The notes beneath the pieces were generated by a model. The model was not told the origin of the DNA, searched no databases, and worked only from the letters and a program-made list of their open reading frames with translations. Made by a program: the position numbers and the translations under genes. DNA of 64,000 bases from Eledone cirrhosa (taxonomy: Eukaryota), in contig OZ024740.1 of the NCBI GenBank assembly GCA_964016885.1, forward strand, positions 378,820,001 to 378,884,000. Direction: 5' to 3'. Numbering within the stretch: the stretch's first letter is position 1; each line of letters opens with the position of its first letter. Of the stretch, positions 1 through 64,000 are shown piece after piece.

Positions 1-69
1 ATTACATCGAGGTTGACCATACGGAATGACCAGTTCTATCCAGTGGTGAACCAACAAACTTAAATATAT

Positions 70-744
70 CGGAATGCTTTTCTATATGTTCCTCGGAAAA
101 TATATTTACTCCATTCCAGAAACTAATTAGTTGGAAGTGATATTTTAGTAAGTAAGTCAATTTTATAATTTTTTTTATAATTTTATAATTTTCTTATCTT
201 ACGTCTCTCATATTATTGTTCTGCAACCCCATGCATTGAACCACAATGTTACTAAGACAAAACCTATATATTTGCTAGCATTGATATGCATCTGTATGTA
301 TATAAATGTTACTAGATATAAATTCTTTATAATTATCTCCAATTCATTTGTCGAGCAATATTGGCCATGACTGCTGCTATAGTAGTAAGCAGGCCGCTGT
401 CTTATTAACAACTCGCTTTCCACTGATTGACCTCGATGTCACGTGATTGATTCTTTTTGAATTTGCCACAGACGTAGAGGCAGTGATTTTCTCAATGGCT
501 GGGATTTCAGTCCACGCTTCGCTATTTCCTTTCCACTGAATTATTTTTTAATAAGTTTCCAGAGTCCTCGCTATGCCTGGAAACTTACATGAAAAGAGAC
601 TTTCCTGACGACGGAATGCTTTTCTATATATTCTTCGGAAAATATATTTACTCCATTCCAGAAACTAATTAGTTGGAAGTGATATTTTAGTAAGTAAGTC
701 AATTTTATAATTTTTTTATAATTTTATAATTTTCTTATCTTACG

Positions 745-753
<9 letters not shown>
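70..753 (+). mobile_element. Non-coding pLTR/retrozyme-like unit with ~142-bp terminal direct repeat
   Basis: 70-212 repeats at 612-753 (offset 542); the repeat carries a hammerhead motif; the 3' end runs into (TA)n. Confidence 0.7.
599..680 (+). ncRNA. Type I hammerhead ribozyme motif (PLE-type, palindromic stem III)
   Basis: ACUUUC-CUGACGA-c GGAAUG..CAUUCC a-GAAA-CUAAUUAG-UU-GGAAGU; 6-bp stem I; C-A mismatch at the base of stem II. Confidence 0.7.
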
Positions 754-795
<42 letters not shown>

Positions 796-1149
796 GAGAG
801 AGAGTGAATAGGAAACGAAAAATCAGTGATGCATCTGAACTCAATTTATTGTGTTACAATTGTTTCGTCGGCGGACAGCTCGAGACGCGATCATTGTGTG
901 GATCTGTCTGATTCTGGACCCGCAGGTTCGACGGACACGTCTAATGATTTCGGAGCATATTCTCTCACTGGGGTATCTGAATATGCTCCGAAATCATGCT
1001 AGTTGATCGTTTGGTCATGTGGCAAGAGCTCCACGTGGAAGATGCACAATAGTCTGACTAAAAAAAAAAGAGACCGTAGAGTAGAAGAGATAAAAATAAT
1101 ACTCATGAAGAGAGATACCCTCAGAATCTAATCAATAACAACATTAAAA

Positions 1150-1790
1150 GACGATACACATTTATAAAATCAATATCTAAAACGGTCATACCATATATTT
1201 CAACTTTTAACCCAAAGAACACAGAAATCCATATATACACATTCAACTAAAACTACTTACCATAGGACAAAATAATAATAAAACCTTTTACGAATATAAC
1301 CAATTATAAAAAGTAAATGACAAGCTAAGTCGCTAAAAAAGATACTAGCAAACGCACCGCTGTAATCCGGAATTAATGAGCCTGAAGTGAAAAGATGCAA
1401 CCAACCTAACTGTGGGATGTGCAACTATCTATTAGAAGGTCACGAATTCCACTTCAAAGAAGGTCCAATTTTCAAAATAAAAAATGACCTCGGGCAACTC
1501 AGAAAATTTAATTTATATTATAGCATGTAAGAGTTACCATGGACACTGCATTGGCCAAACAGGAGTAACATACAGACAAAGAATGAGAGTTTACCGCCAG
1601 CAAATTAGAGATCCATATAAAGAAAGGGCTCTCTTAGTCAACATATAGAGTAATGCAGAGGGCGAACTTTACCTGATTTCAGTACCTTCCCATTCTACTA
1701 ATGTTACTAATCAACAACAGAGGAAAAGCGCACCGGCAAAGAAAATTCTTTTTATAGAAATATTTAGAGCAAAGTTGAACTCTGCACACA
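1150..1790 (+). pseudogene. Degraded Penelope-like (Neptune-type) C-terminal GIY-YIG fragment
   Basis: Frameshifted translation gives PYISTFNPKN, KSLKKILANA, KRCNQPNCGMC and NLIYIIACKS..CIGQTG; similar to 51870-52440. Confidence 0.75.
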
Positions 1791-2289
1791 TAATTTTTAA
1801 TACCTGGTCAGACCAGAGTTATGTCCCTTGTTTAAACAAAAACAATAGCGACAATAACATTACAAATGGAAACTTAGAAAATTAGACATAAAAACCTTTG
1901 AAAAGCTATGTAAGAGAAACCAGTTAAATACAAAGTACAATTCTTTTGATGTGAACATTGTTTTTCTCGGTGCATGTACATATAATAAATAAAAACATAT
2001 TAGGTATTTCTTTCAAATCTTTAGAATTATTTTTCCTATATATATATATATCGGGCTGTTTGTTTGTTTACAAACAAACAAACCGAACATTATAATAAAT
2101 GTTCGGTAAACCGATACGTGCATATATATATATATGTGTGCATGTATGTATATATATACATACTACTGTACGTCTGTATACATATATGTATGTACGTATA
2201 CATACATACTTACATTTAAGTAAGTGCCGTACTAAGAGTGAGAAATGAAATTCCGTTTGATTCTATTCCATATATATATATATATATAT

Positions 2290-2719
2290 GATAATAATGG
2301 AGCTGCGGCGCTGCAAATGGGTTACATATGAAAAAGTTTGTCCTCATCAGTGGCCTTCCAACCATCGTAGGCATTTCGTCGCATTAAAGGCCATATACCT
2401 CAGGTTGGTGCGAGCAACGGCTAAAAAAAGTCGTTGGGACACGTAAATAAGGGGGACGCTAGGGTAAACAAACAAAATGGTTTAAGCAACAGAAAGTGAT
2501 TAAGAAGAAAGAAACAAGTCCCAGATTTCTATGAATATAAATTCGGTGGAATCGTGAACGAGAGAATAAAGACCATCAAACCTGGTGGAAATGTGAGCAA
2601 GGAAGGAATTTCGCACAGGTCTAACGGGAGGAAGAGGGGTCTGGTCTGCGAATTCGGTAAACATAAGTTCTGTGAAGTCGCAGACGAGAGAGAGAATAGA
2701 GAGAGAGAGAGAGAGAGAA

Positions 2720-2786
<67 letters not shown>

Positions 2787-2850
2787 GAAGTTGGAAATAG
2801 CACGGGAGATATGTTTAAGGGTCTGTTTTTCTTTTTTGATTCGTCAAAGT
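2290..2850 (-). mobile_element. Non-coding repeat related to the 57510-58165 element
   Basis: About 2312-2440 aligns with about 57538-57670; (GA)n-rich body; abuts (TA)n. Confidence 0.6.
2343..2408 (-). ncRNA. Candidate permuted (pseudoknotted) hammerhead-like ribozyme with K-turn, variant A
   Basis: CCAACC-UGA-GGUAU-A-UGGCCUU-UAAUGCGAC-GAA-AUGCC-UAC-GAU-GGUUGG-AAGGCCA-CUGAUGA-G; covaries with variant B. Confidence 0.65.
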
Positions 2851-2860
2851 GACATTATTG

Positions 2861-3040
2861 TTGGCAGTATCGGTAGAGGGTCGGACGCCATGCTTTCCAG
2901 CATAGTTACGTCCCTTTACGATCTGAGTTCAAATCCCGCCGAGGTTGACTTTGCCTTTCATCCTTACGGGGTCGATAAAATAAAGTACCAGTAATGCACT
3001 GGGTAATTGCTGGCCTTGTGCCTAAAGTAGAAACAATTAT
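2861..3040 (+). mobile_element. tRNA-derived SINE with Nin-like central domain
   Basis: A box TGGCAGTATCGG, B box GAGTTCAAATC, core GCCTTTCATCCTTACGGGGTCGATAAA; many copies in the window. Confidence 0.85.
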
Positions 3041-3102
3041 TGAAAAGATAGTGTTATTAAAAAGATAATGTTATTAAAAAAGTTGTTTTGTTGGCGTGAG
3101 AA

Positions 3103-3902
3103 ATGTGCTGTGACTGTTTTGTTTAATCTAGTGGTCAATAGTTCAAAAGGGGGTAGGGGGTTGTAGGAGCTGACTTCTTTAATTTTTAAATTTTTGGATT
3201 CTGCGAATCCTTTGGATTTCAGCTCCTAACTTTTGCCAATTTTCTGAATTTTGGAGAGAGAAGAATTTTTTCTTTGTTCCCCTCTACAAAAGTAACTTTA
3301 ACAGACAAACTGTAAAAACACACACACACAATTTTCGGAATTTTCTAGAAAAATATGTTACTTAATTCCCTCTGTGTATATATTTATTTATTTACTCATT
3401 CATTTATATATACACGCACTGTGTCTCGTTTTTGAAAAGATCTTTTAAAAATTTCTTCTAAAGAATGATCTTTTGGAGAGAAAGATTTATTGAAGTTTCT
3501 TTTGAAAGGTATATTTTGAAGTTTTTTGGAAGAGTTCTCTTGATTCTCTTGATTCTCTTATCTTCTTTAATTTTTAAATTTTTGGATTCTGGCAATCCTT
3601 TGGATTTCAGCTCTTAACTTTTGCCTATTTTCTGAATTTTGGAGAGAAAATAAATTTTTCTTAATTCCCCTCTCCAAAAGTAACTTTAACAGACTATAAA
3701 AACACACACACACACAACAACCCCACAGATATATGCATACATATACGCACACACTCACACTCTCTCTATACATGTGTGCGTGTGTGTGTGTGGGGGGGGG
3801 GGTATGTACACATCCCAACCTACCACAGTAGTCAGCTCCTACAACCCTCTATCCCATTTTGAACTATTGACCACTAGATTAAACAAAACAGTCACAGCAC
3901 AT
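3103..3902. repeat. Mixed inverted and direct duplication (PLE-like rearrangement)
   Basis: 3103-3174 is the reverse complement of about 3830-3902; 3175-3330 is a direct repeat of about 3564-3720. Confidence 0.65.
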
Positions 3903-5150
3903 TTCCAACTTATTCTCATTCAATATTCTTCAGAATTAGATCATCTTATCTTTGATTAAATTTTGACTTTCAGAGAGGGTCTCCTCTGTTAAGATGGAAA
4001 ATCTATATTCACTACGTTTCTTTTACATTTTCTTGTATCTGCTATACCATATTTTTCACTCTTTTCTGTTCTTTCAGCATTGCATTGTTTTCTTCCATTT
4101 CTTTATCATTTTCTGTATCTTTTTTTCGTCTTGTATTATTCATGTTGTTCTTTTTCGTCAATAGTGGTTAGGTATTTCATAGTGACATTTCATTCTGCAT
4201 TGCTTCTGTCTACGTAATTGTTATGAATAGACACCAAATTTATCTAGGAAACTTTACTACTCAACAAGAACACTCTACTAACTTCCTCTGCCAGCCCTGT
4301 GACAGAGTTAAGCATTCGACCAATATAGTAGATATATTTACTAAAATAAAATACTCATTTTATACTGGTGGCAATCACAGCTTCAGTTTATACTGGAGTT
4401 AACACCAGTTTTATAATGGAGTTAAGTACTGACATTACGTACACCACATTCAAGAACTAACCCTATACTGAAAAAACAAACAAAAAAAACTGCTGACCAA
4501 ATTTAAAATCAAGCGTTGATCTACAAGTGATACATTGGAACCAGAAATCCTCTATATACCAACATTAACTCCATATCGTATACTAGAATCAAGAATTGGC
4601 CCTATTTTGGATTCAAGGACCAGCCTTGAATGTGTTAAGCAGCTCTAGTACGTTAATAAAGTAGAAAAAACATCACTATTAACCTCAGTTACACCCTGGC
4701 TTACAATGCTTATTATTGTTCTCTTCGGTTGAAATCATCTTTTGATTTGATTTTATCTTTCATTCCTCCGGGGATCTTGGGATATTTTTCTATCTATATA
4801 GTTTAATATATTCAAGTAAGAATCCGACGAACTAAACTACTTTCATACAAAATCTGATCTGCAAATGGTGAAGGAAGCCTTTTACTGTTTATTAAAGTGG
4901 CAAATAGTAAAAAATGTTGAGCGCTTGACTAAACACATTACCGTACTTAATCTCATTGCACTGAGCTTAGAATTTAAATATTTCCACGATTGATGTGTGT
5001 GCTGTTTTTTCATTCTCTAGTGCTTCTTCGTTTGTTGCTTTTTCACCGGCAACTTGTCTCTTCTTCTTCTTCTTCTTCTTCTTCTTCTTCTTCTTCTTCT
5101 TCTTCTTCTTTATAATTTTATCAGTCCTATAATTCATATATTTTATAATT

Positions 5151-5182
5151 TCTATATAAAATTTATATATATAAAAGCGAGG

Positions 5183-5277
<95 letters not shown>

Positions 5278-5734
5278 TGTGGACAACTTTGGACAGTTAA
5301 GGCTTTTACAATTCCCAACCGAATTTGACAAATTTTCTGTGCACGTTGCACCTGTCGCTAAGACGGTCACATCAAAATTTTCAAATCGACCCACGTTGAG
5401 CAATAAAAAACGATAGCAAAATCTTTTTTCTTAAGTGCATGATGTAAGGTAGAACTCAATCAAAACAAAATCCTTATGGGACTTTCCATTCAAACTGTTG
5501 GGACCTACAACTTTTCAGCTGTAGCTTGCACATTTTTTTGTCACTCGCGACAACATTGTAGGTGTTTATTCTCTGCATTACATGGCTCTTAAGCGGGCAT
5601 CGATTTTCTTCTAAGTCACATGCCTGTGTCAGCAAACCCATAAAAACTTATGGAAATTTCCATTCAATTTACTTCCTAGCTGTATATTCTTAGCATAATT
5701 TCAAATCCCAGGCAACGCCGGGTAAATCTGCTAG
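5151..5734 (+). mobile_element. Non-autonomous Helitron-like element with internal (GT)n
   Basis: 5' TCTATATAAA; subterminal hairpin CCCAGGCAACGCCGGG; 3' CTAG followed by T. Confidence 0.65.
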
Positions 5735-5951
5735 TTAGCAATAAAAATACTTTCCAAATCAGTGAGCAAAACTGTGTAGTTTAAAATAAGCCGTGATAGT
5801 GTTGCTAGGGTTAGGAGTAGAGACGTATAGGAGACCGTAGTATGACATATACTTATATACATGCATACAAGCATTCATACGTGTATGTATGTATGTATGT
5901 ATGTATGTATGTATGTATGTATGTATGTATGTATGTATGTATGTATGTATG

Positions 5952-6505
5952 TGTCAGGTCGCTCTTCAGCGCTACTGGTAACATGTAACCCAGTACAACC
6001 TGTGCATGGTTGGGTCGTCTGCGACTAAACCGGCAATCCCCCAAAGCTTACAAGGTAAGGGTGATATTGGACACCCTGCTAGATGAAAAGCACAGCCCGT
6101 CAAAGGACGGGGAATTCAGGAGAATCAACTGCCATCCAATAACATTTTTATTTATTTATTTATTTATCTGTTTATTTATTTTGGAACGAGAGACTCCTAT
6201 TCTTCATTAAGACATCTCTCTAGGAGGAGGTCACTCTCATATAAAATCTGCAACTTCCTTTACATCCAATGATGTTGACCAGTTCTACGTTATTGTAAAT
6301 GCATTCGATGTTCAAAGAGTGGGATTGGCCCCGTGCAAAGCATTTCCTCACTTAAAAAAGCATCAAGAACAGTCATCGCTTGATATGTGACACGTTTTGC
6401 GATGCATTGCATCACTGGCCATAGGCAAGTCCCCAGCAGGACTAAAAAGCCACGTCCGTTAAGTATCAAGCGATATTACTCGAAATCAAGTTGCAGCCAT
6501 CAAGC
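5952..6505 (+). mobile_element. Degraded RTE-like LINE remnant
   Basis: KSPAGLKSHVR and a 3' ACTCGAAATCAAGTTGCAGCCA tail resemble the RTE 3' end at 32520-32655; starts after (TATG)n. Confidence 0.45.
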
Positions 6506-6535
6506 ATACACACACACACACACACACACGCACAC

Positions 6536-10697
<4,162 letters not shown>

Positions 10698-10739
10698 GTA
10701 TGTGTATATATATGTATATATATGTATATATATAGAATA

Positions 10740-11900
10740 TTTTAGTATCGTGAGAGAGTAGAGGTTTAAAGGGATAGGCGATACATATAGTTAGTTGCCA
10801 AAAGCTGGTGCATTTGTGCTCAATACTTGTGCCTACAGGGTTAAATATCGGAATCGTTAATATTTAGCGGGCGAGAATATAAGCAGAGCGTTTACAAATG
10901 AAAAGATTACAAAGGAGAATACATACTGTTAGAACATGTTTATACAAAAGCACCTACGTACGTTTCGCCAGAAAAGGGCTTCTCAAGGGCATACAAATCT
11001 AGAGAGTGTTCAGTACATAACCCAGAAGGGGTTTTGAGATGATAATCACATCGAAGTTCATTTTTTATTCAAACAGACATGGTTGTTATTGTCACAGAGC
11101 AAGGGGAGTAACTCTGGCTGGTGTTTGAATAAATGTCCCCAAGTGGCTTATCATCCGTTCACATGATGGTTGTTTTCCACTATTATTTTATGGGTGCCAC
11201 TTTACTACTGCCTAGTCGGGCCGGATCTGAGAGGCATAGTTGGTGTACAGATGTTTAGTTATGCAACCTGCCCGCCGGTGGTTTGGTGCAGGGGGACCTA
11301 GTTTATGGTGTTCAGGTCTCAACTGAGATCCAGCCATAGAATGACTGCTGTATTCTGTGTCTGCATTTTATCACAGATTCTGCTCTGCTGTTGATGAGCT
11401 CTAGGAGTGCTCTTACGATATGGTAAAGTTCCATGAGGCAAAGCTGGCACTTGCTCTTGAAGTTGTACGGTGTTGCCATGCTGACAATTTCCCAGTATGT
11501 GGAGAAGCTTTCAGTGTTGTGATGTAGTTGGCGAGTGATGTGGAGTATCTTAGCTTATTGTTTCTAAATGAGTGGAGATGCGTTCGAAATCTAGTTTTGA
11601 ACGAGCCAGAGGTGGGCCCTATATAATGCTTGACGCTATTATGGCTAGTTACGGCGCGCCATAAGATATAATAGTACTAACTACGGAGATAGTGGCGGCG
11701 GCGTGGATAACGTTTCCCTAGAGCTCATCAACAGCAGAGCAGAATCTGTGATAAACTGCAGACACAGAATACAGCAGTCATTCTATGGTTGGACCCCAGT
11801 TGATCGGTTGAGACCTAAACACCATAAACTGGGTCCCCCTGCACCAAACCATAACGCGCCGGCGGGCAGGTTGCATAACTAAACATCTGTACACCAACTA
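10740..11900 (-). mobile_element. 3' fragment of a PLE (tentatively Hydra-clade endonuclease) with inverted duplication
   Basis: Minus strand reads KHYIGPTSGSFKTRFRTHLHSFR...YWEIVSMATPYNFKSKCQLCLME...INSRAESVIKCRH; 11717-11900 is the reverse complement of about 11236-11405. Confidence 0.75.
10950..10990 (-). ncRNA. Minimal type I hammerhead, U3-A8 core variant
   Basis: GCCC-UUGAGAA-GCC cuuuucu GGC-GAAA-CGUACG-UA-GGUGC. Confidence 0.7.
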
Positions 11901-11991
11901 TGTATATATATATATGTATATACATATATATGTATATATATGTATATATATATATATATATGTATATACATATGTATATATATGTGTGTGT

Positions 11992-12243
11992 GTGAAGGCG
12001 CATAGTTTAGGCTTGCAATCGAAAGGTTGTGAGTTCAATTCTCGGACCGGGTGATGTGTTGTTTCCTTGAGCAAGACACTTTATTTCACGTTGCTCCAGT
12101 TTACTCAGCTGTAGAAATGAGTACCGGCCTGCCCGCCCAGCCAGTGGGATGGCGTTATCTTATGGCTAAAACAGCACGACGTGCTGTGACCAGCGGCGGC
12201 GATTGGCGCCCGACAGACTGGTCGGTCAAGGTGATCAAGGTGA
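11992..12243 (+). mobile_element. tRNA-derived SINE, second family (CCTTGAGCAAGACACT central domain)
   Basis: B box GAGTTCAATTC; central domain shared with 34310-34647. Confidence 0.7.
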
Positions 12244-12269
12244 TATATATGTGTATATATACATATGTA

Positions 12270-12326
<57 letters not shown>

Positions 12327-12329
<3 letters not shown>

Positions 12330-12577
12330 AACGGTCAAACATACAGATTCAATATAGACACAAACACATATATATAGTCTAACAAAGTTCTTTCGTTGCA
12401 CATCTGCAACATCGTCAATAAATAAACAGACTAAATAAAGATGGCGTAAGCATACAATACAACGGGAGGAAACATAATAGCACCACTGACGATGTTGCAG
12501 ATGTGCAACGAAAGAACTTTGTTAGACTATATATATGTGTTTGTGTCTATATTGTATCTGTATTTTTGACCGTTGGT
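12327..12577. repeat. Fold-back inverted repeat with degenerate hammerhead core
   Basis: 12327-12418 pairs with 12487-12577; CUGACGA-uGUUGC..GCAAC-GAAA at 12486-12513. Confidence 0.75.
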
Positions 12578-12787
12578 CAGTCAATGGTAACATTGAGGAT
12601 CGAATAAATTAAATTAACCGATATAAAAGACACAGAAGCGAAAACCAACCAAACAGTGAGTGTGTTCTGTTATTAATTCTGGCAATATTACACAAATATG
12701 ACCCTCCCCAAGTATAACAATATTCGTTTCGACACACGATTTCATGATAAAAAATCTCGCAAAACTAATTCATCGCCGTTATATATG

Positions 12788-12840
<53 letters not shown>

Positions 12841-13074
12841 GTATATATGTATATATATATGTATATATATATGTATATACATATGTATATACATATGTAT
12901 ATACATATGTATATATGTGTATAAATATATATATATATGTGTATATATATATATGTATATATATATGTATATACATATGTATATACATATGTATATATGT
13001 GTATAAATATATATATATATGTGTATATATATATATATGTATATATATATGTATATACATATGTATATACATAT

Positions 13075-14154
13075 AGTGAAGAGTTTAGCGTAAAAGTCGG
13101 CGTCCATCAGGGCTCTGTTCTCAGTCCACTACTATTTATTATTGCCCTTCAGGCCATAACAGAGGAGTTCAAGACAGGCTGCCCATGGGAACTCCTATAC
13201 GCAGACGACCTGACACTCATAGCGGAATCAATGGCCGAGCTAGAGAAGAAATTCCAAACATGGAAGCACGGCCTAGAGTCAAAAGGACTTAAAATTAACC
13301 TGGCTAAGACCAAAGTACTAGTTTGTAGGAAAGAAAACAAGGCGGCGGTCCCTTCTGGGAAATGGTCGTGCTCGGTGTGTAGGAAAGGCGTAGGTAGAAA
13401 CTCCATTTTATGTCCTAAATGCAAAGTATGGGTGCATAAAAGATGTAGTGGGATCACAGGTAGGCTAACTAAGAACATAGATTTTACATGTGGCCGGTGC
13501 TCTGGTGCAATAAGTAGCAGCAAGTGCCCACAAACTACTAGCTCTTTCAATTGCGCAGAGGGTTCTATAGAAATAGTGGACAGCTTCCGTTACCTGGGCG
13601 ATAAAATCAGCAGTGGGGGAGGGTGCTCTGAAAGTACTGTAGCTAGAGTCAGAACTGGTTGGAAAAAGTTCAGAGAGCTTATACCACTATTAGCTGCTAA
13701 AGGGTTCTCACTAAAAATGAAAGGCAGGTTGTACGATGCCTGCATACGAACAGCAATGCTGCATGGCAGTGAGACCTGGGCATTGTGTGCAGAGGATATA
13801 CGCAGACTAGAGAGGAACGAAGCTTGCATGCTCCGCTGGATGTGTAACAGTAATATACGTGAACGGCAAAGCATAAACGAACTAAGGAATAAATTAGAGA
13901 TAAGAGGGATCAGATGTTGTTTACTCGAGAGAAGGCTACGTTGGTATGGACACGTGATGCGCATGAAAGTCGATAGCTGTATAACAAAGTGCAGGGCAAT
14001 AAAGATAGACGGTAGTCACGGAATAGGCAGACCTAGAAAAACCTGGGACGAGCTGATAAACTCCGACATCACACACTTACACCTCTCCAAGACAATGTCA
14101 CTGGACCGAGACCTTTGGCGGTACTCAGTAACAGAGAAGACCCGCCTTACCTAA
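13075..14154 (+). pseudogene. RTE RT C-terminal half with PHD-like zinc finger insertion
   Basis: [56 protein letters not shown]. The ORF-track N-terminus is microsatellite read-through. Confidence 0.9.
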
Positions 14155-14547
14155 ATATATAGTAAAACCTACTCCAGCCAGTAGGCATCTCTAACAAATA
14201 CACCCCGTCCCACCACCCCCACCCGATCCACACCACCCCGTTCTATGTAAAGTTATGTTGGTGCCGCGCCATCGAGGCCGAAACAAATGAGATCGTGTAG
14301 GTGTCACGACAAAAAAACACACAGTCCACGCTGTAATGTGGCCGTGTAGGCAACACGGTAAAAACCTCCCAGACCCACACTGTAAATGTGGTTGGTGTTA
14401 GGAAGGGCATCCAACTGTAGAAAACCTGCCAGACAGTCCTATGCGAGCAAGACAATCACTCTTGCCTCAAGTGGGACTACCCCCGTCCAAACCCATGCAA
14501 GCGTGGAACACGGACGTTAAACGCTGATGATGATGATGATGATGATG
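13075..14547 (+). mobile_element. 5'-truncated RTE-clade LINE with (GAT)n tail
   Basis: RT motifs; 3' CCCATGCAAGCGTGGAACACGGACGTTAAACG then (GAT)n; the 5' break is in a (TA)-rich array. Confidence 0.9.
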
Positions 14548-15138
14548 ATATACATATGTATATATGTGTATAAATATATATATATGTGTGTGTGTATATA
14601 TATATGTGTGTGTATATATATATATATGTATATATATATACACACACATATATATATACACATTCACTCGAATTGTTTTCGCGGATATAGGGGTCATCTC
14701 CCTTGTCTAATGCCATGTGCGTTTTTCACCGCTAGTTGACTCCTTTGCCGCCAGGATAAAACTCGTTGACAACGTAAACTCCGTTCCACTTATTCTAGTA
14801 GGCTTTTATATTTATATGTGAGCTGATAGAGTACTGTCTAAGGATTTACAGAAACCCATGAAGCTAGATTTAACACCTTTCTAGTGGGTCCGGGTATGAT
14901 TTTACATTCATTTAAATTATTGACGTATTGTTTTATTGATATTTTTTATCTGTTTGGCCCGAATCTTCCTTTATCGATTTTAAATCGTATGGTTGATTGT
15001 AGACTTGTTCTATATGTGACGGTATTTTAACGATAGTTATAGCTCTGATTCATCTGAATTATTGAGCCCTCTGCCGCTCATATCGAATTTCGTTTTTCGT
15101 GAACTCGTGCGCCGATTTTTCGATACTCGATCTTTCTA

Positions 15139-15200
<62 letters not shown>

Positions 15201-15211
15201 CGAAACATTAA

Positions 15212-15272
<61 letters not shown>

Positions 15273-16620
15273 CATATAATATAAATATAGACTAAAATAA
15301 ATTATTTCAGTGATATTACACCTTAAAAGTCAATACAATTACAGGTTAAAAACTATATTATGTAGAGCTTATTTATACAATTCATATTTAGCTGTAATTA
15401 TCTAACTTTGATTTTCATCTTATGGAAGTCGATGAAAAATATCAGTGTAGTCTTGAAGTTGATTCTTTCTCCATATCTCTTTCTAACGTCCCCTCTATAA
15501 CTCCCTCTTCCTTCCCTTCTCTGAAAGAAATCGGTTGTTGAGACCTAGAGTGAAGAGAGGTTCCGTTAGTTTTAAGATACCCAAGACACGCTGATAAAAT
15601 ACGTGCATACGAGTAATCTTGTGCATATTCAGGTTCTAAGCTTTGGCAATGTTGGAATATAGTATTATGAGATTTAAAACTCCTTTAGATCTCATTAGTT
15701 AAAATCTCTCACAATAGGTTATCGATTTTATTTTTGGTTTTGCTTTGTAAAGTTTCAGTTTTATCGAACTCAGTGTTTCAATACATTTTAGCTTTTAATT
15801 CCCACAGTTCTTGTTTATGACTTTTATATACAAATATTTATTATTGGCAAACATTTCCAACTTATGGAGCTTTTATGTATTTTTTTTGCATATAATATTA
15901 AATGTATTGAAGCGATTTACTATTAAATATTCATAAATTAGATTGTTTTCTAAATTACAAACATAAGGTTAAAAATAATTGTAACGATGAAATGTTAAAA
16001 TTGATAATGGAAACCGGTTTTGAAATATATCGCACTTTTTACCAATAAAAATAGAATAAAGTTTTGTTGTATTTATTCCGTCTCTTTGCACTCCAAAACT
16101 TGCCGTGGTCAACTTTGCCTGTCATCCTTCCGAGGCCGATAAAATAAGTACCAGTTCAGTAGTGGGGTCGATTCTTTTTCAATATAATTTTCACAATCAT
16201 TTTTTATCCTTGAGTTCAAATCCCGCCGAAGTGAGCTTCATTTTCACCCTTTCGAGGTCTATAAAAAATTACAAGTCTAGTACTGGGATCTATTCTTCCT
16301 ATTTATATATTTCTCATTTCCTCTCTATAACTCCCATTGGAAGAAATCGGCTGTTCACACTTGGATAGAGATGGGCTCCGCCGAGTCTAAGATGCCCATA
16401 ACACGCTGTATGTCACTAGGGCGTCCCTACGACTCCACCAGGAGTTACTAGTTCATATATACATAGTACGATTAGTTTCTCTTGGTAGATGAATGTTGGA
16501 GATAGGAGGCCTATAACTTTAGTTGATTATATGCCTTTTACTCGCGACATATTCTCTCTCTCTATACATATTTCTCTTTGTAGATGTGTATATTTATGTG
16601 TATATTTATAAGCTTGTATG

Positions 16621-19110
16621 TTCGTCTGGTTTTATAATTTAATAATTTTATCGAGAGAGAGAGAGAGTCAGTTTCTTACATTGACACAAGTCGCCTTGAT
16701 TGGTATATAAACATCAACTAGGTAGATATGTATGCATGCATGCGGATGTGTGCAGGTATGGATGTTATTGTATGTGTGGATGTGGATGTTTTGAGTTATA
16801 TGTGTACACGTGTATATGTTTTGTATCTGTACATGGGTACATGCAGTTATTACATGCAGAAATTTTGGAATCTTTTGCACATTTTTACTGTTCCATTAAT
16901 GGATTGTACTTGTAATTTCCTAACTAGTTGTGTTCTTTCTGTTTCTGTGAAGCCCAGCTTCTCAAGAGTTTTACTGAAGCAGTTACTAACATATCCCAGT
17001 TACCCAATAATATAAATGTATAAATCTGAAGGTATAGTCAGTGTGGAGTATCTGCAGATTTCTCATTAGTTCTGCATAGATATTCTCCTTTTCGCTAATC
17101 TTTAATATATTGGCATCTGCTGGAAAGCTAACTTCCACTACTGCTGTACATGCCTTCTTTTCCCGTCCCATATCTTAATATCTGGTCTGTTATGCTTGCA
17201 TTTTATTGGTGTTTTGACTCGAACATTCCACCAGTACTCTTTCATATTATGTATATGTATGTCTTCCACATTGCTGTAACTTTTAATGTGTCTATTATCG
17301 GGGCTATGTTTTCTAAGGATTTCATTGTATAGTGTTTTCGCCACTACATCATGCCTCATATGTAGATAGTACCGTGATGACATCTTTGGAAAGCTGCTTA
17401 TGGCATGGGTGACATCTTCGATGTTAATTCTGCAGAGACTGCATTTGTTGTCACAGCTAGCTGTTTTGCCTGCATCCCTATCTCGTTCGTGAATCAGGTA
17501 TTTTGTGTTGATTTCCTGTTCTTGGATTACAAAAATGTATCCTTCAAAGTGGAAGCCAATATAGCGGTTGTTGGTCTAAGATAGACTACTTTGCTTATCT
17601 ATATTACTCTCACTTTGGAGCTTCCTGGCAACATATCCTTGCAGTTTTCCATCCATGAGCAGCTTTTCCTCCATGGATTTACTGCGATATTGCTGAACAA
17701 TTTCCCTGGGTGGGAGTTTTTGGTTATCATGCAGGGAGTATCTTTCAAGGAGTTCCTTTTCAACTTTCGTAATCTTATCTGTCTCATGCAAACATACTTG
17801 CTAATAGATGAACTCCTACGCTTCGAGGTTCGTAAATGTTGTCGGAGGGATATGATGCGACATTCAAATGCTGTCTGGACTGATGTTAGCTCTCTGCCAC
17901 CCTACTTATGTTTCAAGTAGAAGCGGTCTATGTCACTGTTGATGTGGAAGTTTCCGGTGTTGTTTAGAAATTTTAGATTTTTAACATCAATTGCTCGGAT
18001 TTTGTCTATCGTCCAATTGAGTATTCCAAACGTTGCTGTTAGGACAGGCACAGCAAACAAATTGTGAGCCACTGTTTTATTGACCATAATGACCATAATG
18101 GCAGAATAAATAATTGCCCAGGGAGACTGTCTCCTTGAAATATACCCTTGTGATATCCCATTTTATCAAAGAAAATAGAGTCCTCCTTCTCTGTTTTTAA
18201 CTTTAAGAAGTAAATAGGTTCTCTATGGCTCTGATAATAATTATTTCTACTTTTGGCACAAGGCCAGCAATTATCCCAGTGTATTACTGGTACTTTATTT
18301 TATCGATCCCGCAAGGATGAAAGGCAAAGTTAACCTCGGCGGGATTTGTACTCAGAATGGCAAGGGCCGTAACTCTATGCTTGGCATCCGGCCCTCTACC
18401 GATACTGCCAATCCACTGATAATAATGTCGGGGACTTTGGCAAGTCGGAGGGCCTCTATCATCCAAGAGTGGGGAACAGAATCAAATGCTTTCCTGTAGT
18501 CCAACCGGACTGTAGCCATATTTCTCTTAAGTTGTCGCATCTCCGACATCGCAATTTTGTTGATTAGCAGGTTTTTTTTAGCACACCCCCAAATACGTTT
18601 CTTCCCAGCTGCTTGCTCATCTGTGATGATTTTATTACTGTCACAGTGATCTTGGAGGAATAGTTTCAGGAAGGCTGTATACATTTTATATATTAGGTTC
18701 TGGCATGAAATGGGTTGGTGGTTTTTTGCTAAGTGGGTGTATTTGTTCTTCAGGACCAATATTGTTTGTGCCAATGTCAACCATCCTGGTATATGTGCAT
18801 CTCCTCTGAAAGCTTGCTGGTAGAGGTTGATAAGATACATCCGATCGAATGTTAGTTTTCTGTACCAGTAGTCAACAATTAAGTCTCTTCCTGGTGTTTT
18901 CTCATCTTGGAGTTTTCCTATCTCAGTATCAAGGGTATTATCATTTATTCTGTATGTCTTTGTTATCTTGGTTGCAATTCTTCTTTTCACCCAATATTTT
19001 TCTCCAGAAGGAATCTTTGTCTTTCTGGGATGGGGCCTCCATGTCATTTATTACTTTGCCCTTCATAACTCTACAGACTGATGTTTGGTTTCGTCTGAAT
19101 CTTTTATTCA
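16621..19110 (-). mobile_element. Degraded, 5'-truncated R4/Dong-like non-LTR retrotransposon
   Basis: LDYRKAFDSVPHSW; CCHC knuckle region; restriction-like endonuclease KHNRPDIKIWD..VVEVS..KISEKENIY; many frameshifts. Confidence 0.85.
18238..18416 (-). mobile_element. tRNA/Nin-like SINE inserted in the R4/Dong copy
   Basis: Family consensus match; flanking CTGATAATAAT duplication. Confidence 0.85.
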
Positions 19111-21040
19111 TTTAAATTTTCCTCTATCCTCTTCTGGTATCGAAGTTTCTCGTCTGACCATAGGTGATGTAGATCGTGTGTTTGAGATTGTCCTGATTCT
19201 GTTAGGCTTTTCAGATTGCCTGCGTGAGCGTGAATGAGCCAACTTTGTGATTTCTCCGTGTGCATCCAAAACCGAATTAAATCATATACATTTTCGAATA
19301 CATTAGTAAAAGTGTATATCCATGCTATAAACAAAAGGTGGTTGCATTCTCTAAAATCTATCAAATTTTGAATTTTCCTGAAACTAAATATAAAAAAAAT
19401 GTACAAACCTCAACATCAAATATATCGATGCAAGTTCGTATCATTCTCCGGTCACGAAAGAGATTTTACACTTCAATTATAAACGATTCGCTACACTGAG
19501 TACCCGATTCGCTACATAGAGTACCCGAGTACCCAATTCCCCGATTTGCTACCCGAATACCTGATTCGCTACATAGAGTACCCGAGAGTCAATAAAAAAT
19601 TGTTTTATTCGAAAATCGGTACAAATTTGAACCTCCTCAAAGGTGCTCTGCTGGGCTGTTTCAACCATGTCTCTTAGCTTTGCTTTTCATCCTTACGGGG
19701 TCGTAAAATAAAGTACACCAGTAATACACTGGGGTCGATTTAATCACCCCCCCCCCCCCCCCTCTAAAATTGTTGGTGTTCTACCTAAATCAGAAACCAT
19801 TATTTGTTCATATCTTATACTTTATTAGTTACGTTGGAGTCACCAACTTGTAGAGAATAAACATTGTTGCATTAAATTCAATAAACTACACAGCGAAATA
19901 TGTCGTTGCGAATTCGAATCATTTGCATGTCAAATATATAATTTTCTTTTCACACATCTTACATTGATTTGATATATACATTTGATATATACATTTGATA
20001 TATACACACATGCACAAGTGGAATACCAGAGGGCGGTATTTCTGCTAGTTGTGTGATAAATAAAATAGCTCTCTCTCTCTCTCTCTGTCGCCATCTCCAC
20101 CCCCCCCCCTCCCCCTCTCTCTCTGCATGTGTTAACGTGAGTTACAACATAATCAACATAATGTTTCATACTGATATTTTATGATCACCTAGATAGATTT
20201 TTAAAGCTGAAATAATAAGAGTGATTTAAATTTTGACCAATACTCAATGTAATATTACCTGGATCGATCGACCATGATCCACCTGAAGTCCAAATTAAAT
20301 CTGCAAATATATCAACTAGTCATCGATCATTATTGCTTCGCTAGATAGCAACATTTTGTACAAGTCTTATATTAATATCCAGAAAAGGTATTCCGATGTC
20401 ATAACAACGTCAAGACGCCAATCATGTATACAAAAAATTATCCTCTATCCCATAACTTGGCATGTAGTTATTTATTATATCCACCCCCTTTCCCGCGAGG
20501 ATAACATATTTATTCAAAGCGTGCTTGTAATATATCATGAGATATTTGGTTTCTTGGAAAGCTTTTACGAGATACTTTGAATATGCAAGTATCAAATGAC
20601 GATTATTATCATTATTATCTTGTGTCTTTTACGTCAAGATATCTATCTATCACACAGACAAGCATACATGCACACATATGTAAACATATTTCTTTATCTA
20701 GGCTGTTAAATGGTAGCTAGTGTGCACATATATCATGTCGTAAAATGAATTTGTTTCTATTACGAGAGGATGGAAGAAAGAAGGAAAAAGATGAAAACAT
20801 GTATATCGTTATATGAAATTATATATATCTCTCTTTCTATCTATCTATCTCTCTCCCTCTCTCTCTTTATCTATCTCTCTCTCTCTCAGACACACACAGA
20901 CATACACAGACACATGCATAATTCTCTATCTCACCCTTTCTTTGTTATTTGACATAAATCTCAGGAAATGCGTAGGTATATATTAGATCCAGCTTTGTAC
21001 TTCTAATATATTAGAATTCTAATTCTACCCTATCTATCTA

Positions 21041-24000
21041 TGATCGAACAACCCGACCTCCAGGAAACTAAAAGGTAAGTGTTCCCGCCTTTTTCTCTCC
21101 CTAACTATAAAAGCGACTATACAAGTTGGATGTTTGAATGTGCGTGGCCTCGGGATGTCCTGGAAACAGGGCCAATTTTTAAATACCTCAGGTCACACTG
21201 TATAGATGTGATAGCAATCACCGAGTCCAGGATTCACGACAAGCAGCAGTTAACCCCCATGTTTGATGACTTTGAGATTTACGCATCTCTCTGTCAGCGA
21301 GGAGGTGGAGGGGGAATTGCTGTTTTGTTTCGATAAAACCTGGATCTCAAAGTACAGACAATTTACTTGGCTCGGAGGGAAATTTGGTGGTCCTAGACGT
21401 GAATGGTAGTGAAAGTGGAGCTTTCAGACTGGTGGCCACATATGCCCCGACTGGGACATAGCAACCTGAGTTCTTTAAGCGTCTGGAGTTATTCCTGGGA
21501 ACGTCTCGCTCTTTACTGTTAGAGGGAGACTGGAATGGCATCTTAGACGCACGTTGGGATTATGTAGGAGTATCTGATAGCAGAGGGGATGTAATAGCCT
21601 AAAAACTCTTATCAGCCAATTCCAACTGGCTGATAGATATCGACTAGATTTCGCAAGTGCACCACTGTGGACGTGGAGCAACCGCACTGGGTCTTCTAGA
21701 TTATATTTAGATAGATTTCTAATTAGACAAAATGATAGGGAAACATTAAGCTATCCACAAATGCACATGGTTGCCTATTCAGACCACAAATTAGTGACCT
21801 GCATAGTCAACCTTGATAGAATACATAAACAGGGACCCGGATACTGGAAGCTAAACATGTCGCTACCGACACGTAAAGCCTACAGTATATGGATTAGCAC
21901 CTTAGTTAAACGCCAGTTGACGGGGGCCATTGTCAACAACACGTGGGAGTGCTCTCTCAGGAGAGCAATTAGAGTAGAATCAATAGCCTCTAGCAAGGAA
22001 TTAGCTTTAGAAAAGAACAAAACTGAAAAGGAACTGGTAGCCAAAGTAGGAGAGGCACTTACGAATGGCAGTACAGCTGACGTGTTAGTTGCGAGAACGG
22101 CACTAGAACAGTTCTTCAACGTGAAACACGAAGGTTGTATTGTCAGAAGTAGAACGTGTGCTCTGAGAAACGAGGGAGCCAAAGCTGTTCGCTGGGCCCG
22201 AGTGGCAGAGGCGAAAAGTGGCAACAAACCCACAATTCGGTCTTTGGAAAACCAAGACGGACGCATATTACTTGAATCCAAACAGATGTGTACGGCCTTC
22301 CACCAGCACTTTGCACAACTGTTCGGGCAGAGCAGTACGTCGAGTGGGGTGATGGACTTCAGTTCCTCCTTCGACGGCCTACCGCGACTCTCAAACACGT
22401 ATGCGGGGAGCTGCGAAAGGCCGATCACAGCGGACGAAATAAAAGACGCCTAGGCCGCTGTGGGAAACGCAAATCACCCGGTTTAGATTGTTTACCTATG
22501 AGTTTTATATAAGCATGCCAGACTTGTTCTCTGACCTCCTCGAAGCGATCTACTGCAACTGGCAACAGAACGGGAGGATTCCCAGTCCTGTAAGCAGAGG
22601 CGTAGTAACGTTGATCAGGAAAGATGAGGACAAAGGGAATAACATAAGTAACTTCAGACCCATAACTCTGATCAACACAGAGTTAAAGATTTTGGCCAAG
22701 GTGTTAACAACGAGGCTGGCGTTCGTCAACGAGAACCTGTTGGGGAAGCGCAAACGTGTGCAATCCCGGACAGGTCCATACACGACAACCTCCGCCTCAT
22801 GCGATACATGCAAAGCAGGCTTCGCTGGGGCTTTCCTCAATTTAGATCAATCTAAGGCATTTGATAGGGTCAACCATCAATACTTGGAAGCCGTTCTCAA
22901 GGCGGTCGGTTTCTGTCCCGTCTTCAGAGGCTGAATCGCTGCCATGCACAGCAACATCTGCTTGGCAGTCAAGGTGAATGGCTACCTGTCGGAGCCATTC
23001 CAAATCATGTGTTCCATCCGTCAAGGATGCCCTCTCTCCTCCGTTCTGTATGTACTGAGTTCCGAGCCACTACTGCGGAAACTGGAGTTATTGCAGGGTA
23101 TCCCGATCGAACCAGGACTGCGAAAAACAGTGTCGGCCTACGCCGACGACGTGACCGTCATTGTGTCGAAAACCTCGGAAATCGGGGTAATCAGCAACTT
23201 ATTACAGGAATACGAAACATTGACAGGAGCCGGACTAAACCTGAACAAGTCTGTCGGTTTGCAACTCGGCACATAGAGAGGCAAACCTATGCCGTCCGAC
23301 AGTGTCGCTGGACGCTGGGCGTAAGGACCGGGGAAATTGCTCGGGGTCTGGTTTCCAAGACTTCCAGGTGGACAAAAACTGGAACGAGGTTACGGCGAAG
23401 GTGTTTGCACTCACCCAGAAGTGGGCTGAGTGCAAACTCTTCTTAAAAGGTATAGCAGAGGTGGCGAACACTTACATAGCGTCCGTCATCTACTACTGCT
23501 TGACAGTCATGCCTGGTCCCTGCGATCACCTCAGCAAAATGGAACGTCTTCTCTTGAAGTTCGTTTGGAAGAAACAGGCTCCGTTGGTGAAAAGATCCAT
23601 CTGCTGCAAACACCCTTCTAGCAGAGGGCTAGGCATGCCGTGGCTGATGATGCGCAAACACGCGCTGAGGTTACGCCATCTCCAGGTGTTCCTGACCGGT
23701 GAACCGGTGTGGTTGTCGTTTGTGAGACGATCTCCCACACAACTCGTCTCACTAACAGAGTTGCAGTCCTGGGTGAAGCGAAGACCGAAAATGGGCGCCT
23801 GGCACCTCGAGTGCCTTCAGGTGCTCACCGTTTCTACCAAACGGAAACGGCAATCAGCGGAGACTCCACGTCGACATTCTATAGGGGATTAGTGGAGGAT
23901 AAGTGCGACGACGTTCTCCGGGAAACTCTAGGAATCGAAAAGGACGAACTGGCCAGTCTGTTCGGGAGGACTTTCCGTCCAGGGCCTATGGATAACTTCC

Positions 24001-24384
24001 AGAGGTCTCTGGCCTTGCAGTGCTACCGAAGAGCTCTACCAGTTCGAGACAAAATCTACAGACACGGACGCTCTCGCAGGGATCCTGCCAAAAGGACCTG
24101 TCCAAGATGCGAGCAGGACATTGAAACCATTCTGTGCCCAGAAGTGACCGACCTGTGGAATTACGTCAAACAGTTACTGTCATTTGTGGGACGCATCTAG
24201 TTGTCAGCCGAGTCCATCGCGGGGATCACCTCGCCACCTTCATTTAAGAATGAAGGAGAGACGGTTTTCCTCTGTCTGGTGGCTATGGCGAAAGAGGTAA
24301 TATGGTAGACGAGGTTAAAAGGACTGAGGGCAATCACGTCTTGTAATGTCCCATTTCTTGTACGCCTTTGTGGCAAATAAAGAA
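21041..24384 (+). mobile_element. 5'-truncated Tx1/L1-like LINE (APE-RT ORF2, pseudogenised) with (ATCT)n tail
   Basis: SDHKLV, GPGYWKLN, FRPITLIN, LDQSKAFDRV, IRQGCPLS, AYADD; AATAAA then (ATCT)n. Confidence 0.9.
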
Positions 24385-24470
<86 letters not shown>

Positions 24471-25400
24471 TATATAATTATGTCTTAAATATTTAATGAG
24501 AAAATAGATGTTCTATATTTGTTAGGGTCATAAATTAACTGAAAGTACAGTTTGTTTGTCTCTAAGCAATCAGTAATAATGAATAGAAACTCTCCAAATC
24601 ATGTTCATGGCTACTGAAATTGACATAAAAGAGTAGAAACTACACCTGAAATTCATTATAAAAGTTACGTGCACATTTTCGTTGTCTCCATATATAATTT
24701 GGCATGCAGCCAATGCTAATGGAATACTATTAATCAAGCTGATTGTCTTGTTGCTAAGAGTACAAAATGTGAACTCGAAGATGGCAAGGTTGATTATAGT
24801 TCTTTTACCAATTACTATTGTCATCTTGCCTAAAAGAATACAGAATAATCGATATTTTTAACTTTCAAGAATCGAGGATAAATTAAAGGTGATTTAAAAA
24901 AAATGAAACACGCCAGTTAGGTATAGAAAATATCAATCGAGTTCTATTTTGAATCAAGATAGGTGACAGACATATTTGACACTTTCCATTAAGACAGTTA
25001 TGGTTACAAGAAGGCAACAAGAGATCATTGTGAATAATTTTGATTAATTTACCAATAAACCTATAATATACACAAGTAACCACAGGTATAAACAAAGACA
25101 ATCAATTTACCTAAAATACATATATACATATTTAATATACACCAGTAAACTGATGTATAAATACATATATACATATTTAATATACACCAGTAAACTGATG
25201 TATAAACAGACGAGTAATTTATCTAAATTACATATACTCAGATATAAAGAAAGGCGAGCATGTGCACAACATACATGTAAATGAATAGAAATGTATATGT
25301 TGCATTCAGATAGAATGTATTTTTCATGGGTTAATCAGCGGAGAAAGACAGCGAACATTACGAGACCTTACAGACATATCTTCACAATAAGAATGATAAT

Positions 25401-25585
25401 TGCTTCTACTTTTTGGCACAAAGCCAGCAATTAGCCAGTGCATTACTGGTATTTTATTTTATCGACCCCGTAAGGATGAAAGGCAAAGTTAACCCCGGCG
25501 GGATTTGAACTCAGAATGGCAAGGGCCGTAACTCTATGCGTCAAAGCATGGCGTCCCACGCTCTACCGATACTGCCAATCCACTG
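25401..25585 (-). mobile_element. tRNA/Nin-like SINE with 19-bp target-site duplication
   Basis: TCACAATAAGAATGATAAT on both sides. Confidence 0.9.
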
Positions 25586-25680
25586 TCACAATAAGAATGA
25601 TAATATTACTAGTTCATGTGCTTTGCAGTGGCTGCAAACGATCGTGAGAGTAATAGTAAAATGATAAAGGTAGTTTTTCT

Positions 25681-25905
25681 ATCGGTCGCTCTCCGACAGG
25701 TTTGCAGTCGAGCCCCTAGCAGTGGAGGCCTCTGGCCCTAAGGCTACCTCTCTACTCACCACCATAGGCGCTGAGTTAGCTAGCCGCAGGTGTAAACCTC
25801 GCGAGATGGAATGATTCTTCTAGCGCATCTCCCTCACCATTCTCCAGAGAAACGCCTCCTCCATTCTGTCCGCCGGGGCCGTGGGGCGGCCAGCGCGTGG
25901 GACCC
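25681..25905 (+). mobile_element. CRE-like retrotransposon 3' fragment
   Basis: Nucleotide similarity to 42270-42490 (RSLSDRF..PLAVE.SG). Confidence 0.7.
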
Positions 25906-27348
25906 CATTTTCTCATAATAGTGAGTGAGGGGGAGGGCGAGAGAGATGGAGGCGATGACTGGGAATTTACACTTTTTATTCTATTATTATTTATAGTTTT
26001 TTTTCATTGTGGTGACTTTGCCAAAAGCTGGCATATTATCACTGCAATAAAAAAATACTACCTTCATCAATAGTAAAATTATGAACGCTTTATTTTAAAA
26101 AGTATTAAACGGTTAAAACCTTGCAGTTTGTATAATTGATTTCACATTATTATGCAGTACAAGTAACAAAATTTGACAGAAAAAAAACATTAGTTTATAT
26201 TACTATCAAAATAGAATCCCACACAAAACAAGGAGAATAATTATAGAAGCATCAAAGTTAAAGCAAAAATTAACACACAGTTATAACATACGTGAAACTA
26301 ATTATAAAAAATTGCGAGGCTTCAACCACTGAATAATTTTTTAATTGGTTGGCCATAATATTACTCTTACTCCCATGATCCTTTGCGATCATTGTAAAGT
26401 ACGAGAACGATGTGCTTCTAATATTCTTCTTCATTGCTTCTCGGACATGTGTCATTGACCATATCAATGGGTCAACTCATGCCTTGTCAGTGAAATCTGG
26501 CAGACGGAAGCTATTTGGAAGCGCGTCGGATGGACTGTACCAGTAATTCCAAGGGTTAAGATTCTCACACACTGTGTAACGTTGAACTTCTTTGAAAATT
26601 ACTTTAATGACAGCCGTGTCTGTGGAATGCTCAGTCATGTAGACGTTAATTTTGCGAGCAGACAGACTGCTTCGTTGATCGAACATTTATTGACATAAGT
26701 CCATTGCAATATACTCAGGATAGATTCATATATCTATAGTAATTTTACCTACAAAACTTGACGTTACTTCTAATCAAAAAGAAATCAATAATTAACGATT
26801 TACATGTTTACCAATATTTTTTCTTTTATAATCAAAAACAATATCGCTATGATAAAATTAAAATGATTCAGTAATTCGTAAATATTTAATGATATTTTCT
26901 ACTTGGTGATTAGTTTTCATTAGAATAGTCTAAAACTTTTAATGAGGTTGAAAGCCTCTAAAAGGCCACAGTGTATAGGTATATGTAAGTGTGTATGACG
27001 GGTTTTTCTACCCTTCTCGTTATGTTTGTGTGTATGTGTGTGTGAGGGTGGGGGTGATAGAGGTTATGGAGATATGGAAATAATTAGTACATTTCTAATG
27101 CAGCTAATTGTTTCAGTGAAACTGTCTTGCCATGTGTTACATGGTTTTAAAATACATCGGTAATACACAAGAGACCTAATTGACGTATTAATTACATCCA
27201 ATTCGTCATACCTTAATTACTATACGGTTTGCTTTTCCCATCTTCAATCTTAAAATCGAAATGAAATATAATCCTACAGAAACCTTAAATCTAAACATAT
27301 CTATCTGAAATTAGTATGAAATTTTAAATCATGGAAAATTAGCTTTAC

Positions 27349-27432
<84 letters not shown>

Positions 27433-27436
<4 letters not shown>

Positions 27437-29005
27437 GACGGGAGCCATCGTCAACAATAGATGATGGTACTCTCTCAAGAGAGCAATTAGAGTAGAATCG
27501 ATAGGGTTTAGCAGAGAATTCGCTTTAGAGTAAAACAAAGCGGAAACAGAACTAGTAGCCAAAGTAGAAGAGGCGCTTAGGAGTGGCAACGCATCTAGAG
27601 TGTTAGCATCGAGAACGGCACTGGACCAGCTCTTCGACGCGAAACACAAAGGCTGCGTGGTCAGAAGTAAATCACTCTAGGAAACAAGGGAGCAAACGCT
27701 GTTAGCTGGGCCCGAGTGGTGGAAGCGAAAAGTGGCAACAAGTCCACGATTCGGTCTTTGAAAGACTAAAACGGACGCGTGCTACTTGACCCCAGGCAGA
27801 TGTGTGCGGCCTTTCAGCGGCCCTTTGCGCGACTGTTTGAGCAGAACGACGGTGCACCGAACAAAGCAGTAGACTTTGGTTCATATCTCGACGGCCTGCC
27901 GCGTCTCTCGAACATGGACGCCGAGTTCTGCGAAAGACCGATCACAGCCACTGAGATACGGGACGCTATGGGCCGCTGCGGGAAACGCAAATCACCCAGT
28001 CTAGATGGTCTATCCTATGAGTTTTACATGTTCTCTGGCGTCCTCGAAGCCGTCTACTGCAATTGGCAGCAGAACGGGACAATTCCCAGTTCTGCAGGCA
28101 AGGGCGTAGTAACGCTGATCAGGAAAGACGAGAACAAGGGGGACGAAATAAGCACTTTCAGGCCCATAACTCTGCTCAACACAGAGTTAAAGATTTTGGC
28201 CAAGGTGCTACCAACGAGGCTGGCGCTTGTCGTCGAAAACCTGGTAGGGAAAGCACAAACGTGTGCAATCCCGACCAGGTCCATACACGACAACCTCCTC
28301 CTCATGCGATATATCATAGAGAAGGTGGGATGTAAACCCGGTTTCGCTGGGGCTCTGATCAACTTAGATCAGTCTAACGCATTTGATAGGGTCGACAATC
28401 GATACTTGAAAGCGGTTCTCAAGGCGGCCGGTTTCGGTCCCGTTTTCAGAGGATGGATCAAGGCGATGCACACAAGCATCTGCTCGAAGGCAAAGTGAAC
28501 GGCTACCTATCGGAGCCGTTCGCAATCACGCGTTCCATTCGACAGGGATGCCCTCTCTCCTCCATTCTGTACGTATTGACTTTAGAGCCACTACTGCGGA
28601 AGTTGGGGCTTTTGCAGGGCATCCCTTTAGAACCGGGACTGCGAAAAGCGGCGTGACGGTAATGGTGTCGAAAACCTCGGAAATCGAGGTAATCGGCAAC
28701 CTACTACAGGAATACGAAAGGTTCACAGGAGCAAAACTGAACCTGGACAAGTCTGTCGGTTTGCAACTCGGAACGTGGAGATGCAAACGGATGCCGTCCG
28801 ACAGCGTCGTCGGACGCTGGACGGAAGGACCGGTGAAATTGCTCGGGGTCTCGTTCGTTCCAAACCTCCAGGTGGAGAAAAACTGGAACGGGGTCAAGGT
28901 CAAGGTATTTGCGCTCACCCAGAAGTGGGCAGAGTGCAAACTGTCCTTGAAATGTCGAGCGGAGGTGGCGAACACTTTCATAGCGTCCGTCATCTACTAC
29001 CGTCT
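27433..29005 (+). mobile_element. Internal Tx1/L1-like ORF2 fragment beginning at (TCTA)n
   Basis: FRPITLLNTELKILAKVL, LDQSNAFDRV, IRQGCPLS; same family as 21041-24384. Confidence 0.88.
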
Positions 29006-32000
29006 GTATCCCTATCTCTTCTGTGAATCAGGTATTTCATGTTAATCTCCTGTTCTTGGATTGCAAAAGCGTATCCTTCAAAGTGGGAGTCAATATAGCG
29101 GTTGTTGGTCCAAGATAGACTACTTTACTTATCTATATTACTCTCACTCTGGAGCTTCCTGGCAACATATCCATGCATGATTTTTTGCTGATAAGCATGT
29201 AGTTTTTCATCCATGGATTCACTGCGATACTGCTGAGCTATTTCCCAGGGTGTGAGTTTTTGATTATCACACAGGAAATATCTCTCGAGGAGTTCCTTCC
29301 CAACTCTCATGATCTTATCTGTTTCATGCAGATAGGCTTGCTCAAGAAACGGACTCTTACGCTTCGAGGTTCGTAGATGTTGGAGAGATATGATGCGACA
29401 TTCAAATGTTGTCTGGACTGATGTTAGGCCTCTGCCTCCCTGCTTACGTTTCAAGTAAAGGCGGTCTATGTCACTGTTGTTGTGGAAGTTTCCGGTGTTG
29501 TTTAGTATTTTTCGAGTTCCAACATCAACTGCTCGGATTTCGTCTATCGTCCAATCGAGTATTCCAAACGTTGGTGTTAGGACAGGCACAGCAAACATTG
29601 TGAGCCACTGTTTTGTTTTGCGCAGAGAGTTCCGATGACAGATCTTTCTTAATCGGGTGTAGTATTCCCTGGTTACTCGTTATTTTATTACAGATATCAT
29701 TATAGGATATGTTCTCACCTATCCCAGGTATCTGTAGCAGTCCTCATCAGATATCGGTGAAACAGTTAGGCCATTGATGACAATGTTGCTAGATTGGGTT
29801 GTTGTTTTTCCCCGCTTTACAGTCATGTATGAGCATTTATCTTGGCCAAACTCCATTCCTATATCCTTTGAGAACGTTGTAACCAGGTCAAGATTTTTCT
29901 TCATCCCATCCATGTTCTTGGCACAGAGTTTTAGATCGTCCACAAAGAAATTATGGGTTAGGTTCGTATTTCTGTCCTCCTGTGAGCCAATGATGTATCC
30001 CTCACATTTCTTGATCAGAAAGGACTAGGGATTTAATGACAAGATGAATAATATGACAGAGAGACTGTACCCCTGAAATATACCCCTGCAATATTTTATT
30101 TTATCAGTGAAAATAGAGTTCCCCCTCTCTGTCTTTAACCTTAGGATAGTAGCCCAAGAAGAAGACAGCCTCTCTATGGCTCTGACAATAATGTCTGGGA
30201 CTTTAGCAATTTGGAGGGCCTCTATCATCCAAGAGTGGGGAACAGAATCAAAAGCTTTCCTATAGTCCAGCCAGACTGTAGTCATATTCCTCCTAAGTTG
30301 TCACACCTCCGACATCGCAGTTTTGTTGATTAGAAGTTGTTCAGCACATCCCCAAACCCCTTTCTTTCCAGCTGCTTGTTCATCTGTGATGATGTTATTA
30401 TTTTCACAGCGATCTTGGAGGAATAGGTTCAGGCAGGCTGTATACATCTTATACATCAGGTTCTGGCATGCAATGGGTCGGTAGTTTTTTTGCCAAGTGG
30501 GTGTCTTTGTTTTTGGGGACCAGTAATGTTTGTGCTAATGTCAACCATTCTGGTATAAGTGTATCTCCCTTAAGAACTTATTGGTAGAGGTAATTAAGAT
30601 ACCTCCGATAGAATATCAGTTTTTTGTACCAGTAGCCGACATGTCTCTTCCTGGTGTTTTCTTATCTTGAAGTTTTCCTATCACAGTCTCAAGGGTACCC
30701 TCACTTATTTCGTATGTTTTTGTTGTAGTGTAGGAGCAATAGTTCTTTCGGATTTCTCTTAGCCACACTGCATCTTGGTTGAAATTCTTCTTTTCACCCC
30801 ATATTTTGCTCCAAAAGGAATCTATGTCTTTCTGAGATGGGGCCTCAGTGACACTTATTATTTTGTTCTTCATATCTCTATAGACTGATGTTTGGTTTCG
30901 TCTGAATCTTTTATTAAGCACCTTTCTCTCGTTTTTCGCTAACAGCTCTCAATTCTTGTTTGAGGGTGATCAGCTTATATTGAAGAGTTCTGGTTCTACT
31001 GTTACCAAACATCGTCTCTATTTTATTTTTCACTCTTTGTTGGTGAAGAGTGAGGATTTTTGTGTTTGTTTGCATGTAAGGAGCATTGTCACATATCCTA
31101 TGGTTTTTCGTAGGTCAGCAATCTTTTTTTCTATTTTAGTTATATACGATGGTATTTTTGGTGGTGTTCTGTTCTTGTTAATATCTCTGCTATCACCGAG
31201 ATAATGCTTCACTGTCGTTGCTAAGGCATATAAACAGGCGTTGATTTGCCAAAATGTTGGGTTTTTATCCGTCGTAAATATTCATCCCCTATTTCGGCAA
31301 TAACACGTAATATTTTATTATTTTTTTATTTATTATTTTTAAAAAAATTAAACATTGTCCTTTTAACACGTTCAGCAACAGAGATATTTATACATGAGTT
31401 AATTTCTCTCTGGAAGATTTCGTTGAGGGAAATTTTCAATTGTTTATACTTTTGATTATTATCATTATCGATAGTATTTTCCACAACAGTCGAGGTAGAC
31501 TTAGATGGTACACGTGGTGTCAAATTTCTTCGATTATTATTATTATCGATAGTGTTTTCCCCAGCATTCGAGGTAGACTTAGATGGTACAGGTGGTGTTA
31601 AGTTTCTCACAGGCATAGTTGTTTCAAGACGCTGTTCGGCCTGGCTGCTAGGAAGTCTAGTAGCATGGCGACCTGTAGCACGTGTTGTTGATAACATGTT
31701 TGTTGTGGGGGACTTACAATTAATAATATTTATCTTATTTTTACGTTCAACAAACGTCGCTTGTTGGCGTAATTGTTTCGCTGTGAAATAATTTAGCTCT
31801 GGGTGTATTTCGTCCCAGTGTAGCTTCATTCTGTTCATATAGCCAATGGAGGGATTGTTTTTTGCCATTTTATAACAATTAAATAAATCATTATTAAGTT
31901 CGCAACTCAAAGAGAAATGCGATTTATAATTTCGGTTTCTTCTGTAGCTACAACTGAATAAAGTTTGTTTACTTTTCTTGTTGTTTGTCTTCGATACTTC

Positions 32001-32232
32001 CTTAATTTTCTCGTTGATGTTGTGTTCAGCCATGCTGTTTGTAGCAAATCCTTGTAAAATGAATTATGTATTTAATCGGATATCTCTACGAATTCGAATA
32101 AAAGGTGTCTTCAGAAGATATAGTTAGAAGAATAACCAGTTATTCAACATGACTGTAGTTGTGGCATTACTGTCGGAGATAGTATTCATCTTAAATTTAA
32201 TAAATAGTCTCCCACGCCAAAATATGCGACTG
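29006..32232 (-). mobile_element. R4/Dong-like element, 5' end preserved, 3'-truncated
   Basis: ATG at 32033 (..GYMNRMKLHWDE..LRQQA), WLDYRKAFDSVPH, GIFQG.SLS, VDDLKL, YRYLG; the 5' end abuts (TATG)n. Confidence 0.88.
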
Positions 32233-32361
32233 ATCGCCTTGACTGAATAATTTATGTATGTATGTATGTATGTTTGTATGTATGTATGTATGTATGTATG
32301 TATGTATGTATGTATGTATGTATGTATGTATGCATGTATGCATGCATGTATGTATGTATGG

Positions 32362-32655
32362 TAAATATCATCTTGGTTAAGAGAGTGGGACTGGCTTTGT
32401 GCAGTGCCTTTGCTCCCTATAAAAGCTTCACGGCACAGGCATTATTTTATATCTGGAGATCTCTCTGCACTTGTCGTCACATGGTACCATGGGCCCAGCA
32501 CTATGTGTCAATAATTGTCACAAGTGTAGTGTTTGTACCAGAGTTTTCAAGTCGCTGGCTGGACTAAAAAGTCACACTCGTTCAGCGCATCGGTAAGGGT
32601 TCTCCTACATGGATATAAAGTAGTGGCCGTACTCGAAAACGAGTTGGCAGCCACC
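32362..32655 (+). mobile_element. RTE-like LINE 3' end within (TATG)n
   Basis: Terminal C2H2 KCSVCTRVFKSLAGLKSHTRSAHR*, then a hairpin GTGGC..CTCGAAAACGAG..GCCAC and (ATGT)n. Confidence 0.65.
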
Positions 32656-32739
32656 ATGTATGTATGTATGTATGTATGTATGTATGTATGTATGTATGTA
32701 TGTATGTATGTATGTATGTATGTATGCATGTATGTATGT

Positions 32740-34040
32740 TCTTCTGGTTTTATAATTTCACAAATGTTTGCCAATAGAGAGAGAGTCGGTTTCTAACATA
32801 GACACAATACTCTCTCATTGGAATTTACACAACATCAACTAGGTAAATATGTATGTCTGCATGCATGCATGTGTAGATGTGGATGTTATTGTATGTGTGG
32901 ATGTGTATGTTTTGAGTTGTATGTGTGCATGTGTATATGCTTAGTATCTGTACATGTGTACATGCAGTTATTAGATGCAACATTTTTGGAATGTTTTACA
33001 TATTTGTACTGTTCCATTAATGGGCTGTACTTGTAATTTCCTAACTAGTTGTGTTCTTTTTGTTCCTGTGAAGCCTAGCTTCTCAAGATTTGTACTGAGG
33101 CAGTTACTAATATATCCCAGTGCCCCAATAATCACAGGCATAAATCTGAAGGTGTAATCAGGGTGGAGTATCTGCAGATTCCTCATCAGTTCTGCATAAA
33201 TATTCTCCTTTTCGCTAATCTTTGATATTATATTGGCATCTGCTGGGCAGCTAACTTCTACTACTGTGCATGTTTTCTTCTCCCTGTCCCATATCATAAT
33301 ATCTGGTCTGTTATGCCTACATTTTATTGGAGTTTTTTATTGGAACATTCCACCAGTACTCTTTCATATTATGTATATGGTAATCTTCCACATTGCTGTA
33401 GCTTTTAGTGTGTTTATTATCGGGGCTATCCTTTCTACAGATTGCATTGTACAGTGTTTTGGCCACTACATCATGCCTCATAGGTAGATAGTACTGCGAT
33501 GACATCTTTGGACAGCTGCTGATGACATGGGTGACATTTTCGATGTTAATTCTGCAGAGTCTGCACTTGTTATCACATCTAGGTGTTTTGCCTGCATCCC
33601 TATCTCTTTTGTGAATCAGGTATTTCGTGTTAATTTCCTGTTCTTGGATTGCAAACGCGTATACTTCAAATTTGGAGCCAATATAGCGGTTCTTGGTCCA
33701 AGATAGACTACTTTCCTTATCTATATTACTCTCACTCTGGAGCTTCCTGGCAACGTAGCCATGCATGATGTTTTGCTGATAAGCATGCAGTTTTTCATCC
33801 ATGGATTCACTGCGATACTTATGAGCGACTTCACTGGGTGTGGGATTTTGATTATCACACAGGGAATATCTCTCGAGGAGTTCCTTCCCAACTCTCATGA
33901 TCTTATCTGTTTCGTGCAGATAGACTTGCTCGAGAGACGGGCTCCTACGCTTCGAGGTTCGTAGATGTTGTCGGAGGGATATGATGCGAGATTCAAATGT
34001 TGTCTGGACTGAAAGTTAGGCCTCTGTCTTCCTGCTTACG
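32740..34040 (-). mobile_element. 5'-truncated R4/Dong-like 3' fragment flanked by (TATG)n on both sides
   Basis: CRLC..ENVTHVISSC; IWDREKKTCTVVEVSCPAD..KENIY; 3' UTR shared with 16621-16860. Confidence 0.9.
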
Positions 34041-34309
34041 TATGTATGTATGTATGTATGTATGTATGTATGTATGTATGTATGTATGTATGTATGTATG
34101 TATGTATGTATGTATGTATGTATGTATGTATGTATGCATGCGTGTATGTATGTATGTATGTATGTATGTATGTATGTATGTATGTATGTATGTATGTATG
34201 TATGCATGTGTGTGTGTATGTATGTATGTATGTATGTATGTATGCATGCATGCATGCATGCATGTATGTATGTATGTATGTATGTATGTATGTATGTATG
34301 TATGTATGT

Positions 34310-34647
34310 GTGAAGGTACAAGGCTTAGTGGTTAGAGCGTTGGGCTTGCGATTGAGAGGTGATGAGTTCGATTGTTGGACCTGGTGATGCGTTGTATCTT
34401 TGAGGAAGACACTTTATTTCATGGTGTTCCAGTTTACTAAGCTGTAGAAATGAGTTGTGACGGCACTGGTGCCAAGCTGTATTGGCCATTGCCTTTTCCT
34501 TGGATAAGATTAATGGCGTGGAGAGGGGAGACTGGTATACTTGGGCGACTGATCTTCCACAAACAAACCTTGCCCAGGCATGTGCCTCGGAGGGGAACTT
34601 TCTAGATGCAAAATCATGATTATTAGTGACCGACGAGAGCCTTTAAA
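34310..34647 (+). mobile_element. tRNA-derived SINE, second family
   Basis: A/B-box-like head (GGCTTAGTGGTTAG, GAGTTCGATT) and TTGAGGAAGACACTTTATTTC domain. Confidence 0.7.
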
Positions 34648-35416
34648 TGTATGTATGTATGTATGTATGTATGTATGTATGTATGTATGTATGTATGTAT
34701 GTATGCATGTATGTATGTATGTATGTATGCATGTATGTCTCTCTCTCTCTCTCTCTGACACTCCCCCGTCTCCCTCTGTATATAGGCTGTATGTGTGTGA
34801 CGAGGTTTGTATTTGTGAACGTAATTCCATTGACATTGCTTCACTGGGGTTGTCAGGCACACAATCCAAACTACTTATATTTAACCAAATCCTCAATGTG
34901 CATAAGTTATTTTGAGTAAATATTAGCGAGTACCTTTTTCATGTTTAAATACATACAACATTTTTGTATATATTATAGTGAATAGAGAACAAATAGGGGT
35001 CATTTGCAAGCGGATCTTTCGATACCTGCATGTGGCACACTAATTTGTAGTGTAGTAGAGGAAATGAATTCTATAAATGTACTTGCACCACCACACACAC
35101 GTTTCAACAATAATGCCTATGATTTATTACTTCCAAAATATCTTTCAATAAGTTAATTAGAATGTAGCTTACAACTTTCATCATCATGATCCATTAGACC
35201 CCATAACATATCTTCAGTTATGTTATATTCGTGGGCGCAGTAACATCAGTGTTAATACACGCGTTTGCACGAAACTAAGTACGTGTGTGTTTGCCGTGTG
35301 TATGTATACATAACTTTTACACACACACACACAATGTGCATATATTAAAAATATTGCGAGGTTTCACATTAAGGTATTTAATTATATATGTGTGTGTGTT
35401 TTTATAAGTATATATA

Positions 35417-35465
<49 letters not shown>

Positions 35466-35501
35466 TATCTGTGTGTGTATATATATATATGCAAATGTAC
35501 G

Positions 35502-35551
<50 letters not shown>

Positions 35552-35947
35552 TATGTATATATATATATAAACACAGTTTTTACTAAAATAGTCGAACAAG
35601 TTTTTTCAGTCACTAGGGGTTTATAAGCTTAAATAGTTTCACTATGTTGTAGCAGCTTAAAATAAGCTTAACATGCTTTCAACTCTTCGTAAAATCATTG
35701 TTTCAGTTTTTATATTTCCTTGCTGAAAGGCAGGGTTTAGAAATAACAGGTAAATGGTCAATCTTGCTGTGGTATAATGGTAACGCAGTACACTAACATA
35801 CGTCAGATGCGATTTCAATTACCACAAGCTTCTCTTCCCTTCTTTTGCGGTGTATATGTCAAACCTGCGTTGTAACAGCTTACGATAATCTACAATACTT
35901 TTAAACTTCATATCTGCTCAATGTTTCGTCAAATGTTCGCCTCTTTG

Positions 35948-36065
<118 letters not shown>

Positions 36066-36774
36066 TAGTAACACAACAGTTAGTTCACCATACCGGGAAC
36101 AATTGTTTCATCTATATATGTTTCATCTATGTATGTTTTCTGTATGTAACTATATGGATTAACGGAAAAAATGAAATGAAATTTCATTTCCCTCTCTTAG
36201 TACGGCTGTTACTTAAATATTATATAGAGGTGGGGTGCAATATTGTTAATGGTGCATGCATTATTAATGTAGCTTATTGCGTTTAACTGTATTTAGTGTA
36301 GTTTAATATGTACTTATATATGCCTGAGACCAGTTTGTGGATTATGGCGGTTGTATTTGGAGTATCTACGTTTGTATTCTTCCATGCTGAGAGGAGGTGG
36401 AATCTCCTGTGAGGACATCCTTTTGAAAATTTACTTATTGTATTCAGAAATTTCACTCCTTCTCTCTATATATGGCAGCAAATTGGTGAGATAGAATTCT
36501 TTGTAGTATTCGTTCTGGTTCTTTACGCTCTGAGTTCAAATCCCACTGAAATTAACTTTTTTTTTGCCTTAAATCCTTACGAAGTCGATAAAAATCCACC
36601 AGTATAGTACTGTTATCGGTTAATCTTCTATATCTCATTTCCTCTCCACCTATCTCTTTCCTGACTCTGAAAGAAATAAGCCGTATTTAAATCTAGAGAG
36701 GGGATGGACTTCACCAGGTTTCAACAAATTGCCCAAGAAACAACATATGCCACTACGGGTGCGCGCACACACAC

Positions 36775-36894
<120 letters not shown>

Positions 36895-37427
36895 GTAATA
36901 AACCATATACCTTTTTTAATGCATACAACACAGTGTTGACTAAAATCTCTAGACTAATTCTATAGTACATTATCATATTTGTATGATTGTTGTTTTAAAT
37001 CTGAGGGGTTATATATATATATTCACTGTGTGCTAGGATCGAATTTCAGCTCTAATATAATTTCCGTATAAAAAAAAAGAAACTGATGATTGCTTAGCAA
37101 AGGCTATCACACACACACGCATGCACGCATGCACGTGGTTACACACTCACGGATGTGCGTACACACACGCAAACATCACTCAAATTTATACAAAATCTCA
37201 CTCACATGCGTACGCACATTGGTATACTAAGACAAATAGGGTTTCTCAAATTAAAAGCATATTCCATTACAAATTAGATCTCAACTCCAATTTCAAGTAT
37301 TTCCAGTGAGCTATAAATTGAATTCTCAATTCAAATAGAAATTCGTAATTATTAAAGAAACTCACTTCATTTAACTTCTATTTATTCTAAGAGATTTCCT
37401 CTTTTAAAATTCAAGCCTTTCTTTCAT

Positions 37428-37459
<32 letters not shown>

Positions 37460-37493
37460 TGATATTTTTCAATTATTTCCTTAAATGAAAGTA

Positions 37494-37567
<74 letters not shown>

Positions 37568-37768
37568 ACTCACTCAGGTTTTGTTCACCTGTTCACTGTT
37601 AAAATGTCAGCTGCATTTAATCCTCACACACTCCTGCTCCAAGCATATTCGTCATCTGGTTCTAAACAAGTAATAAGGCTTGTTGCTTCTTTAGGTGTTG
37701 TGTAAAGGTCTTTCAACTTCATTAGCTACTTGTTTATGAGTCCACGATCTAAGGAAAGAGTTCTACAT

Positions 37769-38073
37769 CAGAGGTTCTCAAAGTGGGCGTCACCCCCCCA
37801 CCCCCCGCCGGGGGGGGGGTTTAGAGATGATTTAATAGTATATAAAATATTAAATGATACATATATATAAATATAGTAAAATAAAAATATATAATATTTA
37901 TCTATACATAGTATATATTATATTATTTATTATACATAAATTAACGATTTAATTTATTATATATTATTTACAATTTGCGTTCATGCAGATCTCTTTGGAA
38001 ATAGGGTTGGGGGTGCTGAGGGTATTACGTGGCCGTGATGGGGGCGGTAGCCTCAAAAGTTTGAGAACCTCTG
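37769..38073. mobile_element. hAT-type MITE
   Basis: TIRs CAGAGGTTCTCAAA / TTTGAGAACCTCTG; imperfect 8-bp TSD TTCTACAT / CTATACAT. Confidence 0.85.
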
Positions 38074-38211
38074 CTATACATGATAGTTTAGACGGCTAGA
38101 GATAGCAGTCATAGTCATATCTCCTTCAAACACAGCGACGGGGGAGATCTCCCACCCACTTTGGGTGGGTGAGAGATGTCTTCTCTCGTGAAAATAGGTA
38201 TAGCTTTCATT

Positions 38212-38820
38212 GGTGGATTGGCAGTATCGGTAGAGGGTCGGACGTCATGCTTTGACGCATAGAGTTACGGCCCTTTCCATTCTGAGTTCAAATCCCGCCG
38301 AGGTTAACTTTGCCTTTCATCCTTACGGGGTCGATAAAATAAAGTACCAGTAATGTACTGGGTAATTGCTGGCCTTGTGCCAAAAGTAGAAACAATTATG
38401 TAAAATCTCCCCATTTTGCCTCATTTCTCTCCGTTTTGGGGCACTTTTTTCATGGTACTCCCCGTTTGGGCTTTTAGAGTTTAGCAGGTCTGAGTTGTGT
38501 CTCTGAAATTGTGGGAAGACGGAATAGTCATATCATATATGGTTCGAGACTGTGTATGTTTTGCGTTTGAGTAGGAAAATCAAATAAGTATAAATTTAAA
38601 AAAATGGATTTGCAGTATCGGTAAAGCGCTGGACAATATGCTTTACAGCATATAATTACGTCCCTTTACGTTCTGAATTTCAATCTCGCCGAGTTTAGCT
38701 TTGCTTTTTATCCTTACGGGATCGATAAAATAAAGTACCAATAACGCAGTGGGGTCGATTTAATTGATTTTCCACTTCCCCCAAAAATTGTTGGCCTTGT
38801 TCCTAAACCAGAAACCAATA
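38212..38820 (+). mobile_element. Two tRNA/Nin-like SINEs (38212-38398, about 38605-38820)
   Basis: Family consensus match. Confidence 0.85.
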
Positions 38821-39627
38821 TTACATATATCAATACATTCCCTATTTTGTTGGTTAATAGAAAGTAGTGTAAGAGAAATCTGACTGCTAATTCTAGCAGA
38901 TCGGTTGATTTATGTATTCAACATTGGATCATTCTACTATTGCTGTTGTTCCTACTGCATTGTTGTTTTTCATACTACTTTGTTGCAGTTGATGTCACTA
39001 GCGTATATTTCTCGCTATATTTGCTATAATGTTATTGCTATAACTATTGTAGCAGCTGATATGTTTTGTTAATGGTACTACTAGCATTAGGATCACAATT
39101 TCTGTTGTTGTTGTGCATGGTGCATTTGTACTTATCTTATTTTTTTTAGTTGCCATAACTGTAGCTGATAATTTATTTTTCTTGCTGTTTTCTTTTCGCT
39201 TCTTTACCCGCTCTAGGTGACTCAGGCTAAATTACTATCTTATTCTGCTCATCAAAATTTCCATTTGAGTTCTTTTCTTTTATCCACACCACTGAAGGCT
39301 ATGTTATATACACTTCTGACACGTCTTCCTCTTCTTTATTTTTCTGCCAATTTGAAAACAAATGTTGTGTGATCAGGATGGTTAAACAAGAAAATACTTC
39401 CTTCAAATGTAATAAAACGTGGCCGTTGGCTTCTTTACTGTTTTTAAGTTATATAGTTGTAAAAACTCAACTTAAAAATATTCTTATGTTGTAACATTGT
39501 ATCTTAACATAAACGACGATTCTTGAAACAGGCATAATTATAGTAATAGAAGTGCAAATGTTCTTTGATAGAGTGGACTAATTATCAAGTCATTAACATT
39601 GTTCTACATTGGTTTGTTCTAAATATA

Positions 39628-40056
39628 ATTGTTTCTACTTTTGGCACAAGGCCAGCAATTATCCCAGTGCATTACTGGTACTTTATTTTATCGACCCCGT
39701 AAGGATGAAAGGCAAAGTTAACCTCGGCGAGATTTGAACTCAGACTGTAAAGGGACGTAACTATGCTAGAAAGCATGGCGTCCAACCCTCTACCGATACT
39801 GCCAATTCACCGCCCTATATATAATATACACCGTTCTAAATATAATGGTTTCTTATATAGGCACAAGGCCAGGAATTTCGGGGGGAGGAGAAAGTCGATT
39901 AAATCGACCCCAGTTCGTGACTAGTACTTTATTTTATCGACCCCATAAGGATGAAAGGCAAAGTTAACCTCGGCGGGATTTGAGCTCAGATCATAAAGAT
40001 CCGTAACTCTATACTGCAAAGCATGGCGTCAGACCCTCTACCGATACTGCCAATCC
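39628..40056 (-). mobile_element. Two tandem tRNA/Nin-like SINEs
   Basis: Family consensus match; GTTCTAAATATAAT occurs three times around them. Confidence 0.85.
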
Positions 40057-40299
40057 GTTCTAAATATAATAATTACAAGTAAGGCATGATGGGTGGTGTT
40101 GATTTAATAATCAATAGTATTACTTTCGTATAGTTTGTGTTTGTTTTTAAATAAGTAGATGAGTCATCCTCCACCATATGTATACCTCATGTTCACAGTA
40201 ACGGCAAAGAGATGTATTAGGAAACTAAAGCTTATAAAAACATATTTGTGGTAGTTGACATGCAAGTAAATCTATTCCACATGCCATCACCATAAATGA

Positions 40300-40497
40300 A
40301 ACTTAAGGGTCAGTCCACCTCGTGGTCCCAACCGTCAGGACGGAGAAGACATTGTTCCGAAGGATGGTGAGGGAGACACGCTGGAACAGCCACTTCTCCA
40401 CGTGGATCTCGGACTTTCGGGTAGCCACCTCCGCTCTGATAGCAGTGAGTAGGGATGTGGTCCTGGGGCCAAGAACGCTGGAATTCTCCAGCATCAA
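40300..40497 (-). mobile_element. CRE-like 3' fragment
   Basis: LENSSVLGPR..WLFQRVSLTILRNN; homologous to 41957-42490. Confidence 0.7.
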
Positions 40498-41624
40498 TAT
40501 TTCATACATACCTTGCACTGCTGGGTATTCCCGTTAACAGTTGTCAATTGGAGATCACAATAATTTCAGCATATCTTGATAATATCACTCCTTCAAGCAA
40601 CTTTGATGTTACGAAGTGATATATATATTTTATTTTGGCCATTACTGTACTACGCTTTTTTAAAAGAGTAAATACTAGCTTGAAATAAAAGAAAAGTGGA
40701 ATTGTGAAAACTAACATCCATCGGAAGAACATATATTTTAATGGACATTTCATACTTAATTCCTCCGCTGCCTAGTATAAACAGATAACCACCATACGTA
40801 ACCAAAGTAAGTATACCTACACGTAAGGCAATAAACCATATAATATATATATTGATGATTTCAAAATTTGTAATTTGAAGTATAAATAACTGGCTACCCT
40901 ATTATATGCAGTGCACAGATTCAGTTTAGAATTCGAATGCAATTCAGTCCTGAAAATGCACCAAATTTTGTAATAATGTTTGACAAAACTAAAAGTATAA
41001 GACAATTGGGTTAACAACAGATTTACAAATACTTCTGAATCAATAAATCCACCGTTGGTTTTAACGGTCAGCCTTCGGTGGTTCAATAAACAGAACGTCC
41101 AACTCCCCAAAGTAAAGTGTACGAGGCTAAGTATTCCACATACACATGTTACCAGAGTGACAAAGTACATGACAAGGGTGGATCTTTGACATACAGGTAC
41201 AATCCTCTATCTGTTGGTATTCCACAGTTTCAATCTACTCAATTTCATTCCCCAAGTTTAGGTCGAGCGGAGACTGTGGTAAAAAACATTTGCTCATGAT
41301 ACCATACGACTGGATTAAAACCGGGATCTCATGATCGTAAAGTGAACTTCTTAACCACTCAGCCACACAAGGGTCCACTAAAGAACTATACACAGTACAA
41401 CATCCAATTGAAGAAAGAATGTTGAGAATGAATATTGAATCAAATATCAAAATGAGATGTCAATGCTTTCACTGTCCTAGTAATTAATTATAGTTATATG
41501 ATTACCAGTTGGAAAATCAGTGATTTTAGTCTGACTAGATAGTAAAAACAGTAAGTGAATTCAGAATTTAGAAATAGCTACCAATAAGCTAATGTAGAAT
41601 TATTATAAGAACCCTCTGTGTTCA

Positions 41625-42495
41625 GATAACGTGAGGCCGCCTGTGGGACGTGGGACCGGCTGGGACTTAGCCCAGTAGACGTCCCTCCTCCTTCCCATGC
41701 TGATGTCAAGTCCCCCCAACGCACTTGGGATGCCATCCAGTGCAGACTGGCCTCAGACAGGCTCACGCGCCAGCTCGACCAACACCGCCTTGCTTGTTTT
41801 CGTGCGGCCTCCAAACCCCACAGTGGTGCCTGGCTCCATGCTCTGCCCTCCTTCTCCACTAGCACGCAGCTAGACAACCATAGCCTGCGAATCGGCGTTT
41901 CCCTGAGGCTCGGCCTCCGGATCTGCCAGCCACACCAATGTCGCTGCGGTTCCGCCGTGGACTCTTTCGGCCTCCACCTGCTTTCCTGTCGCCACAGTGC
42001 CGGCCGCATTCCACGCCATACTGCCCTCAACGAGGTCATTAAGCATAGCTTGGACGCTGCAGGCTTCCCTTCCCAGCTCGAGCCGGTGGGGATGGATCGA
42101 GGGGACGGCAAAAGGCCAGATGGCATGACCATCTTCCCGTTCCGCGGTGGCAAACCCCTCGTCTGGGATGCCACTTGCACCGACACGTTCTGCAGCCGCA
42201 ACCTGGTGCAGTCTGCGACTGACTCAGGTTCTGCTGCACGTCGGGCTGAGGGGACCAAACTCCTCAAATACCGGTCGCTCTCCGACAGGTTTGCGGTCGT
42301 TCCCCTGGCAGTGGAAACTTCTGGTGTCCTCGGCTCCAGGGCTACCTCCTTACTCAACACCATAGGCGTTGAGCTGGCCAACCGCAGGTGTGAGCCTCGC
42401 GAGTTGGAGTGGCTTTTCCAGCGCGTCTCCCTTGCCGTCCTCCGGGGAAACGCCTTCTCCATTCTGTCCGCCGGGGCTGTGGGTGGGCCCCATCG
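41625..42495 (+). mobile_element. CRE-like RLE non-LTR retrotransposon 3' fragment
   Basis: GAWLHALP, CRCG..HLLSC knuckle, RH..LN, KRPDG..WD.T..D, AE..KLLKY, PLAVETSG.LG. Confidence 0.85.
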
Positions 42496-42867
42496 CGTAC
42501 CAATACATTAGTTAAATACCATTCTTTCATCGATGTTAAATAGTAAAATACCAGTAGCGATTAGAAACAACTAAAAATAATACTTACCTTCCAGAATTGG
42601 TTCTAGTATACCACTCTCATACAAACGGGAATGTATAAACAAACATAAATAATATGATTGTCTGATTCATAAACAGGAAATTAGGCCAGCATTATAATAT
42701 ACCTATAAAAAGAGCTGAAACAAGTACATACCGCAAACTTCTCAAAGAATAACAAAGGGACCGTTTTCTGGGATATATGGGTTCACACAGACAGAAATTA
42801 GACTAAAACACACAGACACAATTGTTTCCCAATCGACTGATCATTTCTAACCCTTCAAGAAAAAAAG

Positions 42868-44162
42868 TAGTGGGTTTGCAGAATTGGTAGAGCGTCGGAT
42901 AAAATGCAATTGTGGTATTTGTTATGAGTTCAAATCCCGCCAAAGTCAACTTTGAAATTCATCCTTCCAGGGTCGATAAAATAAAGTACGTCAAGCACTG
43001 GGGCTGATTTAATAAACTTTGCAGTTCCTCCAAATTTTCTGACCTTGGACTTATATTAGAAATTAATATATTTCCGAAAAAAAATGCAGACAGTAAATAA
43101 ATATGAAGACCTGGAAATAGGAATATCCTGAACTATAAGGCGGAAATAGTTTCCCTTCTCCTCCACCTCCTCCTCTCCAGCATTTCTGCCCCATCTACCT
43201 TAAAGTAAACAACATTTTACCTTCTCCTACTCTTCTTCTTCTTCTTCTTCTTACCCTAACACCACTCCGTCCATCATTTTTAAACGCTATCATCAACCTT
43301 TTCTTGTATATTATTCCCCCTGTTCTGTTAAATGGTTAAGATGTTCGCTTCACAATCATAAATTCTCGGCTGCGATTTCACTACGTCACATATTAAGCAA
43401 ATGTTCATCTACAATAACTGTTTCTACTTTTGCTACAAGGCCTCAGTCTCTGATGGTAATAATGGTAAAAGGAGTCAATCGAATAAATGAATGAATGGAT
43501 AAGGTGTGGTGATAATAATTGGTGATAATAATTGTTTCTACTTTAGGCACAAGGCCAGAAATTACCCAGTGCATTACTGGTACTTTATTTTATCGACCCC
43601 GTAAGGATGAAAGACAAAGTTAACCTCGGCAGGATTTGAACTCAGACCGCAAAGGTACGTAACTCTATGCTCCAAAGCATGGCGTCCGACCCTCTACTGA
43701 TACTGCCAATCCACCTGATAATAATGATTTCTAAGTATAGGCGCAAGGCCAGTAATCTGGGGGGAGGGGAAAAAACTGGTACTTTATTTTATCGACCCCG
43801 TAAAGACGAAAGGCAAAGTTAACCTCGGCGGGATTTGAACTCAGATCATAAAGGGCCGTAACTCTATGCTGCAAAGAATGGCGTCCGACCCTCTACCGAT
43901 ACTGCCAATCCGCTCAACCCAGCGTTATTGTAAATGTTCATCTACAATAACAGTTTCTTATAAAAGCACAAGGCCAGCAATTTTTGGGGAGGGGCAAGCC
44001 GATTAAATCGACCCCTGTACATGACTGGTACTTTATTTTATCGACCCCGTAAGGATGAAAGGCAAACTTAACATCGGACGGATTTGAACTCAAAAGGTAA
44101 AGGGCCGTAACTCAATACTCAAAGCATAGCATCCGACCCTCTACCAATACTGCCAAATCACC
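42868..44162. mobile_element. Cluster of tRNA/Nin-like SINEs (+42868-43068; -43528-43715; -43722-43912; -43948-44162)
   Basis: Family consensus matches with shared A-rich target duplications. Confidence 0.8.
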
Positions 44163-44654
44163 TACAATAACGTTGGGTTGACAGAAGCATTATCAATGAA
44201 ATTAGATAGACAGAAACTGTTTTGAAGCTCTTCGGATAGACTTTACCTGTAATTTCAAGGGCCAACCTTGTCACTTATTGCGTTATGCTTAATCTCCCTG
44301 AGGATAAGGTTCAGGGTCTGTGGAATGTTCTTAGACACAATTATGTTAATTTCATGAGCAAGCTGTTTTGTCCTTCGTGGAAACCAACGGGGGTCCATTC
44401 CATTCCATTTCATTCCATATTCTGATATGTGACAAAGATACTTTACTGAAATTTGAACAACGAACCAAAGAAGAAGCTTGTAAATGGTCGATCAATCTGC
44501 TAGAAATAGCAGTTAGATCCACATATCACAGTATCCTGCACAACCACTACGATGGATGACTTGCATAACGTTGAGTGCTTTAATTAATTATTTGCATCAT
44601 CATTTACCAACCAAAACCACCTAACATAAATGATACATATATATATATATAAGA

Positions 44655-44752
44655 AAGAAGTCAGGACCCCCACAGCTGAGCTCCGGCCGTTTCGACAGCT
44701 AGATTTAACTGTCGAAACGGCCGGAGCTCAGCCGTCGGGGTCTTGACTCTTT
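44655..44752. repeat. Fold-back hairpin of a truncated hammerhead-bearing pLTR
   Basis: AGTCAGGACCCC..TTTCGACAG pairs with CTGTCGAAA..GGGGTCTTGACT; GAAA-CGGCCG half core only. Confidence 0.75.
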
Positions 44753-45199
44753 TCCTATTATTACCCACTATACTACACTAAGTATTGAGTACTCTGATGC
44801 GTTACAGTCCACCTGGTTTCTTACCACACTTTCTTTGTGTATCCCAGCGTTGCACGGGTAAGAACATTAGTAATAGCACCTCCAATGAGAAACGTTTATT
44901 TGTGAGTGCCTGTTAAAAACTCACGAAAATATACCGACAGGAAACTTGTTTTATTTGGAGAAAATTAAGAAGTTGAAAGTACAGTTTAGCTGTCTACGTG
45001 CATTGTTCATAGAAATATTGTTGAGCCCCTTCTAGTCATACTCCTCTGTTTTGGTCTATTGGAGAAATGTGAAAGAGAAAGTCACAGGTTAAGTTGGCAG
45101 AAGGTTCCAGTGCAATAGCAGTAAGGCGTAGGCTACTTACCTCAAAAGTTCATTCGCACTCTTTCCACTAAGTTACTCTTTCTCTCTATCCCTGTCGGT

Positions 45200-45763
45200 G
45201 AATTTCTCGTGAATTTCTTGTTCACGTGACAGTCATAATTTCATTTATAACCAATCAAATTACATTTATATAAAAAAAAAAGCCTTCGTGAGCCACTTTT
45301 TTTAAATGAAAAAGTAATTAAAACAAACTGGCGCGAAAGCTGATGTGCTTATTCACGTGACTGCATCAACCAATATATATTCACTCATATATGAAAAAAC
45401 AACCTGAGCCCCCCTCCCCTTTGTTTGAAGAACTTTGTAACGCGAACTAGCGCGAAATTTATTATACTTATTCACCAACCAATCAAATTACTTCTCTAAA
45501 AACCTGGCGTTTCGAGCCACTTCTTCCATATAAAACAAGTAACATTCAAAGACCAACCAGATGGGAGAAAAACCACAGACCCTCCATCTCAACTCTACTT
45601 TTGAAAAGCAGAAGAACTGCGAAACCGGTAAAGGAACCAAATAAATTTATATATTTTTTTTAAAATAAGACTCCAGTTGCATTTTCGATTTCATCTTTTT
45701 CCCTTATACTTTCACTCGTGTAGGACACCTCGGTTATTTTTCATTTTGTAAAAAAATCCTCAA

Positions 45764-45770
<7 letters not shown>
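45200..45770 (+). mobile_element. Solo pLTR of the 51645-53632 PLE family (hammerhead at 45597-45634)
   Basis: High identity to 53215-53632; UUGAAAA-GCAG..CUGC-GAAA-CCGG-UA-AAGG. Confidence 0.8.
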
Positions 45771-45798
<28 letters not shown>

Positions 45799-45867
45799 CG
45801 TTAAGTATTTGCGTGGAAAATGGTAGGAAAGAAGTGTGCTCTATGTATATTACAGAGCTATTTAATC

Positions 45868-46370
45868 ATGTAATAAACAACACATTATAATTATTGCATT
45901 ACCCAAGGTTTCACGAAGTCAGACGATTCTAAAAGAGGCGTCTGAAGTTGTTCATCAGATAGAAATCTTTAATATGCATGTATATACATGCCTATGATGA
46001 CTTTCAGACACATCCGTCCATGTGTCTATATGTATATGGCTGTATTTATGTATATGAACGTTTGTATGTATGTATGTGTGGACTTACATATTCATATAAG
46101 TGTGCCTATGTATGTGTGTATATATATTTATACATATATATATATATATCTTTACCCCTCATTTTACGTTCTGTTTCTGTATGTATAATTTTTTCCTGTT
46201 ATTTTATTTCAGCCTCACTTTCATTTATAATAGATTTTGATTTTAATTTTATATCTTACATCCATATTAAAGATTCTATCTGATGAACGACTTCAGACGC
46301 CTCTGTTAGAATCGTCAGACTTCGTGAAACCTTGGGTAATGAAATAATTATATTGTGTTGTTTATTACAT
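45868..46370. repeat. Fold-back pLTR with hammerheads on both strands
   Basis: 45868-45977 pairs with 46263-46370. Confidence 0.85.
46274..46344 (+). ncRNA. Type I hammerhead motif
   Basis: UAU-CUGAUGA-ACG..CGU-GAAA-CC uug GG-UA-AUG. Confidence 0.75.
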
Positions 46371-46381
46371 AAAAAGGAATA

Positions 46382-46433
<52 letters not shown>

Positions 46434-46911
46434 TGGATTAAAATAAAAAATTATTTCAATGATATTATACCATAAATCAGCTTAAATATGCTTTATGTAG
46501 GCTAAAAATCTTTATTTTGCAGAGCATTATTTATTCAAAATTTTATTTCGGTACAATACTAAAGTATATTACTATTAAGAACATAGCAAGTAAAAACTCT
46601 ATTTAAGGAAAAATATAATTTTATCTGCATAATTGCACAGGCCGCGGTTTCGCCTTGATTACAAATTTAGCTAATTAGCATAATTGATTAGCCAATCAAG
46701 ACTAACATGTCTCTTCAGTAAATTAGTCTTAGGATTTACTAATTAACACACACACACGTGTATATATATATTTATAGCACTATCACCAACCCAATCAGCC
46801 TGCCACTGCTGCTGTCATATGCTGACTGATTAGCAATTAATGCCACACTTAAGATACCGTTATCGACGAGAAAATTTAGTAGTGGGGTCAACACTCGGAA
46901 TTCCCCTTTAT

Positions 46912-47017
46912 GGTTTGCTGAAGAGGATATTGCTCCAGGATTTGCTCATCATTGATTTATTATTAATCGATGGCTAGCGGATCCCCTCCTGGGTCCGAAA
47001 CAGTTACTGTACAGGCC
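46912..47017 (+). ncRNA. Type I hammerhead with long stem II insertion
   Basis: GGUUUG-CUGAAGA-GGA..(about 66 nt)..UCC-GAAA-CAG uua CUG-UA-CAGGCC. Confidence 0.8.
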
Positions 47018-47286
47018 ACTGTGTCGATTTTTGTTCTCCGACAGCTTTGCGTGCTAAACAAGGAAGATACTGGCCGTTTCAAATGACGAAATTGTGAGTA
47101 CATTAAGGTTTTCATATGTTAATTCCAGCCTGATTTCACGGCTAAGGCTGGTGGCTGGGAATGTTGCTTTACAATTAATCCTCTGCGTGTGCTCCAACTA
47201 AACTTATTGATCAACCTGTAAGCAACGAAATCGAAATCATTTGATATAAACCCTTATATATTTGTGTGTGTATATATATGTGTATA

Positions 47287-47357
<71 letters not shown>

Positions 47358-47386
47358 ATATATATATGTGTGTGTATATATATATG

Positions 47387-47430
<44 letters not shown>

Positions 47431-47448
47431 TGTATATATGTATATATA

Positions 47449-47756
47449 CAATATATTAATAAATGGAAACTATATTTACAAAACCATAATTATTTTATTA
47501 TATATATTTCAAGAGCAACCAAGGCAAATTTTGGTGCGCTTTCATCAGATAAAATACACATTTGTTTTATAAATATTGACATACCCGCATAAAGACAACC
47601 TTAACGGTTGAGGTTCGCTGGGTAGTCAATATTTATAAAACAAATTTGTATTTTATCTGATGAAAGCGCACCAAAATTTGCCTTGGTTGTCCTTGAAATA
47701 TATATAATGAAATATTGATGGTTTTATAAATATAGTTTCCATTTATAAATATATTG
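47449..47756. repeat. Fold-back pLTR with hammerheads on both strands
   Basis: 47449-47580 pairs with 47625-47756. Confidence 0.85.
47649..47714 (+). ncRNA. Type I hammerhead motif
   Basis: UAUUUUAU-CUGAUGA-AAG..CUU-GAAA-UAUAUA-UA-AUGAAAUA. Confidence 0.8.
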
Positions 47757-48077
47757 AATATTTACTCCACTAAATTGTTGAGTGCTTTATATCAGTTATA
47801 AAAATGTTTAAGCTTATTGAATCCCAACAAATTAAATATAACCTCTGCATATATGTATATATATCTATGTATATGCATGTATATGTAATAATAATATATT
47901 TGAAGACTAAAATCCAAAGAGGGCTCGATAAGGATAAATATATATCAAATATATAAGAACCGTGCCTGTATATATATATATGTGTGTATATAAATATATA
48001 TATATGTATATATATATGTATATATATATATTAGGTATATATATATATGTATATATATGCATATATATATATGTATA

Positions 48078-48128
<51 letters not shown>

Positions 48129-48373
48129 GTATATATATGTATATATATGTATATATATGTATATATATATATAAGAACCGTGCATGTATATATATGTGTG
48201 TGTATATAAATATATATATATGTATATATATGTATATATATATATTAGGTATATATATATATGTATATATATGTATATATATATATGTATATATATGTAT
48301 ATATATATATGTATATATATATGTATATATATATATGTATATATATATGTATATATATATGTATATATTTATG

Positions 48374-48436
<63 letters not shown>

Positions 48437-48585
48437 GTATATATATATAAATATCTGTATATATATATATATCTGTATATATATATATGTATATATATAG
48501 TAATAATAATAAAATTGAAGACTAAAATCCAAAGAGGGCTCGATAAGGAAAATATATATCAAATATATAAGAACCGTAGAGCAAA

Positions 48586-50143
48586 TATTTATTAAAATAA
48601 CAGATTAAAGTTTAAGCAAAGAATCGCTGCTTTCACCCTTAACGGGATTTTCTGAAACTAACAAAGTCAATCTGTAAACGCAGAACTGGATATTTCAAAA
48701 AACGTTGCAACCGGAGGAAGACAGGAAGACGATACTTTGGTTCGTGGTAACGTTCGCTGGCAAAGAACGGGAAAAAACGAATAATACTTCATTAATAGGA
48801 GCGGTGAAAAACAATTACGCGCAAAGACAAAACCACGTTTATGGTATAAAAGAGGTCGTAGACTAATGTTCTCTTAGGTGGTGCATAGAGACGTTCTCTG
48901 GCAATGAACGAAAAAACGAAGATAATAAGTCATATGTGGAGCGTGGAGAACAATAGCACGCAAAGACAAAACCACGTAAATGGTATAGCAGAAATCGTAG
49001 ACTAAAATTCTAACTAGGAGACCAAATGAATCTCCGCTACAGAGTTAAGAACAAAGTAAATAAATACAATACAGAAGTAATAGAAACAAATAAATACATA
49101 CACGCGAACAGATACGTACATACACAAGCATACGCAAAACCTTACCATGGGTATACAAAACCACGCACATATAAATATGTGTGTGTGTATGCTTGTGTAC
49201 AAATAAATAAATAATTATATAAACGTATATAAGTAAATAAATACGTATATAACAAGCGCACACGCATACCTACATATAAATACACGAATGTTCGGAGACG
49301 TAAGTCAACTAAAACAAGAAGTACACATATACACACACCCACCATACGTACGAACCTGCACACTCACGCGGACGCAAAACTCCCGTATACACATAGCCAA
49401 ACCCTAAATACCAAAATATGTAATTTACGTCTCCGAACATTCGTGTATTTATATGTAGGTATGCGTGTGCGCTTGTTATATACGTATTTATTTACTTATA
49501 TACGTTTATATAATTATTTATTTATTTGTACACAAGCATACACACACACACACATATTTATATGTGCGTGGTTTTGTATACCCATGGTAAGGTTTTGCGT
49601 ATGCTTGTGTATGTACGTATCTGTTCGCGTGTATGTATTTATTTGTTTCTATTACTTCTGTATTGTATTTATTTACTTTGTTCTTAACTCTGTAGCGGAG
49701 ATTCATTTGGTCTCCTAGTTAGAATTTTAGTCTACGATTTCTGCTATACCATTTACGTGGTTTTGTCTTTGCGTGCTATTGTTCTCCACGCTCCACATAT
49801 GACTTATTATCTTCGTTTTTTCGTTCATTGCCAGAGAACGTCTCTATGCACCACCTAAGAGAACATTAGTCTACGACCTCTTTTATACCATAAACGTGGT
49901 TTTGTCTTTGCGCGTAATTGTTTTTCACCGCTCCTATTAATGACGTATTATTCGTTTTTTCCCGTTCTTTGCCAGCGAACGTTACCACGAACCAAAGTAT
50001 CGTCTTCCTGTCTTCCTCCGGTTGCAACGTTTTTTGAAATATCCAGTTCTGCGTTTACAGATTGACTTTGTTAGTTTCAGAAGATCCCGTTAAGGGTGAA
50101 AGCACCGATTCTCTGCTTAAACTTTAATCTGTTATTTTAATAA

Positions 50144-50146
<3 letters not shown>
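48586..50146. repeat. About 720-bp near-perfect inverted repeat (pLTR-like) with ~120-bp spacer
   Basis: 48586-49304 pairs with 49425-50146; hammerhead-like AGUUU-CAGAAGA-UCCC..GGGU-GAAA-GCA..UGC-UU-AAACU near 50073-50123. Confidence 0.92.
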
Positions 50147-50182
<36 letters not shown>

Positions 50183-50249
50183 CAAATAACGAAACGAAAT
50201 TAAATTTTGTTTCGTTTGTAACTCACTTTTGTATGACTGACGCTTAAAC

Positions 50250-50600
50250 AATTAAGTTAAAGATGTACATCCATATATGTATACTGAAATACTAGTATGT
50301 ATATGAATACACACACGTATACATATGTAGATGTACCAAGTTTTTTCCCTGGTCACTTTACTGTGAGTGGCCAGCTATTCTGTATGTAAACACACAGACA
50401 AACCGGTTTTTAGAGTCATACTGGTTTTTGAGGAAACACCTTTCCTCTATTCTCCAGAAAGCCAGACAAGGAATAGCTGGCCACTCACAGTAAAGTGACC
50501 AGGGAAAAAACTTGGTACATCTACATATGTATACGTGTGTGTATTCATATACATACTAGTATTTCAGTATACATATATGGATGTACATCTTTAACTTGAT

Positions 50601-50601
<1 letters not shown>
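50250..50601. repeat. About 130-bp inverted repeat
   Basis: 50250-50380 pairs with 50471-50601; no clear hammerhead core. Confidence 0.9.
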
Positions 50602-50639
<38 letters not shown>

Positions 50640-50650
50640 GTATATATATA

Positions 50651-51270
50651 TATTCATTAGTTAAGCAAAAACAAGACCACAAATTTCACAAGGAAGACAT
50701 TATTAAAAGATTGTCAACATAGTTTTAGTTTAATGTAAGGAATGTAGAGAATAATAATAATATTAATAATGTCCGTTTACAATTGTCTCGCTACGCCATA
50801 TAATGTTTCTGGATCAAATGATTATAGATCATTATTGATCTGGTTCAGTTGAAGATAGGTAAAACTGGAGAACTTAGGTAAAATTGGAGCAGCTCATCGG
50901 AACTTCAAAAGGAATATATTGGTACTTCACTATGAAGTTCCGATGAGATGCTCCAATTTTACCTAAGTTAATTATCTACAAATGAACCAGATCAATAATG
51001 GTCTATAATCATTTGATCCTGAAACATTATATGGAGTAGCGAAACAATTGTAAGCGGACATTATTAATATTATTATAAGGGCAGTGGATTGGCAGTATCA
51101 GTAGAGGGTCGGACGCCATGCTTTGACGCAAAGAGTTACGTCCCTTTACGATCTGAGTTCAAATCCCGCCGAGATTAACTTTGCCTTTCATCCTTACGGG
51201 GTCGATAAAATAAAGTACCAGTAATGTACTGGGTAATTGCTGGCCTTGTGCCACAAGTAGAAACAATTAA

Positions 51271-51305
<35 letters not shown>

Positions 51306-51402
51306 TCTACATTCCTTACATTAAACTAAAACTATGTTGACAATCTTTTAATAATGTCTTCCTTGTGAAATTTGTGGTCTTGTTTTTGCTTAACTAATGA
51401 AT
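50651..51402. repeat. Fold-back pLTR with degenerate hammerhead; right arm interrupted by a SINE (51078-51268, +)
   Basis: 50651-50907 pairs with 50934-51402 once the SINE is removed; CCGAUGA-G..C-GAAA-CAAUUG-UA at 50940-51052. Confidence 0.85.
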
Positions 51403-51568
51403 ATTTCCAGCTCTGTGCATGAACCCAGCCACCTAGCTGCCTTCCACTGCATATTGCACATTGAGCACATGCCTTTACGCTTTGGCTTCTAACTAATTCA
51501 CCAATCTCTCTTCTCCTCTCCTATCTCCATCTCTCTCTTTAAGATTGGTTACGCTTGAACTGTGTATG

Positions 51569-51633
<65 letters not shown>

Positions 51634-52645
51634 GTATATATATTAGAAAGTGAGGTTTTTTTTACAAAATGAAAAATAACCGAGGTGTCCTACACGAGTG
51701 AAAGTATAAAGAAAAAGGGATGAAATCGAAAATGCAACTGAAGTCTTTTTTTTTTTTTTTTTTTTTTGTAAATATATATATTTATTTGGTTCCTTTACCG
51801 GTTTCGCAGTTCTTCTGCTTTTCAAAAGGTGAGTTGAGATGGAGGGTCTGTGGTTTTTCTCACATCTGCGGAAGCTTACAACACTATTCACAATAACATC
51901 CCACTACTAAAACAAAACCCAAGAATGAAAAAAGCCCTTGAAACACACAAAATAATCAAAAGCAAAAGACAACCAAAATCACTGAAAACATTACTCACCA
52001 ATGCCAAATTACCTACCACAAACCCACAACCAAGTATCAAAAATGTGGTCGCTCTAATTGTGGAACCTGCACTCACCTCATTGAAGGCAACACGTATACA
52101 TTTAAATCAGGACAAAATTTTACTGTAAAAAATCACTTCACTTGCTCATCAAAAAATCTAATTTATGCCATTAAATGTAAAGGATGCAATGAAGATTATA
52201 TGGGACAAACTAAACTCACACTCAGAAACAGAATGACAGTTCATCGCCAACAATTACGAGATCCAACCACGAGACAGATACCACTAAGTGCACATCTAGA
52301 CATTTGCGCAAGTAATAAGACACCCAAATTCCAAGTCTTCCCATTTTACCTTTGCGCTAACAATACAACAGAACAAATGCGAATAAATAAGGAAAATATG
52401 TTTATTCAAAAATATAGACCAACATTAAATAAGGTTTAATATACATTATGTCAACACCACAATATGACATACACACACACACACATAACACCTTCTACTT
52501 TAGAAAATAAAAACCCGAACTAAATAAACCTTAACATACGTTTGCACTGGCAATACAACAGCAAACACGAAAAAGTAAGGAAAATATGTTCATTCAAAAA
52601 TATTCCTACTAAAGGAATCACTTTCCTACACACACACATACACAC

Positions 52646-52722
<77 letters not shown>

Positions 52723-53349
52723 TCTTCATCTTAACATGCTAACCATACTCCCACACACATAACACCCATACACACACATAACAACCCCCACACCTACAAC
52801 TCCCTCCCCATTTCTACTAATAGAACCACTTTCCTACACACATATATATATACACACACACAAAAAATATATATTCTCTCCATCTTAACATACTCGCACA
52901 CACACACATAACACCCATATACACACACACACAACTCCCTCCCCCATCTCTACTAATAGAATCATCTTCCAATACACACATACACACACACACACACACA
53001 CATACACACACACAAGCACACAAATAAACATACATATCTTCAGTCTCAATCGAAAATCTGAACCCTGACACCCCGGCGAGCTGGCCATATTCACTGAACC
53101 AGAACATTTCTCCCAATCCCTTTTCTCTTGACCACTATCTCTCCATTGTCATAACATTCACTATAAAGACTACAGAATAGTTTTCCAAATAAGGGCGCAA
53201 AAATGTAATAAAAACTTGTTCACGTGACAGCCAAATTTCATTTATAACCAACCAAAAAAAAGCCTTCGTGAGCCTCCTTTTTTCAAGTAAAAAGAAATTC
53301 AAACACTCATATATGAAAAAACAACCTGTGACAACCCCCCCCTCTCTTA

Positions 53350-53462
53350 TTTGAAGAACTATTGTAACGCGAACTGGCGCGAAATTTATTATAATTATTG
53401 ACAAACCAATCAAATTACTTCTCGAAAAACCTGGCATTTCGAGCCACTTTTTCCATATAAAA
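53350..53462 (+). promoter_or_regulatory. Putative Pol II promoter in pLTR (TTTGAA, E2F-like TGGCGCGAAA, CCAAT, TATAAAA)
   Basis: Motifs at 53350, 53375, 53406 and 53456; the order is retained in the 45420-45535 copy. Confidence 0.5.
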
Positions 53463-53523
53463 CAAGTAACATTCAGAGACCAACCAGATGTGAGAAAAAC
53501 CACAGACCCTCCATCTCAACTCA

Positions 53524-53561
53524 CCTTTTGAAAAGCAGAAGAACTGCGAAACCGGTAAAGG
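53524..53561 (+). ncRNA. Minimal type I hammerhead, U3-A8 core variant
   Basis: CCUU-UUGAAAA-GCAG aagaa CUGC-GAAA-CCGG-UA-AAGG; inverted copy at 51792-51829. Confidence 0.8.
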
Positions 53562-53629
53562 AACCAAATAAATATATATATTTAAAAAAAAAATAAGACT
53601 CCAGTTGCATTTTCGATTTCATCTCTTTT

Positions 53630-53685
<56 letters not shown>

Positions 53686-53687
<2 letters not shown>

Positions 53688-54806
53688 TAAGATAAGCAGA
53701 ACAAGTAAAATTCAATCAATTTTTCAAAATACATTAAAAAATATAATATAAATATTTACCTCTTCTAGTGGCCCTTACTGATCAGTTTCGCTTTGTAAAA
53801 CCTCATAAATCCGATGGATTTATGATGGAAAACCAAAGCTCATCAGAGAAGCATTTTCCCTTCCTAGGGCTAAACGTCCCAGGAACGACAAAATATACAA
53901 CCTCCTGCCAGCTAATAAAGGTCTGAAAGGTCGTAAAAGTGACCCGTATGTAAACTGGACCGAAGTAAAAGCGGGAAAATCAAAGACTTGCTGTCTACAA
54001 TTACTACTAAAAAAATAGCAGCCAAGTAAAGCAACAGATTTGTTCTCAACGGACGGAGAAAAAGGTAGAAGTTAATATGTCCAGGGATACTAGGTACCCC
54101 TAGAAATACATAGGTTGTCTGTGATTCAGGGTTGTTCAATGGTGTTAATTTGATACACCAGAACTTTAATATTAAGATAAGCAGAACAAGTAAAGTTCAA
54201 TCAATTTTTCAAAATACATTAAAAAATATAATATAAATATTTACCTCTTCTAGTGGCCCTTACTGATCAGTTTCGCTTTGTAAAACCTCATAAATCCGAT
54301 GGATTTATGATGGAAAACCAAAGCTCATCAGAGAAGCATTTTCCCTTCCTAGGGCTAAACGTCCCAGGAATGACAAAATATACAACCTCCTGCCAGCTAA
54401 TAAAGGTCTGAAAGGTCGTAAAAGTGACCCGTATGTAAACTGGACCGAAGTAAAAGCGGGAAAATCAAAGACTTGCTGTCTACAATTACTACTAAAAAAA
54501 TAGCAGCCAAGTAAAGCAACAGATTTGTTCTCAACGGACGGAGAAAAAGGTAGAAGTTAATATGTCCAGGGATACTAGGTACCCCTAGAAATACATAGGT
54601 TGTCTGTGATTCAGGGTTGTTCAATGGTGTTAATTTGATACACCAGAACTTTAATATTAAGATAAGCAGAACAAGTAAAATTCAATCAATTTTTCAAAAT
54701 ACATTAAAAAATATAATATAAATATTTACCTCTTCTAGTGGCCCTTACTGATCAGTTTCGCTTTGTAAAACCTCATAAATCCGATGGATTTATGATGGAA
54801 AACCAA
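53686..54806 (-). mobile_element. 2.3 tandem copies of a 485-bp hammerhead-bearing unit (retrozyme/pLTR array)
   Basis: Units start at 53686, 54171 and 54656 and are nearly identical; adjacent to (TA)n. Confidence 0.92.
53771..53852 (-). ncRNA. Type I hammerhead (second copy 54256-54337)
   Basis: UUCU-CUGAUGA-GCUUUG..CAAAGC-GAAA-CUGAUCAG-UA-AGGG. Confidence 0.85.
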
Positions 54807-55914
54807 CCGCCCCCCACACTTCCCCTCCCAAACCAATCTCAACAACATACATTTCTGACAAATATTCCAAAACTATCCTTTTTTTCTTTTTACTGTCATC
54901 CCATTCTTATCAAAAGATATGTATCTTACACCTCATTAAAACCCACCACCACTACACCAGACAAGCACCTAAATTCATCTTTGATATAGAAATTTGTAGA
55001 AGATATTCTTTATAAATTTAAGAGAGTTGATTCAGCTAAAAGAAACGAATTTAAAAAGCATCCTCCCATTATATTCATCAAAGGTCAATAAAAGCAGCAG
55101 AAAGGTTTTTTTTACACCATTTTCTTAAATACCCTTATCTTGCTGTCAACCTTCATCATTTTCTGTGTGTATATATGTATGTATGTGTGTGTGCGTGCGT
55201 ATATGTGTGTGTATGCTTTAATTCCTTTAAATCTTCATCAACACTCCTTCACTCCCACACCCATTAACACCACACATCACACGCCAGGCACATCCAAATC
55301 TCTCTTATATATAGAGTCACACATCACAACACAACCTGATCTCAGTTTGACAATCGCCACCGACGAATGCGAGAAAGTTCTCCAGGAAAGTTAACCAGGA
55401 TACTTTAAAATTCTTCCCACCGAAGTTAATGAACTTACTAGATCTACCAACTCATAATATTATAATATTATAAAATTAAATCAAATTATTTAGAACTACA
55501 AGTGAAGTCATTCTTTTCCTTTTTTTCAAATTTACCTAACTGTACCAAGGATCTCACACATTTTCCAATATATACATATGTATATATATATATGTATGTA
55601 TGTATATATATACCACACATACTAGAATAAACACATAACACACACACATTCAGACACATACCTATCTATGCATTCACACTCGTACGTCTACATGCGCAGA
55701 CGCCCACACCGCCACATACATACATCGCATTATATATACTCACACACCCTCTCTCCCTCACTCCCATGGACCCAGTCACACACACTTGTTGATACATGCC
55801 GCCACGAGCCTTCTGACTGCTCTGTATCAATTGGGTAAGCATGTCCTATTCAAACGTACACATATATACATACACATGCACGCACACACACATACGGCCA
55901 ACCTTCTATACATT

Positions 55915-55975
<61 letters not shown>

Positions 55976-56070
55976 GCTCATACATACGCATATATACATA
56001 CACACATACATTCACATACATACATATATACACACATGCGTATACACATATATATACACACTTAGGAATT

Positions 56071-56131
56071 TTTCATTCTGATGAATGAAAGCAAATATCG
56101 TTTGCTTTCAAGAAACCACTGGTAAATGAAA
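56071..56131 (+). ncRNA. Type I hammerhead motif
   Basis: UUUCAUU-CUGAUGA-a UGAAAGCAAA..UUUGCUUUCA a-GAAA-CC acu GG-UA-AAUGAAA. Confidence 0.8.
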
Positions 56132-56322
56132 TAATCATCTTATGTTGTTCATTAGATAACTATATGTATATATATACATATATATATACATACATACATA
56201 CACACATACATACACACACATATACATACATACACACACATATATATACAAACGTAAACACACACATGTCCACACACACATACGAACACATACGTACATA
56301 AACATTGCCTACACACGTATAT

Positions 56323-56360
<38 letters not shown>

Positions 56361-56733
56361 TGATATATGTATATATATATATATATATATATACATATAT
56401 ACACACAAAAGAAAAAAAGGACAACTTAACATGCATACGCACATCTACACATACATACAAATACCCACGCATAGGCCGATATACATACATCTACACGTGC
56501 GCACGCATACATGCTGCCGCGTGGATACACTTGCACGCATGCACATTTGCCTACACACACAGAAGTGCCACCACATATACATGTACATATATAAACACAC
56601 CTGTAAGTGAACAGTTGAAAATACATTATGCAATAAAAAACAGTATAATAACATAAGAAAAATATACAATGAAATATAATATACAATGTGGTATATATAT
56701 ATACATACACACACATATATATATATATATATG

Positions 56734-57467
56734 TGTAACGGAATATTATGTGTGGTTGTAACGATAAGTGGATGGATGGATGTAACTGTTGGTATGGTGG
56801 TTTCGATGTAAAGAAAAATACCAGGATTGTGTTGTTACAAAGTTTATTTTATTATAACAATATTCAATTTGAATATTGAATGATAAAATCAATAACACAA
56901 AATATTCATACAATAATTTGGTGGCTCCTCGAGCCACGTAAATTCAAGTATCACAGAATACGATTATAATATAATTTGTACTGTATCAGAAAGGTACAAT
57001 ATGTGTAAACAGAAATAGTGTGTGTGTAAATACTGAACTCACTATGAATGCGTGTGTGCGTATCAGTATATTTACTTGTTTGTATTGCAGGAATCAGCGA
57101 TCAGCCAGGAAGGTGAGAATAAGTGGCAGACTGGTTTTTCGTGACGAGAGCTTGTAAATGCGACTTGTCTTGTCTGTATATCACTTCTTTTCTGTCGAGG
57201 CGTAAACAACCCCTGTATTTATAAGAGTTGAAGTTAGAAGGATAGATATATCCTCTGAACTTTGGTTAGTCTCCCAAGGGATTAGTTTGCCAAGCGTAAA
57301 CAAGTCAGAAAGATGAATATATCCTCTGACCTATTTTCTGTCAGGTGTAAACACCTCTGACCTGTGTTTAGCCTCTCCCAAGGGTTAGTCTCTTGAGCGT
57401 AAACAAGTTACCACGGCTTGTCCCAGAGGCGGGAAAGCTCAGATTCGGTTTCGAATCTTCGCCGCCG

Positions 57468-57472
<5 letters not shown>
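56734..57472 (-). mobile_element. Solo LTR of an LTR retrotransposon in (TA)n
   Basis: Termini TGTAACGG...CCGTTATA (TG..CA-like inverted ends); minus-strand TATAAATA near 57220 and AATAAA near 56845; internal GCGTAAACA repeats. Confidence 0.65.
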
Positions 57473-57509
<37 letters not shown>

Positions 57510-57516
<7 letters not shown>

Positions 57517-58165
57517 GAGAAGAAGAATACTGCGTGGTTGCACATGGGTTACATATGATAAAAATAGTCCTTCGTCAGTGATTTTCCAACCATCATTGGT
57601 ATTTCATCGCATTAAAAATCATATACCTCAGGTTGGTGCGAGCAATAACTAAAAAAAGTTATTGGGACCAGTAAATCGCGTAAAGCGAGGGGGACAAGTG
57701 AACAACATAGAAAGATAAAAGCAAACCAAAGAAAGGAAAAAAACAAGCAACATGGTTGTCCTTGTCTGCATAATCTGGGTGGATTTCATGAGCGAAAGGT
57801 ACAGACGTCCGACGTGAGTGAGATGTAAGCAAGAAAGAAGAGACCCACTGTAAGCCAAACGGGAGGAAGTGAGAAGGGGAGAAACAGAGAGTGAGTGAGT
57901 GGAAGTGCGAGGAAGAGATCAGTCGAGACAAAGTGTAACTGACAAAGGGGGCGAAAGAAGTTGAGAGAAACAGAGAGAACGGGGAAGCAGTAAGAGAGAA
58001 ACAGACAAACGCAGCCGAGGTAAATATATATTAAAAACATGAGAAGAAAGAAGAATACTGCGTGGTTGCACATGGGTTACATATGATAAAAATAGTCCTT
58101 CGTCAGTGATTTTCCAACCATCATTGGTATTTCATCGCATTAAAAATCATATACCTCAGGTTGGT
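57510..58165 (-). mobile_element. Retrozyme/pLTR-like non-coding unit: 528-bp period plus ~130-bp terminal direct repeat
   Basis: 57510-57637 repeats at about 58033-58165; the repeat carries the permuted hammerhead-like motif; abuts (TA)n. Confidence 0.85.
57571..57636 (-). ncRNA. Candidate permuted hammerhead-like ribozyme with K-turn, variant B (identical copy 58099-58164)
   Basis: CCAACC-UGA-GGUAU-A-UGAUUUU-UAAUGCGAU-GAA-AUACC-AAU-GAU-GGUUGG-AAAAUCA-CUGACGA-A. Confidence 0.7.
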
Positions 58166-58624
58166 CCCCCTATTATACTTATATACACACACACACGTAT
58201 ATACGCACCTACGTATATATATACACACACACACATACACAGACGCATACGTACACAGACTCATACGTACATATACGCATATATACGGGTATGTATAGAG
58301 GATATGTGATAAAATAATACTACAATAATAATAATAATAATAATGATTTCATTTATTAGCCACAAGGGCCGACATGTAGGGGACAATACAAAGCAGGGAC
58401 AGTGGGGGTTTACAATAAGGTCGAGTAAAATTGCACAATGGCAAGACTAATTTAACAATGAAAATATAAAAATATAAAATAAACTATGAATAAATATAAC
58501 AAAATAAATTCCCCGATAGGGGGTGGAGGATCCTGGGGTGACTCGGGTACCCCACCAATCCTGAACCACCCTGCGCTTCTAGGGCACCCAGGGAGAGCAC
58601 CCCTCTCCTCAAGTTAGCCAGCCT

Positions 58625-61233
58625 ATAGGCGCATGGTCAGAGTAGGCCCATTCACACGAGCCATTCTCGTCACATTCACCCACCTTTTAGCAAATGTACT
58701 GGGGGCAGCACTTCTCTCTCCACCCTCACCTTCCTTTCCAGGTGAAACTTGAAGAAGTTGATGAGGGATTGGCCGAAGAGAAAAGTGTCTGTCTTCAGTC
58801 CTTTTAACCTGGTCCACCATATAACCTCTTTCGCAACTGACACCAGACAGAGGAAAATTTCCTGCTCTTCCTGACCTAAGGAAGGCGGTGGGTCGATCAT
58901 CACTATGGACTCGGCCGATAGCCGGATTCGTTCCACACGCGACAGTAGCTGTTCGACATAACTCCACAAGTCAGTAATGCACGGACATTGGACAAGTGCG
59001 TGCAGAACGGTTTCGTCGTTCTGTGCGCATCTTGGGCAGGTCCGTCTGACAGCACTTCCGTGCTTGTAGAATTTATCCCGAACCGGCAGTGCCCCCTGGT
59101 AGCACTGCCAAGCGAGGGATTTCTGGAAATTTTCCATCGTCCCCGGCTCAAAAGTTCTCCCGTACAGACTGGTCAGTTCGACTTCGTTGAGGCCCAAAGC
59201 TTCTCCGAGTGCGTCATCGCACTTGCCCACCACTAATCCTCTATAGAACTCAAGAGTGGAAGTTCCACTGATCGCATTGCCCGCTTGGTAGAGGGCACTG
59301 AGTGCCTGGCAACATTCCAGGTGCCAGTCACCCAGTCTCGGTCTCTTCTTGTCTCAGGACTGCAGCTCAGTCAAAGAAATGAGCTGCGGAAAGGCCCGTC
59401 TGATAAACGGCGACCACACCTGTTCACCGTTGAGGCAGAATATCTGGAGATGTCGCAGCCTCAACGCATGTCTGCGCATCATTAGCCATGGCATGCCCAG
59501 CCCTCCGCTTAGAGGGTGCTGGCAGCAGATGGACCGCCTCACCAACGGAACTTGTCCTCTCCACAAGAATTTGAAGAGGAGCCGTTCCAACTTGACGAGG
59601 CGCGGACGAAGGCAAGGCACGACGGTCAGGCGGTAGTAGATGACGGACGCGATGTACGCATTCGCCACCTCCGCGCGACCTTTCAGTGATAGCTTCCTCC
59701 CAGCCCATTTTTGGGTGAGATTGGCTACTCTGCTCGTTACCTCATCCCAATTCTTTTCCACCTTGAGGTCTGGTCCGCACAAAACCCCGAGCAACTTTAC
59801 CGGTCCATCCGTCCAGCGCCCCACGACGCTGTTGGACGGCATGGGTTGCCTCTCCAGGTTCCGAGCTGCAAGCCCACCGACTTTTCCGGGTTAAGTTTGG
59901 CTCCTGTCAACCTTTCATATTCCTTCTATAAGGTGCCGACCACCTTGATTTCTGAGGTGTTCGACACCATCACGGTGATGTCGTCCGCATAAGCCGACAC
60001 CGCCTTTCCACGCCTTGCCCGAACAACCGAGCAAAGTGCTGGCGAAAGGCCTCACATATCCGCTTGGAATCGTTTATCTCGTGTCCGTCTCGGTCCGCCA
60101 CAGACCGAATTGTGGTTTTATTACCACGCTGCGCCTCCGCCACCTGGGCCCATCGAACAGCTTTGGTTCCCTCGTTTCTCAGCGCACGCGCCTTAGCTCT
60201 GACAATGCAGCCTTCGTGTTTCGCATTGAAGAAATGGTCTAATGCCATTCTCGCCGCTAGCACGTCAGTTGCAATGCCACTACAAATGGCCTCGTCTAAC
60301 TTATCTACCAGCTCCCCCTCCTTTCTATTTTTCTCTAACGCTATTTCTTTGCTGAACTCTATCGAAGTTACTCTAATATCTCTGTTGAGAGCCCCCCACC
60401 ATCTGTTGTTGATGATCCCCCCTGTCAACTTTTGCTTAACTAAATTGTTGACTCGGTCCCTGTAAGCCTTACGTGCCGGAAATGTTCAGCTTCCAGTAAC
60501 CCGGTCCTAACCTACGCGTTTTATCTAGGTCGACCGTACAGATCACAAATTTGTGATCTGAATAGGCGACCGTTTTAAAAAGTGGGCAGCCCACACTATT
60601 TCTATCTATTTTCCTAATGAAGATCCTGTCTATATACGATCTAGATGACCCCATTCGGTTGGTCCATGTCCATACTGGCACATTGGGTAAATCTAGTCGA
60701 TACCTGTCAGACAGTTGGAACTGGCTGAGTAGGTGCTTGAGGCTTTTGCAGCCCCCGCTCCTATCGGCTACTCCCACACAATCCCAGCGTGCGTCTAAGA
60801 TGCCATTCCAGTCCCCCGCTAACAGTAAAGGGCGAGACGTACCCAGAAAGGTCTCCAGGCGCCTAAAGAAGTTCGGTCGTCCGGCCCCTGTAGGGGCGTA
60901 GACGGCCAGCAGTCTAAAGGCACCACCTTTTGCTACTGCTCACATGCAAGACCACCAACTTACCGTCCGGGTCCCGGAAGATCGACCTTACCTCGAGATC
61001 CAGTCCTTTCCTAAACAGCACTGCCACCCCACCCCCATTCCCGGTCTGCTAACAGATGCGAAGATCTGATAGTCGTCGAAAATAGGAGCTAGTGCGCGCG
61101 TATCGGAAATTCTGGTCTCGCTGACGGCAATCACATCCATTTCCAGCGACCTGAGGTCATTGAGCAGGCGACCCTGCTTGCAGGGTGACCCCAGGCCGCG
61201 AACATTTAAACTTCCTACTCATAATATGGCCAT
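58625..61233 (-). pseudogene. Tx1-like ORF2 (APE endonuclease, RT mostly deleted)
   Basis: Starts MAIL*VGSLNVRG; jumps from FARLFGQ to AVSAYADD near 60015. Confidence 0.85.
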
Positions 61234-61262
61234 ATTGGTAAGCTAAGAGAGAGAGGGAAGGT

Positions 61263-63418
61263 TTACTTACCTCCCGGAGTCTTGTGAAGGTCGGGTGGTT
61301 CGACCTCCATGGTTAATGGGGTTTCTTTTGGGAACCCCTTTAAAAGTCTTGATGTGGGTTTCACATTCGGGGTTCCCACGTCTTGAGGAAAGCTCTCTCG
61401 AATTTCTTTGAAGCAATTGAGTGACATTCGGACCAGAAGCAAATCTTCTGGCACGCAAAATGTGCATTTCAAAAATCTCCCCCTCTGTTTGAATGTCCTC
61501 GCTTCGTGCTAAGAGTGCCATCAGTTTATCGTTGGCCCTTCTGACAAGCACGAAGTTTTTAACATTTTGTTGGTGTGGTTTTATTTGTTTTCGTTTTGGT
61601 GACTGTGGTGGTGATGGTTTTGGTGGTGTTGTTTCGGGTATGTCTGTGTTTGTTGTAGGTGTGGTATCTGCAATTTCAGGTATTTGTGTGTTTATTTGTA
61701 CTTGTGTTTGTCTAGGTTGTTTGCGTTTCGGGGATTGTGGAGGTGGTGTCGTTGTTGCTGTTGGTGATGATGTTATTGGGGAAGTGTTTGCGTTAGTGGT
61801 GTCTGTATTTTTTGTTGTGTATGTTTTTGTGTTTTGTTGGGGCTTTTTTTTTGTGAGTTTTCTCTGTTTTTTTGCACTTTGGGGTTTTCCTTCATCTTCG
61901 CTGCTGGAAGACAAAGGGGTCTGTGGCTGTGAGTGTCTCTGTGTCTGTGTGTGCGTTTATTGTTTTGTCTATGTGTATAATTGGGGGTGGGGGGTGGGAG
62001 AGCTTTCCTCGTTTTCCCCTTGGATTGGTTTTGGTGTTGGTGGTGATCCGGCTGTTTTTGATGTTGGTGTCCGTGTTTTTGTTGGTGTTGTTTTTGGTGG
62101 TGGTGGTGCAGCTTTCCGGGCTGACACTGGCGTTGGCAACAAAGGAGGTTTGCGACCCCCTGCATTTTTGCGCTGAGGGCAGAAGGCTTGCAGATGCGTT
62201 GCTTCCCCGCAGACGAAGCAGCGTGGCCTCCTTCCGTCAATGATTAGTTGGATTGTTGTCCCGTCCTGAAGGCGGGCAAAATCCGGGATGTTGTTCATGT
62301 CCTCCGGTTTCATTTGGAGAAGAATCTCCAAATCCATTCCGGACCAGTCCTCTCTCTCTGTCCTTTTGATATCCAGGATGGTAGTGTCTGTCCCCTCCTC
62401 GATTACGCATCCCAGCAGCCACCATATGTTCATTCTTGGTGGGATGCTGGGAATGCGGACCTTTACTGTCCTTTTACCCATGTAGGACGGATGCATGATA
62501 ATGCGTTCCGTTCTGCAGGGGGTCACCGAGTGCTTAATAGCGAGGGCCTCGGTTTTGAACAGTACCGAGATGGTACCGAACTGTTTACCTCTTACTTTAT
62601 ACTCTATGATACTTCCGATGCACTCAAAAGCAGCCTCGACCTCTGCTTGGCTGGCAAATTCCACTTTTCGTGTCCGCACCGAAATGCATCGAAAGTACAC
62701 CGTCCTCCTTTGCATGGCCGCTATTGCCTCGTCCGGGATGGTCAGGTTTGCCCAGGACTTCTCCCGTTTAATTAGCCTCCACGCTTGGGCCAACTGTTCG
62801 TTTTTATCGCTAATATCAATATCAATATTCAATAAGCGCTTTGTTTTTGCTGCTGCTGCAGCAAATGTGGTGTTTCTGATGCTCTTGTTGTTGGTGTTGT
62901 CATTCTTGCTGTTGTTATTGGGCGGTGGATTGGCAGTATCGGTAGAGAGTCAGACACCATGCTTTCCAGCATAGTTACGTCCCTTTACGATCTGAGTTCA
63001 AATCCCGCCGAGGTTGACTTTGCCTTTCATCCTTACGGGGTCGATAAAATAAAGTACCAGTAATGCACTGGTTATTTGCTGGCCTTGTGCCTAAAGTAGA
63101 AACAGTTATTGGTGTTGTTGTTGTTGTTTTGTTTGTTGATGCTGTTGCCACCGCCATCCGTGTTTACATTGAAGCTGTCGGTGTTATTGTCGTTATTGCT
63201 CTGAGTTGTTGTTGTTGTTGTGGTGGTAGTGGTGGTGGTGGCGGTGATGTCGTTTTCAGATGATACTGCTGCTATCACAGAAGGTTGTGATGGTAACTTT
63301 TTAGTTTTGCCTTCACATTCATGACTGTAGCCGTCGTAGTCATGGTGAAATCTGCAGTGGCTGCCTTTAAACTTTTGACCTGAACGTTGTTTACCGTTTC
63401 AAGGTCGAAAATTCCCAT
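61263..63418 (-). pseudogene. Tx1-like ORF1 (zinc-knuckle protein), frameshifted and SINE-interrupted
   Basis: GRRPRCFVCGEATHLQAFCP in the 61969-62832 ORF; Pro/Thr/Lys-rich tail in 61267-61914. Confidence 0.8.
62922..63104 (+). mobile_element. tRNA/Nin-like SINE inserted in Tx1 ORF1
   Basis: Family consensus; GTTATTGG duplication on both sides. Confidence 0.9.
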
Positions 63419-64000
63419 AATTTTTTTTGGTGGGGAAGCGATTTCGAAGTTTTTAAAAATAAATCTGAATATCCGAGCTTAAAGCCCGAATATTCAGAGG
63501 TATCCCTCTCTTTAAATGAAGATGTGTACCTTAAGTTTCGTTAACGACAAGAAAATACAAAAAATGACACTTTAAAACAGCTTAAAGTTACGGACCTTTT
63601 CCCCCGCAGATTTGTACTGTCTTCACGCATGTGCGGCCATAATAATAATAATAATTGTTTCTACTTTAGGCACAAGGCCAGCAATTACCCAGTGCATTAC
63701 TGGTACTTTATTTTATCGACCCCGTAATAATAATAATAATGAAAAAACATATAGTCCATATATAAACATCCGCATACATTCCCAAGATATGCACATAAAC
63801 ACATACATGTATGCACAAATACATATACACACATATAGAGGCCCGTAAATGCATGCACCTGCACCCACACACACATCCACATATATACACCCATACACAT
63901 CCACATATATATACGCACACTTACCCGCCCGCACACACACACACCTACTCGTATGTGGCTATACGTACTTACTCACTCATACACATATAGACATATATAT

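Follow-up and report, generated by a model that had tools for sequence, protein, structure and literature searches.

What does a stretch of cephalopod DNA encode when it holds, in two diverged versions, the conserved blocks of a hammerhead ribozyme in permuted order? The locus lies in Eledone cirrhosa (GCA_964016885.1, contig OZ024740.1, positions 378,820,001 to 378,884,000), and the 64,000 nt that we analysed are referred to here as the window. The two sequences point to a folded RNA that bears the hammerhead catalytic bases in a knotted, non-circular order and likely cuts retroelement RNA.

The segments at 2343-2436 and 57571-57664, both on the minus strand, align at 81.6% over 147 nt and represent two subfamilies (A and B) of one RNA fold, as a first-pass annotation of the window had suggested. 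The differences it described were recovered. Stem I reads UGAUUUU/AAAAUCA in the copy at 57571-57664 and UGGCCUU/AAGGCCA in that at 2343-2436 (three double changes), position 15.3 in stem III passes from U-A to U.G (AUACC to AUGCC), the base N7 is C in one copy and U in the other, the K-turn bulge is AAU or UAC, and a hairpin in the 5' leader differs by two double changes and one A.C mismatch. The predicted cut was likewise placed correctly, after AUA between 2394 and 2393, and the downstream UCAUAUGUAACC is found in both copies. The span of 2343-2436 marks a real copy but is too short for the fold, in which helix P0 pairs 2441-2437 with 2342-2339. A third copy, truncated at its 5' side, was found at 58058-58165 (minus). 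When a descriptor of all six block permutations was run on both strands of the window, these three copies were the only SGC matches; a single CGS match at 46911-47017 (+) is probably due to chance. The features are collected in Table 1.

Table 1. Predicted features of the two subfamilies, in window coordinates.
Feature	Position	Strand	Remarks
Predicted ribozyme of subfamily A, full extent: type-SGC hammerhead, K-turn brace, split stem II	2339..2441	-	
P0 5' strand	2437..2441	-	partner 2342-2339, just after CUGAUGA-G; G-C/A-U covariation across subfamilies; present in centroid fold
Leader hairpin, third arm of the four-way junction	2415..2436	-	96.9% of cells paired; double changes in 5/8 pairs
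P2 5' strand	2409..2413	-	partner 2383-2379; takes the place of most of stem II
K-turn NC (non-canonical) stem 5' strand and UGA (3n, 2n, 1n)	2400..2408	-	pairs with 2363-2358
Block S: 3' strand of stem III, A17 (2394), cut predicted at 2394/2393, 5' strand of stem I	2387..2399	-	
Block G: P2 3' strand, C11.1 at 2378, GAAA at 2377-2374, stem III 5' strand	2370..2383	-	
K-turn bulge, tandem GA, NC stem 3' strand	2358..2369	-	
Block C: 3' strand of stem I, CUGAUGA (2350-2344), G10.1 (2343)	2343..2357	-	
CAUAU, where tail-less copies end, with the ~40-nt tail and then (AT)n	2290..2330	-	
5'-truncated copy of the family A ~622-nt non-coding unit	2290..2696	-	
Predicted ribozyme of subfamily B, cut predicted at 57622/57621	57567..57669	-	nested part z -3.04
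Family B array: one ~528-nt unit and, upstream, a partial one, whose ribozyme copy at 58058-58165 has no leader	57511..58165	-	

Residues are numbered by the hammerhead convention. Read on the minus strand, the cleavage block (a stem III strand, AUA and a stem I strand) is followed by the GAAA block and then by the CUGAnGA block, giving the order S-G-C. All parts of the hammerhead core, CUGAnGA, GAAA and an NUH cleavage triplet, are present at a three-stem junction. Position 17 follows the NUH rule: over 163 copies it is A in 125, C in 33, G in three and U in two. A pattern that left CUGAnGA free returned 15,846 matches in the genome, and by eye 95 of the first 100 listed retain this block; the other five carry one core change each, all different and none recurrent. 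With Rfam covariance models for types I-III, no hammerhead family appeared among the 150 listed of 248 matches, nor among the matches listed in two further Rfam scans.

The motif is abundant in the 3.0-Gb genome. Three mutually exclusive core patterns (15,582, 1,526 and 174 matches) gave 17,282 matches against 4 with the reversed patterns, and an additional pattern for a stem III variant gave 251 against 2. DNA searches with the two versions yielded 2428 and 1385 candidates; 40 were scored in each, and these best 40 places are 99-100% identical. More than ten subfamilies are present.

Beyond stems I and III, the predicted fold contains four further helices: the NC stem of a K-turn, P2, P0 and the leader hairpin. 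Stem III is extended through the K-turn, with a 3-nt bulge, GA/GA and a six-pair NC stem. P2 joins the strand preceding GAAA to the 5' leader and P0 joins the strand following CUGAnGA to a further leader segment, with the hairpin between them. Stem II proper is thereby a single pair, 10.1-11.1, and both strands beyond it have other partners. Covariation is seen in stems I and III, the K-turn brace, the leader hairpin, P0 and P2. In alignment A2, whose 21 representatives were hand-picked from copies pre-filtered for pairing (174 of 212 contexts), 87.1% of cells are paired, double changes occur in 18 of 24 pairs and the covariation score is 0.585, compared with 0.233 for shuffled and 0.07-0.14 for slid controls. 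P0 and the leader hairpin, aligned over 16 sequences, are 90.9% paired with double changes in 7 of 13 pairs.

Could this covariation be an artefact, produced by the common descent of the subfamilies and by search patterns that force the motif to be present? The subfamilies are related (67-98% unit identity between families, 76% between A and B), the GAAA, GA and CUGAnGA elements are set by the patterns, and the mutual information is weak when copies are not filtered for pairing. A filter on homology only kept 185 of 212 contexts, which fall into 66 clusters, mostly singletons and many of them decayed or truncated; here the signal is weaker, each predicted pair being kept in just 32-54 of the 66 clusters and four of the 24 predicted pairs standing in the top 33 of 2278 (ranks 3, 4, 21 and 33). 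However, pairing was demanded by no pattern. In an out-of-sample scan of metagenomes that fixed only the unpaired bases and the spacing, 10 matches were found, and seven of these form every helix with different letters (P2 5/5, NC stem 6/6, stem III 5/5, stem I 5-6/7) while three do not; five of the seven come from one assembly. Two families of genomic retrotransposons of the RLE type, described below, also pair in every helix, and the slid controls lie near background. Such an artefact is very improbable and is already contradicted by the metagenome matches. Alignment A4, made of six of the seven metagenome matches and the two window copies (L297 was omitted, its motif being identical to that of L295), has 93.8% of cells paired and double changes in 16 of 24 pairs. 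P2, paired in 79% of A2 cells, is paired in 100% of those in A4, with double changes in three of its five pairs. Nested folding supports copy B (z -3.04) and does not produce the ribozyme helices in copy A (z -1.07); pseudoknots are outside its reach. Selection on an RNA structure across at least two subfamilies, as the first-pass annotation had proposed, is thus strongly supported, with covariation that spans more than ten subfamilies and unrelated retroelements.

The 10.1-11.1 pair had been noted as a change from A-U to G-C, beside a 1-nt indel that made the alignment ambiguous. Across the genome the pair indeed covaries (A-U, U-A, G-C and G.U; rank 3 of 2278 in the homology-only set), yet it is absent in five of the six aligned metagenome copies. 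It is paired in 81% of A2 cells as against 37.5% of A4 cells, and in most metagenome copies of A4 residue 11.1 is able to pair with a leader base instead. Stem II would therefore comprise 0-1 bp and open into a four-way junction, an opening that the published six-permutation scheme assumes to be impossible (Eckert et al. 2023, PMC10085705). One older family (L203-L230, 70-80% identity among copies) is without the leader hairpin and would form a three-way junction.

A K-turn consists of a C-stem, a 3-nt bulge, tandem G.A/A.G pairs and an NC stem. These sequence rules hold in the braced copies: A1n, which was not set by the search pattern, is present in 21 of 21 and G2n in 18 of 21, and the NC stem is 92% paired; G1b and A2b were set by the pattern. 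In a family comprising L243 and L241, the G.A pairs are replaced by Watson-Crick pairs flanking the 3-nt bulge, giving a plain bulged helix.

Type SGC was described as a non-circular permutation, with in vitro cleavage rates of 0.007-0.19 per minute, that is reported from metatranscriptomes only and from no known organism's genome (Eckert et al. 2023, PMC10085705). The window motif shares with the published HRIMA-1/SGC ribozymes the S-G-C order, all core bases, pseudoknotted stems, a short linker that connects stem I with the strand preceding GAAA and an extra base after CUGAUGA. The published ribozymes have a full, multi-pair stem II, which is necessary for cutting, together with a 3' helix that links stem I to stem II, whereas the window motif has P0, P2 and the K-turn brace instead, its stem II being split into P0 and P2 by the 5' leader. 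The former are environmental only; the latter are genomic animal repeats. By block order the window motif is a predicted SGC hammerhead and would work like that type, but its layout is not that of HRIMA-1.

An alternative inactive conformer, in which the downstream segment pairs over the cleavage site, had also been suggested, and this did not hold up. The duplex is no better than in shuffled sequences and its pairing probability is low (at most 0.05 in family A and 0 in family B, in which the segment makes its own hairpin). For family A, pairing of the cleavage block with the 40 nt downstream reaches -7.6 kcal/mol against -7.5 in shuffles, 46% of which equal it; for family B the values are -7.9 and -5.2 kcal/mol and 8% of shuffles equal it, which is marginal. 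None of 16 clusters tested fell under 5% of shuffles. The C17 subfamilies retain CAUAUG despite loss of the conformer pairing, and CAUAU is the position at which tail-less copies end.

We then considered the repeats that carry the motif. Full units are 470-672 nt long and non-coding, with the ribozyme near a fixed 3' end. Among 84 loci sampled by pattern, 28 have a same-strand (tandem) neighbour, 25 an inverted copy and 72 an (AT)n tract within 110 nt. The inverted pairs (n = 24) combine one tailed and one tail-less end in 18 cases and equal ends in four; two were left without assignment. Tandem and inverted copies, a tail at one end, a microsatellite target and the absence of an ORF are marks of a non-autonomous Penelope-like element (PLE), and such marks characterise PLEs in published surveys (Craig et al. 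2021, PMC8557442; Frangieh et al. 2024). At about +65 after the core, units such as L017 and L031 contain a TATA-like AUAUAU and a pyrimidine tract where tailed copies end, a possible promoter and target mimic. These non-coding repeats with Penelope-type insertion marks probably carry, near the 3' end, a non-circular SGC hammerhead-type RNA that would cut the RNA of the repeat once per unit.

Animal non-LTR retrozymes are likewise non-coding tandem units with one hammerhead each and are proposed PLE derivatives (Cervera and de la Pena 2020, PMC7229834; Li et al. 2026 preprint 10.64898/2026.07.22.740005). They differ in being type I by definition, mostly 170-400 nt long and demonstrated as circular RNA; the units here are SGC, 470-670 nt long and known from DNA. 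The type I hammerhead that defines a non-LTR retrozyme is thus replaced here by the order SGC. The type I minimal hammerheads of PLE pseudo-LTRs resemble the window motif in their position near the 3' end, a U3-A8 variant and an extra base 5' of stem II, but are circular permutations with a long stem II and a weak stem III that needs dimers (Cervera and de la Pena 2014, PMC4209133). Here stem III has 5-6 bp and is extended, so that a monomer could fold.

In the mechanism that we propose, the K-turn would bend the extension of stem III so that it returns to the distal ends of stems I and II, and might in this way substitute for the usual contact between loops I and II. Cutting after AUA (2394/2393) would release unit-length RNA from tandem transcripts, which, by analogy with retrozymes, may be circularised. 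A Penelope-class RT-endonuclease would nick (TA)n and start copying 55-70 nt past the core, and such copying could generate the tandem, inverted and 5'-truncated copies. Among 125 5' ends there was no sharp pile-up on the predicted cut: one lies exactly on it, 19 fall within -16..+4 and 48 in the following 140 nt (Poisson p 1e-4). Given just one end exactly on the cut, this enrichment is weak and could be due to RT stalling. Most copies continue through the predicted cut, which means that a circular or uncut template would be required.

These features also bear on whether the fold, although real, is weakly or no longer catalytic, its core being kept for shape in a structure for protein recognition or packaging at the retroelement 3' end. 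A stem II of 0-1 bp, the read-through of the predicted cut in most copies, a location adjoining the RT start and the poor in vitro cutting of metazoan PLE hammerheads (PMC4209133) would all fit such a role. Yet all core bases, the NUH rule and a C3-G8 to U3-A8 exchange are kept across unrelated retroelements, read-through is explicable by circular or uncut templates, and nematode relatives in the Naiad group of PLEs have, by eye, a complete three-stem core in the order CSG (PMC8557442 supplement). We regard the non-catalytic role as unlikely and are reasonably confident that the predicted ribozyme is active.

A search for coding partners gave mostly negative results. No coding element was found joined to the young units. 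L095 and L127 were examined as coding partners and rejected as nested insertions; L095 (1700-1900) and L127 (1000-1150) contain a different PLE family, flanked by (TA)n, whose classical type I hammerhead has a short stem III; SGC units often insert beside this family. Among 30 GIY-YIG loci there were no SGC matches that would link the motif to PLEs with a C-terminal endonuclease, and 20 longer PLE loci gave two (L188 and L189), both of the young non-coding type and amounting to no consistent PLE link. The window itself includes an intact 877-aa PLE frame at 7173-9806 (+), containing RVT_1 and, at its C-terminus, a GIY-YIG domain, and with inverted flanking copies at 6506-7185 and 10037-10717; the six-permutation descriptor found no hammerhead in this frame or its flanks. 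Also in the window are a Neptune-like GIY-YIG endonuclease fragment (51942-52439, +), fragments of other non-LTR retrotransposons with RT and endonuclease-like frames (12925-14154, 21581-24200, 41630-42511 and 58676-62949), a dispersed SINE-like repeat of ~185 nt (2861-3040 and about a dozen further places) and long fold-back (inverted) repeats within (TA)n arrays (47440-47765, 48586-50146 and 50250-51076).

Four of the metagenome matches (L294, L296, L297 and L299) occupy the 3' end of elements that encode an RT and an RLE-type endonuclease, which we take to belong to the HERO clade. Their relatives occur in fish, mussel and amphioxus as RVT_1 proteins that are encoded by a single ORF and reach ~1200 aa, the closest in the PDB being R2 proteins; Pfam returned nothing for the L297 fragment. 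In the E. cirrhosa genome, 33 of the 34 best RLE-type relatives fetched, in two families (L305-L338), have the five-helix SGC module right behind the ORF, and none of six R4-like copies does. Viral contigs gave no match for the motif, and a set of genome contigs gave one (L304), in which stems are absent by eye. R2 elements are reported to use a ribozyme at the 5' end, whereas the module here is at the 3' end. The R2 ribozyme is of HDV-like type.

An active SGC ribozyme could also have reached the young units from RLE-type, HERO-like elements that also move them, rather than from the Penelope class. The exact spacing of subfamilies A and B and their UAA linker are matched by the metagenome copies at RT-RLE 3' ends, and the genomic frequency of the module in such elements points the same way. 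Against this, PLEs are marked by tandem and inverted arrangement, by tailed and tail-less ends and by (TA)n targets, (AT)n follows only six of 18 RLE 3' ends, units and RLE 3' ends have no clear common sequence (best E 0.001), and the leader hairpin resembles that of the octopus element Naiad_Ovul. We consider an RLE origin quite improbable and favour a Penelope-class one.

Naiads are reported to be without canonical hammerheads, some being marked HHR_core or half_core (Craig et al. 2021, PMC8557442). They are coding elements, whereas the window units encode no protein, but they share with them (TA)n targets, tandem and inverted copies, a tail and, by eye, parts of the octopus 3' end. In the supplement to that paper, the 3' ends of the Naiad_Ovul and Naiad_Obim consensus sequences show by eye the SGC parts, a K-turn and the leader hairpin loop as in the window motif, and the Naiad_Esco consensus has the SGC order. 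Nematode ends (Naiad-2_Nbra, Naiad-3_Nbra, the preceding entry and one more) appear by eye to be CSG with a full stem II.

In the E. cirrhosa genome, Naiad-like RT remnants are numerous but decayed (142 matches), the label being assigned by eye against the published consensus with Pfam blank for these fragments; a Naiad RT motif pattern gave no match and a second motif three decayed copies. Fourteen of 40 fetched remnants (L254-L292 region) have a homologous S-G-C motif in sense orientation in the 3' UTR, with UUGAnAA in nine, CUGAUGA in two and otherwise altered in three. The UUGAnAA copies represent the C3-G8 to U3-A8 core covariation, a natural one in PLE hammerheads (PMC4209133). A K-turn-type profile found a single match in the Naiad-like 3' regions, an inserted unit; the remnant motif is not of K-turn type. 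The young units showed no sequence match to the Naiad-like 3' UTRs of the genome, in which we found no intact autonomous partner sharing the unit terminus; the unit resembles the published Naiad_Ovul end. Most likely, the module came from a Naiad 3' UTR. As the young families are near-identical and the Naiad-like copies decayed, another (TA)n-targeting PLE may move the young units now; intact PLE frames, such as that at 7173-9806, are present.

In the literature covered, which lay mostly outside subscription papers and repeat-database notes, we found no report of an SGC hammerhead in a genome, of a hammerhead with a K-turn, or of any hammerhead at the 3' ends of Naiad or RLE elements. We lean, by a narrow measure, towards a broader view: non-circular hammerheads would be a regular but overlooked 3' feature of two unrelated animal retroelement groups, Naiad PLEs (SGC in cephalopods and CSG in nematodes) and HERO-like RLE elements (SGC); the K-turn-braced form, its stem II split into a four-way junction, would be an active wiring outside the six permutations considered possible. 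The non-circular order would explain why descriptor searches called Naiads hammerhead-free, and if the view is right that claim falls and a high-copy class of retrozymes is defined. A natural ribozyme braced by a K-turn might be switched by proteins of the L7Ae family, and RLE-type elements, which interest gene-insertion work, likely have a ribozyme at their 3' end. A genomic, high-copy form borne by retroelements gives SGC hammerheads a host and a testable function.
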